A stretch of 43,075 nucleotides of DNA from Bdellovibrionales bacterium (GTDB taxonomy: Bacteria > Bdellovibrionota > Bdellovibrionia > Bdellovibrionales > UBA840). Every line of letters starts with the position of its first letter. The first letter of the stretch is position 1. Positions 1 through 43,075 of this stretch are shown here, one piece after another. The notes beneath the pieces are model-generated. The model did no database searches. It saw only the letters and a program-made list of their open reading frames with translations, and was not told the origin of the DNA. The DNA is taken from NCBI GenBank assembly GCA_037969075.1, contig JBBKWS010000120.1:1-43075 (forward strand), written 5' to 3'. Made by a program: the position numbers and the translations under genes.

Positions 1-207
1 ACACCTGTTGCTGGTGGTCTTGATATGTCACAATTCAAATTCTTACTAAAGTCTTTAGTTACCCACGGTAAGCGTATTATTGCTTTTGATTTAAATGAAG
101 TTTCTCCAGGTGCTAATTATGATCTTACCAATGAGTGGGACGGCAACTGTGGTATGCGCGCGCTATTTCAACTATGTGGCTGGTGTATTGAGTCTCAAAA
201 AAAATAG
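1..207 (+). CDS. Agmatinase/arginase (ureohydrolase) family protein, C-terminal fragment truncated by the window start
   Basis: Frame 1 is open from base 1 and reads TPVAGGLDM...IIAFDLNEVSPG...DGN, matching the ureohydrolase C-terminal (G)TPxxGG and DxxExxP motifs. Confidence 0.85.
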   Translation, partial: TPVAGGLDMSQFKFLLKSLVTHGKRIIAFDLNEVSPGANYDLTNEWDGNCGMRALFQLCGWCIESQKK

Positions 208-228
208 CTCATAAATTACGAGCTATTT
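202..228. terminator. Probable bidirectional intrinsic terminator between convergent genes
   Basis: AAATAGCTC-N9-GAGCTATTT 9-bp stem with an A-run on the left and T-rich sequence on the right. Confidence 0.6.
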
Positions 229-248
229 CTCTGGTTTGTTATTTCTAT

Positions 249-620
249 TTACATTCTGGCGTATTTTTTAGCTACTGACTCGCGAATCTCTGCACCCTCT
301 ATACTTAAGCGAGTCCATGGAATAGCTCTCAGTCTTTCAGATTCAATAAGCTCTTCAGTTTCTTCGCAGATGCCATAAGTACCATCTTGAATTCTAGCTA
401 GAGCCATTTCTATTTCAAACAACTGTGAGCGAAGTCTATCTTGCATTGCTACAAAGTCACTCTCCGCCAAAATACGCGCTGTTTGATCAGCTTCATCACC
501 GCTTTTTTCGTTATGGAGAAGCCCTTCTTTTCCTTCACGTACGCGGTTTAATATCTCTTCTTTCTTCGTAACTAATGTATCTCTACACTCTTCAATAAGT
601 TTTTTCGATAAGTCAGCCAT
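249..620 (-). CDS. dksA: DksA/TraR family RNA polymerase-binding regulator (single-Cys variant)
   Basis: Coiled-coil tip GDEADQT, ALARIQDGTYGICEETEELIESERLRAIPWTRLSIE; ATG at 620 preceded by SD AGGGGGAAT, so the extension to 749 is unlikely to be translated. Confidence 0.9.
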   Translation of the reverse strand: MADLSKKLIEECRDTLVTKKEEILNRVREGKEGLLHNEKSGDEADQTARILAESDFVAMQDRLRSQLFEIEMALARIQDGTYGICEETEELIESERLRAIPWTRLSIEGAEIRESVAKKYARM

Positions 621-996
621 ATTCCCCCCTTGGTATCCAAGATCCGAATTATAAATTCTTTTCTTGGTGGCTAATCGCTTAAGAATTCTAAACAAGCCCC
701 CGCCCGAATTCCTAGCATTGTGTTCCCCATCCCCTAAATACTGGATCAAAGGCCGGTTTCTCGTATCGATTCCTGTTACAAGAAACTCGGTGTGTATAAA
801 TCAGCTTGAAGGGTGGTTTTAGTAAATATTTTTTTATACATTTTACATGTTAATGCGCAATATCATTATACCAAATTTAAGAAAACTACCCCAAAAAATT
901 AAATGTGCGCAATCAATCTGCATACCTAACTCTATACTAACATAATTTAAGCTAAAGAATTCCTCGTAGATTACAGGAATAAATCGAAACTAGACT

Positions 997-1554
997 TTAT
1001 AGATCTTTATCTGAGGGCTCGAATGGTCCGGTATTTAATCTCTCTAAACGCTTGGTTTCTATATCAATGACTTGCGCTTCCCTGACCTCTTTTTGCTCAA
1101 ATCCATCATCAAAGCTCGAAAATTTGCTCGTATTGTGGGCATGAAACCCACCTGAAGAACCCTGTGTGAAAGTGTGAACTTGAAATTTACCGGCTTGCAT
1201 AGATTTTTGTAAAGATGATTTCAAGTGATTAGCTACCCATGAGCGCAGGAAAGGAATTAGTAACAACATGCCCAATGTATCAGTAATAAACCCAGGAATA
1301 ATTAGTAAGACCCCACCCAAAAACACTAAAATGCCGTGCAAAAGAGACTCCGCAGGCAAAATACCACGTCCTGTGTCTTTACGAACCTGAAATAAAACTT
1401 GTTTACCTTCACGGCGAGTAAATATAATCCCTACAAAAGCGGTCAGTAGTACGGCTGAAAATGTGTTCCAAGTACCAATCTGTTCACTCACCTCAACAAG
1501 TAGAAGAACCTCTAGAATCGGAATGGATACAATTGTTAATAAAATAAACCACAT
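997..1554 (-). CDS. fxsa: FxsA family membrane protein
   Basis: PILEVLLLVEVSEQIG and LLIIPGFITDTLG signature motifs. Confidence 0.9.
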   Translation of the reverse strand: MWFILLTIVSIPILEVLLLVEVSEQIGTWNTFSAVLLTAFVGIIFTRREGKQVLFQVRKDTGRGILPAESLLHGILVFLGGVLLIIPGFITDTLGMLLLIPFLRSWVANHLKSSLQKSMQAGKFQVHTFTQGSSGGFHAHNTSKFSSFDDGFEQKEVREAQVIDIETKRLERLNTGPFEPSDKDL

Positions 1555-1569
1555 ATAACGTTGGATATA

Positions 1570-2025
1570 CTACAAGGTATTTTCAGAAGAAAGTGCTTTC
1601 TTACTATCTAAAAAAGAAGTCATTGAGGATATCTCAATTCCTACCGATTGCAGTAGGCGGATAGAATCTTTACAACGATAGTCATGATTATAAAATACCT
1701 TTTTTACCCCACCTAAATTAATCAGTCTTTTAGCACAGGCTGAACAGGGCAAATGGGTAACGAACACAACTTTTTCTAAAAACCTCGGGGAATCACAGTT
1801 AATAACCGCATTCTCTTCAGAGTGAAGACAACCACAGTTTCCAGTTTCATCACGATCACAAGAGTTTGTTAAGCCAGATGCATTTCCATTATACCCAACA
1901 GCCAAAACTTTTCGATAATCTGTAGAGGTGATAACTGTGCCGACTTGCAGCCTTGCGCAAGTGGCACGTTTTGCCAGCTCTAAGGCGAGGCCCATATAAA
2001 TTTCTTCAAAACTTGGACGAGACAT
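1570..2025 (-). CDS. dCMP deaminase / ComEB family cytidine-type deaminase
   Basis: RATCARLQVG, GYNG, LHSEENAV (HxE) and PCSACAK (PCxxC) zinc motifs. Confidence 0.9.
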   Translation of the reverse strand: MSRPSFEEIYMGLALELAKRATCARLQVGTVITSTDYRKVLAVGYNGNASGLTNSCDRDETGNCGCLHSEENAVINCDSPRFLEKVVFVTHLPCSACAKRLINLGGVKKVFYNHDYRCKDSIRLLQSVGIEISSMTSFLDSKKALSSENTL

Positions 2026-2026
2026 A

Positions 2027-2794
2027 TTAATCCTTTAACTCTAAAACAATCGGGCAATGATCTGAACCTTCAACTTGATCCATGATATCAGCAGATTTAA
2101 TGCGATCTTTTAAATCTGGGCTAACGCTTATATAATCAATTCTCCAGCCCTTGTTGCGCGGTCTCGACATCTGGCGATAAGACCACCAAGTATAGGCATC
2201 CGCCTTATCAGGATGCATGTGTCTAAACGTATCTACAAACCCTAAGGCAAAAAACTTATCCATCCATGCGCGCTCTTCTGGCTTAAATCCGCTCTCTCCA
2301 TCCAATCTCACTGGATCATGAATATCAACTTTAGTATGAGCAATATTATAATCCCCTAATACTACTATGGAGTCTCCGTTAGCTAAACGCTTGCGAAAAT
2401 GTTCATACATGGTTTCTAAAAATTCCATTTTATAAAGATGACGATCTTCACCCATTGCACCGTTTGGAAAGTAGATGTTGTACAAAGAAAAGTCTTTATG
2501 CTCAGTAATTACAAAACGTCCTTCTGAATCAAATTTTGTAATACCAATTCCGTGTTTAACCGACCTAACTGGCTCTTTAACTACCGTTAGCGTTCCAGAG
2601 TAACCTTTTTTTTCTGCTGTTGACCAAAAAGCCTCTACGCCATCAAGGTCTTCTGGCTCAACCTCTACCTGTGAGGGATGGGCTTTTGTTTCTTGCACAC
2701 AAAATATATCAGCCGATTCTTTTTCGACAAAATCAATGAAGCCCTTGTTTATACAAGCTCTAATGCCATTGACGTTCCACGATATAATTTTCAT
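2027..2794 (-). CDS. xth: Exodeoxyribonuclease III (AP endonuclease)
   Basis: SWNVNGIRA, QETK, YFPNG, GDYN, GWRIDY, GSDHCP motifs. Confidence 0.97.
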   Translation of the reverse strand: MKIISWNVNGIRACINKGFIDFVEKESADIFCVQETKAHPSQVEVEPEDLDGVEAFWSTAEKKGYSGTLTVVKEPVRSVKHGIGITKFDSEGRFVITEHKDFSLYNIYFPNGAMGEDRHLYKMEFLETMYEHFRKRLANGDSIVVLGDYNIAHTKVDIHDPVRLDGESGFKPEERAWMDKFFALGFVDTFRHMHPDKADAYTWWSYRQMSRPRNKGWRIDYISVSPDLKDRIKSADIMDQVEGSDHCPIVLELKD

Positions 2795-2887
2795 AGGCTG
2801 TTCATAGCAAAGCTTGTGAATCGATACAATTTAATGACACAGATCGTTGCCACTATTTCTACAGCACATCAGGTGCTAAAAACACTC

Positions 2888-3931
2888 ATGGCTACATACT
2901 TAGACTCTAAAGGCATTGTGTTCTTACCCAGCATGGAGAACCTGCTACAATTACCAGATATCCACAGGGATATCGACAATCTGCTATGGATTGTGGATGA
3001 AAAAGTAGCTAAATTAAAAACCTTCACCAAAGCCCCACTGAAACACGTTTACTTTGTAAGTAGTGGTGAAAAATTAAAAGACATCGATCAGTTCCCACAA
3101 CATATCAAAAAGGTAATGCATCTAGCAGAAACCATCCCCACTAAAAAATTAAAAATAGTTGCGGTTGGCGGTGGCAGCGTTGGGGACTTTGCTGGTTTTA
3201 TCGCAAGCATACTGCGCAGAGGAGTTGATTTAATACATGTCCCTACCACATGGCTTGCTTGCATTGACAGCGCCCACGGCGGGAAGACAGCTTTAAATAT
3301 TGAAACATTCAAAAACCAAATTGGTACGTTTTATCCTGCGCAAAAAATTTATTTAGTAAAAGATATTCTTGGATCTCAACCTAATGAATTAAAAATAGAT
3401 GCGAATGCTGAATTATTTAAAATAGCACTCCTAAAGGGTGAAGCCTGGATGCCATCATTACTAAAAGATATTTCTAACTTAGACACAGCCTCAGTCTTTT
3501 GGCACTATGTACAACTGGCGATAGAGGCAAAATACTTTTATATCGAAGCAGATCCAAAAGAAATATTAGGCGTTCGTACCGAGCTAAACCTTGGACATAC
3601 GATGGCCCATATTTTAGAAAATAACTGCGGATTAAGACATGGCCAGGCCGTCGGCAAAGGATTACATTTTGCCTTAGCTTGGAGTCACAAAAAATACCAG
3701 TTAAAAGATGTAGAAGGGCTTCACTTAGCCTTAGAAGCTATGGGTCACAGTCGCACCCCTGTAAAAATAAAAGAAAAACAAATTCAATCAGGTTTAGCTC
3801 GTGACAAAAAATTGAGTGACAGAGATGTCTTGCGCTTTATATTTTTACGCTCCATCGGTGATGCCAAAGTCGAAGACGTCAGCTTTAGAGAGTTTATGGT
3901 ATTTGCATCCGAGCAAGGCTGGGTTTCTTGA
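2888..3931 (+). CDS. aroB: 3-dehydroquinate synthase
   Basis: GGGSVGDFAGF, PTTWLACIDSAHGGKT, KNQIG, LNLGHTMAH, HGQAV; start placed at ATG 2888 (alternative 2834) to avoid overlap with xth. Confidence 0.93.
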   Translation: MATYLDSKGIVFLPSMENLLQLPDIHRDIDNLLWIVDEKVAKLKTFTKAPLKHVYFVSSGEKLKDIDQFPQHIKKVMHLAETIPTKKLKIVAVGGGSVGDFAGFIASILRRGVDLIHVPTTWLACIDSAHGGKTALNIETFKNQIGTFYPAQKIYLVKDILGSQPNELKIDANAELFKIALLKGEAWMPSLLKDISNLDTASVFWHYVQLAIEAKYFYIEADPKEILGVRTELNLGHTMAHILENNCGLRHGQAVGKGLHFALAWSHKKYQLKDVEGLHLALEAMGHSRTPVKIKEKQIQSGLARDKKLSDRDVLRFIFLRSIGDAKVEDVSFREFMVFASEQGWVS

Positions 3932-5118
3932 AACCACGATTTCAATTTATTAATCCCATAGAATCTTCTAAATCTATTTATAATAGGCTTTTAATCTGTC
4001 AATCCTATTTTCCTGACTTAAAAATAGAAGGGCAAAGTAGTGCTGACGACGTAGTTAGTCTTAAGAAGGCTCTGCAGGATTTATCGCAAAAAGATTTTTA
4101 TATCGGTGACGGAGGAACCAGCTTTCGATTTTTGGCCCTTCGCCTTAGTAGATACCCCGGCACACACCGAATTCATTTAGGCGAGGCCCTGCAAAAACGA
4201 CAGCAAGATGATCTATTAAGTATACTTAAACAACTGAAAATAAACTTTTCGTTTGATCACAAAGTCTTAGAAGTGACTGGCGGAGATTGGAACCTAGAAA
4301 ACGAGATACTTGTGGATAAAACTATTTCTTCACAGTTTTTAACAAGCTTACTTTTAAACGCATGGCTTTTAGAAAAAGACTTACATATAAAATGTAGCGG
4401 TAGTGATTTATCCTCTTCGTACATTACAATGACAAAAAAATTATTATCCCAGCTCGGCCTTTTATTTACTGTTGATGGTGAGTCTATTATCGTTAAAAAG
4501 ATGCAAAAAATAAATGTAGAATCTATTAATTGTGAGATTGATATGAGCTCAGCATTTGTTGTTGCTGCCATTGGAGCCATAGCTGGTGGAGTTCGAATAT
4601 CTTCTTTCCCATTTCCTAGCTTGCAAGGCGATAGTATTTTTCTACAAATCTTACAGTTCATGGGTATTGTTTATAAAAAGCAGAAAGATGTTGTAGACAT
4701 TTTACCTTGCAACCAAGTTAGACCTATACAATTTAATCTTAAGGATGCTCCTGATCTATTTCCTGTTTTAGCAATGCTATGCGCTTTTTCTGATGGCAGT
4801 TCAAAACTTTTTGGAGCACCCCAATTAAAAAACAAAGAATCCAATCGAATCGAATCCATATCTAATCTACTAACTAAGATGAAAATTTCTCATGAGCGAT
4901 TAGAAGATGGCCTTATCATTCAAGGAAGTAGTTCTGTGAAGTTGACAGAGCCTACCGCGATTGAAACTTATGACGATCACAGGGTGGCATTTGCTGCAGC
5001 AGTAGCAAAAATGTATGGCTATCCGCTCATCATCCAAGGCGCGGACTGTGTTAATAAAAGCTTTCCTTCGTTTTGGTCTTACTTTCCAGAAAACTTTTCA
5101 ACCGAGGTTTACTCATGA
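3928..5118 (+). CDS. aroA: EPSP synthase (3-phosphoshikimate 1-carboxyvinyltransferase)
   Basis: SKS..NR, GGTSFRF, SSQF, PDLFP, KESNRI, DDHR, KSFP motifs; TTG start overlaps the aroB stop (TTGA). Confidence 0.93.
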   Translation: MKPRFQFINPIESSKSIYNRLLICQSYFPDLKIEGQSSADDVVSLKKALQDLSQKDFYIGDGGTSFRFLALRLSRYPGTHRIHLGEALQKRQQDDLLSILKQLKINFSFDHKVLEVTGGDWNLENEILVDKTISSQFLTSLLLNAWLLEKDLHIKCSGSDLSSSYITMTKKLLSQLGLLFTVDGESIIVKKMQKINVESINCEIDMSSAFVVAAIGAIAGGVRISSFPFPSLQGDSIFLQILQFMGIVYKKQKDVVDILPCNQVRPIQFNLKDAPDLFPVLAMLCAFSDGSSKLFGAPQLKNKESNRIESISNLLTKMKISHERLEDGLIIQGSSSVKLTEPTAIETYDDHRVAFAAAVAKMYGYPLIIQGADCVNKSFPSFWSYFPENFSTEVYS

Positions 5119-6863
5119 AATGGCTCTTGATAGGTCATAGAGGTACCGGAAAAACCTCACTCCTTAGACGCCTAACCTCCTATTTTCCCCACGTAGGTCA
5201 CTATGATCTGGATGAAGAAATTGCCAACCGAGTTGGGTGTAGCTTAGTAGAATATTTTAACAAACAAGGAGAGATCTCTTTTAGACAAATCGAATTGCAG
5301 ACTATTCGTGAAATCATGCAATCTAACTCTTCATACATCATAGCATGCGGTGCCGGTCTTTTATTGGATCAACTAACCACGGACGCAGAAAAAATTTGGA
5401 TCAGACGCTATACTGATAAATTAGGTCGTATTTTCTTAGATCGACCACGACTCCAAAAAGAAGCTCTGCCCTTAGATGAATATATGCACAGATACCGCGA
5501 ACGAAATATTATGTATCAAAAATACGCCACCGAAATTATCGATATACCCGAGGGATTTGATACACCAAACGAGGCCGAAAAAGATTTTTTTCAACAAACA
5601 TTTGATGTCAGTGAATGGACTGTAACCTTACAAGTTTACCATTTTAGAAGCCCAGAACAGATCAAAACTTATATAAGTAAGCGAGCAAGCTGGGGCCTTA
5701 AAATAGAACTTCGTGATGACCTCTTAACTAAAGAACAAATTCACCAAGCCGTACAATTAATCCCCATCGGGCAGGCACTAATTAGTTTTAGACAAAAACA
5801 TACGTCTCCGGACTTAGTTCAGTTTGTACAAAAAAATAATATAGCAAGTGATTGGGATCTTAATTTAGGAGAGCCGCCATTTGAAACTACCGTTGTTTCA
5901 TTACACCAATCAAAATCGCTCGAGGCTGGCTTAGACCAACTAGCAAAATATACTACGTCGATTCAGAAGGCTGCGTTTGAAGTTGAAAGCTTAGAAGATC
6001 TCTGGCTTGGTGATCAGTGGCTACTTCAAGCACCAAACAGAGCCTTCTTGCCCTGCTCTGACAATGGGCTGTGGAAATGGTACCGTCTTTACAGATCTCA
6101 CAAACAAGCGATACAGTTTTTAGCGGATCAAACGAATTCACAACTAGATCAGCCGCAACTTCTTGATGTGATCAGGCAACAAGATTTCGATGATACAAAT
6201 CACTTTGCCGCTGTGATTGGAAATCCCATTAACCATAGTTTAAGTCCTGGCAAACACTATGATTTTTTCTTACCATATCGCATTCCATTTTACCCCGTCC
6301 CATTAAAAACATGGAATATTCAAATTTTACAAAAACTTGGTTTACTATTTGCCGCCGTTACCTCTCCCTTTAAAGAAGATGCTTTTAAAACTGCGAGCGC
6401 GCTGTCAACTGATGCTGAAAAGTTAAAAAGCGTAAACACTCTCGTATTGAGTGATACAATTTATGGTTATAATACTGACGTGAGTGGACTAAAGGCGACT
6501 CTCGCCTACGCCAAAGGAATAACAGTTGTTTGGGGTGGTGGCGGGCTGCTCTCTTCTATCCAAGCAAACTTACCAAGTGCCTATGCCTATTCTTCACGAA
6601 CAGGAACTGCTAAAGGTGAGGAAATAACGACTTTTCCAGAAACACTAATCTGGGCTGTGGGAAGAACTCACTTTGAAGTGCAGGGCGTCTTTCCACCGTC
6701 AGACTGGAAGCCTAAAGTTATTATTGATATGAATTACACGGATGATTCCTACGGCAAGGCCTACGCACAAAGTATTCAGGCAGAATACATTTCAGGCATG
6801 ACTCTTTTTTTAGAACAGGCTAAGAAACAACAAGAACTTTGGGCCCCTAAAATACCTAGCTAG
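5115..6863 (+). CDS. Trifunctional shikimate kinase / type I dehydroquinase-like / shikimate dehydrogenase fusion (AroK-AroD-AroE)
   Basis: N-terminal P-loop GHRGTGKTS with DLDEEI and FRQIE (shikimate kinase); middle IELRDDLL, VVSLH, IQKAA (type I DHQase-like); C-terminal from ~6201 IGNPINHSLSP, VTSPFKE, VNT, NTD, DMNY, GMTLFLEQAKKQ (shikimate DH); ATGA overlap with the aroA stop. Confidence 0.85.
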   Translation: MKWLLIGHRGTGKTSLLRRLTSYFPHVGHYDLDEEIANRVGCSLVEYFNKQGEISFRQIELQTIREIMQSNSSYIIACGAGLLLDQLTTDAEKIWIRRYTDKLGRIFLDRPRLQKEALPLDEYMHRYRERNIMYQKYATEIIDIPEGFDTPNEAEKDFFQQTFDVSEWTVTLQVYHFRSPEQIKTYISKRASWGLKIELRDDLLTKEQIHQAVQLIPIGQALISFRQKHTSPDLVQFVQKNNIASDWDLNLGEPPFETTVVSLHQSKSLEAGLDQLAKYTTSIQKAAFEVESLEDLWLGDQWLLQAPNRAFLPCSDNGLWKWYRLYRSHKQAIQFLADQTNSQLDQPQLLDVIRQQDFDDTNHFAAVIGNPINHSLSPGKHYDFFLPYRIPFYPVPLKTWNIQILQKLGLLFAAVTSPFKEDAFKTASALSTDAEKLKSVNTLVLSDTIYGYNTDVSGLKATLAYAKGITVVWGGGGLLSSIQANLPSAYAYSSRTGTAKGEEITTFPETLIWAVGRTHFEVQGVFPPSDWKPKVIIDMNYTDDSYGKAYAQSIQAEYISGMTLFLEQAKKQQELWAPKIPS

Positions 6864-6870
6864 GAGACAT

Positions 6871-7920
6871 ATGTCAGCCAACTCATTTGGTAATATTTTA
6901 AAAATGATAAGCTTTGGAGAAAGTCACGGCAAAGCCCTCGGAGTTGTACTTGAAGGTGTGCCCGCAGGACTTAACGTAAATCACGAATTACTTCTTAAAA
7001 ATTTACAAAGACGTCGGCCCGGTAGTTCAAACATTGTTAGCGCCAGAGATGAATCCGATGTACCAGAAATTCTTAGTGGGGTCTTTGAAGGCAAGACCAT
7101 TGGTACTCCGATTTCAGCTATTGTTTATAATAAAGATGCAAAATCAGAAGATTATAATGCCATTAAAGATTCGCATAGACCAGGACACGCTGATGATGTG
7201 TGGAAAAATAAATTTGAACACTCTGATCATAGAGGCGGCGGCAGATCCTCTGGCCGCGAAACCGTAAGCCGAGTCATTGCTGGTTCATTTGCACAAATGA
7301 TCTTAAATGCTATCTCTCCTAAAAGCTCTGTTTTTGTTTTTTCAGAAAAAATTTTCACTTACTCTATTGGTGAACACTTGCCGCTTATACTTAAAAAATT
7401 AGATGGCATGACTCAATTTGAGGGACAAGATTGGATTGATTCTTTTCCTGCAAAATTTCCTGCCTTAGAAACTTCAAAGCAAATTGAACAACTTCTTTTA
7501 GCTGCCAAAGAACAAGGTAAGAGCTACGGAGGAAGTTTAATTGTTTACATAACGAATCCTCCGAAAAACTTAGGCCAACCTGTGTTTCATAAATTAAAAG
7601 CTGATCTTGCCTCAGCTTATTTAAGTATTGGAGCAACTAGCTCGTTTGAGGTTGGGATTTCTGATGCCAGTACACAAGAAGGAAGTCATTTTCATCAACA
7701 AGTATCCAGTGAGAAGTATGGCGGTATACGCGGCGGAATCTCAACCGGTGAGAATATGTTACTGCGTATTGGATTTAAACCAACATCTACTGTTCTAGAC
7801 ATAGCTAAAAAAGGACGCCATGACCCCTGCATTCTACCGCGCGCTTCAGTGGTTGTAGAGGCAATGACCAATTTAGTCTTAGCAGACCATACCTTATGGT
7901 CAAGGCTAGATAAGATTTAG
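6871..7920 (+). CDS. aroC: Chorismate synthase
   Basis: GESHG, RRRPG, RPGHAD, RGGGRSSGRET, GGISTG, FKPT, GRHDPC; SD AGGAG. Confidence 0.98.
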   Translation: MSANSFGNILKMISFGESHGKALGVVLEGVPAGLNVNHELLLKNLQRRRPGSSNIVSARDESDVPEILSGVFEGKTIGTPISAIVYNKDAKSEDYNAIKDSHRPGHADDVWKNKFEHSDHRGGGRSSGRETVSRVIAGSFAQMILNAISPKSSVFVFSEKIFTYSIGEHLPLILKKLDGMTQFEGQDWIDSFPAKFPALETSKQIEQLLLAAKEQGKSYGGSLIVYITNPPKNLGQPVFHKLKADLASAYLSIGATSSFEVGISDASTQEGSHFHQQVSSEKYGGIRGGISTGENMLLRIGFKPTSTVLDIAKKGRHDPCILPRASVVVEAMTNLVLADHTLWSRLDKI

Positions 7921-8024
7921 CCAATAATTACATGTACTTATGTGCATAAACTGATTACAGAAAAAAGATTCTAATCTTGCAAAAATTCTTGTTCTACAAA
8001 GCTTATACGAGTACAACATTAGTC

Positions 8025-9335
8025 ATGTCTGATCTAAGTAATATGTTTACGCAACTAATGAATGGCTTTTCTAAACTCAATATAACCGAGCGTTACCAGC
8101 GCTTGCTTGAGCTTGGCGCGCTTACAAAATCAGAAATTCAGTTTTTAAAATCTGGCGGCATAAAAGACAATGATTTAGCTGAACATTTAGTAGAAAATGT
8201 AATTGGCTACTTTCAATTACCCTTAGGCGTAGCTACAAACTTTAAAGTAAACAATAAAGATTATATTATTCCCATGGCAGTTGAAGAAACTTCTATTATC
8301 GCCGCCGCTTCTAAAACCGCAAAGTGGGTTCGAACAAACGGTAAGATTACCACCCGCTCTTTAGGAAAAAATATTATTGGGCAAATCCAAATTGCAAAAG
8401 CAAAGAATTTTGCAGCCAGTAAAGAACTTATTTTAAAAAACAAAGAACACTTAATTGCTATCGCTAACCAAGTCCTAAAAGGTCTTGTTGCTCGTGGTGG
8501 CGGAATACGTGATCTAGAAGTTCGCGAGCTTGACAGAGAAGATGGTACTAACGACAAGATGTTAGTCATCCACATCTACTGTGACCCATGCGAAGCCATG
8601 GGTGCAAACTTAATCAATCAAGCATGTGAAGCTTTAAAGCCGCAAGTAGAAAGTATTACAGGCGAAACTGTTAACCTTTGTATTTTGTCAAACCTTGTAG
8701 ACACAAAGCTTACAGAGGCTATCGTAGAAATTTATGATATCGATGAGTCTCTTGGAAGAGGCATAGAAGAGGCCTCTAGATTTTCCATTGTTGATCCATA
8801 CCGTGCTGCAACCAACAACAAGGGTGTTTTAAACGGGATTGATGCTGTTTTGATTGCTTGTGGAAATGACTGGAGAGCGGTAGAGGCAGGTATACACTCG
8901 TATGCTGCCAGAGATGGAAAATATAGATCTATTACTCAGTGGAAGCTTGAAGGAACAACCCTAGTAGGAAGATTAGTCGCACCTATTGTTGTAGGTACTG
9001 TCGGCGGAGTTACTAAAATTCATCCAACAGCACAATTAGGACTCCGTATGCTTGGAGTAACGAGCACTGAAGAACTAGCCGGAGTAATAGCTGCCGTTGG
9101 TTTGGTGCAAAACCTAGGCGCGCTAAAAGCTTTAAGCACTGTGGGTGTTGTTGAGGGTCACATGAAATTGCATGCCACTAACTTAGCACTTGCAGCTGGA
9201 GCTGGCCCCGAAGAAATTTTACCTGTGCAAATTGATTTACAGCATCTATTAGCTCGCGTAAAACGCATTACCTTAGAAGATGCCAGACAGATCCTTTTAA
9301 ATTACCGAAATAGCCGCAACGAAACTCAAGTATAA
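8025..9335 (+). CDS. mvaA: Class II hydroxymethylglutaryl-CoA reductase
   Basis: ENVIG, PMAVEETSIIAAAS, EAMGAN, NKGVLNGID, GNDWRA, GHMKLH; start uncertain (8025, 8043 or 8058). Confidence 0.93.
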   Translation: MSDLSNMFTQLMNGFSKLNITERYQRLLELGALTKSEIQFLKSGGIKDNDLAEHLVENVIGYFQLPLGVATNFKVNNKDYIIPMAVEETSIIAAASKTAKWVRTNGKITTRSLGKNIIGQIQIAKAKNFAASKELILKNKEHLIAIANQVLKGLVARGGGIRDLEVRELDREDGTNDKMLVIHIYCDPCEAMGANLINQACEALKPQVESITGETVNLCILSNLVDTKLTEAIVEIYDIDESLGRGIEEASRFSIVDPYRAATNNKGVLNGIDAVLIACGNDWRAVEAGIHSYAARDGKYRSITQWKLEGTTLVGRLVAPIVVGTVGGVTKIHPTAQLGLRMLGVTSTEELAGVIAAVGLVQNLGALKALSTVGVVEGHMKLHATNLALAAGAGPEEILPVQIDLQHLLARVKRITLEDARQILLNYRNSRNETQV

Positions 9336-9425
9336 TTTTTCACGCTTTCATATTTTGCAACTAGAAGCTTCGCAGCAATAGACCCATAGATAAAAATATG
9401 TTAGCAATATCGCACGGAGGAACTC

Positions 9426-10391
9426 ATGTATATCATCACTGGTGCCGCAGGCTTCATAGGAAGCGCAATGATCTGGGAGCTAAATGAAAAAGGCATCCAT
9501 GACATACTATGTGTCGATGACTTCGAATCTACAAACAAATGGAAGAATTTAGTTAAAAGAAGATTCAGTGAGTTTATCCCTAAAAATGAACTTTTTGTGT
9601 ACTTAGAAGATATGGACCCTAAAGACATAACTGCAGTTATACATTTTGGTGCCTGCTCATCTACCACTGAAAAAGATATGGATTTTTTATATTTCAATAA
9701 TTATATGTATTCTCAACAGTTAGCAAACTACTGTAGCGATAATGATATACCTTTCGTGTACGCATCAAGTGCTGCTACTTACGGCCTTGGTGAAAAAGGT
9801 TTCTCGGATGAGAGCTCTTCTTATGACCTCACTCCACTTAATCCATATGGTTACTCAAAAGTTTTATTTGATCGATGGATGGAAGACCAAAAGCTTTCAA
9901 CTAAATGGGCGGGTTTAAAATTCTTTAACGTTTATGGTCCGCAAGAATACCACAAAGGCGATATGACTAGCCTTGTTTACAAGGCATTCACTCAAATACA
10001 AGAGACCAGTTCTTTAAAACTATTTCGCTCGCAAGATCCAAAATACAAAGACGGTGAGCAAATGCGGGACTTTGTATACGTCAAAGATATCACAAGGTGG
10101 ACATGGCAGATTTTGCAAAAATGGCCAAAGTCAGGAATCTATAATATGGGTTTTGGAAAAGCACAGACATGGCTGCAACTTGCTGATGCTATCTTTGCAG
10201 CAGTTGGTAAAAAGACTCAAATTGAGTGGATTGATATGCCCGATTCTGTTGCCAAACAGTATCAGTACTTTACAGAAGCAAATATGAAAAAGTTAAGAAG
10301 CCAGGATATTGGCACTGCCGACTGGCCGATTGAAAAAGGCGTAGCTGATTATATTAAAAATTTCTTATTAAAGAATGAATCTTATTTATGA
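9426..10391 (+). CDS. hldD: ADP-L-glycero-D-manno-heptose 6-epimerase
   Basis: ITGAAGFIGS, HFGACSSTTE, YASSAATYG, PLNPYGYSK, FFNVYGPQEYHKG, YQYFTEA; SD GGAGG. Confidence 0.96.
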   Translation: MYIITGAAGFIGSAMIWELNEKGIHDILCVDDFESTNKWKNLVKRRFSEFIPKNELFVYLEDMDPKDITAVIHFGACSSTTEKDMDFLYFNNYMYSQQLANYCSDNDIPFVYASSAATYGLGEKGFSDESSSYDLTPLNPYGYSKVLFDRWMEDQKLSTKWAGLKFFNVYGPQEYHKGDMTSLVYKAFTQIQETSSLKLFRSQDPKYKDGEQMRDFVYVKDITRWTWQILQKWPKSGIYNMGFGKAQTWLQLADAIFAAVGKKTQIEWIDMPDSVAKQYQYFTEANMKKLRSQDIGTADWPIEKGVADYIKNFLLKNESYL

Positions 10392-12145
10392 CAACATTTA
10401 GTGAAATACCCAGCCATCTAAAGCAGTACATAGCCACGCAAAGTAGTGACGAGTACACGCCCGTACAACATGCGACCTGGAGATTTATTTTACGACAACT
10501 AAAAGTTTTTTTACAAGAACACGCTCACCCTTTTTACTTAGAAGGCATGAAAAAATCAGGCATTGAAGTAGAAAAAATACCCAGCATCAGTGAAATCAGC
10601 TCTAACCTTGCAGATTATGGCTGGCGTTGCGTACCAGTTAGCGGCTTTCTACCTCCAGCTGCTTTTATGGAATTGCAGGCAATGGGCTATCTTCCTATTG
10701 CTAAGGAGATCAGAGGTGTGCACCACATTCCTTACACTCCAGCACCAGATATTGTACATGAAGCTGCGGGACATGCCACATACCTTCCGCACCCTGACTT
10801 TGCAAATTACTTACATAACTACGCGCAAATCTCAAAAAAATGTATTATCAGCAGCGAAGATTTTTCTGTCTATCAGGCTATTCGTGAATTATCAGACGTA
10901 AAAGAAAACCCTGGATCTACTGAAGCTCAAATAGCAACTGTAAATAAAAATTTAGAAACTGCTATTGCCAATGTTACCTATGTTTCAGAGGCCACCAAGG
11001 TAAGCAGACTTTACTGGTGGACTGCTGAGTATGGATTAATTGGTAGTATAAAAAATCCTAAAATTTATGGAGCAGGAATATTATCTTCTATTAGCGAGAG
11101 TAAAAACTTTTTATCTGATAGTGTTAAAAAAATACCACTGTCTATTGAATGTATAGATTATGCATTTGATATCACCGAAGAGCAGCCGCAACTCTTTGTT
11201 GCCAAGAACTTTTCTCACTTAAATAAAGTCTTATCCGAAATGGGTTCCACCTTTAGTTTTAAAGTGGGCGGCGAAAAAGGCTTAAGTGAAGCTAAAAAAG
11301 CAAAAACTGTAAATACCATAGAGCTAAACTCTGGTCTTCAGATGTCAGGAAAACTTGTTGATTACAAAGTAAAGGATTTAAAGCCGTATTACATTCGCTT
11401 AGAGGGGCCTAGCCAGCTCTGTTTTGACGACAGACAGTTACCTGGGCACGGCAAAGACTATCATAAGGATGGATACTCTACGATTATAGATACCATTGTC
11501 GGTAATGACTCTTGCATATCCACTTTAGATATGAAGGGTCTACACGATTTGGGATTTCAATCAGGAAAAATCTGCGACATTCAATTTACTTCAGGTGTTT
11601 GTCTAAAAGGTATTCTCACCGAGATCTTTCAAAAAAATGGTAGAAATTTATTATTTACATTTAAAGACTGTACCGTCACTCAAGAAGATGAGGTATTGTT
11701 TAAGCCCGAATGGGGGACCTTTGATTTGGGAGTAGGAACGTTTGTTAATTCAGTTTTTGGTGGGCCCGCCGACCACGCCGCGTACGGGGAAACCGAAAAT
11801 TTTAAGGCTGTAGCTATTCCTACCCTAAAACCTACCGAAAAAGAAAAAAGATTATTTTTGCAATACAATAAGGTTGCAGATGTAAGAAGAGCTTTTTTGA
11901 CAAAAAAATTAAGTGTCCGGACCTTAGAAGAAAGATGCGAAGATCTTTATAAAGTTATTTCTCGGGATTTTTCTACAGACTGGCTTTTACAAGTTGAGCT
12001 GCTAGAGCTCTCTTACCAATTTTCTACTCCTCCAAAGTGGCAATCACAAATCACTACTAATTTAGCAAGTGCCGGCGAATTATATCCAGATTTAAAGTTA
12101 CATATCCTAAACAGCATTAAACTTGCACCCGAATTGGTTATATGA
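10388..12145 (+). CDS. phhA: Aromatic amino acid hydroxylase (phenylalanine 4-monooxygenase), long ~585-aa form
   Basis: YTPAPDIVHEAAGH iron-binding motif, LYWWTAEYGL, IYGAGILSSISE, QPQLFV, plus a C-terminal extension of about 290 aa. Confidence 0.92.
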   Translation: MTTFSEIPSHLKQYIATQSSDEYTPVQHATWRFILRQLKVFLQEHAHPFYLEGMKKSGIEVEKIPSISEISSNLADYGWRCVPVSGFLPPAAFMELQAMGYLPIAKEIRGVHHIPYTPAPDIVHEAAGHATYLPHPDFANYLHNYAQISKKCIISSEDFSVYQAIRELSDVKENPGSTEAQIATVNKNLETAIANVTYVSEATKVSRLYWWTAEYGLIGSIKNPKIYGAGILSSISESKNFLSDSVKKIPLSIECIDYAFDITEEQPQLFVAKNFSHLNKVLSEMGSTFSFKVGGEKGLSEAKKAKTVNTIELNSGLQMSGKLVDYKVKDLKPYYIRLEGPSQLCFDDRQLPGHGKDYHKDGYSTIIDTIVGNDSCISTLDMKGLHDLGFQSGKICDIQFTSGVCLKGILTEIFQKNGRNLLFTFKDCTVTQEDEVLFKPEWGTFDLGVGTFVNSVFGGPADHAAYGETENFKAVAIPTLKPTEKEKRLFLQYNKVADVRRAFLTKKLSVRTLEERCEDLYKVISRDFSTDWLLQVELLELSYQFSTPPKWQSQITTNLASAGELYPDLKLHILNSIKLAPELVI

Positions 12146-12915
12146 GTACAAAAGTTCATTTAGTTTTAGTTAAACCTATATATCCTAGCAACGTTGGCTT
12201 TTGCGCCAGAGCTTGCGGAAATATGGGAGCCGATAGTTTATTAGTTATTGCACCACAATGCGATATTCATCAACACGAAGCCCATCAGAGAGCCGCTGGG
12301 GCACAAGAGTCTCTCAAAAATACGATAATATATCCAACTTGGGAAGATTTTTACGCGGCTCATGGTGTTGGCCTAAGAATCGCATTCACTAGACGCGGTG
12401 GAAAAAATCGAGCCGTTCCACAGTTAACCGAATTACTTGATCACATGAAGACCAGTATCCCAAAAGAAACTTGGGAAGAAAATATTTATCTTTTTTTAGG
12501 ACCCGAAGATGATGGTTTAAGCGCCGCAGATTTAGAACTTTTAAACTTTCAAGCACAGCTCCCAGTTTATGGTAAAATGGGAAGTTTAAATTTAGGTCAT
12601 GCCGCACTGTTAGCCTTATATATTACACAAAATTTTCTAGAAAAACCCCTAGAGATGCACGGCTTTGACAATGCAATTTCTAAACCTAGTCAAAAAATTG
12701 AGTATAATGCCAATAGCGTAAAAGAGTGGTTACAGTTACTAGGACAAGACGTAAGCCATCCAACAAAAAGTATAGCGAGCACATTGAGTAATATGATTTT
12801 GCGGGCAGCTCCGAGTAGTCGCGAGTTAATAGTCTGGGAAAAAATTGTACAAAACAGCATTCGCTTATTAAAAAAAATACCCCCTGAGGATAAATGGCAA
12901 CGCAATTCGAAGTAG
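12142..12915 (+). CDS. SPOUT RNA methyltransferase, TrmJ/LasT family
   Basis: LVKPIYPSNVGFCARACGNMG, FLGPEDDGL, SLNLGHA. Confidence 0.88.
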   Translation: MSTKVHLVLVKPIYPSNVGFCARACGNMGADSLLVIAPQCDIHQHEAHQRAAGAQESLKNTIIYPTWEDFYAAHGVGLRIAFTRRGGKNRAVPQLTELLDHMKTSIPKETWEENIYLFLGPEDDGLSAADLELLNFQAQLPVYGKMGSLNLGHAALLALYITQNFLEKPLEMHGFDNAISKPSQKIEYNANSVKEWLQLLGQDVSHPTKSIASTLSNMILRAAPSSRELIVWEKIVQNSIRLLKKIPPEDKWQRNSK

Positions 12916-13610
12916 AAAGTATAGGCGTCGCCAAAACCTGCTTTCCTCAAAAATTTGGAATACCCAGACAAGCGGGCCTTGCCAAGGGTTGTTTAGGGAA
13001 AATTTTTTTTCAAGATCAAAACGATATAAGATCCATGCTTGATGGGATTAAAGATTTCAGCCATATCTGGTTAATTTGGTGGTTTGACCAAAACACCAAT
13101 CGCACAGTAAAATCAAAGGTTCATCCGCCTAAATTGGATGGTGAAAAAAAAGGAGTCTTAGCCACAAGAAGTCCACATCGCCCGAATCCAATTGGGTTAT
13201 CCGTAGTAAGGCTTTTGGAGTGTACCAATGAGTATCTGTTAGTAGATGGGATAGACCTTGCAGATCAAACACCTATTTTAGATATCAAACCCTACCTGCC
13301 CCATACTGACGCTGTCGCAGAGGCCACTGCCACATGGCCAATAGATAAAAACCAAAATAGACTTGATGTAAGTATCGATACGATCCTAGTAAATAAAATA
13401 AAGCAGTACGAAGAAGAGATTAAAAAAAGCTACAATCACCCGCTAAACCTTCAAGAGGCCATCAAAAGCATTTTGTCATTAGACCCAAGGCCCACTATTT
13501 ACAAAGAAAAGCCATATAAAGATGATTTCAAAATCGCTTTTTACAATTTTGATATTCAATTTGTAGTCACTAATAATGTTGTTATTGTTAAAGATTTACT
13601 TCCTAGATAG
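12894..13610 (+). CDS. tsaA: tRNA (N6-threonylcarbamoyladenosine37-N6)-methyltransferase TrmO/TsaA
   Basis: KFGIPRQ, FSHIWLIWWF, GVLATRSPHRPNPIGLS, TPILDIKPY, LDPRP. Confidence 0.95.
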   Translation: MATQFEVESIGVAKTCFPQKFGIPRQAGLAKGCLGKIFFQDQNDIRSMLDGIKDFSHIWLIWWFDQNTNRTVKSKVHPPKLDGEKKGVLATRSPHRPNPIGLSVVRLLECTNEYLLVDGIDLADQTPILDIKPYLPHTDAVAEATATWPIDKNQNRLDVSIDTILVNKIKQYEEEIKKSYNHPLNLQEAIKSILSLDPRPTIYKEKPYKDDFKIAFYNFDIQFVVTNNVVIVKDLLPR

Positions 13611-14750
13611 TTGAAACAATACATCTGTACCAATTTTTTTAGTAGAGATAATATTTAAATCAATTTTACTCTCTAGATCCCTTGATAGATACGAAGTCCA
13701 TAATTTTGAATCCTTTGTGCCCAGAACTATCGGCGCTTGAAACAAATAAATGTGATCAAAAGCCTCCTGCTCCAAAAAGCTAGAGTAGGTTACCGCCCCA
13801 CCCTCTACCATAAGATCATATATACCTAGCTTAGGTAAAATCTTTTTAAGCTGTTTTAGGTCTAACCCTGTGCTTTTACTCTCTAAGGCAAGGACAGTAA
13901 CTCCAGTTTTAGGATCACGAAAAATATTATCTTTCACTAGCTCTAATCCCTGCGTAGAGGTTGATGCACCAACAAAAATTATGTCTTCTGGATTTCGCAA
14001 CTTATATACATTTTTATTTTTTATTTGAGAAAGTAATTCTAGCTTTGCATTTAAAATTAACACTTTATTATGATGCTCCGGAAAGAGCTCATGTCTTACA
14101 TTTAAACTTGGGTCATCCTCAATAATTGTATTTTTTCCTACCAATATCGCCTGAAATCTAGAGCGCAAAAAGTGAACCTGCTCCCTAGCTTCTTTAGATG
14201 TAATCCACTGACTCTTTTGTTTGTTATCTGTAATTGCACCATCAAGACTAGACGCAACTTTTAAAGAGACAAAAGTTTCCTTGTGTAACAAGTGATGTTT
14301 GAACGTTAAAAGTAGGTCTTCAATTTCTTCAGACTTATAAGTGAATTGATGAGTACGTATATTATTTTTTTCTAGTAACTCGAGTCCCCTACCAGATACA
14401 TCAGGATTAGGATCTTTTATTCCATAGGTTAAGGATTCAATTGGCAGTGTTAACAAGAAATCTGCACATGCTGGCGTTTTTCTGTAGATAGAACAAGGCT
14501 CTAAACTAACGAATACATGTGCTCCTTCTAAGTTAGAAACAGCAATATCCTTTAGTGCGTTAACTTCAGCGTGTGGCCCACCAAAATACTCATGGTAACC
14601 ATAAGATAAAAGTTTATACGATTTATCAACAACCACACAGCCAACATGTGGGTTAGGACTGACTCTGTTAGAGCCTAAATAAGCCAACTGAATCGCAAGA
14701 TCCATTGCTTCTGTTTTTGATAAAAGACTTCCTAATTTTGGTATAGCCAT
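13596..14750 (-). CDS. ribD: Bifunctional riboflavin biosynthesis deaminase/reductase
   Basis: SPNPHVGCV, HAEVNAL, LEPC..TPAC, DPNP, KVASSLDG, SQWIT, DDPSLNVR, VEGG. Confidence 0.96.
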   Translation of the reverse strand: MAIPKLGSLLSKTEAMDLAIQLAYLGSNRVSPNPHVGCVVVDKSYKLLSYGYHEYFGGPHAEVNALKDIAVSNLEGAHVFVSLEPCSIYRKTPACADFLLTLPIESLTYGIKDPNPDVSGRGLELLEKNNIRTHQFTYKSEEIEDLLLTFKHHLLHKETFVSLKVASSLDGAITDNKQKSQWITSKEAREQVHFLRSRFQAILVGKNTIIEDDPSLNVRHELFPEHHNKVLILNAKLELLSQIKNKNVYKLRNPEDIIFVGASTSTQGLELVKDNIFRDPKTGVTVLALESKSTGLDLKQLKKILPKLGIYDLMVEGGAVTYSSFLEQEAFDHIYLFQAPIVLGTKDSKLWTSYLSRDLESKIDLNIISTKKIGTDVLFQLSRK

Positions 14751-14761
14751 AAAGCACTTAC

Positions 14762-14992
14762 TTACCTTACTCCCGTTACGGTCTCTAAGGTATTTACAGT
14801 AATTTTTAAAATTTTAGTATGAAAGTATAATATTAATGAGCGACCGGCGCATCCTAGAGCAGGAAATACCAGATCCAACAGCGGATTCGGTACTAGCTCA
14901 TCCCCGTGACCATCGTCTAGGCTAGTAATATCTACATACTTTACTGCTTTGGCTCTTACGGTATTTTCTGTATTGTCACTTAGTAAACTCAT
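14762..14992 (-). CDS. Small hypothetical protein (76 aa) directly upstream of ribD
   Basis: ATG at 14992 with a G7 SD-like tract upstream; stop lies 11 nt before the ribD start; no recognisable motif. Confidence 0.5.
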   Translation of the reverse strand: MSLLSDNTENTVRAKAVKYVDITSLDDGHGDELVPNPLLDLVFPALGCAGRSLILYFHTKILKITVNTLETVTGVR

Positions 14993-15123
14993 ATTTAATC
15001 CCCCCCTGTGCAAAAAAATTCCTTAAATATCAAGTGCTTACAACTTCTAACTTACTACGTTTGCTGAGGCAAGACATAGTATTCATAGCATTAGATTTAT
15101 TACTGCGATTTTATAATAACGAA

Positions 15124-15280
15124 TAATTGTACGTTAGAACGTAGCTTGGGTACAAAGGTATTGAATTTATCGCTTCAAAAATAGGAATTCCCCTCCATTC
15201 CGAAGCGTAAATATCAACTTGAGTTTTCTCAAGAATTCCCCCCCCTAATAGGCCGTTTCCCCAAACGGCCTGTTTTTTTT
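15124..15280 (+). ncRNA. Candidate small RNA with C-rich loops
   Basis: TATAAT at 15112-15117 upstream; hairpins at 15171-15207 and 15218-15233; C8 tract; intrinsic terminator; no long ORF; 5' end inferred. Confidence 0.5.
15250..15280 (+). terminator. Intrinsic terminator
   Basis: AGGCCGTTT-CCCC-AAACGGCCT perfect 9-bp stem followed by G and T8. Confidence 0.85.
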
Positions 15281-15287
15281 CTAAACC

Positions 15288-15315
15288 CTTAGTTTCCTTA
15301 ATAATTTACCGATAA
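15288..15315 (+). promoter_or_regulatory. Putative sigma-28 (FliA) promoter
   Basis: CTTAGTTT-N12-ACCGATAA versus consensus TAAAGTTT-N11-GCCGATAA, ending 9 nt before the ATG at 15325. Confidence 0.55.
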
Positions 15316-15324
15316 CACTAGTGC

Positions 15325-16425
15325 ATGCTATTAATTATATTTACTCTACATCTTTTTACATTTGCTGACTCTGTCGACAATATACAGAGCGGAAAATATA
15401 CTGATGAAGCAAAGTGTACTCTTTGTGGCGGTAGAATACTCTGTGGCGCACTCAGTGAAAGTGTACCACTAGAAGATTTTAATACTATAAACACTAAACC
15501 TATACTTAACTTTTGCTTTTTAAAAACCTCTGAATTAAAAGCCGCAAGCAGACAACATAAAGCTTGGGCCAGTGAAGAGTTATTGCGCTTTCAGAAAATC
15601 TCTGGTGTTGTTGAAAAAATTTCTACACAAAGTAGTCGTAGTAAATACACAAACGAAGTAGTGCCTACCCTCAAAGAAAAAATCACAGCCAGAGTAAATT
15701 ACAGATTAGAGAATGGGTTTAAACTTAGTGAGATGAAGGCCGCTTTAGGAAAAGATAATTACGCTAAGTGGGAGAGCGAAAACCTAATACTACCTCTATT
15801 ATCATTTGAATCTTATGCTCAGATAAAAGGAAGAGATAAAAATTCTTACTACGACTATGTCGAAACTCTTTTTGTTTCTAATACAGAGAATATTCAAATA
15901 GAATCTAATGCCTATGCATTTTATTACGAAGGTACAACCAACAACAATCGACTCGTGGCCAGTAAAGCCCCTGTTAGCACATTGACAAAAGAGGACCTTA
16001 AAAAGCCTTACGACTACTACAATTTAACTGACGTAGATTCATTTTTAGAAAAAATAAAACTATTACCGCAAGAATTTTGCGAAAAAAATGTATATAAAAA
16101 CATTAGACAAGCTAGCATGACGAGTCTTAATAAGTTAGTGGAAGAGTATGGCGGGGACACTAATTTTGATAAAGCATATTATTATAAACTTCTAAAAAAA
16201 GATTTTTTAGCTACCATTGATAGCGGTGATTGCAGCTCTAAAATGTCTTCTTTTTTGCAAACTAAAATTAGCGCGTTGCCAAACCCTGCATTATTGCAAA
16301 AGATACTGAAAATCGAAAGCCCACCTGCGGACAGAAAGCCAAGCTCTGAACAAATCGACAAGAGAAAACCCGTTTTTTGCGAATTTAACATTGATAATTA
16401 TCAAGACAGCTGCAATAGAAAATAA
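15325..16425 (+). CDS. Hypothetical, probably secreted protein (366 aa)
   Basis: Short hydrophobic N-terminus ending TFA-D; several cysteines; no recognised domain. Confidence 0.75.
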   Translation: MLLIIFTLHLFTFADSVDNIQSGKYTDEAKCTLCGGRILCGALSESVPLEDFNTINTKPILNFCFLKTSELKAASRQHKAWASEELLRFQKISGVVEKISTQSSRSKYTNEVVPTLKEKITARVNYRLENGFKLSEMKAALGKDNYAKWESENLILPLLSFESYAQIKGRDKNSYYDYVETLFVSNTENIQIESNAYAFYYEGTTNNNRLVASKAPVSTLTKEDLKKPYDYYNLTDVDSFLEKIKLLPQEFCEKNVYKNIRQASMTSLNKLVEEYGGDTNFDKAYYYKLLKKDFLATIDSGDCSSKMSSFLQTKISALPNPALLQKILKIESPPADRKPSSEQIDKRKPVFCEFNIDNYQDSCNRK

Positions 16426-16464
16426 GACTTCCTTAACGGAAAAAATCTTCGTATAATAAATCTT

Positions 16465-16821
16465 ATGAGTTTAAAAACAATGAAAAATCTAGAATATGCC
16501 GATGTGAATGATATTGACCCTGTAATTGCTAGTAGCTTACTTGCGAACAATACAATCACCTGGATTGATGTTAGAGGGCCCGATGAATATGTGGGCGAGT
16601 TGTCACATATTATCCCTAGCGCACTAATCCCGATGGATCAGGTGCCACAACATCTTGAAAAAATCCCTAAGACAGGTCATAAAATTTTTATTTGTCGCAG
16701 TGGCGCTAGGTCTGCAAAAACTTGTCAATATCTTCAAGGTATTGGCTACACAGACTGCTTTAACTTAGCTGGTGGCATGATCAAGTGGAACCAACTTCAG
16801 CTACCTACAGAAGGAAAATAA
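16465..16821 (+). CDS. Single-domain rhodanese-like sulfurtransferase
   Basis: IDVRGPDEY, HIIPSALIP, active loop CRSGARS, NLAGGMIKW. Confidence 0.92.
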   Translation: MSLKTMKNLEYADVNDIDPVIASSLLANNTITWIDVRGPDEYVGELSHIIPSALIPMDQVPQHLEKIPKTGHKIFICRSGARSAKTCQYLQGIGYTDCFNLAGGMIKWNQLQLPTEGK

Positions 16822-16822
16822 A

Positions 16823-18193
16823 ATGGCCGGAATTTACATAAACCGTACTATTAATTTTAAAAAATTAAAGTACTTTGGTTTCGACATGGATCACACACTT
16901 ATCCGATATAAAACCGAGAATTTCGAAAGGTTAGCACACCATATTGTTTTACAAAAAATGGTGAACCTTAAAGGCTATCCAACCGAAATTCTACAAATCC
17001 CCTTTGAATATGACCGTGTAATCCGTGGTCTTGTTGTAGATAAAAAGCGTGGAAATCTACTAAAGCTAAATATTCATGGTTATATCAGAGTTAGTTATCA
17101 TGGGACAAAGCTGATTGATTACAAAGAGCAGAAATCAATTTACAAAGGGGCACACTTAGATTTAAGTGACCCAAACTATAATAGCGTTGACACCTCTTTC
17201 TCGATTTCATTTGGAAATATGTTTGCCCATCTAGTGGATATGAAAGATGAGGGTAAACTTGAACTACCTACCTATGATGATATTTCTAGAGATATTTTAG
17301 ATTGCGTAGATGAATCCCATGCTGACGGTAGTTTAAAATCTGAAGTTAAGAAGAATTTAGATAATTATATTTTGATAGACCCCGAGTTGATTGCGAACTT
17401 AGAAAAATTTAAAAAACACGGGAAAAAATTATTCATCCTTACCAACTCTGAGTTTTATTATGCAAAGCTTCTTCTAGACTATGCCGTCACTCCCTTTTTA
17501 AAAGAGCATAAAGATTGGAAAGAACTTTTTGATTACGTAATTACTCACGCTGCCAAACCAAGATTCTTTTTTGATAAGTTGCCATTTTACCGCATATCAC
17601 CAGATACAGGCGCTATGTATAATTTGGATGGAAAGTTTGAGCCTGGGGTTTACCAAAGTGGCTGTGCAGAATACTTTACTAGTAAGCTTGGGGTAACGGG
17701 CGATGATATATTATACGTTGGGGATCATATTTATGGTGATATCGTCCGCCTTAAAAAAGACTGTGCCTGGCGCACAGCCTTAGTTATTGAAGAGCTCGAG
17801 GAAGAGGTTAATAAATTAACTGAAACAGCACCATACACAGAAAAAATACAAACACTTATGAAAGAAAAGGCTCCGCTAGAAACTGAGATTGTAACACTAG
17901 AAGATGTTGATCATCTTAGCGGTAAGAGTACTAATGAAAAACATATTGATGGGCTATATGGGCAAGTAACCCGTATTGACAAACAGATTAGCGAATTTAT
18001 TAGAAAGCATAACGCCACCTTTAACCCTTACTGGGGTGAGGTCATGCGATGTGGGAATGAAGAAAGTTACTTTGCTGGACAAGTAGCGAGATATGCCTGC
18101 GTTTACACTTCAACACTAAACGATATCCTAAGCTCTTCACCGCGCTCCTACTTTAGAAGCTACAGAAGAAAATTAGCTCATGAAATTATTTAG
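16823..18193 (+). CDS. HAD-IG family 5'-nucleotidase (cN-II/NT5C2-like)
   Basis: GFDMDHTLIRY, LTNS, AAKPRFF, YVGDHIYGDI, WRTALVIEEL. Confidence 0.93.
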   Translation: MAGIYINRTINFKKLKYFGFDMDHTLIRYKTENFERLAHHIVLQKMVNLKGYPTEILQIPFEYDRVIRGLVVDKKRGNLLKLNIHGYIRVSYHGTKLIDYKEQKSIYKGAHLDLSDPNYNSVDTSFSISFGNMFAHLVDMKDEGKLELPTYDDISRDILDCVDESHADGSLKSEVKKNLDNYILIDPELIANLEKFKKHGKKLFILTNSEFYYAKLLLDYAVTPFLKEHKDWKELFDYVITHAAKPRFFFDKLPFYRISPDTGAMYNLDGKFEPGVYQSGCAEYFTSKLGVTGDDILYVGDHIYGDIVRLKKDCAWRTALVIEELEEEVNKLTETAPYTEKIQTLMKEKAPLETEIVTLEDVDHLSGKSTNEKHIDGLYGQVTRIDKQISEFIRKHNATFNPYWGEVMRCGNEESYFAGQVARYACVYTSTLNDILSSSPRSYFRSYRRKLAHEII

Positions 18194-18896
18194 TATGATA
18201 AATAATATAGTGCCGTAGATCGATTTGATCTATGGCACCGATAGGCTTGGTTAAATCCATCTTGTGTCTTTGTCGATATATATTTTTTTCTATCCACAGT
18301 CGAAAACAATCTAGATCCGCAATTGATTGTAATAAAAATGCGTCTTTGCGACTAGGGCACTTGATGTTACTTGGTCCATCTGAAGAAACTGGCGTGATTA
18401 TAAAACTATACTGCTGATATTCACCATTTTCATCTTCTATGTTTAAATCAATATTAGACGTAGAGTCTTGCTTTTCACGCAACACAACATAAGTTGGCGC
18501 TACTGAGGACTCTAGCTCACTAGTTTCTTCTGTCAATGGCTTCCCGATAAATGTCATACCAGCTTTTAATTCATCCCCCCATGTGGGAACGAAAGATGTT
18601 AGAATATACTCTCTTTGATCATTCTCTTGCCCTGCAAGTAAAAAACCTAATACAAAATCTTTCTCTGCAGAAAAATCACTTATGCTAAATACTAGAATCG
18701 CCTTCTCAGGAAGCTTAGCCAACAATAACTTATATGCATTTTTACCAAACTCATTTTGAGAACTAATTATGGATGGTTTTAATATGGGACTAGGCTTAGG
18801 CTCCAAAAAACTGTGGGCCATAAATGCAATGCCAGCAAGTAAGCAAATAACACCAAGGGCTAGACGAATGCGGCGGACTTTTTTAGTAGATGGCAT
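18186..18896 (-). CDS. Hypothetical protein with an N-terminal membrane anchor
   Basis: 236-aa ORF; basic N-terminus followed by one hydrophobic helix. Confidence 0.7.
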   Translation of the reverse strand: MPSTKKVRRIRLALGVICLLAGIAFMAHSFLEPKPSPILKPSIISSQNEFGKNAYKLLLAKLPEKAILVFSISDFSAEKDFVLGFLLAGQENDQREYILTSFVPTWGDELKAGMTFIGKPLTEETSELESSVAPTYVVLREKQDSTSNIDLNIEDENGEYQQYSFIITPVSSDGPSNIKCPSRKDAFLLQSIADLDCFRLWIEKNIYRQRHKMDLTKPIGAIDQIDLRHYIIYHTK

Positions 18897-19082
18897 ATTT
18901 TAGGTTTTAAAAGATTATAGATTAAAAAGACAGGTAATTTTTACGTTCTATAGATATTGCCTGGCTATTGCATTGCATCGGGATAGCAAACTATAGCATT
19001 TACAGTCTATTAGTGTAATCTCTGAGCAGCATTGACCATTTGGCAGTGACAACCTTTTTTTAGAAAGTGTAGGACTTGATCC

Positions 19083-19796
19083 ATGGGACAGGTACCTGAT
19101 AGCAATAAAATTTTAATCATTGGCAATGGCAAGTTAGCAAGCCATTGGATGCATTATCACAACCTCTTAAATATTCCGTTTACACATTGGTTTCGTAAAT
19201 CAAAAAAAACTCTCAAGCCGGATATTTTTAGGACAGTTTATTTAGCCGTCACTGATTCAGCTATCCCTAACTTATTAATACAAAATCCTTGGCTACAAGA
19301 TTCAAACATCGTTCATTTTTCAGGAGCCAACTATTTTGATGGCACGTATGGTATACACCCGCTTATGACTTTTTCTGAGGATCTATATGACCTCGAAACA
19401 TATACATCTATTCCCCTTGCTATAGATTTTTCGCCAGCATCTTTTACTGAAAATTTTCAATATTTAAAGAACCCCTGTTGGCATATACCCCCAGAGAAGA
19501 AAGCTAAGTACCATGCACTTTGCGTAATGAGTGGCAACTTCCCACAAATATTATGGCAAAGTATTGAGCTTGAAATTAAAGCGTTAGGTTGCCCGGTTGA
19601 TGGATGGAAAAATTATATCATGCAATCTACGAAGAATTTCTTGCAAGACTCTAATAGTTTGACGGGTCCAATTGCTCGCAAGGACCTCTCTACAATTAAA
19701 AAAAATATCTCTGCATTGAATGGGTCCCTCTTACAAAAAATTTATACAGAATTCTGCAAGCTTAAACTAATTGAGGTAGAAAATGAAAATCACTGA
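19083..19796 (+). CDS. panG: Rossmann-like/DUF2520 protein, probable PanG-type ketopantoate reductase
   Basis: IIGNGKLA, LAVTDSAI, HFSGA, HPLMTF, YHALCV, LTGPIARKD; first gene of a pan operon that lacks panE. Confidence 0.8.
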   Translation: MGQVPDSNKILIIGNGKLASHWMHYHNLLNIPFTHWFRKSKKTLKPDIFRTVYLAVTDSAIPNLLIQNPWLQDSNIVHFSGANYFDGTYGIHPLMTFSEDLYDLETYTSIPLAIDFSPASFTENFQYLKNPCWHIPPEKKAKYHALCVMSGNFPQILWQSIELEIKALGCPVDGWKNYIMQSTKNFLQDSNSLTGPIARKDLSTIKKNISALNGSLLQKIYTEFCKLKLIEVENENH

Positions 19797-20571
19797 TTTT
19801 TTAAAATACAAAGAAACAAAAAAACAAATTTCAATGATGACGGTTTATGACACTAGTTTTGCTAGAATATTAGAAGCCACTGACATTGACGTTGTTTTAG
19901 TGGGAGATAGCCTTGCAATGACTATGCACGGATATGAATCAACCATCCCCGCAACAATGGAGATGATGGCCCTACACACTTCTGCCGTGGCAAAAGCCAT
20001 TAAAAATAAATTCATAGTCGCTGACCTCCCATTTATGTCTTTCAGAAAAGGCTTCGATACTTTAATGACGAATGCAGATATTTTGATGAGAGCTGGAGCT
20101 CATGCCGTAAAATTAGAGGGTGCTACTGGAAACCTAGAAAATATATCCCACCTAGTTAATTCAGGAGTGCCTGTCATGGGACACTTAGGTTTAACACCGC
20201 AGTTTATAAACTTATTTGGTGGCTGGAAAGTACAGGGGAAAACTGATGATGCAAAAGATCAAATCCTTAAAGAAGCCTTTGCATTACAGAGCGCGGGTTG
20301 TTTTAGCTTAGTGCTTGAGTGTGTACCTGAGGCCCTGGCAACTACTATATCTAAAGAGCTAAAAATTCCATGTATCGGGATCGGTGCAGGCTCTAATGTG
20401 GACGGGCAAGTTCTTGTCTTACAAGATCTATTAGGAATGAATCCAAGCTTTAAACCTAAGTTTGTAAGATCTTATCTGAATGGCTTTGATCTTATTAAAA
20501 ATGCAGTTAATAGCTATGTTGCCGATGTGAACACAAAAGAATTTCCCAATAAGGATGAGTCGTATTTATGA
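19783..20571 (+). CDS. panB: 3-methyl-2-oxobutanoate hydroxymethyltransferase
   Basis: LVGDSL, DLPFMS, VKLEG, HLGLTPQ, LECVP, IGIGAG, DGQVLV. Confidence 0.98.
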   Translation: MKITDFLKYKETKKQISMMTVYDTSFARILEATDIDVVLVGDSLAMTMHGYESTIPATMEMMALHTSAVAKAIKNKFIVADLPFMSFRKGFDTLMTNADILMRAGAHAVKLEGATGNLENISHLVNSGVPVMGHLGLTPQFINLFGGWKVQGKTDDAKDQILKEAFALQSAGCFSLVLECVPEALATTISKELKIPCIGIGAGSNVDGQVLVLQDLLGMNPSFKPKFVRSYLNGFDLIKNAVNSYVADVNTKEFPNKDESYL

Positions 20572-21329
20572 AAATATTTAAGTCGTTAAGCCAATTTAAA
20601 GATTGGCGAGCAACATACACGGGTAAAATAGGACTAGTACCTACCATGGGAGCTTTGCATGAGGGACACCTGACATTAGTGCATGAAGCAAAAAAGACTT
20701 GTGATTATGTTATCGTTAGTATTTTTGTAAATCCAACTCAGTTCAACAACCCAAATGATTTAAAAAAATACCCAAGAACACTTGAAACTGATTCTGTATT
20801 ACTAAAAAGTGTAGGCACAGATGCCGTCATACTACCTACCTATGAAGACATTTACCCAGACGACTTTCGCTTCAAAGTAACCGAAACAACACTAAGCGCG
20901 CAGTATTGTGGAGCACATAGACCCGGTCATTTTGACGGAGTATTAACCATAGTTCTAAAGCTATTGAATATTACTAAGCCAACACAGGCTTTTTTTGGAG
21001 AAAAAGATTATCAGCAATATAAACTCATAGAGCAAATGACTGCCGCTCTTTTTTTAGATGTAAAAATCACTGGCGTAGCTACCGTTAGAGAAGCAGATGG
21101 ATTAGCGATGAGTTCTAGAAACTTATTACTATCTCCTAGTGACAGGGCGCGCGCTCCATTATTACATAAAATTATATCAAAAGCTAAAACCACTGACGAA
21201 GCAAAACAGCAACTCGCAAAAGAAGGCTTCGCTGTGGATTATGTAGACGATTTTGAAGGAAGAAGACTTGCAGCCGCTACAATCAGCGACGTTAGACTTA
21301 TTGACAACGTGGAGCTTAATTATGAGTAA
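20568..21329 (+). CDS. panC: Pantoate-beta-alanine ligase
   Basis: VPTMGALHEGH, SIFVNPTQF, RPGHFDGV, FGEKDYQQ, DGLAMSSRN, RLIDN. Confidence 0.98.
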   Translation: MKIFKSLSQFKDWRATYTGKIGLVPTMGALHEGHLTLVHEAKKTCDYVIVSIFVNPTQFNNPNDLKKYPRTLETDSVLLKSVGTDAVILPTYEDIYPDDFRFKVTETTLSAQYCGAHRPGHFDGVLTIVLKLLNITKPTQAFFGEKDYQQYKLIEQMTAALFLDVKITGVATVREADGLAMSSRNLLLSPSDRARAPLLHKIISKAKTTDEAKQQLAKEGFAVDYVDDFEGRRLAAATISDVRLIDNVELNYE

Positions 21330-21864
21330 AAAAGTATTATTTTTCTTAAGCGGATCCATTGCGGGCTTTAAAGCCTGCCAAGTAATATCTGATTTAAAAA
21401 AGAAGGACCTTGAGGTTCAGGTAGTAGCCTCAGCTTCAGCTCTTGAATTTATAGGAAAAGCAAGCCTAGAGGGACTTAGTGGTAAACCCGTGATCACTTC
21501 ATTATTTCAAGAAAGTCACATGATGGATCACATTCATTTGATGAGATGGGCTGAAACGCTTGTTGTTTGCCCAGCGACTGCAAATACAATCAATCAATTT
21601 GCAAGTGGAACTGGTGATTCAATTTTAACAACATTTTTCTTAGCTTATGACTTTAAAAAACCGTTCTTGGTCTTTCCCGCAATGAACACATCGATGTATG
21701 AACACCCTGTAACAGCAAAATCCATAACCAGCTTAAAAGAAATGGGGTTGAAAATTTTTGACACTAACGAAGGGAATCTAGCCTGCGGAGAAATTGGGGC
21801 TGGACGCATGCTTGAACCCAATGAAATTACGAAATTAATCTTTGAATCATTGGAGATAGGGTGA
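21322..21864 (+). CDS. coaC: Phosphopantothenoylcysteine decarboxylase (stand-alone CoaC)
   Basis: SGSIAGFKA, HIHL, PATANT, PAMNTSMYEHP, LACGEIGAGRM; ATG at 21322 overlaps the panC end. Confidence 0.92.
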   Translation: MSKKVLFFLSGSIAGFKACQVISDLKKKDLEVQVVASASALEFIGKASLEGLSGKPVITSLFQESHMMDHIHLMRWAETLVVCPATANTINQFASGTGDSILTTFFLAYDFKKPFLVFPAMNTSMYEHPVTAKSITSLKEMGLKIFDTNEGNLACGEIGAGRMLEPNEITKLIFESLEIG

Positions 21865-22514
21865 AAATTTTAATCACGCTTGGCGGCACTAAAGAGCCCA
21901 TTGATTCAGTTCGCTATATTGGCAACAGCAGTAGTGGGAAAACCGGAAGAATTATTGCCGATACATTTATAAAGAATAAATCCTCTGTCACATGTCTAAA
22001 AGCTAAAGGCATCACAGACATTGATGGTGCCACTAATATTGATTACTATACATTTGCAGACCTAGAATCAGTTTTAATCGAAGAAATAAGCATAAAACAT
22101 TACGATGCAGTCATTCACGCCGCAGCTGTCAGCGATTATAGAGTTAATAAAGTGATAAATGATTCTAGCGAAACAGCATCTGTAGGTGGAAAAATACGGT
22201 CAGGACAGCAGCTAAAATTAATCTTAGAACCAACACCAAAGCTTATTGATAAAATCAAAGGTGCCTCTAAAAATAAAGATTTAATACTTATAGGGTTTAA
22301 ATTAACCGAATCCGCTAGCATGCAAGAAAAAATGGACGCTGTTTTAAAAATATTTACTTCAGGCGCAAAAATTGTGGTGCAAAATGACTTAACAGAAATC
22401 TCTGATGAAAATCATATTTGCCAAATATTTATGAATCCCCAAGAAAAAGTAGTTACAAGTACAAAACAAGAATTGGCAGATAGACTTTATTACATGACCA
22501 AGGAACTCATATGA
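21861..22514 (+). CDS. coaB: Phosphopantothenate-cysteine ligase (stand-alone CoaB)
   Basis: [44 protein letters not shown] start with GTGA overlap and GGAGA SD. Confidence 0.9.
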
Positions 22515-23281
22515 TACTTTGTTTAGACGTAGGAAATAGCCAAATTTATGGCGGTGTATATTGCGACGATGAAATCAAACTTCGCTTTAGACATAACACC
22601 AATTACGCAACATCCTCGGATGAGATTGGCTTATTTTTAAAAACGGTTATCAAAGAAAACGATATTGACCCCACCGAAATAACTAATATTGCCATCTGCT
22701 CTGTGGTTCCGCAGGTCGTGTACTCTTTAACCAATGCTTGTAAAAAATATTTTAAAATTAATCCTTTTTTACTACAAGCCGGTGTTAAAACAGGGTTAAA
22801 AATTAACTATAGAAATCCTGTGGAAGTTGGCGCCGATAGAATAGCAAATTCAATTGCCGCGACTCAAATGTATCCCAATCAAAATTTAATTGTGGCTGAT
22901 TTTGGAACTGCAACCACACTGTGCGTGATCACAAAAAATAAAGACTACCTTGGCGGAGTTATTATTCCTGGAATTAGGATTTGCATGGAATCATTAGAAA
23001 TGAAAACAGCAAAACTCCCCTCTGTTGAGATTATTAAACCTAAAAGTATCGTGGGTAGATCTACGGTAGAAAGCATTCAATCGGGTTTGTACCACAGTCA
23101 TTTGTACGGTATTAGAGGTATGATTGAACAAATTAAAAAAGAACATTTTAAAAATGAAGAAGTAACTTTAATAGGTACAGGCGGATTTTCAAGACTTTTT
23201 GAAGACGACAATCTATTTCATAAAATTCACCCTGATTTAGTATTACAGGGTTTATTTTACGCACTTAAATCAAATATATAG
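22511..23281 (+). CDS. coaX: Type III pantothenate kinase
   Basis: [37 protein letters not shown]. Confidence 0.97.
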
Positions 23282-23290
23282 AGGTATAAA

Positions 23291-23659
23291 ATGAGTTTAA
23301 TGTTTTTAAAATCAAAATTGCACAGAGCCACCGTAACTGATGCCGATTTAAACTACGAAGGATCTATTTCTATCGACCCAAGACTTTGCGAGGCAGCAAA
23401 ACTTAATAAATTCGAACGAGTTGAAATCTACAATTGCAACAACGGTGAACGATTTGCTACCTACGTTATTCACGGCAAAGAAAATGAAATTTGCCTTAAT
23501 GGGGCAGCTGCCAGGCTTGCGCAAAAGGGTGACCTAGTAATCATTTGCTCGTACACCTACTTAGAAGAAAAACAAGTAAATCACCACCAGGCCCGCATTG
23601 TTTTATTAGGACCTGGTAACGAAGTAAATGTGTGCAAAGACGATCCAGTGCTTGGCTAA
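23291..23659 (+). CDS. panD: Aspartate 1-decarboxylase
   Basis: KSKLHRATVT, YEG|SISID self-cleavage site, NGERFATY, LNGAAAR. Confidence 0.98.
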   Translation: MSLMFLKSKLHRATVTDADLNYEGSISIDPRLCEAAKLNKFERVEIYNCNNGERFATYVIHGKENEICLNGAAARLAQKGDLVIICSYTYLEEKQVNHHQARIVLLGPGNEVNVCKDDPVLG

Positions 23660-23665
23660 AAACTC

Positions 23666-25171
23666 TTACCGTATCCCCTGGTGCGCTTGATAAATATTAG
23701 AGACATGCCCCTTTAATTTTTTAATGTGGGTACTCCACTCGACTGCATAAACCGCAACAGGGGTGCTTAGACCGCCCTGTAGGACGATTTTATGTAGGTG
23801 CTTTCTAATTTCACTTAGTTCAATTGCCAACTGCATCGAAGTTTTTGCAGGCCTAGTGTCTCTTTCAAAAAAACCTTTATTTTGAAGCTCATCAAAAACT
23901 AGTTCGTAATAAAGCACTGTCTTTTCAAGATAATCTTTCATCTTTTGATGGTACTCTTCACTCTCCTTTAAAGTTTCTACGTGGGCTAGCATCTTAAATA
24001 GTGTAATGCAGCTGTCGGCCATACTCTCTAACTCACTAGATATTCTAAGGATTGCTCTAAGTTTTTCAGACGCATACGCCGACATCTGATAACACATTAA
24101 ACGTTCTGAGAAATGAATGATCTCGGATTGCATATTGTCGGTGATTTTTTCATATTTCTGCAACTTCTTCTCTACTGATATGTCATGCGCCTCGATTGAA
24201 AATGCTGATCTAACCTGCTCAAGCATGGTTAATACAAGAGCCGCTTTCTTTTTTGTCTCTAAAAATAATAGCTCTGCAAAATATGAAACATGATACATCC
24301 CAATTGGTTCAATCCAAAGTAATGCCTTGGCTTCTTTGTGATTTTTTTCTGAGATTAAAGCTTCAGCCAGTTTCTGATAGAGCGGATATAGGACTGTAGA
24401 AATTATAATTATTGAAAAAGCATACGCATATGAAATCCAGAGTTCAAAATTTATTATAAGGTACGAAATAGGCAAAAGTAAGGTCCATATAATAAACGCT
24501 GAGCACACAATCCGTTTCTGCTGCGAGTTACCAGATTTAGCTGAAAATATTCTATACATAAGTAGTGAGAATATAGAAACACCTAGAGACAGCAGTAAAA
24601 AAGACACCGGCACCTTTAAGAGAGCAAAAACGAAAGGCCAAAATATAAACGATGGAAAAACTAGCGGAAAGAGCAATAGCCAGTACATCTGATCTTCTAG
24701 AGGAAATAAATTTGCCGAAAAGAATCTAAGAACCAGAAAGAATAACAATGTAAGGAAAAAAGTTTTTATCCATGGACGCAACTTAGGAATCGGAAACAAA
24801 ATGGCAATCGGTAGAAAGTAGTAAAATGGCACTTGATCAAACAAATGATTAATCTGTGTCATAAATAAATTGATCAATAGCACAACAAACAATCCGCCAG
24901 TCCAAAGGGCAATAAAATCTTTCACCTTTAAATAGCCAGTATTTGTCATAATTAATAAATGTGATAAAAATGAATCAAAACTAACATGGGTGATTGAAAT
25001 CCACGCCCCCAAAAGAGTGTTCTTAATAGCGCTTTGGCCAATATAGTTTATATATTTATTCGCAGTTGAAAATACAACAGTCTGGTATTGTTTTTGTAGG
25101 ACATGATAAAAGAAATAGCCGCCCAACAAATAAATACTGTAATTAAAAATGTGTATCCAAAACTCTTTCAT
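23666..25171 (-). CDS. Na/Pi cotransporter-like membrane protein with a C-terminal PhoU-like helical domain (divergent)
   Basis: Multi-TM N-terminal region of about 265 aa; C-terminal helical region with YEKITDNMQSEI and ELESMAD resembling PhoU repeats. Confidence 0.6.
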   Translation of the reverse strand: MKEFWIHIFNYSIYLLGGYFFYHVLQKQYQTVVFSTANKYINYIGQSAIKNTLLGAWISITHVSFDSFLSHLLIMTNTGYLKVKDFIALWTGGLFVVLLINLFMTQINHLFDQVPFYYFLPIAILFPIPKLRPWIKTFFLTLLFFLVLRFFSANLFPLEDQMYWLLLFPLVFPSFIFWPFVFALLKVPVSFLLLSLGVSIFSLLMYRIFSAKSGNSQQKRIVCSAFIIWTLLLPISYLIINFELWISYAYAFSIIIISTVLYPLYQKLAEALISEKNHKEAKALLWIEPIGMYHVSYFAELLFLETKKKAALVLTMLEQVRSAFSIEAHDISVEKKLQKYEKITDNMQSEIIHFSERLMCYQMSAYASEKLRAILRISSELESMADSCITLFKMLAHVETLKESEEYHQKMKDYLEKTVLYYELVFDELQNKGFFERDTRPAKTSMQLAIELSEIRKHLHKIVLQGGLSTPVAVYAVEWSTHIKKLKGHVSNIYQAHQGIR

Positions 25172-25172
25172 T

Positions 25173-25886
25173 TTACTTCCTATATATATCGAATCTTATG
25201 GTCTTACTTACAATACTCTGATGTGGTCTATCAGATATAGGTTTTGCCTCTATCGCCCTTTTTACAACTACTTTTTGTAGTGCCGTTTCTAATGCTAGCA
25301 AAAATAGACCTTCGCTGTCCCCGGTCGTATCAGTTAAAAGCTGTAAGACCTGCATTTCTTTTTTAGTTTTAGCACTTTTTTCAATTTTAAACATTGGATC
25401 TAAGTAGATGGCATATGGTTTTTTATCTAATTCAGATAGTTTCTTCTCGGCAGAGCATTGCCACAGTTCTATGTTTTTAATCTCAGCCCTATCAATGGCA
25501 TCTTTTACCAATAAATAAACAAACCGATTCTTTTCTGTGGCAACTACGTTGTGCCCATGACTAGCCAAGCGGACGCTGTCTTCGGCAAATCCAAGTGTGG
25601 CATCAAAGATGTACTCTGTCTTAGGCACATCTTGGAACGCCTTTATGATTGGTTCGCTACTAGATTGCCTTAGCCTATAAGCAATACGACCGCGTAAAAA
25701 ATCTAGATGTAATTTGAGGTGGGGCTTCGTCAAATGAGACACAAAAGAGAGTCCGTCATCATGTACTAGAATATAAGTAGCACCCTCTGCCACTTGACGC
25801 TGTAGGGGCACGCGAAGATCGGCGGCAAGCTGCTCTCCTGCTGGTAAATATTCATCATTTAGAACTAAAACATGTGGTTCAAGCAA
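25173..25886 (-). CDS. rsmJ: RsmJ/YhiQ-like class I SAM-dependent methyltransferase
   Basis: DATLGFAEDS, IYLDPMF, KKEMQ, KVVVKR, RFDIY; start moved to TTG 25886 (AAGGA upstream) to avoid overlap with sufE. Confidence 0.85.
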   Translation of the reverse strand: MLEPHVLVLNDEYLPAGEQLAADLRVPLQRQVAEGATYILVHDDGLSFVSHLTKPHLKLHLDFLRGRIAYRLRQSSSEPIIKAFQDVPKTEYIFDATLGFAEDSVRLASHGHNVVATEKNRFVYLLVKDAIDRAEIKNIELWQCSAEKKLSELDKKPYAIYLDPMFKIEKSAKTKKEMQVLQLLTDTTGDSEGLFLLALETALQKVVVKRAIEAKPISDRPHQSIVSKTIRFDIYRK

Positions 25887-25940
25887 TTCGCTTTGTCCTT
25901 TTGTTAAAATTATTGTATAGCTTTTAGTAATTAGGTGTCT

Positions 25941-26372
25941 ATGACTATTGAACAAGCACAAGAACAAATTGTAAGCCAATTCCAAGCATTACACACTTGG
26001 GAGGATCGGTATAAGCAGATCATCTCTATGGGAAAGGAAATATCTTCTTTACCTGAAGAATATTACACGGATAAATTCAAAGTAAATGGCTGTCAATCTC
26101 AAGTGTGGTTACACGCCAAACTGCAAAATGGTAAAATCATCTTCCTTGGTGATAGCGACGCCATGATTGTAAAAGGCTTATTGGCTATTTTGCTAAAAAT
26201 ATTTTCAGATCGCACTCCACAAGAGATCATGCAAACCTCTCCTGAATTTATCACCCAAATCGGTCTAAACGTTCATCTAAGCCAAAGTAGATCCAACGGG
26301 GTAGCCGCAATGATCAAACAAATGAAGTTATATGCATTTGCCCTACATTCAATGCAGTCAAAGGAAAATTAG
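25941..26372 (+). CDS. sufE: SufE family cysteine desulfuration protein
   Basis: WEDRY, VNGCQSQVW, DSDAMIVKGL, LSQSRSNG. Confidence 0.95.
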   Translation: MTIEQAQEQIVSQFQALHTWEDRYKQIISMGKEISSLPEEYYTDKFKVNGCQSQVWLHAKLQNGKIIFLGDSDAMIVKGLLAILLKIFSDRTPQEIMQTSPEFITQIGLNVHLSQSRSNGVAAMIKQMKLYAFALHSMQSKEN

Positions 26373-26373
26373 T

Positions 26374-26940
26374 ATGAAGTATATTATCTCTGGTACCAAC
26401 AGACCTGGCTCTAACTCTTTAAAGATTTCACATATCATTAAATCTTTATACGAGTCCGCCAACGAACAGGTAGAGGTAATTAGCTTACAAGATTTTCCTT
26501 TAAAAGATTTAGACGGAAATCAATACAGCAAAAATAAACCCGCTTGGCTAGAAGAAGTAAATAAAAAAATTATTTCATCAGACGGACTTATTTTTGTAAT
26601 CCCAGAATACAATGGCTCTATGCCTGGGGTGTTAAAATTATTTATCGATCACTTTGAGTATCCAGGTGCTTTTGTACACAGACCGGTTTGCTTTATTGGC
26701 CTTGGCGGCATGTTTGCTGGCCTTAGACCTGTAGAGCATTGCCAGCAAGTTTTTGGCTATCGAAATGCTTTCATATATCCAGACCGCATATTCTTACCTA
26801 ACGTCTGGACCATACTTGAAAATGACAAGATTACTAATGTTGAAATTATGAAATTATTAGAAGATCAAGCTAAGGGCTTCAGTACTTTTGTACATGCACT
26901 TAAGACAAACGGCCTACATGCAAACGCAGACGTAAAATAA
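26374..26940 (+). CDS. NAD(P)H-dependent FMN reductase (flavodoxin-like fold)
   Basis: SGTNRPGSNS, PEYNGSMPGVLKLFID. Confidence 0.9.
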   Translation: MKYIISGTNRPGSNSLKISHIIKSLYESANEQVEVISLQDFPLKDLDGNQYSKNKPAWLEEVNKKIISSDGLIFVIPEYNGSMPGVLKLFIDHFEYPGAFVHRPVCFIGLGGMFAGLRPVEHCQQVFGYRNAFIYPDRIFLPNVWTILENDKITNVEIMKLLEDQAKGFSTFVHALKTNGLHANADVK

Positions 26941-26979
26941 TTGTAAGTATCCACTGATATTTGGTAAAATAAAGGCAGA

Positions 26980-28620
26980 ATGAACAACGCAGATCAGAAT
27001 CTCATCAATGAACTAACATCCCTACTTATTCGTCTAGTAAGCGAAACAAATGGTATCGCTTTATTTGATACACTAGAACTTGCTGAGGATGATGCAGCTA
27101 TCTCAGAAAAGCCACACTTATTAATACAAATTCAAAGCTTTAAGACACTACTGGGAAGCTTTCAAGACAACCAGGTGCAAATCCCAACCCTATTACAACA
27201 TCCTGTTGCAAGAGCTCTACATCAATTATTTAATCACTTTCCCCTTCCTTACAAAGAAGAGCACATTCACTTAACAGGATCATTAACGGCTGAATTTTTA
27301 TACCCTAAAATAAAAAAACTTTTAGAGGGAAAAGACAGTCGTATATATGAAAAAATCATATTAGCTAATTATGGTCCCGATGCTTTGCCAATAAAGAATG
27401 TTGAAGACGTCGACAACTTAATTCGTCTTAAAGATGGCGAGCTCTTTGATACGTATTTAAAAATTTTGCTACTAGCTAAACTAGTTCTTACCAGTCGCGA
27501 GTTACACCGTGAAGCTGCCTACGCAATGGCCAAAGATTTAAAAGAAAAATATAATGTTGGTTTCATTAGATTAAAGTTCACATTATCACGTGTGACTTCG
27601 ATGACTGAAGAGCAGATCCCCGGTTTAGATAATTTATCAGAAGAAGATGTGGTATTAGGCCTATACGACGGTTTTACTGATTACCAAAAAGAGTATCCTG
27701 ATTTTAAATTTATTCTATCGCCCAGTTTTCGTAAAGAGCCTGGATTTTTTGATAAAGACAACTTTCCCTCAAAACAAGATCATTTTTTAGCACAGGTTAA
27801 TAGCATTTTAAAAATACTTTCTAAGTATCCATTTTTAGAAAAAGTATTATGCGAAGTAGATACTGTTGGTAACGAACGTGATTTATACAGCAAAAGTCAT
27901 TTTAGTGAAATGAAGTATGGTTTTAGAAAACTGCAATACAAGGGTTTTCGTATCAGGTCTCACCACGGTGAAGTTTGGTACACACTAAGAAAAGGTGTAC
28001 AAGCTGTTGATAATGCCATGAATATTTGGCACATCGACACCTTAGAGCATGGTCTTAGCTTAGGTATTAATCCGAACTATTACTTTCATAGCTTGTACCA
28101 AAGAGTTTTAAAATGGAATCAAGACGGTAAGCCTGTGCCAGAGAAATCTTTGGAATTTTATGAAATTCAGGATATGGACTGGTCATTCTATCCAGAAATC
28201 AAAGACAAATTAATAAGTGGTATACCCATTTCTGAACCCGAAAGAGTTAAGTTTACTAAGGCTAAGTTTCATATGGCAAGAGAGGTCGAACACTACCAGC
28301 ATGATGTGCTGAACCGTATGATCCAAAAAGGCGTAAGCCTTACGGCCCTGCCATCATCAAACACAAAGCTTACACGATACTTTAAAGACTACAAAGATCA
28401 CCCATTTGATTGGTGGGAGAAAAAAGGGGTTAAGCTTGGCGTTGGTACCGACAACTATATCACTCTGAATACAAACTACATTCAAGAAATGTTGATTTTA
28501 TTATTTACAGATCCTGATAACTTAAAGATCACTAAGCTCTTGATGGTAACCACTGGCTATACCCACAGGCCGCATATTTCGCAGCTGCTGTGGACAATGA
28601 ATAAGCTCGTTTTTAAATAA
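26980..28620 (+). CDS. Adenosine/AMP deaminase-like amidohydrolase (546 aa)
   Basis: EEHIHLTGSL, RSHHGE, TLEHG, LPSSN, GTDN metal-binding and catalytic motifs of the ADA fold; extended -10 TGGTAAAAT at 26962-26970. Confidence 0.8.
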   Translation: MNNADQNLINELTSLLIRLVSETNGIALFDTLELAEDDAAISEKPHLLIQIQSFKTLLGSFQDNQVQIPTLLQHPVARALHQLFNHFPLPYKEEHIHLTGSLTAEFLYPKIKKLLEGKDSRIYEKIILANYGPDALPIKNVEDVDNLIRLKDGELFDTYLKILLLAKLVLTSRELHREAAYAMAKDLKEKYNVGFIRLKFTLSRVTSMTEEQIPGLDNLSEEDVVLGLYDGFTDYQKEYPDFKFILSPSFRKEPGFFDKDNFPSKQDHFLAQVNSILKILSKYPFLEKVLCEVDTVGNERDLYSKSHFSEMKYGFRKLQYKGFRIRSHHGEVWYTLRKGVQAVDNAMNIWHIDTLEHGLSLGINPNYYFHSLYQRVLKWNQDGKPVPEKSLEFYEIQDMDWSFYPEIKDKLISGIPISEPERVKFTKAKFHMAREVEHYQHDVLNRMIQKGVSLTALPSSNTKLTRYFKDYKDHPFDWWEKKGVKLGVGTDNYITLNTNYIQEMLILLFTDPDNLKITKLLMVTTGYTHRPHISQLLWTMNKLVFK

Positions 28621-28622
28621 TA

Positions 28623-29252
28623 CTACATGCCTATTTTTATTCGAAACCAATCGATAAATTCTGTGGCTCCCATTCCAAGACTTGCAAAAAATATTAATCC
28701 AGCAATAGCTATAATGTAGCTAACTAAGATAAGCACTCCATCATCTTCTAACAAACCTATCGCATTTAAAATCATAAAATACGCTGGGACTGAGTTTGAA
28801 AATGGGATAGGCAATGGAAGGGCTAATAAAAATGCAAAGAGCGCTAGTAAAAACGCGTTAAAGATTCTTACTGGCGGCAACTTAAACCAAAAATTAAATC
28901 TGGGTTTAATTAATTTTTCTGTTTTACTTAAAAGCTTTGCCAAAGCATCACAGCTACTTACGACCAAACTATGTTTAATGTGTTTTGTCATAAATTTACT
29001 AGGAAGCCATGGCGGTTTTTCAAAAGCCATAAATGCTGATAACAAAATAATTATTCCGCCAAACACTGTGGATAAACCCATCATTGGCAGTGGCTGAATA
29101 AACGGAAGACAAAAGAACAAAATCAAAAATGCATGGCTTCTTGATCCGAAGGCAGTGATTATGTCTATGACATATAAACCATCAGGATCTGATTTTTTTT
29201 TAACAGCGATGATAGCTTCTTTAAGTGAAAAATGTTCTTTGTTAATTGTCAT
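28623..29252 (-). CDS. exoD: ExoD family exopolysaccharide biosynthesis membrane protein
   Basis: LPFIQPLP, PWLP, LALPLPIPFSNSVP, GLLEDDG. Confidence 0.9.
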   Translation of the reverse strand: MTINKEHFSLKEAIIAVKKKSDPDGLYVIDIITAFGSRSHAFLILFFCLPFIQPLPMMGLSTVFGGIIILLSAFMAFEKPPWLPSKFMTKHIKHSLVVSSCDALAKLLSKTEKLIKPRFNFWFKLPPVRIFNAFLLALFAFLLALPLPIPFSNSVPAYFMILNAIGLLEDDGVLILVSYIIAIAGLIFFASLGMGATEFIDWFRIKIGM

Positions 29253-29322
29253 CTAATCCACCAATTATTTATTACTAACTTATATCAATCTGACACTCAA
29301 TAAGTGCATATACAATCAGGAA

Positions 29323-29901
29323 TTAATCTATCTGACCCGCAGCCTTATATGAGATTAAAAAATGAGTTAACAACTGAAAAGTAAGGCCCCAAATCTGTTT
29401 ATCTTTATAGATGATACAAGGAAGTGTTATTTTAATTTCATTGAGTCGATATGTATATTCACCTATATTACACGGGTCTAATAAATATTCTAGATCCACC
29501 CAATACGCATTTTTTACTTCAGACGTATCTAATACTATTTTTTTATCCTCAGTTGTAAAAACATAAGAAAACAGGGTTCCGGGTGTTGGTAAGCCACGCT
29601 TACGCAACCCAATATCCATCAATCCGCCCAAACAGTTTTCTTGTGTAAGCCTAACACCAACCTCTTCTTTTGTTTCACGAGTTGCTGTTAGCAAAAGATT
29701 TGTATCACCCGCTTCTTTTTTGCCACCAGGAAAAGCCATTTGCCCTGACCAGTTGTCACCGACTCTAGTTGCCCTTTCAATAAATAAAATTTTATCATCT
29801 TCAGATAAAATAATTGCAACGGCGTAGGACGGTTCTACCAATTCGGTAGTTGAGTAATTCTTTAATAGAGCCTCTGTTAGTTTTAGCGGATTAATTCTCA
29901 T
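29323..29901 (-). CDS. Nudix hydrolase, CoA pyrophosphatase (NudL/PCD1) type
   Basis: WSGQMAFPGGK followed by the Nudix box ATRETKEEVG, and IWGLT; start at 29901 or 29910. Confidence 0.88.
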   Translation of the reverse strand: MRINPLKLTEALLKNYSTTELVEPSYAVAIILSEDDKILFIERATRVGDNWSGQMAFPGGKKEAGDTNLLLTATRETKEEVGVRLTQENCLGGLMDIGLRKRGLPTPGTLFSYVFTTEDKKIVLDTSEVKNAYWVDLEYLLDPCNIGEYTYRLNEIKITLPCIIYKDKQIWGLTFQLLTHFLISYKAAGQID

Positions 29902-30175
29902 CTTCGTCATAGTTGACAAAAACTTGGTCGGTTGTTGGAAACGAGCAACACGTTAAAATTTTACCTTTACGAATGTCATCTTCATCAATGGCTTCGGCTC
30001 CGTCCATATTGACGTCACCCTCAATTTTGTTAGCTATACAGGCTGTGCATATTCCAGACATACAAGAATAAGGCAAATCAACACCTTCTCTTAAACCTGC
30101 CTCAAGAATGGACTCTCCTTCATTACAAGTGATAGTCGTGATCTTCCCTTCGTACTGAATTTTGACTGATGCCAT
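29891..30175 (-). CDS. 2Fe-2S ferredoxin
   Basis: LPYSCMSGICTAC...LTC plant-type cysteine pattern; SD GGAG. Confidence 0.93.
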   Translation of the reverse strand: MASVKIQYEGKITTITCNEGESILEAGLREGVDLPYSCMSGICTACIANKIEGDVNMDGAEAIDEDDIRKGKILTCCSFPTTDQVFVNYDEDEN

Positions 30176-30269
30176 TAGAATCTCCCGTTAAATCAATTTA
30201 ATAGAAAAAGGGCTATTATCAAAGTAAAAAAACTTGCCCTGCGCCATAAGACTGTTAATAATGCCAACC

Positions 30270-30821
30270 ATGAAAGCACTACTGCTACTTCTATCATGTT
30301 TTACACTAATATCCTGCGCCAGCTCTAGCACTGAGGTGAAACATACCATCGTAATCAAAGGCATCAACGACGGTAACACACCCACCAGTTACTCAATTCG
30401 TGTGTATGCACTCTATGCCGGTAGCGATTGTAATAATTTACAAATATATCGCCAATTTGGTACTAGCGGTAAATATTTTGAATTTTTTAATAACAATAGC
30501 GCTATTATTGCCTCGGCTCGCCCCAATGAAGATAGTGTTTTTGGCTGTGTGGCTATAGAATTTTCTAACCTGTTTAGTGCCAGTTGCGGTGGAGCTGCAT
30601 CTGTTGATGTCATAGCTAATTTTGCTGGCGGTACAGATATAGATGGAAATGTAACTACTGGTCCAGATGGACAATCAAAAATTGCGATGTCTTTAACGCC
30701 GACAACACCTCTTGATACTACAAACTCTAGGGATTTTTATTTTGTAGCAAATGGCATTACCGATTGCACAAATGCAGCGGCCGCAAACTTTACCTTATCC
30801 GAAACTAACCCTTTACCTTAA
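30270..30821 (+). CDS. Hypothetical lipoprotein
   Basis: MKALLLLLSCFTLIS-C signal/lipobox; mature part rich in Asn, Thr and Gly with 4 further Cys. Confidence 0.7.
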   Translation: MKALLLLLSCFTLISCASSSTEVKHTIVIKGINDGNTPTSYSIRVYALYAGSDCNNLQIYRQFGTSGKYFEFFNNNSAIIASARPNEDSVFGCVAIEFSNLFSASCGGAASVDVIANFAGGTDIDGNVTTGPDGQSKIAMSLTPTTPLDTTNSRDFYFVANGITDCTNAAAANFTLSETNPLP

Positions 30822-31128
30822 ACCCTTCGGCCAACAACAAGGGACGAATCTTTTCTCGGTGATCACCTTGAATTTCTATGGTCAGACTGTCTTTTTTATA
30901 GGTACCACCACAAGCGCAGCGGTTCTTTAGTTTTTTGCATATCACATCCCAGTTTGGATGATCATAAGGTAAATCATAGATCACTGTGACAGCCTTTCCT
31001 CCCCTGGATTTAGTTTCAAGCCTAAGTTTTAAGCATACACTTATTGGCTCCCACTTATTGGGCCTTTTAGAGCCTTTCTTCTGCATATCCTTAGGGTCTG
31101 TACTGTAAACCAATTTACGATCACTCAT
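30805..31128 (-). CDS. yciH: SUI1/YciH translation initiation factor
   Basis: LVYSTD, RGGKAVTVI, LKNRCACGGT, IEIQGDHR. Confidence 0.93.
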   Translation of the reverse strand: MSDRKLVYSTDPKDMQKKGSKRPNKWEPISVCLKLRLETKSRGGKAVTVIYDLPYDHPNWDVICKKLKNRCACGGTYKKDSLTIEIQGDHREKIRPLLLAEGFKVKG

Positions 31129-31221
31129 AGGAATATGATAACTACCTTTCAATTCTCTTTCAATTACGAAAGATAGGCGTTTCCATTAGTAGATTATCTT
31201 GTTTGCGCCTATACCAATATT

Positions 31222-31443
31222 ATGAATCTTAGCGAAATTAAAAAAGATGGCCAATTTGAGGTTTTAGGAGTGGAAAGCGATGAGCTCCGCGAGCGCCTAA
31301 CTGAAATGGGTGTTTATAAGGGACTAAAGGGACGTCTGGTAAGACATTTACCATTTGGTGGACCTGTTATCTTACAAGCTGGGGAATCTTTATTTGCTGT
31401 ACGCCGTGAGGACGCCCAATGGATCCAAATTCAAGAACTGTAA
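31222..31443 (+). CDS. feoA: Ferrous iron transport protein A
   Basis: RLTEMG, PFGGP, AVRREDA. Confidence 0.92.
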   Translation: MNLSEIKKDGQFEVLGVESDELRERLTEMGVYKGLKGRLVRHLPFGGPVILQAGESLFAVRREDAQWIQIQEL

Positions 31444-33290
31444 TTCCACTAATAGGTGCACCGAACTCTGGTAAATCCACTTTATTCAATTGGTTAACTG
31501 GTAAAAAACAACGGGCGGTTAATTATCCTGGATCGACTGTTGAATATAGCAGAGGGCCATTACTAGAAATCTACAAATGCCCCGCTGAAGTTATCGACAC
31601 GCCCGGAATCTACAGCTTATTTCCCAAAACGAACGATGAAGAAGTTACTGCAAATATCTTAAAAAACAATGACTACAAAAAAGTGATTTTGGTAGCCGAT
31701 GCTACCCAACTACAACGCCATCTTTATATTTACAGGCAACTACATGAAGCCGGTTACGACATCATTATTGCGCTAATGATGACTGATTTATTAAAAAAAT
31801 CTAAATCTCAGATCAACATACCTTTATTAGAACAAGAGCTTGGAGTGAAAATCATTCCTATTGAAGGTCGTCTTGGTGCGGGTGTAAAAGAACTAGCCGC
31901 TGCTATTGATACTAACGCTGATAGTAATAATAAAATTATACCGTTATCTAGATGGAGTGCTGAAAAGCAGCAAGACATTCAAGACAGTATTCGTGATACA
32001 ATGACAAAGGTTACTGTTTATCCGCAAGGACAAGCTAGTAAAAATTTATTAGATTGGACCTTTAAATTAGACAAGATATTTTTACACTCTGTCTTAGGAA
32101 TTACTCTATTTATTAGTTTTATGTTCTTAGTCTTTGCTTCTATATTTTGGTTTGCAGCTCCTTTTATGGATTTTGTAGATGGACTATTTGGTTCTCTTGG
32201 AGGATTCATTTTAGCCGCCCTCCCTGACTCACTGATTGGTGATTTTTTAGCAAATGGTGTCGTTGCGAGTGTTGGCGCTTTTGCCGTATTTGCGCCGCAA
32301 ATATTTATTTTATTTTTCTTAATTGGTGTTCTTGAAGACTCTGGTTATTTAGCTCGAGCCGCTAGTTTAGTCGATCGATTCTTTTCAAAGATAGGAATGA
32401 ATGGAAAATCTTTTGTACCATTGCTATCTGGATTTGCCTGTGCCGTTCCCGCTATGATGGCCACGCGTACCATTGAAAATAAAAAAGAGAGATGGATCAC
32501 CATGTTCATTCTTCCTATTATGACATGTTCTGCAAGGCTTCCGGTGTATGCCCTATTTATAGCTTTCTTATTTCATGACAATCCACTTTTTGGTGGCGTG
32601 ATTATGGCATTGGTTTATTTTTTATCACTCTCAATTGGATTAATATTTAGCGCAATTTTAAATATTTTTATCAAGGATAATTCTCCTACAAAGTTCATTT
32701 TGGAGCTCCCACTATACAGAGTCCCTATGTGGAAAAATATTACCTTTAATGCTTACAAACGGACAGTATCTTATTTGACTAAGGCTGGGCCAATTATTTT
32801 TACACTGGCACTTATTATTTGGGTAGGCTCTACCTTTCCCAATTATAAAGAAGAAGATTCTATCAAACGATTTGATACTAGCTATGCAGCAAGTGCGGGT
32901 CATATTATTGAGCCTATATTTGAACCTATGGGTGGTGATTGGCGCATAGGTACAGCAATGCTAACTGCTTTTGCTGCACGCGAAGTATTTGTTGGCACTC
33001 TAGCAATACTTTTTAAAGTAACGGATGAGGATGAAGATGCACAAGCGCAAACGTTACTAGGGAGAATGAAGGGGGCTACTCATGCTGATGGTAGCCCGCT
33101 ATTTACATTTCCTCTAATCATTGCGCTTATGGTATTCTTTATTTTTGCCCTACAGTGTATCGCTACATTCGCAATTGCTAAAAAAGAGATGAATTCCACT
33201 AAGTTCGCCGTAGTGCAGCTAGTTTCTCTAAATCTAATTGCGTATATTATGGCTGTATTAACATATCAAATTTTAAATAGACTAACTTAG
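31419..33290 (+). CDS. feoB: Ferrous iron transporter B
   Basis: GAPNSGKS, NYPGSTVE, DTPG, EDSGYLAR, FACAVPA, TCSARLPVY, AAREVFV. Confidence 0.97.
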   Translation: MDPNSRTVIPLIGAPNSGKSTLFNWLTGKKQRAVNYPGSTVEYSRGPLLEIYKCPAEVIDTPGIYSLFPKTNDEEVTANILKNNDYKKVILVADATQLQRHLYIYRQLHEAGYDIIIALMMTDLLKKSKSQINIPLLEQELGVKIIPIEGRLGAGVKELAAAIDTNADSNNKIIPLSRWSAEKQQDIQDSIRDTMTKVTVYPQGQASKNLLDWTFKLDKIFLHSVLGITLFISFMFLVFASIFWFAAPFMDFVDGLFGSLGGFILAALPDSLIGDFLANGVVASVGAFAVFAPQIFILFFLIGVLEDSGYLARAASLVDRFFSKIGMNGKSFVPLLSGFACAVPAMMATRTIENKKERWITMFILPIMTCSARLPVYALFIAFLFHDNPLFGGVIMALVYFLSLSIGLIFSAILNIFIKDNSPTKFILELPLYRVPMWKNITFNAYKRTVSYLTKAGPIIFTLALIIWVGSTFPNYKEEDSIKRFDTSYAASAGHIIEPIFEPMGGDWRIGTAMLTAFAAREVFVGTLAILFKVTDEDEDAQAQTLLGRMKGATHADGSPLFTFPLIIALMVFFIFALQCIATFAIAKKEMNSTKFAVVQLVSLNLIAYIMAVLTYQILNRLT

Positions 33291-33307
33291 ATCACTCAGG
33301 AGTATTT

Positions 33308-33739
33308 ATGTCGATTGATAAAGAAAAAGTAATTGCTTGTTTAAACCAAATCATGGAAGTCGAATTTTCAGGGGTAGTTAGGTATAGCCATTACGCGCTA
33401 ATGGTATTTGGTCACAACCGAATCCCAATTTGCTCATGGCTTCGTGATCAAGCTAAAGAAAGTCTAATGCACGCTGATCAGGCCGGAGAACACATCACCA
33501 CACTTGAAGGCCATCCCTCATTAAAAATAGGAAAACTACTTGAAACCCACAAACACGCTATCAATGATATTTTAAATGAAAGCTTAGAGCACGAACTTGA
33601 GGGCCTTGAAACTTATAAAGAGCTATTAAATTTGGTTGAAGGAAAAAGTGTTTATTTAGAAGAATACGCTAGGCAGATGATCTTAGAAGAAGAGATGCAT
33701 ATTGCAGAAGTTAGAAAAATGTTGAGATCACCAAAATAG
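33308..33739 (+). CDS. Bacterioferritin/ferritin-like protein
   Basis: LNQIMEVEF, ESLMHAD, EHE, EEEMH four-helix diiron pattern; SD AGGAG. Confidence 0.85.
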   Translation: MSIDKEKVIACLNQIMEVEFSGVVRYSHYALMVFGHNRIPICSWLRDQAKESLMHADQAGEHITTLEGHPSLKIGKLLETHKHAINDILNESLEHELEGLETYKELLNLVEGKSVYLEEYARQMILEEEMHIAEVRKMLRSPK

Positions 33740-33742
33740 TAC

Positions 33743-34438
33743 TTATTTAAGCGTACTCTCAACAAAGTCTTTCATATCTGTAATTACTAAAGGGGGAATT
33801 TCGTGTCCCCCTTCAAACGACTGAAAGTAACCATCCCAGCCAGCCTCTATTAGTTTTTGCGAAAGTTTCTCGGCCATATCATGCGACAAAATAACATCAT
33901 TCATCCCATGACTTTGGTAAAACTTAAAGCCTTTGCGTTTTTTAGCTTTTTCAATAATCTTATTGCCGTCAATCAATGCTCCAGATAGCAATAATATACC
34001 CGCAAATGGTAGCTCAGTATTTAGCGCTAACTCTAAGGCCAACATCGCACCCTGACTAAAACCACCAATAATAGTTTTCTCGGGCGGAATATTCATTTCT
34101 TTAAACATCTTAAGCACATTGGATAAAGTTTTATCTGCATCAGCTGGACGATCACCACTAAAATCTCTATGCTCTCCAGCTCGCATCGCGCGCTCTAAAG
34201 CCATGATGTCGATAGGATACCATGCTCTACCACTAGGAACGCCGTTTGCTGGCCTAGTGCCGTTTGGATGATACCAATTGTAATTCTTTGACCACTTAGC
34301 ATAATCTTTTAGGTTAAATAGGTCCCAGCAATCTGCTCCAAAGCCATGAAATAAAATAACATACTTATCACTTCTTGGATCAAGTGAATAAGCAACTTCA
34401 ACGTCACCGAATCTTTTTGTCTTATTTGAATTAAGCAT
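33743..34438 (-). CDS. Phospholipase/carboxylesterase (alpha/beta hydrolase)
   Basis: FHGFG, GGFSQGAM nucleophile motif, HGMND, GGHEIP. Confidence 0.92.
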   Translation of the reverse strand: MLNSNKTKRFGDVEVAYSLDPRSDKYVILFHGFGADCWDLFNLKDYAKWSKNYNWYHPNGTRPANGVPSGRAWYPIDIMALERAMRAGEHRDFSGDRPADADKTLSNVLKMFKEMNIPPEKTIIGGFSQGAMLALELALNTELPFAGILLLSGALIDGNKIIEKAKKRKGFKFYQSHGMNDVILSHDMAEKLSQKLIEAGWDGYFQSFEGGHEIPPLVITDMKDFVESTLK

Positions 34439-34458
34439 GCCCTAAGTTAGCACTAAAC

Positions 34459-35871
34459 CTATGCTCTGTCGAAGGGGAAATCAGCGCATCTAAATAACTC
34501 CATATCTGGTTGCGTATGTAATTGCGAAACCACTTGTCTTAATGCAGTTCGTAAACCCTCTTCAAGTACGGGGTGATAAAATGGCAAACTAAGTGTTTCG
34601 GGAGCTGTTAAATCAAGTGCTATAGCCCATGCCAATAGATGCGCCAGGTGTTCTCCATTTGGGGCAAATATTTCTGCACCTAATAGCTTTCCAGATTGCT
34701 TGTCAGCATAAATACGAACAAGGCCCTTTTCTTGTAACATTACTATGGCCCTACCCTGCCCTTCAAAGCTAACCTCTCCAATGGCAAGATCTCTATTTTT
34801 CAAGCTGGCAAAGTTTTTACCCACACTTGCAATATTTGGATACGAAAATGCAATGCCTATAGGTGTTCTGCGCGCAAAACACTGGTCTTTTTCTCTGACA
34901 GCATTATAACCAGCCATTCTTCCTTGGTCAGCAGCCTCATGTAAAATTGGTCGATCAGCATTTACATCTCCTGCAATATACAAATTAGTACCTTTAATGT
35001 TAAAGGTACTATCATCATAAACGGGGATTTTTTTATCTGTAAAATCGAGGTTTAATTTTTCTAAACCTAGATTATCTAGGTTTGGTCTTCTACCCATAGC
35101 CAGTAGAACTTTATCTACAACGATTTTTTCACTTCCGCTCTTAATGACTACCCCAACGCTACTAGCACCCTCGATCTCGGCGCCATCTAAACTGATCTTC
35201 ATTTCTTTTGAAAAAATTTTTAATGCATACTCTTGTATCTTAGGGTCAGACAGTCCGCCCAGTGCTGGTGAATTTCCTATGGCTATAACTTCAACCCCTA
35301 AGCGACTAAGTGCCTGTCCTATCTCAAGCCCAATTACACCAAGTCCGATGACGGCAACTTTTTTAGGTAAATCCTCTAGCTCAAAAAAATCATCAGTATC
35401 TAAGAAATAATCTTTATATTGCATCCAAGCTTGAGGAACTACGGGGCTAGAGCCAGTAGCAATAATGATTTTTTTTGCACTTACTACTTCGCCTTCTAAA
35501 TCAATTTGATTGTTTGAAATAAATTTCGCGCGCTTTTTGATAAGATGCGTATCTACCCATGAAGACATGTCATTGTTAACTGCTCTAACAAATCTATCTC
35601 TTAAATTACGAACATGAGACATTACTTTCTTAGTGTCGATTCTTAAGTTCTCCGCACCACTAATACCTAACTCTGCAAATTGATGTCTTCTATGAAAATC
35701 ATTTGCCGCCTGAATCAATACCTTTGAGGGCATGCAGCCCACTCTTGCGCAGGTAGTACCCAATGGGCCCGGGTCGACCACTAAATAGTTATCTGTTTTT
35801 TTAGATACCTCACGACGAGCCGATAAGCCCGCCGTTCCGGCTCCTATAATTACAACGTCAAATGTTTTCAT
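34459..35871 (-). CDS. Class I pyridine nucleotide-disulfide oxidoreductase (dihydrolipoyl dehydrogenase-like type found next to Prx-Grx hybrids)
   Basis: IGAGTAG, TTCARVGCMPSK, GLGVIGLE, AGD, FYHPVLEE. Confidence 0.9.
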   Translation of the reverse strand: MKTFDVVIIGAGTAGLSARREVSKKTDNYLVVDPGPLGTTCARVGCMPSKVLIQAANDFHRRHQFAELGISGAENLRIDTKKVMSHVRNLRDRFVRAVNNDMSSWVDTHLIKKRAKFISNNQIDLEGEVVSAKKIIIATGSSPVVPQAWMQYKDYFLDTDDFFELEDLPKKVAVIGLGVIGLEIGQALSRLGVEVIAIGNSPALGGLSDPKIQEYALKIFSKEMKISLDGAEIEGASSVGVVIKSGSEKIVVDKVLLAMGRRPNLDNLGLEKLNLDFTDKKIPVYDDSTFNIKGTNLYIAGDVNADRPILHEAADQGRMAGYNAVREKDQCFARRTPIGIAFSYPNIASVGKNFASLKNRDLAIGEVSFEGQGRAIVMLQEKGLVRIYADKQSGKLLGAEIFAPNGEHLAHLLAWAIALDLTAPETLSLPFYHPVLEEGLRTALRQVVSQLHTQPDMELFRCADFPFDRA

Positions 35872-35886
35872 AAAAAAACTCTCCCG

Positions 35887-36618
35887 TTATTTTAAGTATG
35901 CTATTAGCTCATCAGACCCACCAATGTGCTTTCCACCAATAAATACTTGCGGAACAGAGGTACGGCCAGTTATTCCGCGTAAATGTGTCATGGTTACATG
36001 TCCGCCGATTTCTACTTCATGATAAGGAAAGCCTTTATCTGCTAATGCTTCTTTGGCCTTTTTGCAATATGGGCACCCTGGTTTTGTAAAAACCGTAACT
36101 GTGTCTGGCAATTTATTTTTAGGATCAAGATATTTAATCATAGTGTCTGCATCTGATACTTCAAAGGGATCGCCATCTTTTTCTGGTTCGATAAACATTT
36201 TTTCAATCTTACCATCGTTTACCAACATCGAATAGCGCCAGCTTCTTTTGCCGAAACCTAAATTATCCTTGTCCACAAGTAAGCCCATTTTTTCTGAAAA
36301 CTCACCGTTACCGTCCGGTAGCATTGTAATATTAAAAGCATTTTGATCTTTCTGCCACTCGTTCATTACGAAAGTATCATTTACTGATAAGCAATAAACA
36401 GCATCCACACCCAATTTTTTAAATGCTGGCACTAACTCGTTATATCTAGGCAAATGGGCGCTTGAACAAGTTGGAGTGTAAGCGCCAGGTAGCGCAAATA
36501 AGATGACTTTTTTGCCTTTAAACAGCTCATCACTTGTTACATTAATCCATTCGTTATTTTGTCTAGTTCTAAACGTTATACTTGGAACACTTTTACCTTC
36601 TAAATTTTGTAATGACAT
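35887..36618 (-). CDS. pgdX: Hybrid peroxiredoxin 5-glutaredoxin (glutathione-dependent peroxidase)
   Basis: LPGAYTPTCS, SVNDTFVM, GKRSWRYSM, C-terminal Grx with CPYC and SVPQVFIGG; SD AGGAGG. Confidence 0.95.
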   Translation of the reverse strand: MSLQNLEGKSVPSITFRTRQNNEWINVTSDELFKGKKVILFALPGAYTPTCSSAHLPRYNELVPAFKKLGVDAVYCLSVNDTFVMNEWQKDQNAFNITMLPDGNGEFSEKMGLLVDKDNLGFGKRSWRYSMLVNDGKIEKMFIEPEKDGDPFEVSDADTMIKYLDPKNKLPDTVTVFTKPGCPYCKKAKEALADKGFPYHEVEIGGHVTMTHLRGITGRTSVPQVFIGGKHIGGSDELIAYLK

Positions 36619-36673
36619 AGATATTCCTCCTTAAGGATATTCATATTGAGTACAGTTTCTCTTGTTATTAATT

Positions 36674-36718
36674 ATAAGTAAAATCGATTATTATTATTTA
36701 TTAATAGGTAAAATCTAT
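36674..36718. promoter_or_regulatory. OxyR/LysR-type binding site upstream of the Prx-Grx operon
   Basis: ATAG-N7-CTAT at 36704-36718, ATCG-N7-TTAT at 36683-36697, ATAA-N7-CGAT at 36674-36688. Confidence 0.7.
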
Positions 36719-37509
36719 AGTATCTTATCTACCAATAGCCATATTACTTCAAACGCAATAAGGGCTACAATCGTTAGTTCTAAAACATTTTGTTTTCTTA
36801 TATGTATAAGGTCCGCAACCATCTCGGAGGACTGTTGAATTAGATCTAAATCGTAGTAAATCCCCTTAAATCTAGATTGAATTTCTAAATGTCTTCTAGC
36901 TTCTTCGAATAGCTTTGATACATTTTGGTTATCCCAAGTTTCATCAGGCTCATCATAAATATATAAATCATCCGTCAAATTTTGTTTAGTAGACATGCAC
37001 GCACCCATGTACTTCACCAGGCTCTTAATGTTTCTAGTAGATTTACCTTTAGTTCTTAGCTCTTCAGAGATGTCTTTTGTCTCTGCAAGCAGATCAACTG
37101 TAATAGATTGGTAGTAGTCTAAGGCTACACTTTGTCCAATTAGAAGGGCCACAATTCGCACAGCTTCAAAATCAAATTTTTGTAAAACAACCTTATTAAA
37201 GTCCAACCTATGATTGGTGCCTGAGTCCGGCTGTATTTCGATTATGTAATCATCGTACTTATAGGCAGATATATTTAAAGAAAATAACGTAGACAGTTTC
37301 TGAAGAATTTCTTCTTTCTCGGTAGGATTCCAGTTTGCAAAGACAATGCTGCCAAAGTTATATAAAAATATATATTGGTTTTCTGATTTCTCTACAATCA
37401 GCTCATACGGCGTATGAACCAAGACCTTAAACTTATCACCTAAGGATACATTCTTAAAATGCATCCTCTTAGAAAAGTGATAAGCATTAAGGTCAAAAGC
37501 AGGATACAT
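36715..37509 (-). CDS. RMD1/DUF155 family protein
   Basis: FLYNFGSIVFANW, QSVALDYY, DEPDETW, LELTIVALIAFE C-terminal TM. Confidence 0.88.
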   Translation of the reverse strand: MYPAFDLNAYHFSKRMHFKNVSLGDKFKVLVHTPYELIVEKSENQYIFLYNFGSIVFANWNPTEKEEILQKLSTLFSLNISAYKYDDYIIEIQPDSGTNHRLDFNKVVLQKFDFEAVRIVALLIGQSVALDYYQSITVDLLAETKDISEELRTKGKSTRNIKSLVKYMGACMSTKQNLTDDLYIYDEPDETWDNQNVSKLFEEARRHLEIQSRFKGIYYDLDLIQQSSEMVADLIHIRKQNVLELTIVALIAFEVIWLLVDKIL

Positions 37510-38054
37510 TAATTCTTTTTCATTTCTTCTTTTAGTTGAATCACTAAAAGACGTTTTTCTAGATCTGATTTTCTTCTTTCTTTTTCACGTAGATCAAAAG
37601 CAGCCTTTGTTCTTTGTGAAGTTGACAATGCTGGATCTACCATACTGTTAGAAAGACCATCTATTTCACGCTCTAAAGTACTAATGCTAGAGTTAATATC
37701 GAAGATCTCTTTACCTTTTTTGTAATTAGTCATGAACTTAGTATGCTCACCTGGAGGGCAAGTGTTTTTGTATTTACCGCCGCCTAAACCATATTGGTAA
37801 GCATTTTCTGGTGCGCAAAAGTCCTTTAGACCTGCTTTAAAGCCGGTCATATACTGCTCTTTATTACCACTAATTCCATGCTTCATACATGCTTCTGAGT
37901 GAGTCATAAATCTGTCTGTTGACTCCCCTTTAGTTGCATCACGGTTACCATAACCTGCCCAATCACCCATTTGGCACTCTTCTTTTGACATACTTGCGCA
38001 AGAAAGTTGTAACAATACCAACATAGCTCCCGCAATAATAAGACCTATTCTCAT
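37509..38054 (-). CDS. DUF2799 family lipoprotein
   Basis: LS-CASMSKEECQMGDW, YMTGFKAGLKDFC, YKNTCP; C-terminal coiled coil; SD GGAG. Confidence 0.88.
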   Translation of the reverse strand: MRIGLIIAGAMLVLLQLSCASMSKEECQMGDWAGYGNRDATKGESTDRFMTHSEACMKHGISGNKEQYMTGFKAGLKDFCAPENAYQYGLGGGKYKNTCPPGEHTKFMTNYKKGKEIFDINSSISTLEREIDGLSNSMVDPALSTSQRTKAAFDLREKERRKSDLEKRLLVIQLKEEMKKN

Positions 38055-38290
38055 AATTTCTCCTTAGTTTTTTTAATAGCCTGAATAAATATCTACACTT
38101 TGTCAATCCTGCTTATTCAGAGAAGAGCTTTAGCTAGGCCAGTAATTTATGTACGGCCCTACAGACACTCTCAACTAGCTGCATAAATAGTAATCTTTTT
38201 AGACCAATCCTTGATAAAAATCTCTCAAATTAAAAACTCACTTTTATTCTATGGTGATATAGATTTATAAGTAGAGTCGGGGGAAAGGTT

Positions 38291-39073
38291 ATGATTGTAT
38301 CACTATTAATTTCTTTAGGTTTTAGCTTTACCATTTGGGACCGATTAGAGTCTCCCATGGTCGCTGGCCACCGCGGTGGCACACAAAGCGATAGTTACAA
38401 TACAATTGAGCGATTCGAAGAAGCTATCGAAGAAGATGTAGATATATTAGAGATGGACCTTAGACTAAGCCAAGATGGGGTTGTTGTTGTATTTCATGAT
38501 GAAGACTTAGATAAAAAAACTAACTGCCAAGGTTTAGTTGCTAAGCGCACATGGGAGTATATCAAAAATTGTACATACAAAAGTACCAACCATAAAGTGC
38601 CCTCATTTCAGCAAGTGGTCGATAAAGTCTCAACACGAGCAATTATAAATGCTGAATTTAAGACCCTACCAGTAATCAAGCCCACCCTTACCATCGTAAA
38701 AACTATGAATATATACGATTGGGCCTATTTTCAGGTGAATGCCGAAATGGACAAGTACCGCGAAGCTAGAGGCATCGATAACGACGTAGCATTGTTATAT
38801 AAGCCAACGAGTGAGAGAGAGTTAAAGTGGCTTGAAACCATCAACGATCCAATGATTATTATTGCTCATATGGATAAAAAATTTGTGACAGCAGAGCGTA
38901 TTGCAAGGGTACATGCCTTAGGTAAATTCGTATCTGTGAATTCTTGGAAATGGGATGTATTTGAAGAGCGCTTCTCTTCAACATGTAAGAAATTATACGA
39001 CATGGGTATCGATTTCGCGGTGGCTAACAACACCATAGATTGCGTGAGAGTGCGAAACTCCATCAGACCATAA
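38291..39073 (+). CDS. Glycerophosphodiester phosphodiesterase family protein (probably exported)
   Basis: AGHRGG, LEMDLRLSQDGVVVVFHD, NAEFK. Confidence 0.92.
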   Translation: MIVSLLISLGFSFTIWDRLESPMVAGHRGGTQSDSYNTIERFEEAIEEDVDILEMDLRLSQDGVVVVFHDEDLDKKTNCQGLVAKRTWEYIKNCTYKSTNHKVPSFQQVVDKVSTRAIINAEFKTLPVIKPTLTIVKTMNIYDWAYFQVNAEMDKYREARGIDNDVALLYKPTSERELKWLETINDPMIIIAHMDKKFVTAERIARVHALGKFVSVNSWKWDVFEERFSSTCKKLYDMGIDFAVANNTIDCVRVRNSIRP

Positions 39074-39108
39074 CTTAATATTGATACAACCCATCCAACC
39101 AAAACCAG

Positions 39109-39154
39109 AGTGTCTCACTATAGCGCGAGACACTGAGACAGTGACTTTGTCTCA
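39109..39154. repeat. Tandem inverted repeats of TGTCTC/GAGACA (operator-like)
   Basis: AGTGTCTC-N10-GAGACACT (39109-39134) and TGAGACA-N7-TGTCTCA (39134-39154); further TGAGACA at 39259. Confidence 0.65.
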
Positions 39155-39206
39155 TACGTATACTGGCACAGTATTCCTCCTCACAGCGCTAATACAGGTA
39201 TCATTT

Positions 39207-39233
39207 TAAAACGAAATGAGAAAGTTCCGAAAA
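39207..39233 (+). promoter_or_regulatory. Putative sigma-28 (FliA) promoter
   Basis: TAAA-N15-TCCGAAAA versus consensus TAAA-N15-GCCGATAA. Confidence 0.45.
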
Positions 39234-39334
39234 GTGTCGAACTTTTAGTGGGTAGTCCTGAGACAAAAAAAATCTTTTTCTAAAAAAAAACTCAATCCCT
39301 AGTATTCTGTAAAAGTTGTACACAGGAGAACGTT

Positions 39335-40465
39335 ATGAAGTTACTTAAAACAGTAGGAGTCCTAAGCTTGTTATTGGCCACAGCTTGTAACGAGGGCGGA
39401 ACAGAGATCGAAGGAGTTAACATTAATCCCGAGAGCTACTTTGATGTGAACACATTCTCTTTAAACAAATTAGTCTGTGATCCTTTTGGCGGTGGCGGTA
39501 ACCCAGCTGCAAACGGAGGGTTAAAAGCTAATCTCTATTATTTAGAAGATGGTTCAAACCCACTTTCACATGTTGCAGATTATTTTACGACAGGTATAAA
39601 ATCTGATAAAATCATGTTCTTCTCACAAATCAATGTGCCAACAAGGCTATTTAACTTAGGTTTCCCTACAGCAACTGGTGGCACAATTACAAAAGATAAT
39701 GGCGAAGCTTTAGTTGAAAACTTCGCACTTGATATTGAGACGGTAATTAAACTGGGCCCTAATGATGAACCAGGTCTTTATGAGCTAGCGCTACTATCAG
39801 ATGATGGATCAGTATTACAAGTTCGTGACGCTGGTACTTATGTCACCGTTGTTGATAATGATGGAACTCATCCAACAAAGTTTGGTTGTGCTAGCCGCTC
39901 AATACAAATGGGCGCCGATGATTCTTATTTAGCAAAGATCCATTATTATCAAGGTCCAAGAGATCATATATCAGTGATCCCTATGTGGAGAAAAATTACT
40001 GACGAAAGCCAAGTTGGTACTGACTCTAGCTGTGGTCAACAAGGTAACTCTATGTATTTTGACTACAATAATAACTCAGAGCCAAAGGCTGCTTACAATG
40101 GCCTACTTGCACGCGGATGGAAGCCGTTAAATGCCGACAACTATGAGTTGCCAAACTCTATACCTATAAACCCATGTGTAAATGGCGAAGCACCAATTAT
40201 CACTAATATAAGTGTACGCGATATGTATGATGGGCAAATTCAGGTGATTTGGAATACAGATATTCCGGCGACCGCTCAGGTGCGAGTAGTAAATATGGAT
40301 AATGGCCAAGAAATTCTAACTTACAGTGATAACGTCTTGAGAAGTGAGCATGAAGTATTCGTACAAGGCCTACAACGTCAGGTTAACTACATGATCCAAG
40401 CAGTGTCGGTATCAGATACTTACGGTAAGACTTTGAGCTATGCGTATAACTTAAGAATTGAGTAA
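39335..40465 (+). CDS. Lipoprotein with a PA14-like domain and a C-terminal FN3-like domain
   Basis: LATA-C lipobox; ENFALD..GLYELALLSDDGS..DNDGTH..YYQG (PA14-like); IWNTDIPATAQV..EHEVFVQGL..YMIQAVS (FN3-like); SD AGGAG. Confidence 0.8.
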   Translation: MKLLKTVGVLSLLLATACNEGGTEIEGVNINPESYFDVNTFSLNKLVCDPFGGGGNPAANGGLKANLYYLEDGSNPLSHVADYFTTGIKSDKIMFFSQINVPTRLFNLGFPTATGGTITKDNGEALVENFALDIETVIKLGPNDEPGLYELALLSDDGSVLQVRDAGTYVTVVDNDGTHPTKFGCASRSIQMGADDSYLAKIHYYQGPRDHISVIPMWRKITDESQVGTDSSCGQQGNSMYFDYNNNSEPKAAYNGLLARGWKPLNADNYELPNSIPINPCVNGEAPIITNISVRDMYDGQIQVIWNTDIPATAQVRVVNMDNGQEILTYSDNVLRSEHEVFVQGLQRQVNYMIQAVSVSDTYGKTLSYAYNLRIE

Positions 40466-40526
40466 CGTTACAAACGTCTTTAACGGGAAGTTGATGGGCT
40501 GTCCTGCCACGGAAGGTACTGTTTTG

Positions 40527-40558
40527 AATAGCGAGCTATAGGCTCGCTATTTTCTTTT
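40527..40558 (+). terminator. Intrinsic terminator
   Basis: AATAGCGAGC-N5-GCTCGCTATT 10-bp stem followed by TTCTTTT. Confidence 0.8.
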
Positions 40559-40624
40559 AAAATCCATTGAACTCTTCAACTAGCTTAGCTACTTTGTATA
40601 GATATTGAATTCAATGGAGTTTAT

Positions 40625-41026
40625 GTGAAAAAATTTGTTTACGCCCTAATACTAGTAGTTGTTCTGTTTTTTAGTAGCTATATATTTATCAATTACTACA
40701 GTTACATTTTTGCACGAAAAGTCGATGGCATTATTGTTAAAGTCGAAAAACCAGCCGCACCGGTAGCTGTTATGGGGACCACAACCGAAGAGGGGTCTAA
40801 AATGGCAGAGAAACAACTGTTTTCCTTTGCTGTAGCTATAAAAATTGCTGATGGTGAAATAGTCACCGCATCCACTGAAGACCGCCAGTGGTCTGTAGCC
40901 GAAGTAGGTAAATGTGTTGAGGCTAAGTTTTACCCTTATGCTCCTTGGCAGTTTGATAAAGCTGGCACCTATTACAATGCCCGGCTGTTAAAACTGTATG
41001 AATGTGGTGAATTTAAAAACAAATAA
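40625..41026 (+). CDS. Hypothetical protein with an N-terminal TM helix and a small beta-rich domain
   Basis: GTG start with GGAG SD; hydrophobic N-terminus; two Cys. Confidence 0.75.
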   Translation: MKKFVYALILVVVLFFSSYIFINYYSYIFARKVDGIIVKVEKPAAPVAVMGTTTEEGSKMAEKQLFSFAVAIKIADGEIVTASTEDRQWSVAEVGKCVEAKFYPYAPWQFDKAGTYYNARLLKLYECGEFKNK

Positions 41027-41115
41027 TTCTAAATCAATGTGATTTTTAAAGTTTATTTGTCCCATAATGAGACGGTGCATTTTGTTAACAACAACAATTA
41101 CGATATAATATAGGT

Positions 41116-41205
41116 ATGATGATCAGTAGAAACATTCAGTTATTTGTAGGGGTCGTTTTATCCATTGTGATGATAATGGCATTTCAGAATTGCACCCCTT
41201 TTTAA
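41116..41205 (+). CDS. 29-aa micro-ORF: lipoprotein signal peptide ending AFQN-C plus TPF (micro-lipopeptide or gene remnant)
   Basis: MMISRNIQLFVGVVLSIVMIMAFQNCTPF*; TATAAT at 41104-41109; not in the ORF track (<60 aa). Confidence 0.5.
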   Translation: MMISRNIQLFVGVVLSIVMIMAFQNCTPF

Positions 41206-41961
41206 TCACACCCCTACTTTTGTATTATCTTCGATTCTAGATTTTGGTAATATCACAGCGTGTGGGGATACCATTACTCCCTCACCAATTATCACATCTC
41301 CCATTACACTGGCTTTTAAACCTATCGTTGTATTTTTCTTAATATGAACATTTGCAACAATCAGATAACCCTTCATACCGTAATGGGCAAATAGTGTGGC
41401 CGAACCACCTATTGTCACGTAATCATCCAGCGTGATTAAACAAGGGTCTGAAATATTTGAAGTATTGATAACTGTACCCTTGCCTATCTTCATCCCCATA
41501 AGTCTAAAAAATAATAAATTTAGAGGAGTTGGATTTAGAAAATCTAGCACCGTATAACGCACGAGTTGAGTGAGAGCATTATGGTAATACCAAGGAATAA
41601 CATCAATTGAGTACCAAGTGGCTTTCACAGGTTTTATAAAAGGTAGTAATGGAAAATTAATGATTGGGACCACTAATATCATAACCAGCCAAAAGCTTAT
41701 AACACCTAGAGAGAACGCTACAGACAACATAATACATTGCCACCACAAAGGCTCACCCTGCGCCAGTAAGATCGCATTTTGTATAAAGTAAATGCCCGGC
41801 ATTATCGAGGTACTAATCGCAATGATGTACGCCACAGCGATTGGTGAAATTAAAATAACAAAAGCTAAATTTCTAAAGGTTCTTAAGAAGCGCTCCATTA
41901 GACCGCCCGCACCCTTACGGTCAGAAGAGGTTCGATTTGGATCATCATATATTTTCGTCAT
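41206..41961 (-). CDS. Membrane-anchored hexapeptide-repeat (LbH) acyltransferase-like protein
   Basis: N-terminal TM helices; RLMGMKIGKGTVI, ITLDDYVTIGG, VHIKKNTTIG, VIIGEGVMV repeats. Confidence 0.85.
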   Translation of the reverse strand: MTKIYDDPNRTSSDRKGAGGLMERFLRTFRNLAFVILISPIAVAYIIAISTSIMPGIYFIQNAILLAQGEPLWWQCIMLSVAFSLGVISFWLVMILVVPIINFPLLPFIKPVKATWYSIDVIPWYYHNALTQLVRYTVLDFLNPTPLNLLFFRLMGMKIGKGTVINTSNISDPCLITLDDYVTIGGSATLFAHYGMKGYLIVANVHIKKNTTIGLKASVMGDVIIGEGVMVSPHAVILPKSRIEDNTKVGV

Positions 41962-42082
41962 TACACCCACCTTGAAAGCTTCTTACAAAATGGTAGTCAT
42001 GGTATTTAAAATACGCAAGTCTGTTTTAATGCTTTTAATTGAAAAACAATAATGACAAGATGTGAATATATTGGAGTTTTTT

Positions 42083-42679
42083 ATGAAGACAACTAGCAAA
42101 TATACAGTTTCAATTATGCTACTAGCCGTATTACTATCCTTACCTGGCACCGAAGATAAAATGACTTGGTTCTTTGAAACCGTACCTGTAATGATTGGAG
42201 CCGCCCTACTGTTTCTAACAAGAAGAAAGTTTTCACCAACACCCTTATTAGCTATATTAATCGTAATACACGCAATTATTTTGTGCGTAGGCGGGCACTA
42301 TACATACGCGAAAGTCCCAGTAGGTTTTTGGGTGCAAGATTGGTTAGACCTTGCGAGAAATAATTATGATCGACTCGGACATTTAGCCCAAGGATTTGTG
42401 CCGGCGATACTTGCGCGTGAAATTTTAATTAAAAATAGTATAGTTAGTAACAAAAATTGGATGTTCTATATTATTTGCGCCATTTGTTTATCCTTTAGTG
42501 CATTCTATGAACTCATCGAATGGTGGACCGCTGTCATTGCCGGAGACGGTGCGACTGATTTCTTAGGAACACAGGGTGATGTCTGGGATGCACAGTGGGA
42601 TATGTTCCTTGCGCTTATTGGTTGCGTAGTTTCACTTTTGTTACTCAGCAAGCAACACAATAAACAATTAAATAGTTAG
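42083..42679 (+). CDS. DUF2238/YjdF family inner membrane protein
   Basis: TWFFE, GGHYTYAKVP, RNNYDRLGH, YELIEW, FLGTQGDVWDAQWDM. Confidence 0.93.
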   Translation: MKTTSKYTVSIMLLAVLLSLPGTEDKMTWFFETVPVMIGAALLFLTRRKFSPTPLLAILIVIHAIILCVGGHYTYAKVPVGFWVQDWLDLARNNYDRLGHLAQGFVPAILAREILIKNSIVSNKNWMFYIICAICLSFSAFYELIEWWTAVIAGDGATDFLGTQGDVWDAQWDMFLALIGCVVSLLLLSKQHNKQLNS

Positions 42680-42866
42680 CGCGATTAAAAAAATTTCTAA
42701 CTAACCTAGACAAAACTTAGTTGTTAAGAAAACTTCACAACCCACAGAACTCGAGTTGTTTAGACCATTTAGTCTGAATATCAATATCTCTACATCACAA
42801 GAACGTGGCACCCTCCTTTACATTAAATCCTGCATCGCATACGTTGTAATTATATAAGGAGTTTAT

Positions 42867-43075
42867 ATGAATACAGTAACAAGATACCTATCGTTTTTAA
42901 TTGGTTTTTTACTAATCACCGCCTGCGCATCAACGCCAAAGGTGACAAGCTTTCCGGACTCAGCAGATCCATCTGCAGAAATGGATAGCTTAAAACGAAA
43001 TATTGATCTCGCAAAAGAAGACCAAGTGGATGTTTTAGCCAAAGATGATTTTAAACATGCTGAAAAGCAACTAAG
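42867..43075 (+). CDS. Lipoprotein, N-terminal fragment truncated by the window end
   Basis: AAGGAG SD; MNTVTRYLSFLIGFLLITA-CASTPK...; reading frame open to the end of the window. Confidence 0.8.
   Translation, partial: MNTVTRYLSFLIGFLLITACASTPKVTSFPDSADPSAEMDSLKRNIDLAKEDQVDVLAKDDFKHAEKQL

Follow-up and report, generated by a model that had tools for sequence, protein, structure and literature searches.

The closest described counterparts of the locus reported here are the AROM (Aro1) proteins of fungi and protists (PDB 6hqv, 7u5s, 7tbv, and 5swv), which carry dehydroquinate synthase (DHQS), EPSP synthase (EPSPS), shikimate kinase (SK), type I dehydroquinase (DHQase), and shikimate dehydrogenase (SDH) in that order in one gene and form homodimers through DHQS and DHQase contacts. 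In Aro1, the SK-DHQase-DHSD module tilts against DHQS-EPSPS (PMC9074039). Smaller assemblies are also known. In the plant DHQ-SDH protein (Arabidopsis, 2gpt) a type I dehydroquinase precedes shikimate dehydrogenase, and bacteria have partial fusions of neighboring aro genes, namely, AroK-AroB (PRK13951/PRK14021) and AroD-AroE (PRK09310). Monofunctional type I AroD (2egz, 2ox1, and 1sfj; PF01487) has a TIM-barrel fold with a catalytic His/Lys pattern.

Here, we describe an aro locus of a Bdellovibrio-like bacterium. In the window, which is the whole stretch of DNA analyzed (43,075 nucleotides [nt]), ORF calls place aroB, aroA, a fused aroKDE gene, and aroC in succession, all on the plus strand (Table 1). 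The gene order, ORF bounds, and both 4-nt overlaps of the original prediction were borne out by the ORF calls and Pfam, and the domain order of AROM, B-A-K-D(type I)-E, is present by Pfam and predicted fold. The third gene equals the SK-DHQase-DHSD module of Aro1, and the AROM structures 7tbv and 7u5s are among the best sequence matches. Unlike AROM, the locus does not encode a single polypeptide with five activities but three ORFs, with stops at 3929-3931 (TGA, ending aroB) and 5116-5118, and AroB, AroA, and AroKDE sum to ~1,325 aa versus 1,551 to 1,589 aa for AROM. The ATG start of aroB is backed by a matching Met in a relative (78% identical); AroB matches NCBIfam TIGR01357 at E 1e-62, below the cut-off of that model. 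The solved structures closest to AroA are EPSP synthases. The earlier description had omitted aroC, which begins 7 nt downstream of the fusion gene and is likely the final gene of the operon. A scan of genome contigs gave one such locus.

Table 1. Features of the aro locus, in window coordinates
Feature	Position	Strand	Details
aroB, 3-dehydroquinate synthase	2888..3931	+	347 aa from ATG 2888; Pfam DHQ_synthase PF01761 E 1.8e-29, DHQS_C PF24621
Stop/start overlap aroB/aroA	3928..3931	+	TTGA, 4 nt
aroA, short class I-like EPSP synthase	3928..5118	+	396 aa, TTG start; EPSP_synthase PF00275 E 8e-47
Stop/start overlap aroA/fusion gene	5115..5118	+	ATGA, 4 nt
AroK-AroD-AroE fusion gene	5115..6863	+	582 aa, ATG start
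Shikimate kinase domain, residues 1-162	5115..5600	+	Pfam SKI PF01202 at 9-143, E 2.5e-15, over cut-off
Divergent, predicted type I 3-dehydroquinase domain, residues ~166-360	5610..6194	+	Predicted fold and residues; missed by Pfam
Shikimate dehydrogenase domain, residues 362-582	6198..6863	+	Pfam Shikimate_dh_N PF08501 at 367-443, E 8e-10, over cut-off
aroC, chorismate synthase	6871..7920	+	PF01264 E 2e-94; next after the fusion gene at most related loci

The proposed AroK-AroD-AroE triple fusion was recovered at its two ends by Pfam and in its middle by fold and residues. In the model of the fusion protein (pLDDT 96.7, pTM 0.93), the kinase domain has 2iyq as its closest fold match (Z 17.5) and the dehydrogenase domain matches 2hk9 (Z 20.5). 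The AroK domain carries the Walker A motif GHRGTGKT; K13, D33, R57, E60, and R130 are kept in 113/113 homologues, and the shikimate-binding D33, R57, E60, G79, G81, and R130 are invariant. In the AroE domain, S375, T416, K420, N441, D455, and Q568 are likewise kept in all 113, the substrate-domain residues and the Rossmann glycine-loop G474 are invariant, and none of the NCBIfam aroE cut-offs is reached.

The middle domain answered to the Pfam check differently: whereas SKI and Shikimate_dh_N were matched, DHquinase_I (PF01487) gave no match on the fusion protein at E ≤1. This family was not among the 25 of 82 Pfam families listed for 80 homologues, and PF01487 had 0 matches in families f1, f2, f3, f13, and f22. 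The type I assignment rests on the fold match and conserved residues. The best match to the middle-domain model is the type I dehydroquinase 2egz (Z 15.1, rmsd 2.8 over 184 aa), with 2ox1 (Z 14.2), 3l9c (13.8), 5swu (13.1), and 1sfj (13.1) behind it; seven type I entries outrank every other barrel, the other TIM barrels reaching Z ≤11.1. E198, R200, R226, D246, H264, K285, R324, and Q346 are kept in 113/113 homologues and align with their counterparts in Klebsiella AroD. Among them, E198, R200, R226, R324, and Q346 are taken as the substrate-binding Glu, Arg, and Gln residues. The catalytic His/Schiff-base Lys dyad of type I dehydroquinase is described in PMC9074039. A profile comparison with AROM-type AroD gave P 50.7% and E 1.6e-4 for the middle domain and P <0.4% for four control domains; the Atlas score for DHquinase_I is only 0.80 to 0.81, below the reliable range of the Atlas. 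Compared with monofunctional AroD, the domain is 13 to 17% identical, lacks a Pfam match, has shorter loops, and lies between AroK and AroE. Taken together, the closest folds, all type I, and the active-site positions agree with the type I DHQase-like middle read originally from the sequence, and we predict that this domain is a type I dehydroquinase.

A domain below Pfam detection, with loops shorter than those of AroD, might instead be dead or repurposed, as in Candida albicans Aro1, with another enzyme performing the step; inactive AROM dehydroquinase domains are on record (PMC9074039). We regard this as very improbable, given that H264 and K285 persist in 113/113 homologues and that neither a type I nor a type II enzyme was found elsewhere in the genome (no PF01487 or PF01220 match in an assembly 90% complete). 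Type II dehydroquinase was also found in 0/5 single-contig genomes with the fusion versus 5/5 genomes of family f19, which lacks the fusion.

With a type I dehydroquinase in the middle, the operon would cover shikimate steps 2 to 7. AroB would supply dehydroquinate to the middle TIM barrel, where K285 would form the Schiff base and H264 would act as the catalytic His of the dehydration. Reduction to shikimate would fall to the C-terminal AroE domain and phosphorylation of shikimate to the N-terminal AroK domain, and AroA and AroC would complete the route to chorismate. In its predicted domain poses, the fusion protein differs from AROM (rmsd 17.7 to 19.2 Å), whereas its D-E pair superposes on plant 2gpt (399 aa at 3.3 Å); the predicted D-E pose is thus plant-like, not AROM-like. 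The plant enzyme differs in having no kinase domain and is ~20% identical.

We next consider the junctions between the genes. A GAGG lies at 5104-5107, near the aroA/fusion-gene overlap, and the stop/start overlaps likely couple translation of the aro genes. Overlaps of -4 occur at aroB/aroA in 17/47 scored loci (a nearest-start estimate) and at the aroA/fusion-gene junction in 31/43. It had been suggested that one added nucleotide per junction would yield an AROM-like protein. The arithmetic is right, as both junction segments are 2 mod 3 and one added base at each brings the frames together; because any 4-nt overlap allows the same joining, this is uninformative on AROM. By a crude count, a 4-nt overlap is possible in 154/902 close same-strand ORF pairs of the same genome, and we rejected the overlaps as a sign of AROM kinship, since they are common in this genome. 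What adjoining aro genes do imply is that one minor mutation can be enough to join them. The relatives show recurrent joining of this kind, both at the A|K junction and, within a sister family, at B|A.

Across the class, 325/390 genomes matched the trifunctional fusion. The synteny survey in relatives found AROM order at 46/62 loci, 42 as B-A-KDE and 4 as B-AKDE. Proteins that carry AroA joined to the three fused domains (A-K-D-E) exist among these relatives, and the sister family has AroB-AroA proteins instead, so the junctions are indeed able to fuse. The AroA-fused state requires 5 changes on a 75-row tree, of which starred branches force 3 or more, which suggests about five independent additions of AroA to the trifunctional protein. 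The same phylum also has other orders and fusions (B-D-EK-A-C, A-EK-B-C, D-E-A, and B-A). Relative to the bacterial partial fusions known before, the protein has three domains in K-D-E order and scores far under the PRK13951, PRK14021, and PRK09310 cut-offs. No five-domain form was found among 7 matches of 7,999 long candidates or among the 4/390 and 11/401 genomes passing AROM-profile thresholds (two candidates per genome scored), and the longest frame was 1,115 aa among 150 of 572 matches listed from the 390 class genomes. We found no relatives of the fusion in viral contigs and no D-E or K-D-E fusion among the rows listed from a plasmid collection. A phylum search with PF00275 returned many matches with poor AroA-profile scores, likely MurA, and added little.

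To place each domain relative to AROM, we built trees against a background set with thin bacterial sampling, without Planctomycetota, Acidobacteriota, Chlamydiota, Myxococcota, archaea, or plants, in which every branch of the Bdellovibrio-type lineage is long. In the AroA tree, this lineage clusters with its phylum relatives, namely, f19 and a single f34 row (support 98/97), while AROM is nested within rows from Actinobacteria, Proteobacteria, and Bacteroidota. With the phylum relatives included, approximately unbiased (AU) tests rejected a clade of the lineage plus AROM (p 0.0017) and weakly rejected one of the lineage, phylum relatives, and AROM (p 0.038); before f19 was added, the lineage plus AROM was not rejected (p 0.14), and the second AroA test set was defined after a tree had been seen. 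For AroB, the lineage plus AROM had p-AU 0.68; the constrained tree scored 9.5 log units above the quick free one, and two careful trees gave no resolved placement. For AroK, p was 0.65 and the constrained tree 3.75 better than the quick free tree; the AroK tree separates AROM, two f34 rows, and the lineage from the 16 remaining bacterial kinases (support 92). AroE gave p 0.19 and 0.26, and its grouping with f19 fell from support 88 in the quick tree to 50/65 in the careful one. The AroD tree is a polytomy, with a domain stem of >3 changes per site. Four of the five domains (B, K, D, and E) do not exclude AROM kinship; AroA, which sits with phylum relatives away from AROM, speaks against the proposed relationship to an AROM ancestor.

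These data bear on several possible origins. The idea of a fissioned AROM, in which an AROM gene from a eukaryote or giant virus was acquired and then split twice, could draw on the gene order, the tight junctions, and the compact single-ORF AROM genes on contigs labelled giant viruses; it is scarcely credible, as the lineage lies within the AROM rows in no tree made and AroA goes with phylum relatives. A recent fission, in particular, is unlikely because the fused forms are separate groups scattered among unfused ones. Direct donation of the eukaryotic AROM gene by a member of this lineage seems quite improbable: A-K-D-E proteins stand one overlap short of five domains and the constrained AroB and AroK trees outscore the quick free ones, but AroA rejects the grouping, AroD has diverged from AROM much further than ordinary type I enzymes have, and searches of class genomes found no five-domain form.

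The exact match of five domains in order, with K-D-E being the mobile C-terminal module of AROM (PMC9074039), is a real coincidence that needs explanation and counts against convergence. One explanation is that B-A-K-D-E is an old operon layout, with AROM and this operon both derived from one bacterial K-D-E cluster and individual genes, aroA for example, subsequently replaced in one of the two lines. The identical order, the AroB, AroK, and AroE tests, the AroD polytomy, and the AroK split described above are compatible with it, but it appears as a supported clade in no tree, the predicted D-E geometry is unlike AROM, and other families of the phylum have other gene orders; we consider it unlikely. 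It is possible, if somewhat doubtful, that the operon survives as a prokaryotic relative of the AROM-forming cluster, with K-D-E as a module and B-A-K-D-E as an order both predating eukaryotes and with both remaining fusion steps (A+KDE and B+A) still found in Bdellovibrionota; if so, the assembly of AROM could be traced and rebuilt stepwise. We favor a four-gene operon whose third gene joins AroK, a predicted type I AroD, and AroE, and whose AROM-like order probably arose in parallel to AROM. A lineage-wide trifunctional enzyme with repeated, convergent fusion toward the AROM order is the likely history.

The AROM order and partial aro fusions were known; found here is a class-wide K-D-E fusion with a predicted dehydroquinase that standard annotation misses. 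This fills an annotation gap for a whole class of predatory bacteria seemingly without dehydroquinase, the missing enzyme likely being hidden in a protein labelled shikimate kinase or shikimate dehydrogenase in databases. In the class and its relatives, versions with one, two, three, and four domains in AROM order also form a natural series, on which the reasons for fusion become testable, whether channelling, stoichiometry, or read-through of overlapping genes as a neutral event. Should deeper trees link any of the domains to AROM, the finding would bear on the source of the eukaryotic shikimate pathway.

The third of four same-strand aro genes in the window encodes a 582-amino-acid (aa) fusion in which AroK and AroE domains flank a middle domain. 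The aroB start (ATG at 2888) coincides with the Met of L001, the locus of a relative at 78% identity. Both 4-nt overlaps of the original prediction are present (TTGA between aroB and aroA, ATGA between aroA and the fusion gene), and one extra base per junction would indeed join the three frames into about 1,325 aa, in the order of AROM (Aro1), the eukaryotic pentafunctional AroB-AroA-AroK-AroD-AroE protein. These joinable frames carry little weight as an argument, because, by a crude count, 154 of the 902 pairs of close ORFs on the same strand in this genome could overlap by 4 nt. Across scored loci, the -4 overlap is conserved at the AroA/AroK junction (31 of 43) and occurs at the AroB/AroA junction in 17 of 47.

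Features of the aro operon and of other loci in the window
Feature	Position	Strand	Remark
aroB	2888-3931	+	first of four same-strand aro genes
aroA	3928-5118	+	same-strand aro gene
AroK-X-AroE fusion gene	5115-6863	+	same-strand aro gene; X, middle domain
aroC	6871-7920	+	same-strand aro gene
HMG-CoA reductase, epimerase, 585-aa aromatic amino acid hydroxylase	7977-12145	+	3' of aroC; hydroxylase with long C-terminal part
Pantothenate/CoA cluster	19083-23278	+	compact; DUF2520 protein, panB, panC, split coaBC, type III pantothenate kinase
Three ORFs of 366-501 aa	15325-16422, 23669-25171, 39335-40462		Pfam-negative at 1e-8

Pfam analysis of the fusion protein returned SKI and Shikimate_dh_N, and nothing else; DHquinase_I was absent among the 25 of 82 Pfam families listed for 80 fusion homologues. 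The middle had been proposed to adopt a type I dehydroquinase fold, and structure prediction (pLDDT 96.7, pTM 0.93) bears this out: in a comparison of the model with 48,161 chains, residues 166 to 360 rank seven type I dehydroquinase entries first (Z 15.1 to 12.2), versus Z of at most 11.1 for the best other barrels. The middle-domain profile matches the AROM-type AroD profile with P 50.7% and E 1.6e-4, while four control domains all remain below P 0.4%; 8 of 113 homologues match that AroD profile at E<0.01. In an alignment of the 113 unfused homologues, E198, R200, R226, D246, S262, H264, K285, R324, D345, and Q346 are invariant and line up with the corresponding motifs of a Klebsiella AroD, and residues of the kinase and dehydrogenase domains are likewise invariant. 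Type I dehydroquinases have a His/Lys dyad, as described in an excerpt of PMC9074039. Neither PF01487 nor PF01220 has a match anywhere in the window genome (90% complete), and type II dehydroquinase occurs in 0 of 5 single-contig genomes carrying the fusion versus 5 of 5 genomes of f19, a family of the phylum without it. On this evidence, the middle domain is likely an active, divergent type I dehydroquinase.

Elsewhere in the pathway, the window genome has two matches to PF00793, a family that also includes KDO8P synthase, and two chorismate-binding genes; MqnA has no match in this genome.

A fusion profile matched 84 of 301 genomes of the phylum at E<=2e-99, and a four-domain AroA-AroK-AroD-AroE query matched 325 of 390 genomes of the class at 1e-70. 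Among 62 loci (60 hand-picked from the class matches, plus L001 and the window), 42 have the order aroB, aroA, fusion gene and 4 have AroA fused on; in 7, aroB adjoins the fusion gene with no aroA between, 7 have neither gene within the stretch, and 2 are otherwise arranged or cut. aroC is usually the next gene. We observed aroB immediately beside the fusion gene in L055, L067, L069, L073, L076, L082, and L084, and in genome G086 an aroA of the lineage type sits on a separate contig, L352. No description of such a bacterial three-domain protein or of this operon was found in the paper titles and abstract openings searched; the architecture could already be listed in paywalled work on shikimate-pathway fusions of prokaryotes.

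Relatives carry additional fusions. AroA is joined to AroK-AroD-AroE in at least 6 of the 120 proteins listed and in 6 of 7 long matches from a second search, and at least 10 of the 150 places listed cover the full four-domain query in one stop-free frame (6 checked, all confirmed). On a 75-row tree with 17 fused rows, this state requires 5 changes, at least 3 of them forced by starred branches; although this tree is unrooted, repeated gain is the simpler reading, because the groups with the fusion have few members and lie dispersed between groups that lack it. In f19, six genomes of genus g74 have an AroB-AroA frame of 736 to 752 aa 3' of aroC (L375-L380, L382-L384; Pfam confirmed one case) and use a type II dehydroquinase. 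Family f34 has an AroD-AroE-AroA fusion of ~890 to 910 aa followed by aroK (L102:7238-9904 (+), L107), and AroE is fused to AroK in other families of the phylum, where the cluster order is B-D-EK-A-C or A-EK-B-C (L103-L105, L109, L119, L120). A five-domain form of the lineage was found neither among 7 matches from 7,999 long candidates nor in the 4 of 390 and 11 of 401 genomes over AROM-profile thresholds (two candidates per genome scored); the longest frame among the 150 of 572 class matches listed (390 genomes) was 1,115 aa. We also noted a protein of 788 aa in which an EPSP synthase and a chorismate synthase domain are combined (P0291) and a 535-aa frame with a C-terminal AroE and an N-terminal region that is RibF-like (FAD synthetase/riboflavin kinase) by eye (L114:5044-6648 (-)).

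To what extent the shared order reflects kinship was examined in per-domain trees. AROM is reportedly treated by Richards et al. (2006), on its origins, as an old eukaryotic fusion. One AROM set was collected from metagenome contigs that contained an AROM motif (118 stretches, of which 80 had flanks); the eukaryotic origin assumed for these genes is based on their architecture and apparent introns and not on labels. A second set comprised further AROM proteins and 9 viral-collection loci, 7 named GVMAG. As bacterial background, the trees included 19 named loci of the plasmid collection, loci of the viral collection, and other phylum families. To keep diversity and limit run time, a subset of rows was retained; incomplete domains, duplicate entries, and some of the long rows were left out.

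The first AroA trees placed the fusion-bearing lineage outside the class I group containing AROM, with no rejection of a shared clade (AU p 0.14). With f19 rows included and members with shorter branches selected, the tree united the lineage with f19 and one f34 row (support 98/97), and AROM nested four nodes away. In AU tests defined after the trees had been seen, a clade of the lineage with AROM was rejected (p 0.0017), and one that also included phylum relatives was weakly rejected (p 0.038). For AroB, a quick tree placed the lineage with phylum rows, the AROM-constrained tree scored 9.5 higher (AU p 0.68), and both careful trees were polytomies. The AroK tree lacked resolution (constrained tree 3.75 higher, AU p 0.65). 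AroE was sister to f19 with support of 88 in the quick tree and 50/65 in the careful tree (AU p 0.19 and 0.26 for the AROM constraint), and AroD gave a polytomy with a very long stem against a background of six non-AROM rows only. The proposed relationship to AROM is thus opposed by AroA, while the other four domains cannot decide either way. The predicted AroD-AroE pose, which as a prediction may echo known structures, superposes on plant DHQ-SDH (399 aa, 3.3 Å) and is unlike that of AROM (17.7 to 19.2 Å). Descent of AROM and the window operon from an old common operon would account for the shared order, and four of the domain trees leave room for it; it is less likely than convergence.

We also saw complete AROM genes, with all five domains in one ORF, on AT-rich contigs that carry a giant-virus label (L123-L125, L127-L129; proteins P0129, P0255-P0286). 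These are IMG/VR contigs, several named GVMAG, and their viral origin is putative. Neighboring genes encode, among others, a uracil-DNA glycosylase, a deoxynucleotide kinase, a NUMOD4 protein, and an Atg22-like transporter; on one 160-kb GVMAG contig, an 862-aa prephenate dehydratase/prephenate dehydrogenase/aminotransferase fusion adjoins the AROM gene (L127:1766-4351 (-)). For giant virus genomes, an excerpt of PMC8005611 lists other shikimate genes, AROM not among them.

Taken together, the fusion at the window locus is genuine and class-wide, and it encodes a predicted trifunctional enzyme that includes a hidden dehydroquinase, in an operon whose AROM order is conserved and whose relatives show repeated additional fusions. 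The operon resembles a split AROM in layout and is predicted to carry out the same chemistry, yet with its activities spread over three genes it falls outside the pentafunctional AROM family, and its AROM-like order more likely arose by convergence than by descent.
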